From contig OX597815.1 of NCBI GenBank assembly GCA_951406725.2, forward strand, positions 102,734,028 through 102,798,000: 63,973 nucleotides of DNA. Direction: 5' to 3'. Shown here piece after piece: positions 1 through 63,973 of the stretch. Below the pieces are notes generated by a model, which was not told the origin of the DNA, did not search any database, and saw nothing but the letters and a program-made list of their open reading frames with translations. The first letter of the stretch is position 1, and every line of letters begins with the position of its first letter. Source of the DNA: Octopus vulgaris. Lineage: Eukaryota. Both the position numbers and the translations under genes were made by a program.

Positions 1-130
1 GAATTGATAAAGGGTGTTTTTTTTTTCTAATTTATATATATAATATTTTGTGAAATTTGATTTAGTATTTCTAAATTGAATTTTTCCCTGTAAGTTTGGA
101 ATATTCCCTTATATTATTATTATATTTATA

Positions 131-245
<115 letters not shown>

Positions 246-474
246 AATATATACGTATATATATATATATATATATATACAAATATGTATATACATATAC
301 ACACGCGCACACATACACACACATATATATGCAATAATAAAAGATAAATTTAAAAAAAAATTATCTTTTGTCAGCATATAAAAAAATAAAATCATAATTG
401 GGGCGTAAAAAAAAATTCTAGCCTATATGCTGAAAATAGATGCTAAATCGTCTCACCACTTTAAAAATCACAAA

Positions 475-578
475 TTTACACACGTGTTGAAATCGAGGGA
501 GCAAGCTAACGACAGTTAATAACAATATGGATTAGCTAATTTAGGGATTTGCCCAGTGACATTTCCTCATCAGTAGAA
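475..578 (-). ncRNA. Decayed type-I hammerhead ribozyme motif (Penelope pLTR type)
   Basis: Minus strand reads tgttcta-CTGATGA-g-gaaat...atttc-(a)ACACGTGT-g. The CUGAUGA core is intact, stem II closes with gaaat/atttc and stem III is the palindrome ACACGTGT. The GAAA box and cleavage site are damaged. Confidence 0.45.
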
Positions 579-952
579 CATACATACAGGAAGTAAATGA
601 GACAGTTGTACATACCCACAGAAAAGTAAACGCAAAACCATAAATACATATAAATATCCCAGATACCTCCAGCAACTAATTCCACGGCTTAGCACAGCAC
701 ATGAGTATTCGATCGCAGTAGCACATGTGCTGAGGAAAGCCGCGGAATTTGGAGTGTTCTGAAGTATATTATGAACTGTATATTTAATAAGATGTACATG
801 TCTGAATAGCTGTAGAGCGGATTATATACTCAGTTTGACTACATATATTACCCAAATATCATTCTGCCAGTACGTCTGTGCCAAGGTTGGTATTCACATA
901 AAAATTGTTGTGTACATTTTATTCTGAACTGACAATGTGCCTCAAGTCTAAG

Positions 953-1014
953 TACCTTATTGAACTGAGTCTGGGTGCCACAATTTTACGTACCCTATTC
1001 AACTGAGTCTGGGT
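953..1014 (+). repeat. Short direct duplication (24-nt core, 38-nt period)
   Basis: taccttattgaactgagtctgggt at 953 and taccctattcaactgagtctgggt at 991. Confidence 0.8.
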
Positions 1015-1058
1015 CACCCAGACTACATAATGAATGCAATATAACATGTTGAACCGTG

Positions 1059-1110
1059 TTCTAACCATGAGGGACAGTAGCAGCATGGGTCGAAACGGTC
1101 GTTGTATAAA
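1059..1110 (+). ncRNA. Decayed hammerhead-like motif
   Basis: ttctaac-catga-gg-gac...gtc-GAAAC-ggtc-GT-T-gtataaa. The GAAAC box and near-palindromic stem III (ACGGTCGT) are present, but CUGAUGA is reduced to catga. Confidence 0.35.
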
Positions 1111-1237
1111 ATTAAGATTAATACTAAATCCATCTTCTGGTTGCTTAATCAATTATCATTATCTCAGCTAATACTGCGGAGCTCCTGAAGTGTGCCCAAC
1201 AGAAATATACCTCAACAGCAGATACCAGGTCGTAATC

Positions 1238-1866
1238 GATGTAGCAATCAAACAAGGTTTGACAGATCTTCACACGCTTGCACTTATGCGTATCGGTAAT
1301 TCCCTTCTGGCCTTCATGTCGCATAGAATTTACTGAAGTGAAGGAAGGTTATTGTGAATGATTTCGTATGCAGCACCAAGGATTATTTGCAGAGAATATA
1401 CCACTTCACCGATGGTGAATCGCTGGTTTCACCAAAAACATCTTTGAAGCTTTTTGAATTATCACGTCAGTACTGGAGATTGATCGACGTTCTCTTCCCT
1501 CTTCATGCTTCACGATTCTGTGGCTCATTTTAAACTTCTCAATCCACTCATACACACTTCTAAGCACTACAGCATTGTCCACGTATTTTACTGAAAGCCT
1601 CCGATGAATTTTAGCCCCTGACACACTTTCAGACCATGGAAATCGGATCAATGATTTTTGTTCTTCCTTGGTACACACTTCCAGCGGAACGGCCATGTTT
1701 ACACTGAAACACACACACACACACAAAATCTAGAGACATCAAGGTCAAACGATGGTTACGTAACCGCATGCATACCACTTTCTGGCGTGCGATCTCTGAA
1801 TTCGGTGCGGCTAACTTAAAGAAAGTTTTGGTAAGTGTGCGAATAATTTTTGACTTTCCCTAGTGG
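1238..1866 (-). mobile_element. Mariner transposon 5' fragment (TIR plus decayed N-terminal HTH region)
   Basis: ORF 1406-1726 gives MAVPLEVCTKEEQKSLIRF...AKIHRRL...VYEWIEKFK, typical of a mariner N-terminus. It continues frameshifted as TIGEVVYSLQIILGAAYEIIHNNL. A TIR-like end (minus strand agggaaagtcaaaaattattcgca) lies next to (TA)n. Confidence 0.85.
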
Positions 1867-1867
1867 A

Positions 1868-1968
<101 letters not shown>

Positions 1969-1969
1969 G

Positions 1970-2002
<33 letters not shown>

Positions 2003-2006
2003 ATAC

Positions 2007-2070
<64 letters not shown>

Positions 2071-2631
2071 CTGCGTGTGTATACACACATATACTATGTA
2101 TTTTATAGGTATATGTGTCTGTATGTATATATATGTGTGTATATGTATGTATGTTTGTGCGTGTGTGTGATATGTGCGTGCGTGCGTCTATGTGTATGCT
2201 TAAGTGTATATATATATACATAGAGGGGATTTTACATATTACAGGATATAATTAAATATTTTGAAATGAGACCTTATGTAGTGTGCTAAAATTTAAGCAT
2301 GTCTCTTTCTAAATATCAGACAAGAGAAACATATGAATGCAATTCTAAAATTTCATCCTCACCTACTTTTCGAAGTGAAATAACTTCGAATGTCATATCA
2401 CATACATAAACATTCAAATTTTCACCATCTTTATAAATTGTTTTGGTTCAATTATTTCAACACTTTGTATCTTGCCAGTGGTGGAATAAGCCTGTATAAG
2501 ATAAATTTCATGCCTCAGTCAACCGGATATGTATAATATGTTTGAATGCACTAGAAGTACTTTTACCATGTTTGCTGTTCTGTTATTATCATAATTTAAC
2601 CGACCTAATATTAACACACATGCACACAAGC

Positions 2632-2682
<51 letters not shown>

Positions 2683-2767
2683 CTTGTTTTATTTATATTC
2701 CTGAGCGCCATACTAATACAATTGTTTGTTTGTATTCCACCTGCCTTCATCTTTTGTTTATTTCCCG

Positions 2768-2817
<50 letters not shown>

Positions 2818-3299
2818 ATAAGGAGATATATGTATATATATGTAAGTGTATACATGCATACATGGATACATCTGTATATACATACATATCTACATACATA
2901 CATACATACATACATACATACATACATACATACGTTAGTATGTGTTTGAAAAAGGGAATTGATTTCATAAGAAGTTTAATTGTTCTTATGCCACAAAAAG
3001 ATGAAGAATTTTGAATAAACAGTTTGAAAGCCGAAAATATGCATTTAATAATTGGTTCGTTCTCACTACAGTTATTTTAATGTATTGAAAAAAATTGAGA
3101 TCATTTGAGGTATTAAAATGCTTTCAAAGAGTTGACGATTTCAAAGATCTCTACAAGTATTAATTGATTTCCGATGCCTTTTATGGCAAGTTGATAGAAA
3201 ATTATTCATAGAATCAGTAGAGAGATTTAATGTTAACCGATTATTAGAGGGACAAGACCAACGTAAGTTCGTTATGTCTGCAGAAACATCGTTAAAAGA

Positions 3300-5050
3300 G
3301 AAAAAAACAACGAAACAAATAGGGGATATTATAGGGAAAAGGAGAGAATATTATCAATTATATTGAATTGAGAAGAATTTTAAACAGTATCAACAATGAA
3401 ATGTCTCGTGGGGTTGTTAGTAGTGTGATCGTATCTGGTGGATAACATATCAAACTTATGGGTAATGTAGTTGTGAGATCTTGCAGCATGCGTGGTAGTG
3501 CTGAGTGTTCAGGAAGCAGTTGACATTTATATTTCCCTCTATATGAACAGGATAAGTGTGATTTTTTAGGTAGAAATTTTGATGGTGACCTCCCGAAATA
3601 ACGGAAAGATGAGTTGCTTCGTTGCCAATAAAACTGATTTCAAATCCTAGTTATTTCCACGATTTTCGGGAGTCAATGCCTAGCGGATAGTATATTAGGT
3701 GGGGAGAGAACAAGGGAAAATCTATGGATTGCTGGTTGACAGATATATCAGCTACATCACAATAGACTTCGTTCTTAAGCTGCAAGTTTTCTCACCAGTT
3801 TAAACATATCTATAACTGATATACAATCCGTGTGTGTGGCGGGGGAAAGCATATAAATACCTGCATGCATTTTTAAAAAAAGTTGAACAAAGTCAGGGAC
3901 ACTGCTCATAAACTACATAAGCCCTCTGAGACTGGATTGATTCTATTTATGACTCTCTTGAGCAACTGCAGCGTTTACAAAAAAGACACGATCATGGAGG
4001 TTGTTCTAGATATCCGAGAAATTTTGGTGAGGAGTATCTTCTGGTCTTGAAGAGAAGAGCCAATTGTTCTAATGTGGTTTTATCGATGTTAAGGAGAGTT
4101 TTCTGTAGGAGATAACCGCCGTGATCGAAGGCCTAATATTTGAAGCAATGGGAAGTCACTTGTCGGATTCTGTGCCTGGTTAGAGTGCGACAACCTTTTC
4201 TTTATACGTGTAGCACTTTCATGTTCTGCTGTTCAAAGTATTAAGATTGGAACATCTCCATCGGGATGTACTTTCACACTTTGTATACATAGAATCGATG
4301 TGGATGTAGTATGAGATGAGTAGGTTGTGTGACGATGGTGTGATAACAACTACGTCATTGATGTATATAAGGAAATGAAGGAGAGGACAACACTGAACAC
4401 AAGTGCATGCCAAATGTGATTGAGTATGGGACAAAAATAGCTCCGTCAAGATGTGCCGCGATTGTACGGTGTAATCAGAAGCTTGAGATTCAAGTGAGGA
4501 TAAACGATTGAAGCCTAAAGGTAGACTATTTTAAAAACGGATTTGTGGGTGAGATATGTCAAAAGCATTGCTGATGTTGAGGGCAGCAACATTGCTTTCA
4601 TCAAGTTTCTTCATGTTAGTTAGTGTCCATTTCTTTGCTCTTACTGTAAGTGCCTGCAATCAGACGATATATGACGAAGTCAGAGGAATTGCTTTTTTAA
4701 TAAATAGGACACTTGTTACCTGTTCTCAATGATTTTTAAAGAGGGACAGGTGGAAGCGATCAATAAGAATGTGGGCTGGTTCATGGAAAGCTGAAATATT
4801 AATAAGGCCGATGTTTGTAGATTTGTATCATGCGAAGGTAGTTCGGTACTTGGCCTCTGTGTATGTAATATGATGGAACTGGAAGGATGGAGGCGGGCAG
4901 ATTTTGAACAAATTTGTTAAACGTGTGCATTGTGAAATTGGCTAAACATTTTGCAGCAGATATGGAATATTCCTGTGTGGGGATATTGTTTATAGAGCCC
5001 TCGTTATTGAGAAGGAGAGGGAGGGACGATCCCCCAAAATTAGAGCTGTT
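3300..5050 (-). mobile_element. Highly decayed non-LTR retrotransposon RT remnant
   Basis: Minus-strand remnants VAALNISNAFD (DISKAFD motif, about 4560-4590) and PLLHFLIYIND (PLLFLIYIND motif, ORF 4219-4449) occur in RT order. Boundaries are approximate. Confidence 0.65.
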
Positions 5051-5097
5051 CGTTTGCTAATGTAGCAGATGCGTAGCTTGAACTTATACATACATAA

Positions 5098-5167
<70 letters not shown>

Positions 5168-6603
5168 TACAAACATTTTGAAACATCAGTCACGTTACAT
5201 TTCTGCAGTAACAAAACTCCAGTCTCGTTATAAACATGGGACACAGCCACTCCTAATAATGGAAAGACACATTGTATTTGCTTATTTTAAGTAATTGGCA
5301 GTGGTTTAATTTCCAGATATAATTTTCAGTTAGATTTTGTAAACTCAATTGATTTTATTAGAATTTTCACCAATTTATTATTGCGGCAGTTTATATAATA
5401 TAGACTAAATGATGGCTATGATCAAAGTATTTCCAGGAACAACTATCCTGTTCATTCTGGATATCTAGCACTATAGGAGAATTTAATCTGGAATGAAAGT
5501 ATATTTATGTGAGGGGATGGTGTTGAATTTGCCGGAGATTTGACTGATGATTTTTGCAGTTCCACAGTTTTTCACAACTATGGATATTCAAGTTGCATTA
5601 GTTTATTAGTTTCACATAGTATCACATCTTCATATGAAATGTGAAGATATTCTGAATGGAGCCAACCGAATAGTTAGAGATATATTCACTTTCATTCTAC
5701 TTTAGAGTGTTAATTATAAATTAAAAGAGATGACTGCATTAATTAAAGCAGAATAATTAGCCACAAGGAAATATTTCTTCGCTTTATCTGTTCCTATACA
5801 AATCTATGCAATTGAAGCGATGTTTGTCAATATAGAATTATAACTGAACATTTAAAATCTCAATTTCTAACCTGTGTATGTATATATTCGTATGTCTGTG
5901 TGAGTGTGTTTGTGTGTATGTTGACTAGCTTAACAAGCTACATGGTGGTATTAAATGTTTCTCTCAGCATATAAGCTCCCTGGTCAGTGAGAATAAAAAC
6001 CTATAATAGAAATTATCTTTTTACTGGAAACATAAGATCCATGTAATACTCCTACCCAACTTAAACTGAACCATACTCAAGAAACATCAAGTATTACACG
6101 AGCCCATTGTATTCCTTAACTAGAAGACTGAGATTTCACACGGCTCTTGTCAAAAGAGCTCCCTAATATCAAAATGTCAGCTTTCATAATATTCATGGTA
6201 TTTCACAAAACATCTTGCTCTTGCTGGGATTGTTAATGAAAATATGGATGACACTTAATGTAGACGAGTTGTTCCTCATTGCATTTCTTCTGGCACACAT
6301 GCAATAATTTTTAGCAGGCTCTGTAACGACTGGCAGTCTCGTAGCAATTGTTGAAAACTAGCTTTATTACAGAAGACAAGGTGACGAATAGTAATCCTTG
6401 TTTAGGACTCATACAGCATTCCAAGTTAGATTCTCAGCATCTGAATAATGCGGTATCTTTTACGTCAGTGAGACTTTGAGTACTACAGACTTAAGTCATA
6501 AACCTTTTATTTATAAAAACACATACGCACACATACTCACACACACACTCTCTCTCTCTCACACACATATGTATATGTATGTGCATGCGCGCACGTGTGT
6601 GTT

Positions 6604-6642
<39 letters not shown>

Positions 6643-8049
6643 AAGTGTGTGTGTCTCAGAGCCCATATCTGAGTTTATGTTTGTTGGTGTACAAACTGGT
6701 CTCATAACAAAAGTAGTTCGAAGCCTAATGGCATCGAAGCATTCCGATAGTCGATGACAAAATTCAGTGATATATGAAAGTGAAAGAATATGCATTGTTG
6801 CTTTTCTTCTAGAGATAATTTCTCACTTCTATGAATTAAACTATGGAGTTTAATTATCTCCATTTATGTATGCGTTTTGCCATCATTATCATATACCCGG
6901 CCCATTTCCATTTACTTTTCACTACTTATTCTTACATTTTCAAGCAGTTATTATTGCTTTTGTTATTGCTGTGTTTTTGCTATTTTTCCTGTTTAACTTT
7001 AGGTTAGTTCTGATCAAGCAGATCAATGATCAAAATCGTTCTCTCCCATAACCACCTGGTAATTTTAGGCACAATGTATTTCCCTGTACATAATCAAATG
7101 TATCCTTTATTTCATAGGTCTATAAATGGGTGATTTTAGATGAATTTAGCTGCATCTTCTGGAAGGTCTAGCAGGCACGCAATGGGTCGTGAAGCAATTA
7201 CGTGAATTTCTTTCAGTGAACAACTCTAATTAATTACTGGCATTTATACCATCACCTTCTCTCTCTCTCTCTCACGCGCACACACAAACACGCACACACA
7301 CACGTTAATATTTATGTTTATACATTCTCACTGTAGTGTCATTAACATTCTTCTTCCCGCCACTATTTTCAGTTTTTGAATACTTTAAAAATGTCTAATA
7401 GATTATTTTCTAGATTCATTAAAATTTTTCTCATATTTTCCATTTTTTTTTATTACTTCTGAACTATGATCATTTATTGACCTTCATTATTTTATTTCAC
7501 CTCTTCATATTTCCTAACTCCGCCCTCGTATTCAAATCGACCGAGGTCTATTTTGCCTTTCATCCATCCAATGTCTGTAAAAATATGCTATCACTCAAAT
7601 ACTGAGATCAATATATTGTCGACTATATCCATCCCTCCATTGTGTGATGCTATATTTTATTTAAAGATATATTAAGCTATACATTCACTACATTCTTTCA
7701 GTTCCTATAAAACCATAACCACTCGCTGAATTTCTTAACGGTATTTTTAGCTCTACTTTTCTTCCATCATATTATCGTTGATTTGTTTTTGTATAAATAC
7801 ATAACAGACGCAGATCCATAATCGAATGTTTTCGCTGTGATCATCCTATTTCTAATTTAGGTTTGTTATGATTTCTTTATCTAGTGTGGGGCTTTCTGAG
7901 AGTGTCGACTGAAGAAAATGTTGTTACTTTTTCTAGTATGTAGGAAATCAGTACAAAGGCTTCTTTGGTTACCATATTGTATATCTTAGTCTCATCTCTT
8001 TTCTAATTTATTAAAATATATATTATCTTTACAAGTTGACATACCTATT

Positions 8050-9300
8050 CATTCTTAATATAATCCGTCTGTCCCGAGTGTGAATACACTAATCACTATT
8101 GTAATTCTCCTTCGGAGAACATCTTCCCTTTTCAAATATCTATGTTCACAATACACACGCTGAAAGGGGTTTTGAGAGATCGCATTATTTTTATGTGGTA
8201 TTGTCTGTTTTAAGCAACCAACTGGGAGTAGCTTTGAATAAGGAAATACAACCAGGTCGAAACATCGAGTTGTATCAAATCCCCTTATGCCAAAAAACCG
8301 AATGTTTTGTGAACACACGCACGCATAACAACAGTGCATTCCCGTTCGACTTAGCCGAAACATATTGTGAATGAATATAATTATTTAAATCATGCTATTA
8401 TTCATGCACGTGATGATTCTTTATAGATTATTGTCTATATAATTTTTTATTCACTCATATTATTGTATTGTTTGACTACTGCTTTACATATCAGTTTTTT
8501 CCTGATTCAGCTTCCATTGTAAAGCCTCAATAACATTTCAAAGCAATTTTTCTTCGTTTGTTTTATATTTCTTTAGTTCGCTTGCATCCTTCAATTTCAA
8601 TTCCTCTACTCTTTAGTTAAGCCCCCTCAAAACAATACCAAGCTCTTGATTTTGTTTTGCTCTTTACCTGAAAGAGAAGTGGAAGGATAATGCTTATGCC
8701 TACTTTTAGAGTTTCTCTGATTAGTTGCAGGAAGGGTGAGTCAAATTGCAGATCTGCCGGAAAGCTTCCATTTGAGTAAACTCCGCTAAAAGCATCTAAA
8801 CAGCAAAAATCGTTGTTAAGCCAAACAAAAGATTAAGTCTTTCGCTCAGAATAAGCAGAGTTTGTGACAGTTTTTCACATTGTTTTTGTCTACGAAATTA
8901 CACTGGAAAGATGTTTGGTAGACCCGAAGTTAAGGTAGAAGACCACTTCGACAACGTGTAAGGATATTTCTCATATAATAAGGAATCGTCTCAGTTTAAT
9001 ATCTATTCAATCCATTAAAAAAAATTGTCTCTGCATGCAGAATTCAAATTCGTCTAAGTATTCAAAGGGTTCATATTTTAAGCCCGGTTGATCTAAATTC
9101 CGTTGCCTAAAGTCGTAAAAGTAGCGCATTCTGTGTTTCACTTGGTAGTTTTCTCACAAAGCGTGCTTGGAAATTGGTCTCAATGTGAGATGTCTTCCCG
9201 CTCTTGGTTGCCCATGTATATATCCTCATAAAATGACCAGGGTGAGTAGATGTGTTTCTTTGCTAGCCACTAGACCATGTAATAGGCTGTACTTGGAAAA
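8050..9300 (-). mobile_element. Highly decayed Ty3/gypsy pol remnant (RT-RNase H)
   Basis: Minus-strand peptides occur in gypsy order: SKWSSTL (about 8940, SPWSSP-like), CLDAFSG/FTQM (about 8790), VIEALQWKLNQEK (about 8510) and VERECTVVMRAC (about 8340, RNase H ERECLAVVWA-like). Confidence 0.5.
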
Positions 9301-12281
9301 CAGTAGCAGGTAACAGGAAACATAAGAATATAAAGTGAAGCATTATACGTTTTACAAGAAATCGTTCACAATAATTTCTCTTTTTATAGGTCGAAAGGAT
9401 AGAACAAAACTGAGTTTTAATTATATGAATATCATTATTTTTTATTGATTATCTTTTACTCATACAGACTAATTCAGGATTTATTTTGTCTGATTTCATT
9501 ACTAAGGAAAAAATTACAAGTTTTAGTAGAAAATACTTAGCTTATGAATAAAATATTACCAAGACTTTATGAGATTAAGCTGTAAGTGTTATTAACTCAC
9601 AGTCAGATGTCAAATAGGAATAAATGCAAGAACAATTTTAAACAAATCACAAAATAATAACCTATTGATAATGTTATGTTAACACTCCGTGCTTCATAGA
9701 TTGAGATTAATGTTTGCAAAAATAAAGATTCATTTTCGTCTTCTTTCTCTTGCTCTTTCTCATTTTTATTTCCTTCTTCGTCCTACAAGTCATTCCATCT
9801 TTTCGTCTTTGCAACTCCTGTCTCATAATTATCGTTATTAACAATATGAACAGCAGTAGTAAAAGCTGCAGCAGCAACAACAAAATAACATTCAGCAGCA
9901 TAAGCCGTACGGTAAACATAATTCTTATATTCAGACGAGAAAAATTGTGAAAATAGTAGACAGGGCTTAACACCATTTATTATCCTATCATATCATATAG
10001 TAGTAAACAGGGAAAAACAAGTCTGAAAATAAGAGAGGAAAATATAATAAAAGTCGTTGTAGACAACTAGACAAATCACTTACAAACCGGCCCATCTGCA
10101 ACATAATAATTCTCAGACACTTGCAAGCGTTATCATCAAAACAATAAGAGCGACGACAACAACAGTGTCAGCAACAACACTGTCGGCAACGGTACCAATA
10201 AGAACTACAACAATAAATATAATAATTACATGAAAATAACAGGAACAACAGCAATGAAAATAACATTAATAATAAAAAGTCAATGAGACGTGAAATAGTA
10301 TGATTAGAATAATAAAGTATCATCAAGAGACATAACTGCTGACAGAAAGTATTATCACCGACTCTTTGAAAATAACTCAGCGAGTGGAAAAAATTCTTAT
10401 CGATCGAGATATCTTGACCAAAATCAATAAGTGAAGTGTTTTTCTCGTCAGTGATTATGATAACAGTGCAATGCGAGATTGTATGAAAAAATAACAAAAG
10501 CAAAATTTAAAAAGCAGAAGAGAATTAGTAATAGTTGAGGAAAAAATCATCTGCGCTAATGTGGTATAAGCATGACATATGCAAAAATGAATATCTCCTT
10601 GTAAAATAATAAATCCGAAATTAAATTATTACACATGAAATCCTAGGTAATCTAAAGTTTGCAGACAGAATGTAATTTTTATATAAAAACACAAAAGTTT
10701 GTACATACGACGCTCCCAAAATGTAGGTATACGTATTTTTTCGTAGAAATGCTAATTACATATTTTTTTCTGTGTCTTAGCCAGAAGAAGAAATACAACG
10801 CCTACGATATCTTTGCAGAGACTGGAAAATTGGTAGCTGAACAATCTATCCATAGGCTGTTGACCTTGTACGAATAATCGCTAATATCAACTAACGGTCA
10901 ACTTGCGGTATGACTCCAAAAAATATATAAAACATTTCATGATGTTCCATCATGTCTAAATATATCTTTAGAAAATCGTAGCAACTCTTTAATAAAATGG
11001 CAACAATAACATACTATGTCTATCTGAAAATACCGAAAATCAATTCAATAAGTAATTTAATAAATGAATGTTCAGATAAAGAAACTATACACTTTATAGA
11101 CAATGCAATTCTAAGTATATTCAGCTGTCGTTCATTTTGATATTCGTTAGTGATGTATCATTAATTATAATGTCATCTTTTCTATCAAATAAGCATGCAA
11201 TATTTATGGCTATTTGAAGTGCGATTTTGTAACATTCATGCTTTTCCCAAATGCAAATGATTAAGAGTGAAATTACTAAAGATTAACAGTAAAATATAAT
11301 AGGAGTATATTTTATTAATTTTATTTTCTATTGCAAGAGATCTTAGGAAAGATAAATAACATGTTTGGGGGAAAATATTCTTGGAAGTGTCTCCAGTAGA
11401 CAAGATGGTATCTTGTAACGAAATATGTAGCTAAATAATCGAAGAAGAGTAACAAGAATAAACCACATTCGTATTCTCCTGTGAAAATACCATGGTAAAT
11501 CCGTAGTACTTGGGAATGAAGTAACTATTTTTTATTTCGTCTTTTTATTTGTATACCGACGTTAGGTAAAACCATTATGATCAAGGTTTTCTTTGATTAG
11601 ACACTGTATCATTCTGAGAGGGTAATCTTTAAATTTCATATGTTTTACAGATTTTAGCTATACGAAAGACATGATATTAAAATTAATGTTAATGAAAGTT
11701 TAGTAACATTACCAATATTTCTATCAATCTTAAAATTAGTCTTGATTGTAAAAACTGGTTCTTGTAAATCTTCGTGAGTGAAAAGCCTAAACATGGCAAA
11801 TTTATTGTTTAATATAGGTCAGTTTTACCATTAAATTCTCATTAGACATTGTGCATCTAGAATTATATTACCAAATATGACCTAATTTTATGAGTTTCTT
11901 TTTGATTCTAGGTAATCCCTAAGTAAATTTATGGTCTGAAACATTCCAGCAATGACGAACCAGCCTCTATATTTTATACTATTGTTTCTAGCACTATATT
12001 ATCCAATCTTTTTGTTTACTTTAATCGTTCAGCACGAGTTCCGTCTTGATCCAATGAACCTGTTTTAAAGCACATTCCAGTCGTACCATTGGTTTATTTA
12101 TATATCAGATATTACATTGTCAAATGTATAATTAACAACGGCGGGTTGGATTTCAGCGTGTTTTGAATGCCATTATTATTAGGTCGGGTAAATTTGTAGA
12201 GATTGCATCGATTTAGAGGTAGGCCGTTTGAGAATTTGAATGAGGGTGAAAAAAGAACCCCAAATTTTGGGATGCGACTCT

Positions 12282-12284
<3 letters not shown>

Positions 12285-12347
<63 letters not shown>
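12285..12347. repeat. (GA)n microsatellite
   Basis: Uninterrupted AG dinucleotide run. Confidence 0.95.
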
Positions 12348-12352
<5 letters not shown>

Positions 12353-13949
12353 TGTGGGAGAACGCGAGAAGGGAAGAGAAATCCTTTTCTCTGTTTCAGA
12401 TAACAGGACCCCAAGAAATCACGTCATTCTACTCGCCACAGGAATACGAAGTCTCCAGACTCAATTATTCATGGCAATGTAGACCACCTTCTTCTTCTTC
12501 TTCTTCTTCGGACTCTGCCTCTAAGCTACAGAATAAGAAGAGTTAGTTCTGAAGGGTAAGACACGGCTGTTTGAATTCACTGCTGTTCAGAACTTATTTT
12601 ATTGACATCGGACGATTGATATACGTTTCAGTGGATATTGAATTTGGAACTAGAAGAGTTCTTAAATTACTCTTGAAATATGATGTTAATTATTCAGTAT
12701 ACATGATCCCCAAGTACATCAGTTATTGAACAAAGATGATGGGAAATCTGTGACGACTTCGAAACTCTCTCTCTCTCTCTCTCTCTCTTGCTCTTACACA
12801 CATACACACACAGATATAATATATATACATATAGGTACAGAAGTGCTGCTGTTCTTGACCCTCAGTTTGAAATTGTTCTTGTATCTTTCTGTGTTTGTGC
12901 GTTTGTTCATGTTGTTGTCATCGTGGTTGTTGTTGTTGCGGCTGTTTGTTAAGTTACTGCATATTTATGTATATGGGTTTGCTTACTATATTGTTTGTAA
13001 CCGTGCCCAGTATATAGTACATTTTATTTACATATTTATCTTTATTTCTTATATTTCATCATAAGTATGTACATGTTTGTCTTTTGTGCGTGTATTATAC
13101 TTTTTGTATCTGTATCTTTTTTTCCTTTCTGTTTTTAGTCGTCGTATTGCGTGGTGTAGTGGCGGTGCGTATTATTGTTCCAGTAATATTTTCTGTTGAA
13201 GGAAGCTCGGTCTGTCTATTTCTATGTGTTTGGCTTCCGTAATCTAAGTGTTATGTCTGTTTTATGTGTTGATAATATCTTAAAATCTATGATATTAACT
13301 GAGTCTCTATGTTCTACGTGAGCATTTTGGTATAGCACTGACTAGCATTTATTCTCTTTGAGCTCCCGCCAGTCTCGCTTCTTCGCTCCGCTATGCTACG
13401 TGCCACCTCCTATTGTAAGTTGTTGCCTTGTTTCTGCACCATCTCTCACTACACCGTAAGATATAGACTGCATTCCTGACACTCTGGAATTTGTGTTGTC
13501 ATACCATGAATTGGTCTTATCTGTTGTTTTCTTGGTCCTTTATATATATATAAAACAAAAACTAAAATCGCACGTTGCAGTGTTGAGTAGAATATATGTG
13601 TAGAAGACATACTCAGCGCCTCTGTCAGTATCGGACGTAAGAAGACCTTTCGCTGTTGAAATATTCTCGAAATAATTTAACTTTGAAAATATGTGTTATT
13701 CATGAAAATATTCCTGAAATTATTTCATCCCATGATGGTTTTCCTATGTCTGAGTGTACCCTAATGTATTAAATACGTGAATTATTTCAACGCTGCTTTG
13801 TGCGACTATTGGTCATATTCGCTTGGGAAAACTTTATAAATGTTAGCAAATATGCTATTTGATGTTCTTATATATATGAACTATCGTTTCTATAGAGCTG
13901 TGAAGGAGGGACTCTGCAAACTCACACGTAGGAAAGGTGAGCGCTTCTG

Positions 13950-15100
13950 CCAAACAGCCCATCTTTATACATATTTCTTAACTACCATCGGAGTCAACAA
14001 ATCATTGTATCCATTTGTAGTTTTTAATAAAATACTGAAGAAATCCATAAGAAAATAAACTAAATGTATTAGTTGCAATCTACCGGTCATGTTACCAACG
14101 CTTACACCATCTTCATTTATCCAAAAGCAAAAATAAGGTTCATTGGTATCCATTTTCTTAGATACACATTTGAACTCGGTATTTCTACGTTTCCACAGTA
14201 ACTACAAACAGCCATATATGCAGGCGACATCATATTCGTATCCTCTTATTATTTTATAGGTAGTGTTTTAAAACCTCATTTCAGTTTCATGTAGAGTTCC
14301 AGTATAAAGCAAAAACACGAAAGAGCACCTGCTAAATTTACTCAATTCCTTACTATACAGAAGAGAACATAAAATGTAAAACAAAATCTCGCTCAACAAC
14401 GTAAATATTTCAGGAGTCTGGTGCAATGCATTTCAACTGCAACAACACACATAATAGACATAATAAAGGAGACAACGAAGGATAAACATATTTAGAACGT
14501 TGTAAACTATGGTGCACGTCCAGAATATCACTCTGCATCCCACGCCAATGATCATTGCTCATCAAAGAATGAAGCATTTTATAACTGAAGTGTTCGTTCA
14601 ACTATCTGAGTGCTACACGACCGCCCTATTACAGGCTAGAAAATATAAAAAAGATTTACATTGACGATGCTGGTGGCAAAAGAGAACAGCAGCAAAACCT
14701 GTTTATTTATAACCATGAAATAAGTGGTTTATTAATGTAAATTCGGTCTAGTTATATCTACTATCTCACCTATTTGCAATTGAAAGCTTGCCTAATTTAT
14801 CGGACTTACCATTTCTAGTTTCTTAAAGGCAAATATTATTTAAAAAAATTAAATTTATTAAAAATATAAGGAATAAAGAACATACACAGATAGCCCGAGT
14901 GGTGTAACCTAAAATTTATAAAAATATCTTCAAAATTTCAGATCATGCAAAATATAGAGTTTTCATAGTTGTATATAAAAACACCACAATTTTTAAAAGA
15001 CAAGAGGTTCAGCTTACGTTGTAACATTCGTTGTTGTCTCTTAGTGAAACCCTGATTCCAGCAAGGCATCATAATTTGTTTGAAGTGTGACCTGTAACGC
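13950..15100 (-). mobile_element. Possible very old piggyBac transposase remnant
   Basis: Minus-strand fragments CIAPDS*NIYVVER (resembles CYKPGENITVDE), WLFVVTVET (resembles WLAVDVET) and EPYF...GNMT (resembles EPYL..GRNVT) are in piggyBac order. Heavily decayed and recognised by eye only. Confidence 0.35.
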
Positions 15101-15736
15101 GCCGATCTGAATTTCAGATACGGTTTATTTAAAGCGATACGATTCAATTTGCTCATCCTTGTTTAAATGACAGTGGGGTGGGGATTTGAGAAAGGTTTGT
15201 CCGTTAATTGTAAAGGTTCGTATACGTAGCTATTCCTATGATGACGCACCCAATTACGATGTATTTGCTAAAGAAATATAAAAAGGCTTTCTTAGCAGTC
15301 CTTTCGATATTTCAGGCAATTCAACACGATAACGTAATAGAAAATCAAAGAAAGTATTTTCTAGAAAATAATTTTGTGGCTCATAGAAATTCGGAATATA
15401 ATGAAGTGTCTATTACGTTTAGTAAATAGGTTGGGAAGTTTTAGACAGTAAAAACTGAAAATATCACAATATAACATGGGAGATATGTAGTTTTGATGAA
15501 AACTAATAAAGGCAAGCAGCAATAAGGCAATTAGGTATTTCATATATAAATAATTTAGAACGAAAAGGAAGCTGAGCAACGGATAATCTTATTAAAAGAC
15601 GTAGTTGAAACATATTGGCTAATTTTACACGCGCGCACACACACACACATACACACAACACAATTACTCACTCACACACATACACGTATATATATATATA
15701 TATATAGAGAGAGAGACTTAGTAATTTTATATATAT

Positions 15737-15782
<46 letters not shown>

Positions 15783-16069
15783 TTGAATTTTGGTATGTAT
15801 ATACGAAAATAACCTATTATCACATAATTAATGTTGAATATCCTGTTTTGCTGTTACCATCAATTCTGTATACACACACGTACATAATTACGTTCACACG
15901 CGCACGCCACTAGTATATGTTGTGCTGTCACTATAACAAACGATTCCCGCTCAATATGTCTCACTATCAAGCTATGCTAGATCATCTAACGATCCCAAGG
16001 TACTAGAAATTATTGTCAAGCATATTTCAATGAAAATATTAATATGTTCTTATACACATAGACGAATGT

Positions 16070-16177
16070 GAAGGCGCGTGGCTTAGTGATTACGGTATTC
16101 CTCTCACGATCGTAATGTCGTGAGTTCAATTCCGGGCGATGCGTTTTATCCTTGAGCAAGACACCTTATTTCACGTT
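16070..16177 (+). mobile_element. tRNA-derived SINE 5' half
   Basis: A box tggcttagtga and B box gagttcaattcc, followed by tccttgagcaagacac body. It is truncated where a Tc1/mariner fragment begins. Confidence 0.75.
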
Positions 16178-16179
16178 GA

Positions 16180-16607
16180 CCTTATGTTTTGCAGCAAGAC
16201 TTTGCATCATGCCACACAAGCAGGAAAACCCAGTCAGGTATGTCAGACAATTTCTGCGAACATACCACTTAACTCCTCAGACTGCAACCTCCTTGATTAT
16301 TATGTGTGGGGCACAGTTGAGAGAGAGGCCGACAAAACCCCTTGTAACATCAAAGATGGACTCAAGGCAAAGATTATGGCAACATTCGCCAGCTTAGACA
16401 AGAAGACCATCCAGAAGAGTTGCAAGAGATTCCGAAGACGTCCGGGTGCTGTGGTTGAAAACAATGGCGATTTTATTGAATAAATTTACTGTTTAGTATT
16501 TCAAGATATTTTTATGTAATTTTGGTAAATATGTTTGTTAAAGTGAGATGTGGGTGTTATTTTCATTTTTGCATAATTTAGAGAACAGTTTAATCTCCGC
16601 ACCCTGT
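16180..16607 (+). mobile_element. Tc1/mariner-superfamily transposon 3' fragment with right TIR
   Basis: YVLQQDFASCHTSRKTQ, then (frameshift) PLNSSDCNLLDYYVWGTVERE (SPDxNPxD catalytic motif). Ends ...ctccgcaccctg+TA, a CAGGGTG-type TIR. Confidence 0.85.
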
Positions 16608-17199
16608 ACGTACGTACGTACGTACATACATACATACAAGCACGCACACCCATATACCTGTATATATTGGAAGATACCTGTTAAATCACTAGCAGAACCA
16701 CAACTTCAGGAAAGTACTCAATAACATAAAATCGAGTGAAGATTAGAAATATTTCATTCGAATTTTGAAATCATTCGACCTGCAATGTAAAATTGCTTAC
16801 TTTCACTAGAATACAAAATTCTTCGAACAAAATCTTCGATGTGAAATTAAGCTCTTTGTGACTTCTTGTATAAATATTTTTTTAAAATACAAGACGAAGT
16901 GTCTCTATGACACAAACATTAAATACAGCTACTACTATTATATGCTTGGGCGTTAAAAATAGAGACAGACGAAGTCGCATATATATAATATAAGCAATGA
17001 AATGAAGTAATACAGGAACTGAAATCAGATATCAGACAAGGAAACTGAGAATAATATGTGGCATTGATACCGTGACAATCTGAATCTCTGATTTCAGAAG
17101 GTCTATTATAAACTGTTCAGTCTATGACCTGTGAACCTCCTATCTAAAGTTTAAGCATTATGTGCCAAGGGCCACCTAATTCAATGTATTCATCCTCGC

Positions 17200-17366
17200 A
17201 AAGCCGTCCCAGAGTATGGGCTCATTAGGCAGCTGCACACGGACCCATTGGGCATAGGGTGTACTTCTGACCCATAAATGTTGTGGCTTGCTGTAGATAA
17301 ATAAATACTACAGGGCCCAATGCACTGATTTTTCCAGGGACCTACAAAGCTGCTACGGCGACTCTG
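17200..17366. mobile_element. Possible small decayed MITE
   Basis: GC-richer island with imperfect terminal inverted repeats, caaagccgtc...ggcgactctg. Confidence 0.35.
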
Positions 17367-18240
17367 CATCGTCGTCGGAATGATAGGATGGAATTTGAGT
17401 GTGATTTAGGTGTAATTTATTTTTGGGTGGAGTGAATATGTAAGTATTCCTAAGTTGCCTCACCGAATTTTAAAGTATATTCTAAACAAACAAATCAGTT
17501 TCTTGGTAATCTTTTTCATATTTAAACAAGTTTATTTTAAGAAACATTACAGAAAATAAAATAAAATAATAGGAAAAAAATTGTGTGACTCATAACCGCT
17601 CGAAATTTTATAAGTAATTATGTCTGGAAGGTTGCTGTAAAATTGACAAGCTATAAAAGAATGTTGTAGCACTCAAGCATGTATTTTTGCCGAGAGTTAA
17701 TAAAGGAGAGCAGGATAAGACAATTAGGTGATTTATATAGATTGTAGATGATAAAGGGATCTGAGTAATCAATCATTCATGCATTCACATATGATGTTGA
17801 TTCCAGCACATATTCAAATGTCTTTTGTATTGTTGATAAAACAAAATAAAAATCTAGAAAAAAGATCCCAAATGACTGACAGAGAAATATATTTGGTTAG
17901 GTAGTGGGGAAAATGAACGATAATATATTTAAAGGTATGTATTATTTGGACACATGCTCGCACATATATGCAAAATATATATGTATATGTATATATACAG
18001 TTATATTTAATCATACACACACACACGCAAACATATACACCCGCAAATATACACCCACACACCCACATACACACACGCACATATATATATATTCATATAA
18101 CGTATAGATGAAGATTAGAAATATTTCTTTCGAATTTTTAAATCATTCAACCTGCACTAGATTATAAACTATGTGTACATAGTGTTTATACATGCAAAAA
18201 AATATATATATACACACACATAATTGAATGTGTAAGAAAA

Positions 18241-18292
<52 letters not shown>

Positions 18293-18298
18293 CATAAA

Positions 18299-18361
<63 letters not shown>

Positions 18362-18420
18362 GTGTGTGTGTGTGTGTGTATGTGTGTATGTGTGTGTGTA
18401 TTTGCGTGTCTGTATTAGTA

Positions 18421-18615
18421 CCCCCAACATCGCTTGAAAACCGACGCGAGTGTGTTTACATCCCCGAAACTTAGCAGTTCAGCAAAACGGACTGATAGAA
18501 AAAGTACTAGGCTTACAAAGAATAAGTTCTGGGGTCGATTTGCTCGACTAAAGGCAGTGCCCCATCATGGCCGCAGTCAAATGACTGAAACAAGTAAAAG
18601 AATAAAAGAATAAAA

Positions 18616-18620
<5 letters not shown>
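18421..18620 (+). mobile_element. SINE 3' half (same family as 34662 and 53311)
   Basis: Matches 34912-35110 and 53516-53716. Ends catggccgcagtcaaatgactgaaacaagtaaaa(gaataaaa)n. Confidence 0.9.
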
Positions 18621-18677
<57 letters not shown>

Positions 18678-19404
18678 ATAAATGACAGAGAGATAGTTTG
18701 ATGGAATTTTATTTAACTATAAGAAAATTCAAATATCATAAATTCGGAAAAAAATAGAATTCAATAACATAAAGAAAATTAAATACAACAGTCTCATAAA
18801 GTAATAGATAAAAATAAGAAAGATTATTTTTATTACAAATTTTGCTTTCTTAAGATTTGGCTGATCGTTCTCTAGTATTTGAATGAATCCATACCATAGA
18901 AATATAGAGAATAAGATAAATATATGAATTGACACACATACACATACACATACACAAGGGAAAAGTATGGAGAAAATCAAGAAAAACTGAAGAAAACTAA
19001 ACAAGGTTTTAAGTATCGAAATATCAAAATAGGCAGCCAAACTTGTTAAGAAAGTGTATGTTTTAGAAGAGGTATTCTGGTGCATATCTAAGCGGCCTCA
19101 ACTCTTAGAATTTTATGACAACGGTACCGATATATACACACATACACATCATATAGATATTCTCAGAAACATTCATACACAAATTTTCACACACACTGAC
19201 TGAAACACACAACAATTCTCACCTATATTATTTCTACCAAATTACTAATTTCATACGGGTTCATCATTTTGTTCAAGTCATTAAATCGATCTCTCTCAAT
19301 ATTCGCGCATATATACGCACATACGTATTTATACACGTACATATTGACATACATTCATAGAAAAATTCATACTCTTACGAGCTGTACCACTATCAATACT
19401 AAGA

Positions 19405-20272
19405 TTTAGGATATACTCAAAAGAAACCGGAATTTTACTATACTATTTTATTCATTCAGTTTTTTATGTTTACACGTTTATCGCCTTCAAAGTATTTTCC
19501 ATTTGAATCAACGTATCGGTCAAGACGCGTTTTCCACTGTTGGAAGAAGTGCTGGAACATTTGCAAAGTGATGCCTTTTAACACCTGCGTGTTTTTTTTT
19601 TTTGGCAACGTGTCTATATCTGCGAATTTCGTTACACTAGTTTTTGTCACAAGTGAAGAACTTTAAAAGAAAGGTCCGGATCAACTTCCAACTATTCTTT
19701 CAGTTCACGTCACGCATTCAGTAATGACTGCTTTTTATCTTCCGAGAGCAAGCGAAGCACAGACTTTGCTGCAACTCTTTTCATTTGCAATTCCACGCTC
19801 AGAATTCGTTGGCAGGAGCTCCAAGACACAGCAGTCATATCAAAATGTTCATCAATTGTTCGGTGACGGTCCTCCAAGATCAGTTCCTGAATTTCCATGA
19901 TGTTTTCATTCACTCGGGAGGTTGACGGTCGCCCTGAAAGAGATTGGTCTTCAAGCGACAAGTGATCATTCCTAGTGCATGGAAACCACTCGTAAACTTA
20001 TGCGTTGCTCATGGCAGCGCTCTTGTAAGCTGTTTGAAACATGACAAGTGTTTCAGCTGCAGTTTTCCCCATTAGAAAATAAAATATCCCAGAAGCACGC
20101 TGTCCCTTCGTTTCAGCCAACGCAAAAATCGACCAACAGTGGAGAAGCCCTGCAAAACAAAGGCGCATACTGATGACTTAGGGTCACATCAAGTGGCTTC
20201 TAGCGACGAAAGCCTAAGCAACAACGGGATTATCCCACAGAGAATGTTTCCGGTTACTTTTGGTACCCCCCG
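19405..20272 (-). mobile_element. Internally deleted mariner element with both TIRs
   Basis: ORFs 19710-19961 (SLEDQSLSGRPSTS...ILEDRHRTIDE...MKRVAAKSVLRLL) and 19456-19650 (FQQWKTRLDRYVDSNGKYFEGD, mariner C-terminus). Ends are inverted: tactcaaaagaaaccggaa and ttccggttacttttggtac. Confidence 0.9.
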
Positions 20273-20431
20273 AATTATACTCTAATTATTGAGAATTCTG
20301 TGAGTGAAAGCGTCAGACTACAACTGCAGAAACAGATGTAATCAAAGTCTATATTTAAGAGATGAGGAATTATGTACATTATTTACATTATTTACTAATG
20401 ACTGATATTTGTCCTCATCTTGTTTGTTGTT

Positions 20432-20477
20432 AACACAACGTTTTGGCTGATAACCCCCCCCGCCTTCATCAGGCGTC
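20432..20477 (-). ncRNA. Minimal type-I hammerhead motif with a G12A lesion, inside a short repeat (about 20355-20530)
   Basis: Minus strand: gacgc-CTGATGA-a-ggc...gcc-aAAAC-GT-T-gtgtt. Stem I is gacgc/gtgtt and stem III is the loopless palindrome ACGT. G12 reads A. Confidence 0.65.
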
Positions 20478-22947
20478 TTAGGGAAATTTCGAACCTGCGT
20501 TCTCATTCCTAAGGCATTTTTCGATGTTGATGTTGTTGTTGCTATTACTATTAATATAGGAATAACAATTAGTACCTTTGTGGATATCGTATAGATAATT
20601 TACAAAGAAAGTGTTACTGTTTATTAGTTCAGAAAATAAATATATATACTTATGATATTTATCATTATTTCAGTGTGGTAATGTCGTATTACCAATTGGA
20701 ATCAATGCGGTCGAACTGGAATTCAGTAAACTAAAGAAAGAAATATTGAAAGAAAGAAAAATAGAAGTTTTACTAACTAGAGGTGGGCAGACTTACATGG
20801 CTTGACGAGTAGTATTAAAATTAATAGTGCATTTAGGTTAAAGCTGATATGGTTATTGCTACTTTAAATACGAAGGACATGCAGTACATACTGGTACGTT
20901 GCACTCTTATTGCCCCAACTCAGTGATTAATGAAATTTGATTTATACTTAATTATTGGAAGAGTTTCAGATATACATAAAATTATATATATCGCTTCGAA
21001 ATTTAAATAATTGTGCTTTGCATATAATAGATCGAACAATTTCATATCCCAGCTTTTTATCAGCAAGCTAGAGAAAAACAAGCTAAAAATGTGAGATTAA
21101 TTTTACCTATATCCATAAAATTGCAAGTTATATCTGCATTTAAACTTATTTGAGCTAGCCTCTCTGTGGACACAGACATTTCCAAGAGCACGTAAGCGAC
21201 ATTTTTTCAAGATACTGAGTCAATATCTATCAATTGGACACAGTGTCTTTTCCTACAATTACAGAGTTCATTTACCCGATTGTGATAGATTGCTATTCTT
21301 GTCGTACTAAGATGTGTTATTATCTTAATAATTAATTCCCAGTATATATATGCTATTATATAGATTATTAATTCTAGGGGTTATATAATTAGAAAACAGA
21401 TTGTTTAATATTTTATTGTTGAATCTAATCATGTGCTGCGTGATATTAAGTGCCGAAGAGTTGGCTAGCTTCACAGAGTGTCTTCCAGTATGGACTAGGA
21501 GCTGTGGAATACTTGTCCAAATTTTGAAAAATTGCGCATCTATATTGGTTTCTAAATGTAATTCAAGTTGTAGATTAAATCAGACCACACTTCTCTTACT
21601 CTCTTACATAATCGTCCAAAATTTTTATTTGTACTCATATCCTCACCACGCCCGAGTATGACATAGCTTTTCTTGTACTAAATCAGGACGTTGGGTAGTA
21701 ACTTCATAGACTTTTTAATTGTGCGATATTTGCTGCCAATGATGTTTATCTGGTCTTATCATCTCTTCCTAAAATATGTGCTGGTGGTTATGTAGTCTCG
21801 ATAATAAATTAGTAGAGGTAGCATCTCTTCATCTAAAAACAAACTGTGAGTTCTCAACTGCGCTCGCACGCGCACACACACAAACACACACGCATTCAGT
21901 CACACATACTCGCACATGCACACACACGTACTCACACGCAGACAAACGTACGCACACACATACGCACACATACACACACACGCACACGCGTACACATATG
22001 TATGTATACATGCCTCTGAAGTATACTCTCTTAATTCCTAGAAAACTGATGAAAATATATTGTATAGTGCTCAATGAAATATTTAACCTCTTCATTGCTA
22101 TGACCTTTGTGCATGAAATACAGACGGAATGATACTGAAACATTAGAGCTATTCCACACAAAACAGATGATATAAATACATTATTCATTCCTAGACTATG
22201 TATTACTTCGAACAAATGAGACCATCTCTCATCAAACAAACTACAAAGGGAAGAATACTATCTTATATAACGGAAGCTAGGTTTCAGTTTTGTTAGCCTC
22301 AAGTGAATTATTAGAGAGGATGAATAATTCATTAAATGGGTTTGTCTTCTTCAAGTGGATAATTTAAAACCTCTAAGCTACAGAGTCGATACTGTGACAA
22401 ATTTAAAAATTAATAAAATCCCACCGCTCGTTGTACGTGATGTATAAATAATGACACATATACAACCAAAATAAATAAATAAGTAAATAAATAATAGGAA
22501 TTAAATTCTGAGACTATGTGCATTATCGAAAAATGTTTACTTGTCTCATCGATGCTAAAGAAAGATCAGTCTGCTTTTTAAAGCGAGTGTTCAGCAACAG
22601 TTCTTTTGAAACCTTCAATCGAAACACGAAGGAAAACGATTCATTAAATGGAATTTATTTATAAAACTGAGGACAAAGATGGTTTTAATCCTTATACTCA
22701 ACGGAAGTGTAACGTAGTTTGGTGTCGTACCGATATGTTGTTTCTTAGGTTGAGTTGATCTTCCCTGAGGGTGCTAAATGAAGAAAAATAAAATGTTATT
22801 TGTCAAAATAAGAAATCACTCACATACATACATACATACAAACATACATACATACATAGATACATACATACAAACATATATATACATACATATACATATA
22901 TATCTATACACCCATATAAATGCGTACATACATGCATACATATAAAC

Positions 22948-22996
<49 letters not shown>

Positions 22997-24024
22997 GTCT
23001 ATGTCCGCTAGGGAGTTTGGCTCCCTTGTCAGTCATTAAGGTAGTGCTTCCGTGGTTATTGAGTTGTTTTGCTTCTTATTTCTAGCAATGGCAGTACTAC
23101 TCAGAACCCTCTGTCACTTTAATGACATCTCTAAATTTGCCTGTAGGTTCTTAAATTGCTAATCAGCCGCTCATATTACTTGTGTGTCTATATATATATA
23201 TATATACCTCTGTATACTCATATACATGCAAACACACGCACACACACATATGTATTGTACTATATATATAAGTTTGTTTTATATAATATTCGTATCTATA
23301 CAATTTTCACATTACTTATTGTATTCTTTCAAAACTCCTATAAACAAAATCACTTCAATTTAGCTCTCTAACTGCTCAGTAGTTGTATTCTATTCTTTAG
23401 CTTCAAACAAACAAATAAGCTTCAATAAACATACAATTATATGTTTATATGTGAGAGAAAAGCTACAAACAAAAAATATATTCATTCCCAAATATATTCA
23501 TTAATTTTCTTCTGAATCCTAATCAGAGTTATTTGTAGATTTTGTGTGACCTCGCTTAAAATAAACTCTAAAACTATTTGACCGTAAAGGTCACTAAAGT
23601 TAACTGTATTTTAGAAGGCTATTTTTCTCAACGCAATTTAATTTCAGAAAACTAACAATATAATGGAGGATTTTTGTTGTCTTTTTCATTTATAAAAATT
23701 GTTTGATACCAAATTACTTTTATTAAAAAAAAGTAGAAAGGACATTGGAATGATAAGAATAATTAGCTTTTTTGTTTGTTATTGTTTAAAACCATAGCGT
23801 ATAGAAGAAAAGTAAAGCAGAAAAAAATACAGCAGAAAACACTTAAGACTAAAACTGAATTATAGGAATTGTTGCAGAAATAGATACTGAGTAAAGAGAA
23901 TGATGTAATGAATATTGAGCGAAGTGATTATTAATGAGCAAAAGGAATTGTTAAGAGCCATAGTGATATTAAACTAGATATTCGTCTATGGTTATTTATA
24001 TAACTATATAGCTAGTTTGCTGCC

Positions 24025-24100
<76 letters not shown>

Positions 24101-24648
24101 TGTATGTGTGTGTGTATGCATGCGTGTGTGCGTGTGCATTATACTTTATATATTTATCTGTTTATCTATTCTTAACGTATCAATGTATACATCTGTTCTT
24201 TTACAAAGAATATCTGAGAGTATCTTTTATGAAAAATGTGTACGTTCGTTGCTCATTATTTTTGATTATATAGATGTCGTTGTATGATACGAACGTGTAA
24301 ATTTTAGCTTTCCCAGTAATGAAATTATAATAAGCTTTGCCAATGAGAATTTGGTAATTAACAGCTGGATGTTTTACTGTAACATGTAGTGAGGTGAATG
24401 TGCTGTGCGGATTGATAATATTTTTCTCCAGCAAATTGCTCCCAATATATTACATAATCTTCCATATTTTACTTTATAATACATGGAAAGAAATTACAAT
24501 TATTTTAGCTTGAAGATATTATTAGCATAGAGGAAATAAATAGTTAACCCCTGAATTTACAAAATGGCATTCAAATAGTACTGTTCTCAATTTTCTGGTG
24601 CTGACTTATAAATACTAAATATTTGATAACACTAAGAAGCCATACTTA

Positions 24649-26775
24649 ATGGAGACCGCGTGGCAGCACTTTGAAACCATTGTCACCGACACATGCTCTA
24701 AACACACTCCCAAGAAATCTACTAACACAAACAGAAACCGGCTCCCTAAAAAGAAAAAAACACTCATCAGGCGCATCAAAAGACTGAACAAAAAAATCAA
24801 CCAATTAAAATATTCCCACACGCAACATCCACATTCAACAACAATGAAAAGACTAGAGCTGGAAAAACTTCATCTGCAGACTAACATGAAAACCTCCATT
24901 GAAAATCAAAGAGCTGTGGAGGAACAATGGGTAATCAAAAACATCAAACAGAACCCAAAAGTGTTCTATTCTTATGCAAATAAGCATAGAACCACTGTCT
25001 CACCTATTGGGCCATTGATTGATGAAAACGGCATTCCCCAACACGATGCTAAAGAAATGGCAGAAATACTGCAGAAACAATATTGCTCTGTCTTCAGTGT
25101 TCCCACTGATATTGATGTGAGGGAAACGACCGAAGCTGACTCCCAACACAAAATCGCAGACATAACCTTCACTGCCACCGACATCGTAGCAGCAATAAAT
25201 GAGGTCAAACATTACTCCGCTGTAGGCCCTGATAGATTTCCCGCCAGTCTCCTGAAGGAATGTAGATATCAACTTGCAGTCCCTCTGACCAACCTCTGGA
25301 GAAACTCGTTAGACGCAGGTTATATACCGAAAAAGTTTCTATCCCAGTCGGTCATCCCGGTTTTCAAACAGGGAAACAGATCCCTCGCAGTCAACTATCG
25401 CCCAATCTCACTCACCTCCCACATCATTAAAGTGTTTGAAAGAGTGTTAAGATCAAGGATAGCTGACTTCCTGGAGACCCACAAACTCCTAAATTCAAAT
25501 CAACATGGCTTTCGCTGTGGCAGGGACTGTCTAACACAGCTCTTACACCACATTGAAGATGTACTCAAAGCCTTGGGAACAGGTTCGAACTCTGACGTCA
25601 TATACCTTGACTTCAGTAAAGCGTTCGACAGGGTAGACCATAACATCCTACTCTCAAAATTGGCAAATTTTGGAATCCGTGGAAAAGTTCTACACTGGAT
25701 TCAGTATTTCCTAGCGAATAGAACACAACATGTTGTAGTTGATGGAGTCCACTCAAACCCAGCAAAAGTCACCAGCGGTGTTCCCCAGGGAACTGTTTTG
25801 GGTCCGCTACTCTTCATAATTTATGTAAACGACCTTTCCAGTGTCGTACATCACTGCAAAGTGAAAATATTCGCTGATGACACTAAGCTCCAGCAAATCG
25901 TCAATGAAGAAGCAGACCGAACTCAACTCCAGTCTGACCTATATGCTGTGAGTCAATGGGCAGACAGAAACAAAATGCAACTGAATGAGGGAAAATTTGA
26001 GCTGATGCATTTTGGAAGAAATTCCTCACTAAAACAACCATACTCTCTTCCTTCAGGGGAACCGCTCACAGCCTCTAACAATATCAGAGACCTGGGTGTA
26101 ATTGTTGATGACGATCTCAGTTGGAGCGCACACATCAACAAGAAGGTCGATACAGCTCGTAGGATGAGTTCCTGGATCTTAAGAACTTTCCGGTCCAGAG
26201 AACAAGGTGTCATCATACCACTTTTTTCATCCTTTGTACGGCCACACCTTGAATACTGCTGCCCACTGTGGTCTCCTCACACAAGACAAAACATCTCCAG
26301 AATTGAGTCACCCCAGAGGGCTCTCACTAAACAAATTGAAGGCATGGCTGCTCTCGACTATTGGGATCGCCTTAAAGCCTTGAAACTTTACTCCCTCCAG
26401 CGTCGCCGTGAGCGGTACATCATTTGTACGATGTGGAAAATATACCGCCAACTTTGCCCAAACGACCTAAACATTAGCTTCAAGGTTCATCCGAGACTTG
26501 GACCACGGGCTATACGTCCCCTGCCAAATTCAAGATCACAACATACATGTACACTGCAACATAATTTCTTTTCCTCAACAGGCCCTGCCCTATTTAACAT
26601 TGTCCCGAGGGAGATCAAAGAGGAAAAGGATCCCATCAACTTCAAACAGAGTCTGGATAGATTCCTTCAAAGAATACCAGACAAGCCACCCATAATTGGA
26701 TACAACTCACCCAACAAGAACTCACTACTTGAACAAAACTGGATACAACTCACCCAACAAGAACTCACTACTTGA
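24649..26775 (+). CDS. LINE ORF2 fragment: reverse transcriptase plus C-terminal domain (CR1-group), no endonuclease
   Basis: Uninterrupted 708 aa with NPKVFYSY, GPDRFP, NYRPISLTS, QHGFR, YLDFSKAFDRVDH, SGVPQGTVLGPLLF, FADDTKL, RDLGVIVD, VRPHLEYC and LYSLQRRRER. An in-frame stop lies at 24616, so the APE domain is missing. Confidence 0.95.
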   Translation: METAWQHFETIVTDTCSKHTPKKSTNTNRNRLPKKKKTLIRRIKRLNKKINQLKYSHTQHPHSTTMKRLELEKLHLQTNMKTSIENQRAVEEQWVIKNIKQNPKVFYSYANKHRTTVSPIGPLIDENGIPQHDAKEMAEILQKQYCSVFSVPTDIDVRETTEADSQHKIADITFTATDIVAAINEVKHYSAVGPDRFPASLLKECRYQLAVPLTNLWRNSLDAGYIPKKFLSQSVIPVFKQGNRSLAVNYRPISLTSHIIKVFERVLRSRIADFLETHKLLNSNQHGFRCGRDCLTQLLHHIEDVLKALGTGSNSDVIYLDFSKAFDRVDHNILLSKLANFGIRGKVLHWIQYFLANRTQHVVVDGVHSNPAKVTSGVPQGTVLGPLLFIIYVNDLSSVVHHCKVKIFADDTKLQQIVNEEADRTQLQSDLYAVSQWADRNKMQLNEGKFELMHFGRNSSLKQPYSLPSGEPLTASNNIRDLGVIVDDDLSWSAHINKKVDTARRMSSWILRTFRSREQGVIIPLFSSFVRPHLEYCCPLWSPHTRQNISRIESPQRALTKQIEGMAALDYWDRLKALKLYSLQRRRERYIICTMWKIYRQLCPNDLNISFKVHPRLGPRAIRPLPNSRSQHTCTLQHNFFSSTGPALFNIVPREIKEEKDPINFKQSLDRFLQRIPDKPPIIGYNSPNKNSLLEQNWIQLTQQELTT

Positions 26776-26783
26776 ACAAAACT
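26698..26783 (+). repeat. Perfect 43-bp tandem duplication at the LINE ORF2 C-terminus
   Basis: ggatacaactcacccaacaagaactcactacttgaacaaaact at 26698-26740 and 26741-26783. Confidence 0.95.
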
Positions 26784-29700
26784 TGACTTAAACAGGATTC
26801 GAATAATCCTATCAGGTGGTGCTATTAAGTTAGACATGGCCTGGACCAATCTCTGGTCGAAACATATCTAAGTTTTATCTAAGTTTTATAGACAATATTC
26901 GTGTTTACAAATCAATATGAACTTGTATTATCGACTCTGCTGGACTCATACGACTTGTTTATCTCGATGCGATTTGAATTTAGAATGTGAAAGAAGGTAA
27001 CTAAGTAGAGCAACATAACATAATAATTGACCCCGTAACGAGGGAGGTTCTGTGCTGTTGGACGACCTTCTTGAAATAGTTACGAAATCACATGCTATCG
27101 TCTTAAATAAAGAATAATTTAACTTGAAAAGACAAAGCAGGGCTACAACTAAAAAGCGTTTCTTAATGAATTGGCGTCATTTGCACTTATATGGCAAGGA
27201 TGTAACCTTACGAAATGAAAGGATACGTACTGCTAATGTTGTACCCTAGCATGGTCGCCGTCACAGGAGTGCAGCAAAAGAAAACTAAAAGAATAACAGA
27301 ATGCTTAGTTTCATTGATATCAACTTAGATTGTATTAAATTCTAAGTGACCTTGAGGGAAGTAGACTGCCAGAAATTGTTATAGTTATAATTGGATTTAA
27401 TTTTCCTAGTAAAAAAGTATCGCAAAAGTGTAATAGGACGACTGAATGTAGTAGCATCTGAATTCAAATATATATATATATATGCTCCAAACAATTTAGT
27501 GAACCATAGTGTTGTCATACTAGTCATATTTCTGTACTTCTTAGTTTGATACTCACTAAACATTTGGAAGCCTCTAAGAGGGTGAAAAATATGTTGTTAG
27601 GAGAGAAAAACTCAAAATGTACTAAGAGAGTATGACAGAAATAGTTGAAAGGGAAGGAGAGAATTATCAATTATGGCATAGTCTTATCTCTCTATCCGAG
27701 AGAAGTTATAATGTGGAAACTGATGTTATTGGCTTAAGTATTTAACTAAATGGATAATGCGCTATTTATTTAAATTGGTATTTTCTCAAATAATCCTTCT
27801 ATCTACTATATTTCAGTGGTCAGTTATAGGCGAAATTAGCTGTTGTATTAGTACAGACAATTTCTGAATGGGTGCTCTCTTAGCTCTATTTACCGATCGG
27901 TGTGCACATCAATCTGTAGACAACGATGTGCTCTGGAAAATTGTTCTTTAAAGTAAAAATCTGCTTCAGCTGTTATATAGATTTATCGTCCCATATTATG
28001 TTGCAACATTTTTGCCTTCCTGGATATTCGGTTCCCAGTGCATAACTGTTGTTACTACAAAGTATTAATAACTAATCTTTCTTATTATTGGCTATGTTTA
28101 ATATCTGGCTGTAATATCCTACAGGCCTAATGTGTTTGCCTTCATCGGAGAATAATTTATTTATACACTTGATGATAAATATTAAAAAATGCCTGACATC
28201 GTTGGGAAGATGGCTTCATTGTTTGTAGATACAGAAATATGCACATTGCACTATCATGTGAGTTTTTGTTAGGAAGTGGTATTGTTCTGGATTCATAGCA
28301 AACCTGAGAGTCCTGTGCTTAACTTTGATAGATCCTGAGAGTTCCTCAGTGCTGATTTGTTTAATGCAATTATTAGTATTGTGATTGATGATAAATATAC
28401 ATTCACTACTAATGTTTGAAATATTAGATCTGTCCTCCAACACATATTCACTACAATGCCATTATGATCACCATTTGGTAGAGTAAAATAAATTTACAAC
28501 TCGCATGCTAGCATCAAAGTCGCTCCTTCTTTCATTCTTTAGTCAACAAGAAGCGTTGTGAAAAAGCAGGATTTATGAGCCATGCATTATAGTCGGAGTT
28601 TTAGGGGTTGTTAGATAATTTTATAGCATATCTTCATAAGTTTGTGATTGTGTGTGCATGTATATATATATGCATTTCTTCATTACCTTGCATTGAGTAG
28701 TAACAGCAGACCCATGGAAATTGTGAATTTCTTTCACTCTCTTTTTCTCTCCCTTTGTTTGCCACTCACTCCATCTGAATATATCTGCTTATCTTTTTTT
28801 GTACACACACACATATATATAAGTATATATACATATGTGTGTGTATGTGTGTATGCGTGTGTGCGTATGTGCGTGTGTCCATGCGTGTGTGCATGTGTGC
28901 GTGGATACATATATAATGAATCTATATGAGAGTGTTTGCTATGAAACCATCACGGTACACTTTTAGCTAATGTTAAATTATGAAGGCATATAACTTATAT
29001 AACTGCTTCTACAAATTCCTTGTTCTTTATACTTTTTATTAAAGTTTTCCTTATATAATTACTATGGTACAACGTTATTGACCAGCGTCAATAGCATCAT
29101 TGACCAAAATGATGCTAAATAGGCACTTAATTGGGGAGCTGAATGTTAGCCGTTTATTTTCATTCGGCCATTGCAATCGAGAAAGAGGATATTAACTGCA
29201 ATTAAGCATGCAATTAAACATGTATAAGCGAGTGTTATTATGTGTTATGTTTAAAGCAAATCTGTGTTCATGTATTCACGCAGGCGCTGCCTCTTATACA
29301 TTGCTTTCATTTCAAATATTTAATGTGCAAAAGAGGGCGGTCTCTAAGTTATCACTGTTATGGATGCATTCATTTTAATGAAAATAATTTATGTATAAAG
29401 TAGGACTTGCTCTTAGCAGTGACTGTTGCACTGGATTTGTAAAATCCATAGTGATTCAAATCAGAGTTAACTTGACATTTCATTTCACCAAGATCGATAA
29501 GTTCATATATAACAATAATATTAGGAGATAGTGTTATGCTTTGCTAATTTTAGCTTCAGTGAAATGATTGATGCTATATTTTGTATATTAGTATTCTGTA
29601 TAACATGGTCGCTATAGTCTATAGACAGATATTGGAAGGGCTGAATTGACACAAACACTACGGGAGCTTTAGATTTGCTTTTCTTTATAAAACATGAAAA

Positions 29701-30904
29701 TAAATATCCAATGTTACTATCTTTTTTTATCAAATCCCTAAATTAAATAAGAGGGACAGTGTTCTCGCAATCTTATAATTAAAGGCGTTCTCTTTGTGAC
29801 TATCTTCTTTTTCATTCCGATAACATATCTACGATTAAATTATGAAATTTGTTACATTTTCAAGATAAGAGAATACGATTTTAGTGACATTGACATTAGG
29901 CTACTCTTTCTAGCAGACCGAGTGACAGTGAAACTACCTCCTCGATGGCTAGTATCAACTAACTGACTTCAACTGAACGATGGTAGCTCTACTAGAGAGT
30001 GTGCGTCAATTTTATGTCTCATAGTTTAGATACTTATAGAGCAGCAACTTTGGTTCATGTTAAGAGAAAATGGCATCTTGTCAGAAAAGTTTCGAATTAA
30101 AGGTTCCATCGGTGTGTTTCTACTGACCGAGCTGTAGGAATAATTTTCGAACTACTGCATAGACAAGAGTTAAAATCATACACCGTTGCCTTTTCTTTAA
30201 TGGTGTTGGATGCGTTAGAAACCATGATAAATCATATGACACTCGAGTATAGGAAAAAGGAAACGAAAAGAGAATTAACCAGAACAACCCAGTGATCTTT
30301 GTACCTGACAATCTAGTGAGACATGCACATACAGCTGACTTTTCTCCAAGAGTCTAGCTAAAATACCTTTAATATGATTCAGTCTGAAACACTAAGTGTT
30401 TTTAAGGTAGGTAATATCGATTTGAAAAGGTATCAGAGTAAAATGTTATTAAAGACTCAACAATGGATGCGATGGCTAGATTTTTTTCGATCAGTTTGAC
30501 AGGTCTCATATTCTACTTGACACTATCAAAACATCTTTCATGTTTTGTGGAAGAAACTTTAATGATAAGTTTACACCATCACAGATAGCTCGATGAGGGA
30601 ACAACCTGTGATTTTGTATGCCAGACAATTTTCAACAACATATCTTTTTCACTGAGCTACTGTCTTTTTTCAAGCGTAAATTGTTGACTCGTGCTTGTCC
30701 TCTAGAATGCTAGCAAATCTTCTAGATGGGTACTGTTGTTGCCAGAATGTCTAAGAACACATAACTTAGAAGTCTCTATAGAATGATTGTGGAGAGAATG
30801 AGTAACAATATTCATGGGAAATCTTCAAATAGCGGTAGGGAGATATTCAGTCTAGATATTGATCTCAGTTATTTGGAAAAAGGCCAGAAAGCTGGAGAGC
30901 GAGG

Positions 30905-31040
30905 GTAAGTCGATTAGAGTGACCCCGAAATGTCAAAAGGCAGAGTCGGTCTCGACGGAATTTTAACCAAGAAATGACGGACGAAATATGGCTAAGCATT
31001 TCGCCTGAAGTGCTAGCGATTCTGCCAGTTTGCTGCCCTG
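30905..31040 (-). mobile_element. Old SINE fragment (family also at 46352-46760)
   Basis: The reverse complement (agggcagcaaactggcagaatcgctagcac...gccttt) matches the head at 46352 (agggcagcgaaatagcagaaacg). Confidence 0.6.
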
Positions 31041-31534
31041 CATATATTCTAGGTATTAGTAACTATTTATAAAACCACTGGGTAGTTCACAGCATTTTTT
31101 TAATAGATAAACGTGGTTGCTCATTCAGAATTGTCCAATAACTGAGAGAGTAAGGAGGATAAAATGTAGATAGATATATACATAAGAATAAAGATAGAGA
31201 GAGAGAGAGAGGGGGGTGCAGAGAGAGAGGGTTGAAGGCGAAAGAAATAGAGTCAAACAAATGTACCAAACCGTGATACACGCGTTTGTGCTGTGTCCAC
31301 AAGTCGCTGGTAACTGTAGGAAGAAACGATGTACCTCTGGATAGAACAAAAAAATGAATATTCCTTTAGTGCATTTATTCAGCAAGTATGAGCAGGTGCT
31401 TTATAACAAAGTGGAGTTTGTACTTCATATAATGGTTTGATTCAATCCGCTATTCACATCCCTACATACGTCGGCCTGTGTAAAATGTATTATTGATAAC
31501 TTTCGTCGACGTTGCTCTTTTAGGCCTATGGTTT

Positions 31535-31622
31535 ATTTTAATTGACACTACTCTAATTGTAATTTAATTGGCACTACCCTAATTGTATTTTAATTGACAC
31601 TACTCTAATTGTATTTTTATTG
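31535..31622. repeat. 26-bp minisatellite, about 3.3 copies
   Basis: Unit ttttaattgacactactctaattgta repeated with 0-3 mismatches and no spacers. Confidence 0.9.
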
Positions 31623-33156
31623 CATGTGGTGGAAGAATTTGTAAAGAGAATAAATATATGAAAATCGAAATGTACGAAAAAGTGTTGTGTATAGTTTAAC
31701 TGGTATTTATGTCTGTCGGATGTGCCTTATCAGCGATATTTATTTTTATAGCATTCAGATAATGTCGACATTGATGACAGATGTATACATTCTCAGCCCT
31801 TTTAATAAGATCTCTCCTCTTCCTCAATCCTCAACTGCCATCTTTTAATTCCAATCTTTTCTCATTTGATACCTCTTTAATAATATTTTACTTTTCCGAG
31901 GGGATTTTCTTAATAACATTTTCCTTAAATAGATTGCTGATGATGGTTTTGTGATATTGAAGATGAACACAACGATAAAGTGAATGACTGTGATACTGAT
32001 ACGCAAGCAAAAGAGGAGAGGAAATTGAAGATGGTCGCCACTCAGACATCCATGACGATTATGACGACGATAAGTACGATGATGACGATGTAAGTTTGGT
32101 AGATACTGCTGATAGGGGAGTAATGTTAATAACAATATTCACATTTAATCCTGTTGACATTTTCCCCCGATAACACGTATTTTTGCCTCATTAATCTTCA
32201 TATTCTCTTTAACAGATAAACAGGATCTCCTATAATAAACTATTTCAAATTTCTGTTAAAATAGCATAACTGATACAAGTGCAAGCTAACATAAAGTCTT
32301 GTTTAGTTAATCCAGTTCATTATGTCTAGAAACCAACTGAACAGATTCATATAAACTAGTCATTTACTGGCAAAAATGTAAAAAGGAAATGGTAATTCAT
32401 AGAATGGAGTTGGAGGCGGCGATGACGTGATGATAAACGGGTCGAGGCAATCCAAGGATGTTAATCAGATAGTGAATCAATGCTTAGAATCTGGTAGCAA
32501 CAACCAAATGGGACAAATACAGCAGTGATAATGTGTGTGAGGTAGTGACAGTGTGATTCTGTATACAACCAGGATGCAATATTAATGTTGTGACAATCCG
32601 CGAGTGATTATTTAAGAATTGAATATCAGAGTGTGACAAGCAGGCTTTGGCAATTATTGCAAGATAACAATGAGGTTTGAGAGCAATCAGTGCCACAAAA
32701 AATTAGGTGCAAATTATCTTACTTGCTAAACTAAAATCAGAAACCAATTGATCCAGGAAACTAGATGGTAAAAGTTTTTTTATTTTTCATTTCGTGCCTT
32801 TCGGGATGTTATCCCTAATCTTGTGGTTCTGGAACCTAGCTGTCCTTTCTAGCGTGATGAATCCCTTGAGTGGATTCCACGTATGTGTTTAATGTACCCT
32901 GTATTTTAGAAGTGATACATAGTCTTTGGATTAAATTTTTACACGCTAGGCCACTAGAAGTGAAAATGTCTATTATTTTCCATTTCCCTTCGATATAATA
33001 AAGTATTGTAAGTTTTTGGATAATTTTCGAATTTTAAGAGTTGGCAATTTTTTTATTGCCGACGAGGAGCTGCGCCTGCACAGCAAATTTGAAAAGATTA
33101 GTATGTATAAACATGAGGCATATAATTAATTGCCTCGTGTTTATATATTTAATCTG

Positions 33157-34182
33157 AGGCTGATTAATCTTGAGATCGCTCCGATCCGGCCAGACCCAAG
33201 GAAAAACTAAGCTACGAGCATTAGATTTCTTGGAAAAAGGATCGATATATACGAAACACAGGATGTCACACGATGCCACACGAATATAAATACAAAAAAC
33301 AATAATGGTAATAACATGACAAAAACAGCGGGTGTCTTACGACTGTAGACAGTTCAACTTAGCTTAGCTGCGTATTTGGAAAAAAATGTCTTTACGGCAG
33401 GCGAAGAAATCGATGTTGTCGTGGCGATGGTCAGAAGCCGAAAGGCTAGTTGACCGGCGGTTACGTGAGATGAGAAGAGAGAGAAAAAAGGGGACAAAGG
33501 AATCAAAGAGAGAGAAAAAGAAGGACAAAGGCACCAAAAGGGGGGGGGGAAAGAAGGAATTAAAGAGGGGAGAAGAAAGAGAGCGTGCCAAGGATTGGCT
33601 TGAAGACAGAATCAGTGAGGTGCAAAGTGAGAAAGACACAGACTAGTGAAGTATAGAGAAAGTGTGAGTAGAAGTCGTACAGTAGTGGAATTCTTACATA
33701 CATAAGAGAACAAGATAATATATGTATAAAATAATATATATATAAATAATATATGTAATAATATATGTATAAAAAATATATATAAAAATACAAAATGGGA
33801 CACGAACGCAAAACACTCAAAGAGACGACACGAAAGACGGACGGGTCATTCGAAGCCTCTAATCTTCAGTCAAGAATCGGATCATCCTCGCAATTTCGGC
33901 TGATTAATCTTGAGATCGCTCCGATCCGGCCAGTCCCAAGGAAAAACTAAGCTACGAGCATTAGATTTCTTGGAAAAAGGATCGATATATATGAAACAAG
34001 GACAGAAAAACGGACGATGCCACACGAATATAAATACAAGAAACAATAATAGTAATAACAGGACAAAAACAGCGGGTGTCTTACGACTGTAGACAGTTCA
34101 ACTTAGCTTAGCTGGCGTATTTGGAAAAAAATGCCTTTACAGCAGGCGAAGAAATCGATGTTGTCGTGGCGGTGGTCAGAAG
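33157..34182 (-). repeat. Non-coding repeat family A, partial tandem pair (33157-33690 and 33785-34182)
   Basis: The block ggctgattaatcttgagatcgctccgatccggccag...ggtcagaag occurs twice in direct orientation. Further copies are at 50931-51675 and 54315-54444. Copies abut TA-rich or CA microsatellites. Strand is inferred from the CTGANGA motif. Confidence 0.85.
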
Positions 34183-34194
34183 TCAAACACACAC

Positions 34195-34226
<32 letters not shown>

Positions 34227-34228
<2 letters not shown>

Positions 34229-34538
34229 CACCGTGATCACCATGACCGACCAGGCTCTCAGATGTTGCTACACATCGCTGGTCATAATGCGCTTCGCATT
34301 GTTTTAGCCTTCAAATGATGCCACCCCACTGGCTAAGCGAGCAGGCCAACAGAGGAAAGAATGAGAGAGAGTTGTGGCGAAAGAGTACAGCAGGGATCGC
34401 CACCAACCCCTGCCGAAGCCTCGTGAAGCATTAGGTGTTTTCGCTCAATAAACACTCACAACACCCGGTCTGGGAATCGAAACCGCGATCCTACCACCAC
34501 GAGACCGCTGCCCTAACCACTGGGCCATTGCGCCTCCA

Positions 34539-34540
<2 letters not shown>
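34227..34540 (-). mobile_element. tRNA-derived SINE (second family), near full length
   Basis: Minus strand starts agtggaggcgcaa, with A box TGGCCCAGTGG and B box GGTTTCGATTCCC. A 230-nt non-tRNA body follows, flanked by (TA)n. Confidence 0.85.
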
Positions 34541-34598
<58 letters not shown>

Positions 34599-34602
34599 TA
34601 CA

Positions 34603-34661
<59 letters not shown>

Positions 34662-34662
<1 letters not shown>

Positions 34663-34827
34663 GGCGCAGGAGTGGTTGTATGGTAAGTAGCTTGTTTACC
34701 AAGCACATGGTTCTGGGTTCAGTCCCACTGCGTCGCATTGTGGACAAGTATCTTATAGCCTCAGGTCGACCAAAGCCTTGTGAGTAGATTTGGTAGACGG
34801 AAACTGAAAAAGCCCGTCGTATATATG

Positions 34828-34900
<73 letters not shown>

Positions 34901-35112
34901 ATCTGTGTTTTTCCCCCCAACATCGCTTGACAACCGATGCTGGTGTCTTTAAGTCCCCGTAATTTAGCGGTTCGGCTAAAGAGACCGATAGAATAAGTAC
35001 TAGGCTTACAAAGAATAAGTCCTGAGGTCGATTTGCTCGAGTAAAGGCGGTGCTCCAGCATGGCTGCAGTGAAATGACTGAAACAAGTAAAAGAATAAAA
35101 AGAAGAAGAATA
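34662..35112 (+). mobile_element. tRNA-derived SINE with internal (TA)/(TG) microsatellite
   Basis: A box tggttgtatgg and B box ggttcagtccc. Body and tail match 53311-53716. Confidence 0.9.
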
Positions 35113-35759
35113 AAGTATATATATAACTTTAAGGTATGTGTTAAGACTTTTTATTGGTCGATTTCTCTCTCTCTGTCACGCTGGAAGAAGATGCCAGTAT
35201 TTGGACTGCTAAAGATGGTGCAGAAAAATAGTTTAGATAGGTAAATTGAGCAATAAGACACTGATACTGTACTATGGAGACAGAGAGGGAGAGGATACAA
35301 GGAAGCTAATACGAAATAGCTTTCCCACAAAAGTTAAACTCGAACATAGTGGAATATTGGAAGAGCAGAATAACGCATGTAAGAGAGAATGGATGGAAAG
35401 AAGTGAGGTAAAGTTTCAAAATAGGGAGAGATAGAGTTTGAAAGAAATATAAGTGATAATGAAAGCTCAATGGTCACATCAATGTAAACAACATTGTAAA
35501 GTAAATGTCATTGACACTAGGGCAGCAATCTCGCTAGGACGTGGATATCAATAAATTCCTTAGAGAGACAGCTGAAGATGAGTACGTTCCATTTGCGTTG
35601 TCTTTTATGTGTTCTGATCAATTCTGCTCCATTTCTCCCATTTTTGATTCTAACGCAGACTTTTATACTTCAAAGTTGCATAAATTGCTCTGACAGCATT
35701 TAATGTCAGTCTCATTTCCTTCGTCTTTCCTACATTATCTCTTCCCGTCTCGCTCCTTT

Positions 35760-35790
<31 letters not shown>

Positions 35791-37043
35791 GACCCCTTAT
35801 TTTCCCACTCTGATACTTTGTCAATTAAGCTTGCAAAAATACCAATATTTGTTCTCTTAGATATTTGCTCAAAGGAACGTCAGAGTAACTAATTATGTTT
35901 CGGTTTTGTTTTGTAATATTTTTAACGTAAAAGTTTAATATGTCAGTCTAACTGTGCTTGTTACTGCGTTAACCATAGATATTTTTTTATTATCCTGGTA
36001 TTTTTTGCTGTCAAAGTCTCTAGACAAATTTTAAAATTTTCCTTTTTTTATTGTCGTCTCGTTACCACTGTATCAATCCTGAATATTCAAATACGATTGT
36101 TAATGATGCCACTAGATTAGCGATGCTATGTACGGCAAAAATACCTTACACCATAATTAGTCAGGTCATAGAAATTAAAATTCCAGAAACTTAAAATGTC
36201 TTTTAATTACCTCTCCTTTCCTTTCAGAGTTTCTAGTAATTGGCAAATGGATGTTCTTCCTTTTAAAATTTTTTGAGAAAAGATTAATTTATATATATAT
36301 TTACACTAAATATGGGGATCTAGTTCACAGGTGATCTAAACGATTTGGTACGTGCTGTAACAGATTACTAGGGCTCCAAGGTTATAGCATAGACGGTAGT
36401 TATGGAGCCATTCAAGATTTCCGATATAGAAGATATATAATTGTTAAGGAGGTCGACAAACGTTAAGGCAAGGCAACCATCTCAAGTCATATACATTGTT
36501 ATTATTGGAAAAAATTCATACTACATTGTATATAGTATGGGATATTTCGTCATCGGAGACAAATGGAGAAAATGAGAAGAGTGTAGGTTAATGAAAAAAT
36601 GACATAGAGGACAGGAGTAAAGGAATAAGGATTTGAAGAAAGAGAAGAAAACGAAGCATAAAGGTTCACAGTTCAAATTTCCATTCTTGTAGATTAATTC
36701 AGGGTTGCACCTAAAAACTTATGGACATATTTCTACAAGATCGAAAAGTTCAACTATGAACTTTTATGCTTCTTGTTTCTTCTCTTTCTTCATCTCCTTG
36801 TTCCTTTATTCCTGTCCTCTATGTTGTCTTTTCATTAATGATTGCCCTTCTCATTTTCACTATTTGTTTCCGACGACGGAATATTCCATACTCTGGAATA
36901 TCCCAGACAAAGCTGTAAGACTTTGAATTTTTTTCCAATAATAATAATGTATACGACTTGAATGTTTGCCTTGCCTTAACGTTTGTTGTCCTCTTTAACA
37001 ATTATATATAACCCTCCGCAAAAAATCCCAAATTATATCTAAT

Positions 37044-38215
<1,172 letters not shown>

Positions 38216-38229
38216 TATGTATGCATATG

Positions 38230-38871
38230 AGGGTGGAGCGCTTTTTCACGATTTTCAATTTCGTGATGGGGTTAGAGCGGAAAAGTTGTGAAAGGACATC
38301 AATGTAGCTGGTGTAAAATCTTAGACCTCTGTGACAATATCTTCTGTCTCCACAAATGCATCGAAAAATGGAAAAAGTGAAAAAAGAAAAACGCCTCTAA
38401 TACCTATATAGTACATTTTTCATTGCATCTGCTTCGGGTAGCTTTGAAATGATTGTGATGAAACTACTCTTAAATACGACTACAACGTGATATTTGTTTT
38501 TTTTATCGTAAATACATCTGCCTCCTCAAACACCTCAAAATATGCAAAAATATCGTAAATATTGTAATTTATCAAATTCAGAAAGTTTTACATCTAAATG
38601 TAAATTACAGTACACACTCGTCCCTGCTTGTGTAGGGAGAAGTTGAAGTCACAGAAAAAAAGAAATACATTTTAAAGCCGTATTTTAGAGTAATTTTATC
38701 ATAGTCATTTAAAAGGTACCAGAAGAAGATACACTGAAAATTGTATTCTATAACTAATAAATAAGTCGAGGCGTTTTTTCCATTGTGTTTACACCAGTTA
38801 TTTTGATGTCCATTCAAATCGTTTCTACACTACCCATTACGAAATCGAAAATCGTGAAAACACGCTCCACA
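38230..38871. mobile_element. Non-autonomous DNA transposon / foldback element with very long imperfect TIRs
   Basis: 38230 agggtggagcgctttttcacgattttcaatttcgtgatggg matches the reverse complement of the right end, agtgtggagcgtgttttcacgattttcgatttcgtaatggg. Similarity continues inward (ggacatcaa, ctggtgtaaa, aaaacgcctc, tactct.aaatacg) to about 38490/38670. Confidence 0.85.
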
Positions 38872-39164
38872 CTGACGCAGTGATCCAGCAGGGTGCAGTC
38901 AAATGTTTGAAACAAGTAAAATATGTGTGTGTGTGTGTGTGTGTGTACATGCAATATATTATATTGATTCATATGGGGAATACTACATAATGACATACGG
39001 AATTTAAGCAAACCATTCAGCGACGGAGTAGTCCTAACAGAAGAACTTTCATTTCAAGCGAAAATGCTTTTCTTGTGTGATGATCTCGCTCGCTGTGGGG
39101 CAGTTAGCTCCTCTGTCACTACATAGACATGTGCTTCTTTATAGCCGTCTTTGTTATCTGATAT

Positions 39165-39335
39165 ATAAGTGGCTCTGTTGTAAGAAGCTTGCTTTCCAAC
39201 CACATGGATCCGGTTTCAGTTCCACTGCGTGGCACCTTGGGCAAGTGTCTTCTACTATGGCCTCTGGTCAACCAAAGCCTTGTGAGTGGATTTGGTAGAC
39301 AGAAACGGAAAGAAACCCGTCGTATATATGTGTAT
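39165..39335 (+). mobile_element. SINE 5' half (53311 family)
   Basis: gtggctctgttgtaagaagcttgc...gcgtggcaccttgggcaagtgtcttctactat...ggatttggtagacagaaac. Confidence 0.85.
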
Positions 39336-39749
39336 GTGTTTTCAAGTCACCTAATTGTTTGTCTTAATCATGAGCAACACGGATGTGGCTTTTCCCTTCT
39401 CTTGACGCACATTCTTTCTCACAACAATACCCTGTGTACGGCTTCATTGATAACATCTAAGGCTTCCATTATGTAGACGGACACGTCCACGCACCTTACA
39501 TGTTAAATTGTCTGTGCGCCATCATACTTAGGTAAATTCAGATCAAAAACCTTAAGTATACCTTTCTTGATGCGATTTTTTTCAAAATCCCCCCTCTATC
39601 CATCATCATGTTCTGTTTTCCCTCGAGATGAATAACTTAGAGTAAGGCTTTTTGACCAGTTTCCGAAATTTTATGATCTTCGGTGTATTTTTGATGCATT
39701 AGGTGTAGTTTAATTTTGCTCGTTCGCTAGTTTTTTTCCTTGGCATACA

Positions 39750-40120
39750 GAAATGGCTCAGGGATACGACCGTCTCATCTTAATCACTGAAGTCCTTAGT
39801 ATTCTCATTCGATACTGATAGACTTATTGCGCATGAAATTTTAGTGTCACGTCCATATATTTCTCATCGAATATCGTTCATACGACGAAGACATTGTGGA
39901 TTGTTGTTGAAGTCGCACCATATGACTCCGAAAACTACCAAATCTTATATGCATATAGCACCCAAGACGATGCACACATATTGTAGACCTTCAAAATTGT
40001 CGCATTTGAAATTCAATGTTGTGACTCGAAAACATGCACTTAATTTTCCGAATACATCATTGGCTTTCTTAAGTTACAGGATGACTTCATCTCCAAGAGT
40101 ATTTGTCATGTACACGGTAA
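39750..40120 (-). mobile_element. Possible decayed RTE-clade LINE RT remnant
   Basis: Minus-strand fragments loosely resemble YRGITLL and GFR..RST...I..LR..EK (ATSTTIHNVFVV*TIFDEKY). Confidence 0.3.
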
Positions 40121-40151
40121 TACTTACATACATCCAAACATACACACACAA

Positions 40152-40182
<31 letters not shown>

Positions 40183-40240
40183 ATTTAAAGAGAACAGAAA
40201 ATAGCACATATTCTTCTCTATGCTCTTCCTCTTTATTTAT

Positions 40241-40361
40241 TCTTCACTCTGATGAAGCTCCATATCTCAGATCGGTTTTATTACCAAATATGATAAGTAA
40301 CTTTAGTATATGAATGGCAAAACCATAGAACATTGGAAGAAGAAACAGCTGTTAGATGAGA
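40241..40361 (+). ncRNA. Partly decayed type-I hammerhead motif with long stem II
   Basis: tcttcact-CTGATGA (40249-55), then about 85 nt, then GAAA (40342-45)-CAGCTG-T-T-agatgaga. Both core boxes are intact and stem III is the palindrome ACAGCTGT. Stems I and II are eroded. Confidence 0.65.
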
Positions 40362-40616
40362 TGCAGACTATTTCTATTGATTTAATAAATTATAATTGAT
40401 ATAAGTCAATTGTTGTTAATCAGTATTTCTCCATTTTTTACTTTCTTTAAATTTTGATTCTTGATACATTCATGTTTATCCTTGTCTTTACCTATAATTT
40501 ATGAGCATAATATACCTGCATATGTACGCCCATCATTAAGCATAGATAATATATCGGTAGTTTAATGGATACTTATATCCGCAAGACAGTTATTTTAACC
40601 TCTAGCTCAGCTAAGC

Positions 40617-40716
<100 letters not shown>

Positions 40717-40860
40717 TATATGTATATATTTCTATTGCAATTTTGTGTACACTGTAAAGTTTTGCTCCTCGGTGTATGTTTTGGGCGTTAATTGCCGCTT
40801 CTTGAGGTGCAGAAATCTAGCTGCGAATTAGAAAGACGTGATTCACAGCAGAATAAAACT

Positions 40861-40896
<36 letters not shown>

Positions 40897-41119
40897 GTTC
40901 TCCTTATTATTAATTTGTTTGTGTGTGTGTGTAGACATACATACATGGATGAATGCAGCGAACATATTATTTCTATGTTGTCTATCTGTGCATTTGCTTC
41001 TAAATGCATGCTTCTTTGTTCATATAGAATTTAGATGGTAGTATCATTTTGTAAACATAAAACATGCATAGATATGTGAGTGTGCATATATGTGTATATA
41101 TACATACATACCTACTTAC

Positions 41120-41194
<75 letters not shown>

Positions 41195-42147
41195 CATATG
41201 TGTGTGTGTAAAGATTTACATTGTTTACAAACATCCCTATTAACCAAAAAGCTCACATACACCCACACACATATAGAAATATATACACACATACATACAC
41301 ACAGTAACGTGTGAAAGTTTATATATGTAGATTAGTGTGTACCAGTTAATTTGTCCTGTATGAATGTGTATTATATGTATTCATAAAATAGTAATACCCA
41401 AGCATACCGGCACACACCGATATACTGATATATAAGGTTAGCAACATACGTTTACATATCATCGCGTAAACAGTATATAAACGAACAAAAATGAAAAAAT
41501 AATCTTACCTTGTAATGTAATGCTTCTGTATAACTTTTTAAGTATGTTTAGAACGCATGCACGAATATAATATGTTGTATTGTATATATATTTGTTTGTA
41601 CATCGTTCTTTTTTGTGCATATATGGAATGCAGGAATCAGTATATGCATGTATGTATGTGTGCTTTGAATGAATGCATGTACGTATGTATTTATGTATGT
41701 ATATGTGATTTGGTTTCGTAGGTTCCAAAGACACATTAATATAGTCTAATCACTACATATTCTACATATTCATATATACGCTTTTATGTATGCTTAGAAC
41801 ACGTACACTTACAAATATATAATTGTGTACAACTACAATATCAAAGAGGCACATACAATCACGTACACACATGTATACACAGGCATATAAACATACGCCT
41901 GCGCCCCCCTCACACACATACACATAAACATACAGCGCGAAAAGAAACACTCAGCGCTGGAAAAAACATTTCTTCTTTGGGCTTCAAATTCATTTTTAAT
42001 ATTTTCATATACGTATTTTTAAAATTTACGATGTATAATTTTACAAATCTTTTATAAGAAACTTATTTGAAATACTATACTGTTTGTATTTCAAAAGGGA
42101 ATTTTTTTTTATTCTTCTCTCTTATGAACTTCCTTTGTAGAACTTTA

Positions 42148-42182
42148 TCATCGTCGTGGTAGTAACCACAGTCATCAACATT

Positions 42183-42242
<60 letters not shown>

Positions 42243-42243
42243 G

Positions 42244-42285
<42 letters not shown>

Positions 42286-42337
42286 ACATCATCATCATCA
42301 TCATCGTCATCATCATCGTCATCATCATCATCATCAT
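42148..42337. repeat. (ATC)n trinucleotide microsatellite
   Basis: Long ATC run with occasional GTC/AAC units. Explains the poly-Met and poly-Ile ORFs. Confidence 0.95.
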
Positions 42338-43299
42338 TTAAATGTTGTTTTGTTTAATCTATGCTTCAGTTTGTTTGATGAAACAGCATCTTCCCGGCGT
42401 GATTTTTGAGATTCTTTTCTTTCCTATTCTTCAGTGATTTCTTTACGGAGAGAACATGAGGCTTAAGAATTGTGCACTAGAACGGAATATGGTGCATATG
42501 CTGATACTTGTTTAGAGCCTATAAAATAAGTTTGAGGCAGAATCGGCCATTTTTGCCATTTATTCACCACCAAATATACTAATCAGGCATGAAGTGGTAA
42601 ATGATATGAAACTATACAATCGACCGTTGAATTATGGATCTTTAGGCTGGTTTATAGCCACAAATCTACGTTTGTTGAGCAATGTTGAATGTTTTATTAT
42701 ATGCCTTGAAAAAAATTTATTATAGCGGATGTAGCACATATAGCATTGATCATCCATCCAATTGAAGAGGAAAATCAAGCGTTCTTTATTGTATTTATAG
42801 TTAAAAAGTACATGGGGCCTACATCAAATCAATAAAGAAATTCTTTCATAATGCAATTCTAATTAAGAATTATTACTTCTGATATTAACGCGAACTGAAG
42901 AGTGCCAAGTTGTGTTTGATTCGTGATATGTGGTAACACTACCAAGAAATATATGGAGGAGGAGCAGAAATATGGCACTAATATGTCAAGTATATCCTGC
43001 ATAGGAATGTCTCTCAGTATCTCAGACAAAAGTTTCACTGTCATTGCTTCAATGATGTTGACTATTGTTCTGTTGAATAAGTATGGTCCTATGAGCAAAT
43101 AATTACAATAATAAGAGTAAGAAAATAAGATTCTCTCGGATTCATATTTTTGTAGCTAAAATGCTAGAAAAAACAAGACCTTCCGGCTGGAAAAGCATTA
43201 TTATTTAATAAATAAGTTGATTCCCAAAATATTAGCTAATTTGCACAAATATACATAATCTTAATAGAACAGTTAAAAAAATTCACGATGACGCTCGTA

Positions 43300-43900
43300 A
43301 AGAACAGCATTGTTTTCAGAATGCATATTTTAATTTACCTAAGGTATTAACACCAGGCGACAGCATCTGAGTTACAGCACAAAAGTGAAGAATATACTCA
43401 GTGGTGATGGTAAGACGATTCTCGTTCGTGTCGTTCGATATTTTGCTCTTGCTTTGTAGAGATTAATAGCTTTCATCTTGAGGTTTTAGCAAAATGTACA
43501 CGTCTTTCAAACTTAGCCTCTTTTGCTTATTATGTTCATCGCTATTATGGCGTATACAGCTTAATGAGTCTACCCTGTCCCGAAGTAGAAGCATCTGCAA
43601 GTGCCCCCCGCTTTATGTTAAATAGCATATATGATGACAATTCATCTGAATGCGTAGTTAGGATCAAATGCATACTAAAACAACTGGGAGCTAGAGACCA
43701 AAGCTGATTCCACTGCATAAGAAACATGTATCTTCCGTTCGCTTATTTTAATAAAAGCGTGTGCAGTCATGGGCAGACATAGACACTTTGTCTGCTTCAG
43801 CATAACGTCTAAGAATATCACCTCTAGAGGAGAGAGGATTGCACCAGCATCCCGTTGGTAATCATTTATCCGGAGCAACATAAAATAAAGTGTTTCATTT
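43300..43900 (-). mobile_element. Possible decayed RTE-clade LINE RT remnant
   Basis: Minus strand gives AGAILSPLEVIFLDVML (QG..LSP.LF motif), then SAHDCT in another frame (FADDC-like), then ALADASTSGQ (AKASAAFG-like). Confidence 0.4.
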
Positions 43901-46351
43901 TCGTAGGCAACACAGCGTCGCTGCGCCCAAGGACTGAATCCCCAAGCTTACGTTCACTGCAAGCTAGGCTTTTTCTCTCAATCTCTCTCTATTTTCTCTC
44001 TCTGCTTATATTTGTCCATTTACAGATATATTAATACTGCTCACATTTCTTCAATTATTGACCAAATAACGTGAACTATTCTACCTAAATTTCCTTTACT
44101 TTAAAATATCGAAATATTGCAAATTCTTTATCCATCAGCACTAGTATGAATAAATGAACGGTATGCATCATCTTGTTATGCAATTGCTTTCATAAATCTT
44201 GATCCTGTATATAGGTAGAAAAAATACTTTAATGTGTAAAATCAATGTATTCGTCTGACATACGTTTTCCATGTTTGTAAAATTAAGTAGATCTCAATCG
44301 ATTTAATACAAATGTCATTAGGTATCATTTTTTTGTTGCTCCTAAAAAGAGATGATAATCGCAGCTGGTATGCCTTTAAACATAGGTTTACTTGATGAGG
44401 GTTGATCTTGGGGTAACAACTGTGTCAACTACAAAACTGTGTATTTAAGTGACATCAGTAAATATTAATGAAAGATAAAGGGAACAAATCAAATTGTTCA
44501 TGGAAACAAAGCTATGTTTTAAATATTTTCACTTTAGAATAATGGTTAAATATTTCTTCAAAATCTCCGATGTTTCACTGACAATGTATTTCTAAAACAA
44601 GCAAAAAAAAAAGGAAAAGAAAAGAAATATCAAAACGCAATGGAAATTTGAAGAAAGAAAACCTTCCGATTATATACCTCGCTAATAACTAGTGCATGAA
44701 TTTATAAAAATATTTTTAAGTAGTAGTTTCGTATTTCTCCATTATCACAGATTTTCTGTAATACTTAGGTTTATTTAGTGAAAATATTTATCAAAGTTCC
44801 ATGGATATAAAAATAAATTTAACTTCAACACGAATGAGAACAACATTTATAATTATAGTTTTTGAAACATGACAACGAAAGTGAAAAAATAAATAGCTTC
44901 TGCAACCGTATACGTATGCCCTACAAGCTCCATCACAAAATTTATATAGAAATGCATTTTTTAAATTAAACCAAAATATCTAATTCCATACAATGTCTTT
45001 CATTTCATTCACGATATAATCACGCTCGACATAACAAATAACATTGATAATTCATGGCGTAATTTGTACATTATAGAGGTTCTTAAAATTTTGTAGGATT
45101 CACAAATGACATTTTGTTTTTGCATTTTTTAGGACACTCACAGCAAAATATTGTATTGCTGACGAAAAATGACTTCGAATAAGGAAGCAAATATCGAATG
45201 AATTTATCAAACACCTACCTAACTTCAGCATTTCTAAATCACCTGGCTGTGTTGGAGCCTCGATTATTCCTTAATCCCAACAAGGTCCAATGTGTCCAAA
45301 TGTTCCTTTATAAAACTTACCCCCAAAGATTAGACGCTAGTGATTGCATTACTTGATATAAAGCACGACCATCTTTATCGTTAAACTTTCGTAGGCGTTC
45401 CAGCTCCTTCTCTGACTGATTTGTTAAAATTTTCTCCGCATCCTCTACCAAAAGTGGCCTGGAGTTGCTCTGTTTCAAAATTTACAGAAATGTATTGTAA
45501 TGTCTTCGATGATTCCTTCTTGATAGTAAACTTTAGTTATATTTCGATTTGTAAAATAATACCGATGATGTGTAACAGATAATTATCTAATTCTAGTCTA
45601 TTGCAACAAGATTGGGCTTGTGCATAATGATATTTTGGAGGAGCTATAGCTGCCATTAAGACACTTCGGCACTAGAAGCGAAATATCTTAATGGCTATAT
45701 AAAATACTCCGGCGTTATTTGACTGTCAGAGAATACCTCAAGCATTTCGCTATCATTTCACTTAGCTGCTTGAGAAGAGACGCAATATATACCTAGAAGT
45801 AATAAAAGCTTACTCGCTACTAACTTCAGTAAAGACAGCAAGGATTCTACACAATTTTCACTGTAGCAAACGTTCAATTGAAATAAATATCCACATGAAG
45901 CCACAATATACAGTTGTACTGCGAACACAAACCAAATACTCTCCTGTTTGTTTTTGTCTTTTTGATATGCATTGGAATTCCCTGTTGATAAAAAAAAATT
46001 GTTCAACGCTGCGAACTTTGGATTGGCTACACGAATAGAAAGATCATAAAAAGAAAGGAGAAAGTATGGATCTCTAGTCGAACACTTTCCTAATTGCATA
46101 TTCTAACAAAAATTATACTAAGGTGTGCAAATATTTATCTGATTCAAGAAAAAAATCTATCATGGCTAACAGCACTTTCATTTCCTCCCACTAAGACGAT
46201 GTACTAGAAAACTGTGGGAAACTGGCTTTTAAATTATTTTCTGTTGGCCTTCAGATACGATAAATCAATATGAAGCTGTACGTTATGAATCTAGTTAGTA
46301 TTACGCATTCTGTTTTAGCATGAAATATATATACCTATTAATGAACTTTTT

Positions 46352-46760
46352 AGGGCAGCGAAATAGCAGAAACGTGAGCTCGCCGAAGAAAATGTTTAGT
46401 GTCATTTTCTTCCGACTTAACATTCTGAGTTCAAATGTCACCGATGTTGCCTCTGCCTTTCATCTTTTTAAGTTCGATAAAATAATTATCAGTTAAACAC
46501 TAGTGTTGATGTCATTGCCCCGAAAATGCTGGCCTTGTGCCAAGATTTGAAATCAATATTAGTGGGTTTTAAGACTGCCAGCTGTCAGAATGGTTGGCGA
46601 CACTCTGTCCGGCTTTAAGTTCTGAGTTGAAATTCTGCCGGTCTACTTTGGCTATCTTTTGGGGTCAACAAAATAAGTACCAGCTGAGCACTGTAGTCGA
46701 TGTAATTGAATCAGCCATCCTCTGATACTGATGGCCTTGTACCAACATTTGAAATCAATA
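46352..46760 (+). mobile_element. Two tandem old SINE copies
   Basis: 46352-46558 and about 46575-46760 share ttctgagtt.aaat...tggccttgt.ccaa.atttgaaatcaata. B-box-like gagttcaaat is present. Confidence 0.7.
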
Positions 46761-47989
46761 ACCATGGCCTTTAGAACCGAAAATTTAAAACTGAAATATT
46801 GTTTCTTAATTCAAATTTACTTAGAGAAACATACACATGAAGTTTATCGAAGGCTATACATAATACATGAACAGAGATACTCCGGGAAGCCAAAGATATT
46901 CATTAGAGATGATTAACACTGAAAGATAAGACACAATTGTTAACAGCTTACACCTAAATACCTTTGCTCAGGAATATTTGCTTTGATATGTTAAAAAGTG
47001 AGCCTGAACATTTGCTCCGCTTTAATATTTGTAGATTTGGAATTACATGGCAACTGCTTTGAAGGTATCGGAAATAAAAGTTTGGGAAACTTATTGATAA
47101 GATAACAGACTAGTAAGACTTTCCACAAGCAGTCTAGAAACTTTAAGATATCAAAATGATTACGTCATTGTTCTGATTTTGTATTTTGATCAGAGTCACT
47201 TAATTATTCACATAATTGAATTCATCTCTATACTTTGGTCGGTATAGTATACTTACGGAAACATGTTTCTGGGTAGAACGTACACGATTATTAAATTCAT
47301 AAATGCTAGTCACATATATTTTGTTCAATAGATGTGTCACGTTATTAGCTTTTTGTAAACGTTTTTTTGTTAAACGTTTTATAGTATTAAAAGTAAAGAT
47401 TAAATTGATCATTAATAAAATATTTTATCGTAAATAACATAGGCTATTAAACTGCTAGATAAATGAAATAAGTACTTATAATGTATTGAAACTGCTTCAC
47501 ACAGTTTATTTCTTGCGAAACAGTTTTCTGCAGTAGTTGATGGAGGTAATTGTGAACTTTTTGATCTGATTATTTATGTTTATTGATAATGTCTGACATT
47601 CCCACTTAGTTGTTGGATGGTAAGAGAAATCTTGTGTTTTCGAAAGATGTCACGTTTCGAAATCAAATGACACAATGTTTAAGCTATATTTCGTTAATAT
47701 TACAATTACCGTACAGTTTAGCTACAGAGCTACTATAAATACCTTGTGAAACACAACAATGTCAACGTTTTTAATTAGCGTGAAAGAAATGTTGATGTTG
47801 TATTTAGCCGTGTTCAAAGTTGAATTTGAAACCTGTTGAATTTGCTGCATGTTAAGATGTATATAATGCAGTCTCGTATTATTTGTCGTATTGTGAATTT
47901 GCTGCCAGAGCCAGTGGCGGTCCAGACATGCATATCACGCTTTTTCGTTTCGAGACGGTGCGTGTATCTAAAGGTGCATTGTTCTTTTT

Positions 47990-49100
47990 TTTTCTATCTA
48001 ACTGTATTTAAGAAAAAGTGTATTGCTATCTCTTGAAAGTTGAAAGACAGTATAGAGAATTGCGTTGTTTGTTCTAATCCCTGTGTCTTCCTTTTGTTTG
48101 CTATTTGTAAGTCTTCAAATCCCAATATCCCGGTAATGATGTATAGAAATATTCATGAAGACTATAACAACCCGATGAAGATTCTCAGAACACTCGTTGA
48201 TTGTCAAAAGCTAAGCGCATTTAGGAATATTTGCTTGTGCTGCACCTTCAAACAACAGTCACAGCAAGCAATAATTCATGTTATTGATTTACTACAAAAA
48301 GTAGTCATCTTACGTACTACTATTCATTTTTTAGAAATATACTTTTTGACGTGCCATTCTGTTTTCGTCATAATTGAAATACTCATAATCAAATACTATA
48401 CTTGGAACCGAAGAATACGTATGATATTTTCCTTTTTCGAACTCTAAAACCGGTTAACCTATTTCCCAATTATCTTTCTAAAGAATTCAGTCACTATTAG
48501 AAACCAAATCGTTTGCAAAACTGCTTGAAAAGCTATGTATAAGGGGTGTTCTAGTAAAGAAAATTACCAAGGTGTAAATGTTATTTCTGTCTTCAAAGTG
48601 TTTTCACAGACAGCTCTTCTTCTATAAATGAGAACATATCACTTTAATTGCATACAGTCAGTCGATATCTTATTCAGATTATATGGCTTCATCGTTGAAA
48701 CCAAATCTTATCATTGCGCCTGAAATAATAAATGGATGAAGAACCTTGTTTTGAAAACACATTTCATGACCTCCATGCAAGTAAAATTCATGTTTTCCAT
48801 GAAGCTTTTTGCAGGAAAAAGCACCTGTCGCACTGTTTCATTTTTTAACCAAATACGCTGGCAATCAAGATGTGATGCTAACACCTGTTAATTACTCGAA
48901 TTGAAAAACAAAATTCGATATCTTCCTGCGATAGGAGTGTTTTCGTCCGCGCAAGAAATTATTTGAATTATTCTAGTATTTGTCAGTATTATAATTGTAC
49001 AGGATTAATTTCAACATTTCTTGTGTTAATAAACGTTATCTTAAATTTCAAGTGACTTGTCAAATTAAAGAACTCGCTCTTAACCACAGCTTCCTCTATC
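47990..49100 (+). mobile_element. Decayed hAT (Charlie/Buster-type) transposase remnant
   Basis: 48841-48918 translates to FFNQIRWQSRCDANTC*LLELKNKIR, matching the Buster-type motif HTEVRWLSRG..L.RFFELR.EI. Boundaries are guessed. Confidence 0.5.
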
Positions 49101-49299
49101 ATAATAACTTCGATTCATTCTTTATCTTCTTTATCACTACAATCATAAAAAAACAATACGGTACTGTTCTGAAGTTCTTCCTCTGCTGCTCGCTTGTGAG
49201 ATGATATTTACTTTCGCTGAATCGGATATGCTTAGCACATGCCCAAAATTCTTTCTTCTCAGCTACTCTGCCTTACTTAAAGCAGGTAATACGGAGAAA

Positions 49300-50750
49300 A
49301 TTAGCTAAATTGATTCCCTTCAATCTTATTCTAACTTTACTAATGTAGATATGAAATCTAGTTGTAAAGAAATTAACGATATCAATTTAAATTTATACAC
49401 CAAAACAAAACGGAGGAAGGGAGATAACCCTTATTTAATCCCCTATTTTCATTGTAAAGGTAAATTTAAGACTTTCAAAAATAATTACACTAAACATAAG
49501 ATAACTAGTAGTAAAACCATTTGGTCAATTATTCCATTCGGGAGGCAAATTAAATCTAATCTCCCATTGCAGTTTCGTGAAGCTATTATTAGGAATTTTC
49601 CAAAGAATTCTAGGTATTACTCTATTATCAATTCAGATACGGTTAGGATTGTTTTTTCCAACACTAAAAATCTCTCATAAATTAACTCTTATCATAATAA
49701 CAACCTGTTAAATCTTAATACATTTACTAATACTAACATTAATTTAGCTAATACCAACCATCCCTCTAAAAATATTAATAACAACGTTATTGTATCTGAA
49801 GTCAATTACAACAGAATCCAGTTTATGTCAAGTAACTCTAAAATAAACAATTCTATATACTAGTGTAAAATTACTACTCGTAATCAAGTATATTTTTATA
49901 TTGGAAGCACGTCTTCACAGTTATCTAGAAGAATTTCTAATCATTACTCGATATTTAGGTATATGAATAAACGTAACAGTACAGGGCTTAGTAAATTAAT
50001 TTGGGAACTAAAAGACCACAATAAACAGTTTAATTTAGATTGGTTGATTCTCTCAATCTCGATATCTTATGACAAAGGCAAGGAATTCTATCTTCTCTGT
50101 AATTCTGAACAATTTTTTATTCTTTTTCTAAACATCTCCTTGTAAACACGGTTATAGAGCGTAAACATTGGCAAAAACACACCTTTAGTTCATATAAGTG
50201 ATTTATATCATTATATATAATCTAAACATTAATTTCATTTTACATTTCACATTCACTAGAAATATATTTTTCCTAGTCTATAAGATTTTCTTCAATATGC
50301 ATATAGTCATATACTTCTCATTTATTTAGTTTTTCTTTACTTTATCCCTCCTCTTTCTATAGGCAAACTCTGACGTTATATCCTACAACATTTTTCTTCT
50401 GAAACAATATTAATAGCGTTCAGTAAATCACTATACATATCCATCATTTTCTGTTAAAATATCTTATTGACAAGTTTCGTTTCTTCACTTCCTGAAGAGA
50501 AGATTACACTGTTTTACATCATTTTATTCCTTTGGAATAATATCAGTGATATTTTCGAAACATTTGTCGGAAGTAAAAGAATTTGAATAACACCTGCGTT
50601 AAACTCCATTTATTTATTTTTATATATTAAAAAAATTTCACGTAAACCAGAACTTTCTACCTTTAAAAACAAGGAGTTACAACATTTTTTACTTGCTACC
50701 CTGGTAACTATTTATCTATTTTTTCTGTGTTAATTGTTACCAAGGGAAAA
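49300..50750 (+). mobile_element. Penelope-like retroelement 3' portion (RT C-terminus, GIY-YIG endonuclease, pLTR), decayed
   Basis: TIWSIIPF...NFPKNSRYYSIINSDTVRIVFSNTKNL, then SIY*CKITTRNQVYFYIGSTS (GIY-YIG), then STGLSKLIWELKD...LDWLIL...LLCNSE. A hammerhead follows at 50484. Confidence 0.9.
50484..50577 (+). ncRNA. Type-I hammerhead ribozyme motif with intact core
   Basis: ttcacttc-CTGAAGA (50492-98); stem II gaagat..cactg/cagtg..attttc with inner ttattcc/ggaataa hairpin; GAAA (50557-60); stem III ACAtttGT; GUC site (C50568); then ggaagtaaa. Stem I is one nucleotide out of register. Confidence 0.8.
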
Positions 50751-50757
50751 TACACAC

Positions 50758-51717
<960 letters not shown>

Positions 51718-51719
<2 letters not shown>

Positions 51720-51800
51720 TCTTTCAGTTTCCGTTTATCAAATTCACTCAGAAGGGTTTGGTGGGCCGGAGGCTATAGTAGAAGACACACTTACCCAAGG
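51718..51800 (-). mobile_element. SINE internal fragment (53311 family)
   Basis: Reverse complement reads ccttgggtaagtgtgtcttctactatagcctccggccc...acggaaactgaaag. Confidence 0.75.
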
Positions 51801-53120
51801 AAAATACAGATTATTTGGTTTGCGCCTTCATTTCCTCACAGGGCCAAAAATCTACCAATTTCTTCAAAGTTCTTAAACTAAATTTCCTCAAGAACCATAA
51901 ATACTACCCTATATTTCATAACCATTCTATAAAATTATCTTACTCTACCACGCCTAATTTGGGTTCAATTATCGCATCTACAAACAGAAATAAATTTCAA
52001 CTCCAAACAACTAAAAGCGTCGATCACAATAGGATACTCCATACAAGTCCAAATAATATTAATGAAACAAAAATTATAGACAGGAATTCAAAACGTGTAA
52101 TTTCAGGACCCTTGAATTATGTCCGCTTGCGGGTTTATGTCTACACAAAAATGTAATCTATAAATGTACAGTGACAAACGATAAGCATCAAGCTAGGGTA
52201 TGCACGAGAATCACTAAAGACTTCAAAAAACCAAAAAGAATACATGTAAATTCCTTTAATATGTTAAAACATAAAAATTCTACGGCGTAAGCCAGGTACA
52301 TACACAACCTTAAATTACATAACGTTAATTATACATTGTCTTGGTCAATTATGGATGCGGCTCCACCATACAATGCGATTACTGGCAGATGTCTATTGTG
52401 TATAAATGAATCGTACATTATCCTTCGCATGTTTTAATTAAGTTTCCACTGTTTTAATTAAGTTTTCTGACGCTATTCATTCCTGCAGCCATAGATACTG
52501 TTCAACTTTCATGAGACGATCCAAATTCGAACCCAATTACATAGCTCAGCAATATATCGCCAGTACAAATGTGAATTTTAAGAAAGTAGTAAACAGTCTA
52601 ATTTTACTCCCATCAAGCCTTCATAAAAACTTACATAATTTACACAGCTTTATCCGCTCTTCTATACAGCATCAAATTAGCTTATACCTGTTAAGGGACT
52701 AAATCCATATCTAACGTAAACACTATATTTCCCTGATGATGGGGGCATTCTATGGAAATGAATCTTCAGATTCATATGCAATCTGCATGAATGTACCCTT
52801 GAAACGATCGCTGGAATAACTTATTTTCCTTTAACATGTTACCCAAAACTCTTTTTAATGCTTATTAATTTCTCTATATTAAATTTTGAATTTCTAAAAT
52901 AGTTATCTATATTCTAATTTCTAAAATTTTATCTATATTCTATTACTATTATGTTTATATATCTATATATCTATATGTCCTTGTATATTTTTAATATTCA
53001 TATATTTTTATATTTCTAACATACCAATGTATGTTTTAGATTGGACAATTCTTATTGTATCTTAATTAAACCCGCATATGTATGTGTTAATCGTAGTCTG
53101 CCTGATTTGAACCTTTTCTA
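51801..53120 (+). mobile_element. Second Penelope-like retroelement 3' portion, decayed
   Basis: IIWFAPSF / NHKYYPIFHNHSIKLSYSTTPNLGSII / CPLAGLCLHKNVIYKCTVT / LSWSIMDAAPPYNAITGRCLLCINES. A hammerhead follows at 52727. Confidence 0.9.
52727..52818 (+). ncRNA. Type-I hammerhead motif with U16.1C lesion
   Basis: atttcc-CTGATGA (52733-39)-t-gggggcattc...gaatgtaccctt-GAAA (52801-04)-CGATCG-c-t-ggaata. Stem III is the palindrome ACGATCG(T>C). Confidence 0.75.
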
Positions 53121-53122
53121 TT

Positions 53123-53230
<108 letters not shown>

Positions 53231-53310
53231 ATATATATAAATATGTATGTATATATATATATATATGTATATATATGTATGTATATTTATGTATATATAT
53301 ATGTATATAC

Positions 53311-53716
53311 AGGAGTGGCTGTGTGGTAAGTAGCTTGCTAACCAACCACATGGTTCCGGGTTCAGTCCCACTGCGTGGCATCTTGGGCAAGTGTCTTCTG
53401 CTATAGCCCCGGGCCGACCAATGCCTTGTGAGTGGATTTGGTAGACGGAAACTGAAAGAAGCCTGTCGTATATGTGTATATATATGTATATGTGTGTGTG
53501 TGTGTGTTTGTGTGTCCCCCTAGCATCGCTTGACAACCGATGCTGGTGTGTTTACGTCCCCGTCACTTAGCGGTTCGGCAAAAGAGACCGATAGAGTAAG
53601 TACTGGGCTTACAAAGAATAAGTCCCGGGCTCGATTTGCTCGACTAAAGGCGGTGCTCCAGCATGGCCGCAGTCAAATGACTGAAACAAGTAAAAGAGTA
53701 AAAGAGAGTAAAGAGT
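53311..53716 (+). mobile_element. Full-length tRNA-derived SINE with internal microsatellite
   Basis: A box TGGCTGTGTGG, B box GGTTCAGTCCC, central (TA)/(TG) tract, LINE-like 3' hairpin and (gtaaaaga)n tail. Confidence 0.92.
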
Positions 53717-53928
53717 ATATGATATATATATATATATACGTATACACACACACACATATATATAATTTAATTAGAGTTTATGTAAACCTCATGAAGGGTT
53801 GGTTTGATCCAAGTAGATATTAGTTCAATACCTAGTATTTTTGGCGTATGATTCTCCTTAATATATGTAGGTATATATAAAAACATATAATTTATATTAA
53901 TTTCGAAGAAGAAAGGAAATGGAAATCA

Positions 53929-54267
53929 AGAAGTTACTAATTGTTTATTATTAACAGCAAAATGGTCATCTTCACTTACATCCGTTTCAATTAATACTAA
54001 ATATTAAACACTAAATTTACATTTGTGTGACATGAGCACAATATGAAATGAAAAAAGTTTACATTCGGATGTTACCTATGTGCTTATGAATTCATTATAT
54101 TTGACATAATTCATAAGCACACATATAACATCCAAATGTACATCTTTTTTCCGTCTGATGATATCTTGTTCATTCACATAAATATAAATTTAATATTTAT
54201 TGAGAACTAGCAGTATAATCCGGCTTTTCTCGGGATGAAGTTGGGATTATTAATCTAATCAAGTTCT

Positions 54268-54317
<50 letters not shown>

Positions 54318-54446
54318 AACCGGATCATCAAAATGGGACAAGAACGCAAAACACTCAAACAGACGACACAAAAAAACACGGACGGGTCACTCGAAGCCTC
54401 CAATCCTCAGTCAAGAACCGGATCATCCTCGCAATTTCGGCTGATA

Positions 54447-54519
<73 letters not shown>

Positions 54520-55528
54520 ATAATATAAATAGTATAAATATATATGGGCAACACACACACACATACATATACGTACGTACACCTATTGCATATATGCTTT
54601 TTGTACGCATACATCTTCATAAACAGAAATGAATGGAAACATGTTGGTAAATTTATAGATTAACACTCGCACGATTCACTAAGAAACAAAAATCGGATTT
54701 TTTGCGTGGGATCAAACACTCTGGCCTCCTAATATGCTACAAAACTCATTTTGTGGTCCGAAAAACGGGGTGGGGTGGATTCCTCGGAAATTGTACGCAT
54801 TTATATTGTGTAATGCACTGTCAAATTGTTACCTATCTCTTTGTTACTTTGTTGTTAAATAAATGGATTCTCAACAACAAAAACTTTTTTCTTGGCGTAA
54901 AATAAAAACAAAACTCTTTCGCACCCAAATAATGTGTGATGGGGGAGAAACATGAACGATTTAAAATAAATAAATGACTTAAAGTATATTTTAATTGCTG
55001 TGTGAGAAAGTATATGTAATCTGATTATAAAATATAGTGTCTTTCAAAAACATCCCAAATTTGAAGACTATATCTCGTATTTAAGAAACAAAATAAAACA
55101 TTTTATATTTTTATTTTTGATGAACGCTGTCAAACACACCCACATACATCAACGAACAACTTCTCTCTCTCCCTCACACACACACATACATACATCAACA
55201 GACAACTTCTCTCTTTCCCTCACACACACCCACTTTCACTTGGCTATGGCAAGAAGGGACTTAACCCATGTTAGCAAACTTCAAAATCGGTAAAAAGTTA
55301 TTGTTGAAAATTGATATTTACCGCTATCCGCATGTGTATCGGGAAAAAATAAGTTGACAAAACCCAGGAGAGATGGTGACGAATGTCCTCCTAAAATTGT
55401 TGTCGTGCATAAACTACATTCACGTACACACACACACATATCCTGCCTTTTATATACACAGATCAATTGAACGGCTGTAAGTGAAGATGACTAATTTAGT
55501 GTTTATAATAAACAATTATTAACTTCCT
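53929..55528. repeat. Imperfect palindrome of about 345 bp interrupted by a Helitron
   Basis: A hairpin centred on 54093-54107 (gtgcttatgaatt/aattcataagcac) continues to 54199. It resumes after the Helitron at 55463-55528, the inverse of 53929-53992. Confidence 0.8.
54207..55462 (-). mobile_element. Non-autonomous Helitron with both canonical ends
   Basis: Minus strand: A|TCtgtgtatataaaaggc ... cccgagaaaagccgga-ttatactg-CTAG|T. This gives a 5' TC, a 3' GC-rich hairpin, a CTAG end, an AT target and no TSD. A nested family-A fragment lies at 54315-54444. Confidence 0.85.
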
Positions 55529-56345
55529 AAGGTTTTGACATGCAAGAGATTAATCCTTGTTCTCCTTTCTGAAAAGCTTTGTTTTTAAGTATCAGAATAT
55601 ATTTTGCTAATATCAGCCAGCTTAATATATGGCTCCACTGAGAGTATACTAACCGAGAAGAAAACAGGTCTTTGTAGCCAGGGGTAAAATCTGTTTCTCG
55701 GCTCTTCCCTATCCTGAAGTTTACAATCTAAATAACATCACCATTGATGCAATATGCTTTTGGCTCAATACAGTGAAAATTATATTTTCAGATTTCGTGT
55801 TGCCCTATTGCATCTTGGTTACACTTATTTTTCTTGCGTCAGAATTTTCTCTTGATAAATCTACATCGCCTCGAGAAGAACATCCTATGATTCTATTGTC
55901 TCCTTCCTAAACTGTTTGTATTTTTTGTGGCAACCTCTCTTTTATGACGGAAATTCTCACTGTCAAATGTCAAAAGTGTTTTGTGTCATTAAACTTTTTG
56001 CTCCAATGATTAAAAAGATTTGTACAGGCTAAAGAAAATATCATCAAAACTAAAACGAGCGATCCTTTAAAATTTGGATTTATAGCAGGTGTACATGTAA
56101 AACCTTTCTCTGTATATTATTTTCAGTATCTTTCAAACGAATCTATGAAATATATCTTATCCAGGGCATATTTCAAGACGAAAGATGCTGCTCAGGTAAA
56201 TTCTATATTATGATAATTTTAAACATTAAAAGAGAAGTTCGGAAGTCAATCAACAATCAAATGTTACGGATAATCGCACTCCTGAGGCAACTTATGAAAT
56301 GTCGCTCCTTACAAAGATAACTGGAAATCATTCTATTGGAGCGTA

Positions 56346-56505
56346 TTACCGCTATCCGCGGGTGCCTCGGGAAAAAATAAGTTGACAAAACCCAGGTAGG
56401 ATGTTGACGAATGTCCTCTTAAAATTGGAGCGACATGTGTGCTAATTTGTGGACGTGCATAAACTACATTCACGTACACACACACACACACAAACACACA
56501 CATCC
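56346..56505 (-). mobile_element. Second partial copy of the Helitron 5' region
   Basis: ttaccgctatccgc...cgggaaaaaataagttgacaaaacccagg...cgtgcataaactacattcacgtacacacac matches 55318-55443. Confidence 0.85.
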
Positions 56506-57162
56506 TAATAAAGCCACCGATATCAACATTCTTCAAAACTATTCTGGATATAGGTGAAAATAGGTGAAATGTATGTAATTATGTAACAACATTTTTGCAG
56601 CAAAAGAGATGATGTGAGCAGAAATGTAAAAGCACAATTTACTGCAAAGTTAAATTCTAAGAAATACAGAATAAAAGATAATCATTCTCATCTTCGTTAT
56701 TTGCGAGTTATATTAATTATCGAAATTGTTTTGAGAATTTTTCTTCAAAGCACCGCCCGAGAAAGTAACACTAAATTTAAAATGAGTTTGTAGGATAATA
56801 ATGTTGTGCTGAAAAGGCTACCACTGCTAATCACCGATTAAAATTCACAAAGAATTACAAACTAGAAATTTGTCACGTGCACTGTTTGATTCACTGAAAA
56901 ATAAATTTTAGTCACTGGCAAATTTTCACTCATTCTAAGTGGAAAATGAAAAACTAAGAATATGCACCATTACTAGCAATGCTAATACTAAATGTGAGCG
57001 ACTGGTTTAAAAGGCTTTCATTGTTAAGTATGCAAACTATGTGATACCATTACTTCCCGCTGGTTTAGGCGGCTGTAAAAGAGTAATTTTGAACAAATTA
57101 ATGAATCTTTTTGATATCTATAGCTAAGTTTTATTCATCTGAATCTAAATTTTGCTGAACTC

Positions 57163-57194
<32 letters not shown>

Positions 57195-57273
57195 ATTGCA
57201 GAGTGGAAGGTGTTTATAAGCCATATAAGAAACACACAAAAGCCGTTCGATTCACTTCAACATTTAAGTTTAA

Positions 57274-57323
57274 TTTGTCAAAATATTTTCGTCGCTAAAA
57301 TCCGCGACCTGTTCACTGACAAA
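57274..57323 (-). ncRNA. Hammerhead-like motif, G3-C8 core variant (left arm)
   Basis: Exact reverse complement of 58416-58465. Confidence 0.7.
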
Positions 57324-58415
57324 GTCTGTGCTGCATCTAAGAAAGTAACAGTTAGTTCGTCATATATATGTACGTATGTATGTGTGTATGTATGCATACA
57401 TGTGTGTATGTATGTACGTATGCATGTACGCACATACGCCTGTGTATGCATGTATGTATGTATGTATGTATGTATGTATGTATGTATGTATATATGTATG
57501 TGTGTGTATATGCACGCACGTACACTCTATAAAACATAAAGCTATAAACCTGTAGCGATGGATGGATGTAGAGTGACCACTCATCACAAAGCTATCAAAG
57601 TTCAACTTCCTACGGCCGAAGCTAGAAAGTGAATTTATGACGCTTACTCCCAAAACTATACCCTAAAATCTATTATCAGATTTTTATCTCTATATCACAG
57701 AACTATTGTTTTACTATTGTGCGTATGTATATATGTATGTGCGTATGTATGTATGTATGTATGTATGTATGTATGTATGTATGTATGTATGTGTGTATGT
57801 ATGTGTGTATGTACATACGTACGCATGTGCGTATGTATGTATACGCGCTCGTGTGCATGCGCGCGTACGCATGTATGTACATACGCACATGCGTACGTAT
57901 GTACATACACACATACATACACACATACATACATACATACATACATACATACATACATACATACATACATACATACATACATACATACGCACATACATAC
58001 ATACGCACAATAGTAAAACAATAGTTCTGTGATATAGAGATAAAAATCTGATAATAGATTTTAGGGTATAGTTTTGGGAGTAAGCGTCATAAATTCACTT
58101 TCTAGCTTCGGCCGTAGGAAGTTGAAATTTGATAGCTTTGTGATGAGTGGTCACTCTACATCCATCCATCGCTACAGGTTTATAGCTTTATGTTTTATAG
58201 AGTGTACGTGCGTGCATATACACACACATACATACATACATACATACATACATACATACATACATACATACATACATACATACATACATGCATACACAGG
58301 CGTATGTGCGTACATGCATACGTACATACATACACACATGTATGCATACATACACACATACATACGTACATATATATGACGAACTAACTGTTACTTTCTT
58401 AGATGCAGCACGGAC

Positions 58416-58465
58416 TTTGTCAGTGAACAGGTCGCGGATTTTAGCGACGAAAATATTTTGACAAA
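58416..58465 (+). ncRNA. Hammerhead-like motif, G3-C8 core variant (right arm)
   Basis: tttgtca-GTGAACA-g-gtcgc-ggatttta-gcgac-GAAA-atat-T-T-tgacaaa. Stem I is 7 bp, stem II is 5 bp and stem III is the palindrome AATATT. CUGANGA reads GUGAACA. Confidence 0.7.
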
Positions 58466-58799
58466 TTAAACTTAAATGTTGAAGTGAATCGAACGGCTTT
58501 TGTGTGTTTCTTAAATGGCTTATAAACACCTTCCACGCTGCAATTGTTTTCGTTTTAGCGAGTACATCTCCGTAATATATATATATATATACATACATAT
58601 AAGCAGAATATCGCTTATTTGAAATAAAATAACGAACTTATCAAATGATCAGCATGGAAAAAATAACTTTCAAATGTAATAATTATGAAAATTATAAATT
58701 AGGGTATCTACGAGATACCATCATGCTGAAAATAACAGCCATGAACCGACTCTAAAACCACCTTAAGTTTTCATATAGCAACACGGAGAAAAGACAAAG

Positions 58800-60125
58800 A
58801 GACAACATGAAGCTAGTAAAAAGTTACTGGGTAATTATAGATCCGGGATTTCTGGATTTGCATTTAGAAAGGCTTTGCCTCGTCAGTAGAATATACTCAG
58901 AAAGAAACATAATACATATATATAAATACAACAAACGAATACTTACGTACACGAACGTTCGTGTATATATATACATATAGATGCATATATTTATATACAT
59001 AGACCTACACACACACAGGCAGACAGATATACAAACACACACACATACATATATATATATATCAGCACACATACATGTGCATATACTTACATATATACAT
59101 ATATACATATACATAGTGGCATTGTAAAATTACACGTCTAATATATGTTATTCACGTGCGGTTCTTCTTTAGTATGTTTCATGGTTACAGTTCATAAGGT
59201 TTTAACTCAGGGGGATTAATCCGAGTTGTTGGTGGTAGGTTTGCATCAGTCAGGTATGGTTTAGACTGTCTAATGTGAACGTGTGTTTAGTTGTATGCAC
59301 GCACCTGTGTAATCGTTCCCTAAATCTGTTTATAATGCGCTGCTTCGTTAATAAGAAACTCCTCGGAAAATATCTGGCATTTCCGAGATAATGTGCTAGA
59401 GGGACTCGCATGGACCAGCTCAGGTCGTATTTTGCCTTGTCTTCCATATGCCTCCATGTAAAATCAGCCAGTGATATTACATAACATTTAAGCATTTTTC
59501 GAAATATGGTTGCGATATCGATTTTTGAAAATAACAACTGATACACAGTTATATGCGTAAGGGCCACCTTTAGCGTTTATTGTGCACTTACACACCACAT
59601 TTCTGTGATCGTGCATTGATTGTCCAAGGGACATTTGGATCTGTCCCTGCATGAACATAATTGATCGTTTTTGGTTTGTTTGTGTGCAGCGAGCACTAGA
59701 CTAATTGGTTCTATTCACTACATTCGTGGTCATGGTTATCCTATTTTAATATTTATTATTTCCTAGTATATTTGTGTTGTTGTTTGAAATGTTGCTGGTA
59801 TGATGAGTTGGTTGTCATTATCATTACTACTACTAGGGGCGTATTCGCTTTTCCCACGGTATCCGGCCTTAGCCAGGGCTGTGTTATAATAGGGTGCGTG
59901 TTTGTTGAATATATCCTCGTTGGCGGATAATCGAGATATTCTGGCCGAGATGTTCTTAATTAGTCCCCTAATTATTGATGGTGGATGATTAGACCTAACA
60001 GTTACGTATTTTAGCCTCTCATTGAGTTTATGGAACGGTTCGTGTAGACTAGAATCCAAATCGAAAGTAGCGTCTAAAAAGTTCATTCAATGGTATTTGC
60101 TATTTATGGTGATAGAGAGTCCGAA
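58800..60125 (-). mobile_element. Third Penelope-like retroelement 3' portion, decayed
   Basis: NFLDATFDL...KLNERLKYVTVRSNHPPSIIRGLIKNISARISRLSANEDIF...YYNTALAKAGY (PLE RT thumb), Cys-rich linker CSCRDRSKCPLDNQC, and KYDLSWS. Downstream is tattcta-CTGACGA-gg (58886-58880), a hammerhead 5' half. Confidence 0.9.
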
Positions 60126-62556
60126 ATCTATATCTATATATATCTATATTTATATGTATGCATCTATATATCAATTTATCTGTCTATATACTCGCTTACA
60201 CATACACTTGGTATATACACATATAGGTACATGTGTATGTATACACAGCCACACTCACCTCGCATACACACAAACATACAGAAAATAGATAGCTGGACGG
60301 ACAGAGAAACAGATAGAACGAAAGACGTTTGACCAGTTATCAACCATTTTGTACTATATACCACGCCTCGCCAGAATTACTTGATATATCATCTATGTGA
60401 GCAGTATTTATTCGTGTTCATTAGTTCAAAATTGTTATGACTTTGCTGCTTTATTTTGAATACTTAAAATAGCTACAAGCACTGTCAATACTCATACGTG
60501 TAGCCCCTCCACCTTCCTATCTTCTATTATCAGACCTCGGACGTTTATACTCTGTGTTTTTCATCGACCGCTTCTCATCACGGCTGCGTATATTTAACCA
60601 GCCTTTGTAGAGTTACAATAATTTGATTTGTTAAGAAATAGTCATCATGTTTTTGCTGCTGTTGTTTATTCGGTTTCCTTGTTGATGTTGTGTAACATCC
60701 TAACAGCCGTGATTCGGAAGAGTAATGGAACGTAGGAAGTCAATCGGATAATTAGGAAAATCGTGCAATTTACCAAATCGATTGCTGCAAATATATACTG
60801 TTTTCGCCCAGTTGAAGACATGGTTAATATTTAATTAGATAGGCGGCTGTGTAACAGTTTGGGTATTTTGTATTCTCAACACGTTAAAAAGATTTGTTGT
60901 TGCTTAGTCAGAAAACAGCTTGATCAAGAAAATTTGTAAACTAACCCTTCACGTTTCTGACAACATCTCTTAGTTTTACCTAATCTACTAGGTCTACCTT
61001 ATCTAATGTGTCCTTCCTTTAAGTCATTATGGGGATATTTGAGAGAGGTTTAGTTGTTATTTTTAACTACGAAGCAACTTTCTGGCTTACTCGAGCTGTG
61101 TGATTGTAAATTGTTGGGACCATTTCTTCAATCACATTCAAGGTGAACTGGAAAATAGTTGTGTAGAATCTAAGAGAAACGACTGCGCTATGGATTCTAT
61201 GTCATGCCATATTTAGCTATATTCTGTTTATTTTCTGACTATAGATCGCACCTGCGTCAACTTCAACTTTCATTCTACAGCAATGGAATAAATAAGAGCC
61301 AGCACTATACACCATTCAAATGAATCAATTACACCGCAATGAAATGTGTAACTAGTATCAATATTTTCGTCTAAGCTCAAACTTTGAGAGGGATTCTGTT
61401 GCATTTTTATTCTGCGTGGGGATAAACAATAGTGAGCTGGATGATTCAATTGACTTTCACGTAAAAGGCTAAGAGTAATCAGTTTTGTTCAGAAGAGGTC
61501 TTCTTTTCACTCGAAAGACATTCAAATACGTTTCTTGCAAATTGCTCTGTACAAAAAGAGTAAATCTCAATCGCAGCCACGACTAATTTTGTTCCATAAG
61601 AACTCATAAATAAATAACGTATCAAAGTGCACTACTCACTTTAAAATATGTTTCTGAATGTGCAGAAATGCAATATAGTCACCAGAACTTTAGAATGTAT
61701 ATAAAAACAGGTGATCAAAGGCAGTCAATATTCTGTTCTCAATTCTGCAATGATTTGTATTATATTTAACAGAGAAGTTACTATTTCCATGTACGCTTAA
61801 AGTGTTTATAAATGAGAAATAGCATGAGTAAAGCTATAATTAAGTCCCTCAGCATGATAGAGAATGTTGTTTATGATATCGCGACAGTAGAAATTTATCA
61901 CTACTTCCGCATGGTTCTTTGACCAATTAGAAATATAATCATGTCCCCTCAAATCACAACATTGTCTTAAACATGGAGGGAAATTGTAGTTCATTGTATA
62001 TATGAAAACATGCTGTTAATGAATGGGATGCTTTTAAGCATATGGCTCTCTCGTTCAGTGCGAAAAAGCAATAACGCTTAATATAATTCCGTTTGATAGT
62101 ACGGCCGCCATCAGGTTGATGATAAAAAGTAAGGCTGCAATTAATGCTAGTGTCAGACTCAATAAGAACTTTTGAAATGTTGCAAGGGGTGAACGATATA
62201 CATGGAAAATTCAGAAGGAAGTAAAACTAGGAATAGTGGTTAGATCACACCTGCAGATGGGTACAATGGAAATAATTGAAAGTTGCAGTGACGAATATGT
62301 GGAGAGGAACAATGGCCTTGATTCTGGACGAACAAGCTCAGAAGAACTGAAATTTCAATTACTAACCACCAGCACACAAACAGTTAAGACGTAATCTCTA
62401 CCAGCAAACATGATAACCTTTATATAATTAATCACGGTACAAGAAATAGCGAAAAAAAGATTCTCTCTAATCGCAATAAAATACACGAAAGGTACATTCA
62501 AATAAATAGTTGGACACGCAATATATCTAAGAAGAAAAAAAAAACGGCTTCGTTCA

Positions 62557-62965
62557 TACGTGGTCTGATCAATAAGTATCAAGACTGCGGCCATAGTAAC
62601 GAAGCAAGAGCACAGAGAGTCCAACCGTTTAGCAAAAGATTGACCTTAGCCAACGCTGTGCTTGCACACTAAGGTTTAACGTTCTAGCTCACTTCCCCTG
62701 CTTACCGCAGTGCTTGGAAGTCGCATTGACAATGACAAAGTGAAGCAGAGACTCTGCATCAAATTTTGCCATCAGACGCCAACGCAAAGTTTTCAAAAAG
62801 TTTTTCTCATTCTCTACACAATCAAGGAAATCTTGTGCAACTGACACCCGAGTGTCTATTTGATCAGCTGAAAGCAGTATTAGCGCAAACTTGGCAGACA
62901 CGCGTCTCGTACTCAAATCTTCAATGATAGTGGATTGAATTGAACCGTAACTAATCTGCATATCC
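62557..62965. mobile_element. Rearranged mariner fragment (5' end on +, internal coding piece on -)
   Basis: Plus strand: TIR-like tacgtggtctgatcaataagtatc and start QRLCIKFCHQ (about 62745-62775). Minus strand 62780-62961: QISYGSIQSTIIEDLSTRRVSAKFALILLS...QDFLDCVENEKNFLKTL. Confidence 0.85.
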
Positions 62966-63973
62966 AGATGGTCTCTAACACATGCTAACTAACAGATGGT
63001 CTCATTTGTGCACAGAGGACATAAATTATTGTTAACACAAAATTTAAAATGAAAAATTCGACAAGATAGCGGCATTATTAATGATCTCATTTTTTCTTTT
63101 TTTACGTTCCATCACTTATCTTACTTCTTAGACAATTGAAGTAAAATGGTCCATTGGATTCCATTTTGGTACATGAATTTCTTTTTGTGGTGATTACAGA
63201 AATACATCTAAATATAATTCTTTACAATTGTTTTTTAATTTTTTTATCTACAATTTTAATTCTTATAAATCTCTATGTTTGAAACAGAAATATAGATACA
63301 ATCCAGGCTGGCAGTGTTTTTTCCGCATTTGGCATCAGCTATCAAATACTATTGAAACCTGACTCCTAAGAAAATAACAGGAAACGTTTTGCCGTATGCG
63401 AAATATAAGTAAGAGCGCTACATAATACATGCATACATACATACATACATACATACATACATACATACATACATACCAATTTTGAGAAATTAGGCTTCTC
63501 ACAACAAATTTGAAGACTACAGATCCAGTCCATCACTGGAACTATAAAAATCTGTAAAACTTTACAGAAGTTTATCATTTAAATATATACGAACATGTCT
63601 AGATTTGCAACTGTATGCATGAGAATACATACATAAAACATATGTATGTATTCACATACATACATGCATACATATATACATACATAAATACATACATACA
63701 AAAATGCCCTGTTGTTGATGTTGAAATTCCAACGAAAGAGCCTAGGTTAGAGCCAGGTACTTTCTCTATTGGCAAGGAACCTTGAAATAAACAGAATAAT
63801 AACATACGTACATATTAATTCAGTGCTGAAAAGTGAAGTGAGTAACATTGTACGAGTGGGCAGTGAACTCCTCAAGAAACACTTCCTGATGATCTCTACA
63901 GCCATAAAACAGCTGGGCTCTCTTACCCCAGAGAAAACCTGGATGGAAAGCACTCAGCATGCCAAAAAAAAAA

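What the first reader, a model, noticed from the sequence alone, without database searches (positions are those of the whole stretch)
53929..55528. Hidden fold-back apparently formed inside a hammerhead stem II, later split by a Helitron
Seen: deleting the Helitron (54207-55462) rejoins an imperfect palindrome of about 345 bp. Each strand ends in GAA(A)C-GG(A/C)T-GT-A-agtgaagatgac...aataaac. This resembles the 3' half of the hammerhead at 40241-40361, whose stem I strand tcttcact pairs with agtgaaga. Where CTGATGA should follow gtcatcttcact, the sequence is tacatccgtttc, the complement of the 3' half. Inference: cDNA snapped back using the long stem II as the turn and overwrote the 5' core box. 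With the 57.2-58.5 kb palindrome, this suggests ribozyme-bearing pLTRs repeatedly generate genomic palindromes.
Basis: partly seen in the sequence, partly recalled or inferred. Interest (0 to 1): 0.72.

Follow-up and report, generated by a model that had tools for sequence, protein, structure and literature searches.

The report
Head-to-head Penelope-type stub, Helitron-split
This hidden palindrome is two back-to-back copies of the end of an old, abundant repeat, likely a Penelope-type jumping gene, whose family carries a hammerhead-like RNA motif in each half; it turns upstream of that motif, likely at the start of the element's RNA, and a Helitron later landed in it, so it is an example of a known insertion shape.

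Summary
The palindrome and the Helitron are real; the proposed mechanism is not. Removing 54207-55462 rejoins a palindrome (score 296, shuffles at most 63). The CTGATGA box said to be overwritten is present at 54155-54161. The turn (54100-54107) lies about 50 nt upstream of it; the Helitron, not the turn, sits in stem II. The repeat is a 340-nt unit of an old multi-copy family. Of 81 loci, 44 have inverted arms and none has the 3' tail on both arms. 48 of 88 inner ends fall in the first 20 nt, just behind TATA- and initiator-like motifs. 15 of 30 arms that stop at that start carry an extra G, as a reverse-transcribed cap would give. This matches the published inverted-pLTR-plus-tail insertion of Penelope-like elements (PLEs). 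No coding partner was linked to this family; the 57-58 kb palindrome belongs to a young family with a GIY-YIG frame. Likely mechanism: both cut target ends prime copying of capped sense RNA; snap-back at the cap is the rival. The scan has noted this class before on other DNA, including the extra G.

The parts
53769..54099 (-). Tail-bearing arm of the repeat (unit positions 9-340), ending in a (TA)n/(CA)n tract; its 5' core box is eroded near 54044-54047, its GAAAC box (53988-53984) is intact
   Evidence: 85% identity to the family consensus over 336 columns; alignment
54100..54107 (.). Head-to-head junction, the real turning point, at the unit's 5' end (likely transcription start)
   Evidence: bridged by contigs of 4 of 4 laid DNA runs
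54108..54206 (+). Tail-less arm, first part (unit 16 to about 113): stem I 5' strand, core box and most of stem II
   Evidence: 93% identity to consensus; alignment
54155..54161 (+).
   Evidence: read directly; position
54207..55462 (-). Non-autonomous Helitron, 1256 bp, inserted into stem II of the plus-strand arm
   Evidence: TC...CTAG ends, A|T target, decayed subterminal hairpin, same ends in relatives
55463..55530 (+). Tail-less arm, second part (unit 114-183): GAAC box with one A lost at 55469, predicted cut site after 55479, stem I 3' strand
   Evidence: 91% identity to consensus
40241..40361 (+). Hammerhead-like motif of a distant sister family (86-nt stem II region, GTT triplet); a solo copy, not the parent of the palindrome
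   Evidence: 997 first-look candidates; consensus and alignment to the focal unit
57189..58575 (.). Separate head-to-head palindrome of the 3' end of a young GIY-YIG-encoding Penelope-like family; tail on the right arm only
   Evidence: copies 98-99% identical; upstream frame with Pfam GIY-YIG, E 5e-5, above cut-off; arm maps

Best explanation
The locus is a head-to-head pair of a 340-nt repeat end, with a tail on one arm only and a Helitron inside the other arm's stem II; it likely arose in one insertion of a Penelope-type element, when both ends of a cut in AT-rich DNA primed reverse transcription of capped sense RNA from the pLTR promoter. One end would prime at the RNA 3' end (unit 340), the other further inside (about 180-238). 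Both cDNAs would run past the uncut hammerhead to the cap and be joined there. The Helitron inserted later, and both ribozyme copies have since decayed. Shown: geometry, family, turn position, one-sided tail, extra G, subfamily match of arms, Helitron. Inferred: PLE enzyme, promoter function, cap origin of the G, two priming events, ribozyme activity. Odds: PLE-type insertion turning at the RNA start about 0.85; two-ended priming rather than snap-back about 0.65 given that.
For: Tail on both arms in 0 of 44 inverted loci, on one in 40, on neither in 4; 0 of 8 in the young neighbour family, where 4 of 8 tail-less arms end within 12 nt of the tail boundary. 48 of 88 inner ends lie at unit 1-20, only 3 near the predicted cut site at 132. 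Longer copies show a TATA-like motif at about -32 and an initiator-like TCAGTC at +1 (42 arms). G directly before +1 in 15 of 30 arms that stop there (background 0.17, p = 4e-5) against 0 of 31 arms that continue upstream; seen in both subfamilies (8 and 7, hand count of 100 listed of 122 matches). In 11 of 44 pairs neither arm contains the other, and in 4 of 8 pairs of the young family, which simple self-copying cannot give. Arms match in subfamily in 37 of 37 scored pairings and are closer within than between loci (0.138 vs 0.160, 28 of 35, p = 1.5e-4). Solo copies also end at 170-238 (15 of 37). An Anolis PLE protein cuts and extends both strands, starts at two internal RNA sites that define the tail, is predicted to be a dimer and uses uncleaved RNA (PMC11167929).
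Against: No RT or GIY-YIG frame could be linked to this family after walking more than 3 kb upstream. The window's own pair is nested (9-340 and 16-183), so this locus alone fits snap-back equally well; its arms are no closer than random arms (0.167 vs 0.165) and it shows no extra G. Non-nested pairs can also come from later deletions at palindrome centres. About a third of the G cases can also be read from the adjoining inverted arm, 2 loci came from a pattern that contained the G, and against inner ends elsewhere the excess is modest (22 of 59 vs 17 of 85, p = 0.035). Short-arm ends scored at 238 are partly target (TA)n aligning to AT-rich consensus. The tail is 100-140 nt, longer than the published 30-40 nt. 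No mixed-subfamily pair was found, so nothing shows two separate RNAs. The loci were not a random sample: favours palindromes, favours tails.
Confidence: 0.58

Rival explanations
1. Same PLE-type element, but a single cDNA: on reaching the capped 5' end it folds back on itself (the cap-derived C can pair three bases away) and is copied until it joins the other target end in the AT-rich stretch.
For: 33 of 44 pairs are nested, including the window's. Several solo copies begin with 8-13-nt mini-hairpins of the first bases. A perfect hairpin at unit 153-177 collects 10 of 88 inner ends. Arms always share a subfamily. It also predicts a tail on one arm only.
Against: 11 of 44 old and 4 of 8 young pairs are non-nested. 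Solo copies end in the same 170-238 zone, which looks like a priming zone.
Confidence: 0.27
2. Self-priming on an antisense transcript, as proposed for head-to-head PLE palindromes in Adineta vaga.
For: Proposed in PMC3846280 (Discussion) to explain head-to-head geometry and intron retention.
Against: Turns pile up at a sense-strand TATA/initiator start and carry an extra G there; an antisense template predicts neither.
Confidence: 0.06
3. A palindromic MITE that moves as a unit by cut-and-paste.
For: Short, non-coding, high copy number, long inverted arms.
Against: Centres and outer ends differ between copies, 37 of 81 loci are single arms, arms are of unequal length, palindromes exist in two subfamilies, no target duplication was seen by eye.
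Confidence: 0.03
4. One reading: snap-back inside stem II that overwrote the 5' core box.
For: 4 of 44 family pairs do turn in or next to stem II; weak excess of ends there (17 of 40 non-start ends, p = 0.08).
Against: At this locus CTGATGA is present (54155-54161) and the turn is 50 nt upstream; the minus arm also carries the homologous, eroded box.
Confidence: 0.02

Closest known systems
Insertion units of endonuclease-positive Penelope-like elements with inverted 5'-truncated pLTR and optional tail (Adineta vaga Pen2a/Pen2/Pen3a, PMC3846280; Craig et al. 2021, PMC8557442)
   Same: Head-to-head inverted copy, tail on one end only, TATA plus initiator in the pLTR, hammerhead motif, simple-repeat targets.
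   Different: No coding frame linked; tail 100-140 nt rather than 30-40; most copies are stubs that start at the promoter; no target duplication seen; very long microsatellite-like upstream region.
[quoted passage not shown]
   Same: CUGANGA and GAAAC boxes, short helix I, enlarged helix II, tiny palindromic helix III, pairs of motifs 100-700 bp apart on opposite strands.
   Different: Stem II region of 52 nt with a weak A/U base and no G10.1-C11.1 pair; no Rfam match; cleavage untested.
Poseidon of Anolis carolinensis in vitro (PMC11167929)
   Same: Two reverse-transcription start sites that define the tail; AT-rich targets; uncleaved RNA as template.
   Different: There the reading frame starts in stem II; here the consensus unit has stops in all three frames.
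L1 twin priming and cap-derived 5' G
   Same: Both target ends prime; extra G at full-length 5' junctions.
   Different: L1 inversions rearrange one copy with little overlap; here the same 5' segment is usually present twice.
Non-LTR retrozymes (10.64898/2026.07.22.740005)
   Same: Non-coding, type I hammerhead, PLE-related.
   Different: No head-to-tail unit repeats among 81 loci; ends are not at the cut site.
Non-autonomous Helitron (defining ends recalled)
   Same: TC start, CTAG end, subterminal GC hairpin, A|T target, no duplication.
   Different: None of note.

Membership tests
Endonuclease-positive Penelope-like element (focal family) | RT plus GIY-YIG reading frame on the same element | tested here: inconclusive
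   Upstream walk of more than 3 kb through decayed microsatellite-like sequence ended at 4 hits without a frame; nearby GIY-YIG pieces belong to other families
Endonuclease-positive Penelope-like element (focal family) | Inverted 5'-truncated copy adjacent at the 5' end | tested here: met
   43 of 81 loci head-to-head, 1 compound
Endonuclease-positive Penelope-like element (focal family) | Tail on one end only | tested here: met
   0 of 44 with two tails, 40 with one; tail longer than published
Endonuclease-positive Penelope-like element (focal family) | Hammerhead motif in the terminal repeat | tested here: met
   Consensus carries both core boxes and GTA; 66 of 149 spanning arms keep all three
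Endonuclease-positive Penelope-like element (focal family) | Promoter in the terminal repeat | tested here: inconclusive
   TATA-like and initiator-like motifs at the 5' pile-up; function not tested
Endonuclease-positive Penelope-like element (focal family) | Partial head-to-tail tandems forming pLTRs | tested here: inconclusive
   None among 81 short loci; no full-length copy was found to test
Endonuclease-positive Penelope-like element (57-58 kb family) | C-terminal GIY-YIG frame upstream of the terminal repeat | tested here: met
   181-aa frame, Pfam PF01541 23.9 bits against cut-off 22.6; RT domain not examined
Type I hammerhead ribozyme | Core boxes, NUH site and three helices | tested here: inconclusive
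   Boxes and GTA met in the consensus; the common subfamily variants in the core sit at N7 and loop III; helix I is CCCT/AGGG in one subfamily and mismatched in the other; base of helix II weak; free fold does not give the active shape; no Rfam hit
Type I hammerhead ribozyme | Self-cleavage | not testable with these tools
   Both window copies are damaged; no pile-up of ends at the predicted site (3 of 88)
MITE | Fixed terminal inverted repeats, shared centre, target duplication | tested here: not met
   Variable centres and ends, 37 of 81 solo arms
Non-LTR retrozyme | Tandem head-to-tail units | tested here: not met
   0 of 81 loci
Helitron (54207-55462) | 5' TC, 3' CTRR, subterminal hairpin, A|T target without duplication | tested here: met

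The most novel reading that the evidence does not exclude
These stubs are a genomic record that Penelope-like elements integrate by two-ended priming: a dimeric enzyme uses both ends of a double-strand cut to copy a capped, uncleaved sense RNA from two different start sites up to its cap. One mechanism would then explain the head-to-head repeat, the one-sided tail and the extra G, and would settle the sense-versus-antisense template question left open in PMC3846280.
Probability: 0.45. Interest if true: 0.6.

Novelty: new member of a known kind. Interest (0 to 1): 0.27.

Why it matters
The shape is known, so the locus itself is ordinary. What the family adds is countable evidence on how PLE inverted ends form, which the papers read here call undefined: turns pile up at a likely capped sense start, not at the ribozyme; the tail never appears twice; a quarter of pairs cannot be simple self-copies. 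These give direct predictions for the existing in vitro PLE system. In practice such stubs are easily misfiled as MITEs or hairpin RNAs.

Tried and rejected
Turn in stem II at this locus: rejected by direct reading. MITE and retrozyme readings: rejected. Rfam scans of the window and of one intact arm gave no hammerhead hit, only microsatellite-driven or chance matches; uninformative for a motif with a long stem II. Search for a coding partner: upstream walk ended without a frame; one search returned only microsatellite matches; the GIY-YIG upstream in L209 is 98% identical to a copy elsewhere without this repeat's upstream sequence and was rejected as the partner; those in L212 and L174 carry their own terminal motifs; no shared sequence follows unit 340 in 83 arms beyond common repeats. 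Mixed-subfamily pairs, which would show two RNAs: 0 of 37. Target duplications were looked for by eye only, and (TA)n flanks hide them. The one two-tail pairing among 68 lies in a segmentally duplicated cluster and was not counted as an insertion; that list also holds redundant pairings. Public runs: no RNA holder listed; no Helitron-free allele appeared among the joints shown (15 shown, 113 not). Literature searches for twin priming or an untemplated G in Penelope elements listed no such paper; most subscription journals and supplements were not seen, so this does not show absence from print.

Full report
Observation. The window lies in a 2.8-Gb animal genome; earlier scan notes call it octopus, which I did not test. 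Removing 54207-55462 rejoins an imperfect palindrome: score 296 against a mean of 29 and a maximum of 63 in 300 shuffles. The insert reads TC...CTAG on the minus strand between A and T. 15 of 19 fetched relatives align from the same 5' end and 7 of 19 show the GC hairpin and CTAG-type end, so it is a non-autonomous Helitron (defining features recalled). Contigs of 4 of 4 laid DNA runs bridge the palindrome centre and 3 of 4 bridge the 55462 Helitron junction.

CTGATGA is present at 54155-54161, and with the Helitron removed it lies 52 nt before the GAA(A)C box. Family copies show that each arm carries a whole motif reading outward: core box, 52-nt stem II region, GAAAC, four-base loop, GTA, stem I 3' strand. 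The turn is at 54100-54107. The Helitron, not the turn, sits in stem II. Both window copies are damaged: the minus arm has lost three bases of its core box, and the plus arm has lost an A from GAAA and is split. The minus arm extends to 53769.

The family. Searches gave 1093 first-look candidates. The 112 loci collapse to 81 places, and a 340-nt unit describes them. 44 have inverted arms (43 head-to-head, 1 compound) and 37 are solo. No pair has the 3' tail on both arms, 40 have it on one, 4 on neither. Short arms end at 69-250, mostly 196-238; 15 of 37 solo copies end at 170-238. Some ends scored at 238 are target (TA)n aligning to AT-rich consensus. The sample is biased: favours palindromes and favours tails. 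Of 88 inner ends, 48 fall at 1-20, 17 in stem II, 10 at a hairpin near 153, 3 near the predicted cut site; 4 of 44 pairs turn with both ends in or next to stem II. Two subfamilies exist; arms match in 37 of 37 scored pairings and are closer within loci than between them (0.138 vs 0.160; 28 of 35), though not at this locus (0.167 vs 0.165). Variable turns in two subfamilies mean that palindromes formed repeatedly, which excludes a MITE.

The 5' pile-up. Longer copies continue upstream. In 42 such arms a TATA-like motif stands about 32 nt before an initiator-like TCAGTC whose A is the pile-up point. Among arms that start exactly there and do not continue, the preceding base is G in 15 of 30 (T 6, C 6, A 3; background 0.17; p = 4e-5). 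It is C in 30 and T in 1 of 31 continuing arms; 9 arms ending in TTC were set aside. A looser count gave 22 of 59 against 17 of 85 at inner ends elsewhere (p = 0.035). A pattern blind to that base gave, by hand count of 100 listed of 122 matches, 15 G among 29 stopping arms, 8 and 7 in the two subfamilies; these samples overlap. About a third of the G cases can also be read from the adjoining inverted arm, and 2 loci came from a pattern containing the G. The simplest reading is a reverse-transcribed cap (known for L1, recalled), which implies a capped sense template.

The motif. 66 of 149 spanning arms keep both boxes and a GTH site. The common subfamily variants within the core sit at N7 and loop III; one subfamily has a perfect four-pair helix I, the other a mismatch. 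The base of helix II is weak, the free fold is not the active shape, and Rfam gives no hit. Activity is untested.

Neighbours. The motif at 40241-40361 belongs to a distant sister family of about 1000 candidates. The 57.2-58.6 kb palindrome belongs to a young family (98-99% identity) whose longer copies carry a GIY-YIG frame upstream. In 8 of 30 loci with an inverted arm, none has two tails, 4 tail-less arms end within 12 nt of the tail boundary, and 4 are non-nested, although microsatellites blur two of these. For the focal family the upstream walk covered more than 3 kb of microsatellite-like sequence and found no coding frame.

Mechanism. In 11 of 44 pairs neither arm contains the other. 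Self-copying of one cDNA cannot give that without later deletion. Two priming events can, and they also give the one-sided tail if the two start sites differ. An Anolis PLE protein cuts and extends both strands, starts at two internal sites that define the tail and prefers uncleaved RNA (PMC11167929; parts 1-2 of 4 read). I put two-ended priming at 0.58 overall, snap-back at the cap at 0.27 (33 of 44 pairs, including this one, are nested; mini-hairpins exist), antisense self-priming at 0.06, MITE at 0.03, and the stem II model at 0.02.

Known or new. An inverted 5'-truncated copy with a tail at one end, TATA plus initiator in the pLTR and junction palindromes are described in PMC3846280 (passages and Discussion) and PMC8557442 (passages). 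Pairs of minimal hammerheads on opposite strands with an enlarged helix II are in PMC4209133 (passages). The retrozyme preprint was read in part 1 of 5. PMC3846280 proposes an antisense template and leaves the point open. Searches listed no paper on twin priming or a cap G in Penelope elements; supplements and most subscription journals were not seen. Earlier scan notes describe the same class in this genome and the extra G in another genome; I had recorded my reading before seeing them, and they are not independent support.

Verdict. Real structure, wrong turning point, known kind of insertion; membership in PLEs rests on structure, not on a linked enzyme. Interest 0.27.

Noticed in passing
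window 58418-58463 (+) and its mirror at about 57276-57321 (-): The young PLE family has a hammerhead-shaped motif whose first box reads GTGAACA instead of CTGANGA, unchanged in the near-identical copies read; it may be an atypical or dead core in a recently active family.
   Followed up: partly
focal unit 153-177 (window about 53933-53955): A perfect AT-rich hairpin downstream of the cut site is a second turning hotspot (10 of 88 inner ends), giving short palindromes without any ribozyme core.
   Followed up: partly
focal unit 270-325, opposite strand (window about 53785-53840, +): The tail read on the other strand has two small hairpins and a CTCATGA...GAAA layout, loosely like a degenerate hammerhead; helix I does not close.
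   Followed up: no
G000:C2:9.11-9.14 Mb (L173-L176): Cluster of about eight segmentally duplicated copies in both orientations, with the focal family directly behind a copy of the 40241 sister family and a third PLE remnant nearby.
   Followed up: partly
window 56346-56488, 50881-51056, 33735-33904: Further pieces matching the Helitron: a 5' fragment and two matches to an internal repeat it carries.
   Followed up: no
window about 53312-53716: Very abundant SINE-like repeat directly left of the insertion's microsatellite flank (name recalled, not tested).
   Followed up: no
L209:3232-3651 (-), L101:85-504, L236, L212:4176-4826: GIY-YIG C-termini of at least two further PLE families, one young (98% protein identity between copies).
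   Followed up: partly
L216, about 200-2700: A near-perfect palindrome of about 2.4 kb made of microsatellite-like sequence, several kb upstream of a focal-family copy.
   Followed up: no
L120, L181, L196, L210, L211, L213: Longer head-to-head pairs of the focal family that turn 0.3-2 kb upstream of the unit, showing that a longer transcript was also copied.
   Followed up: partly
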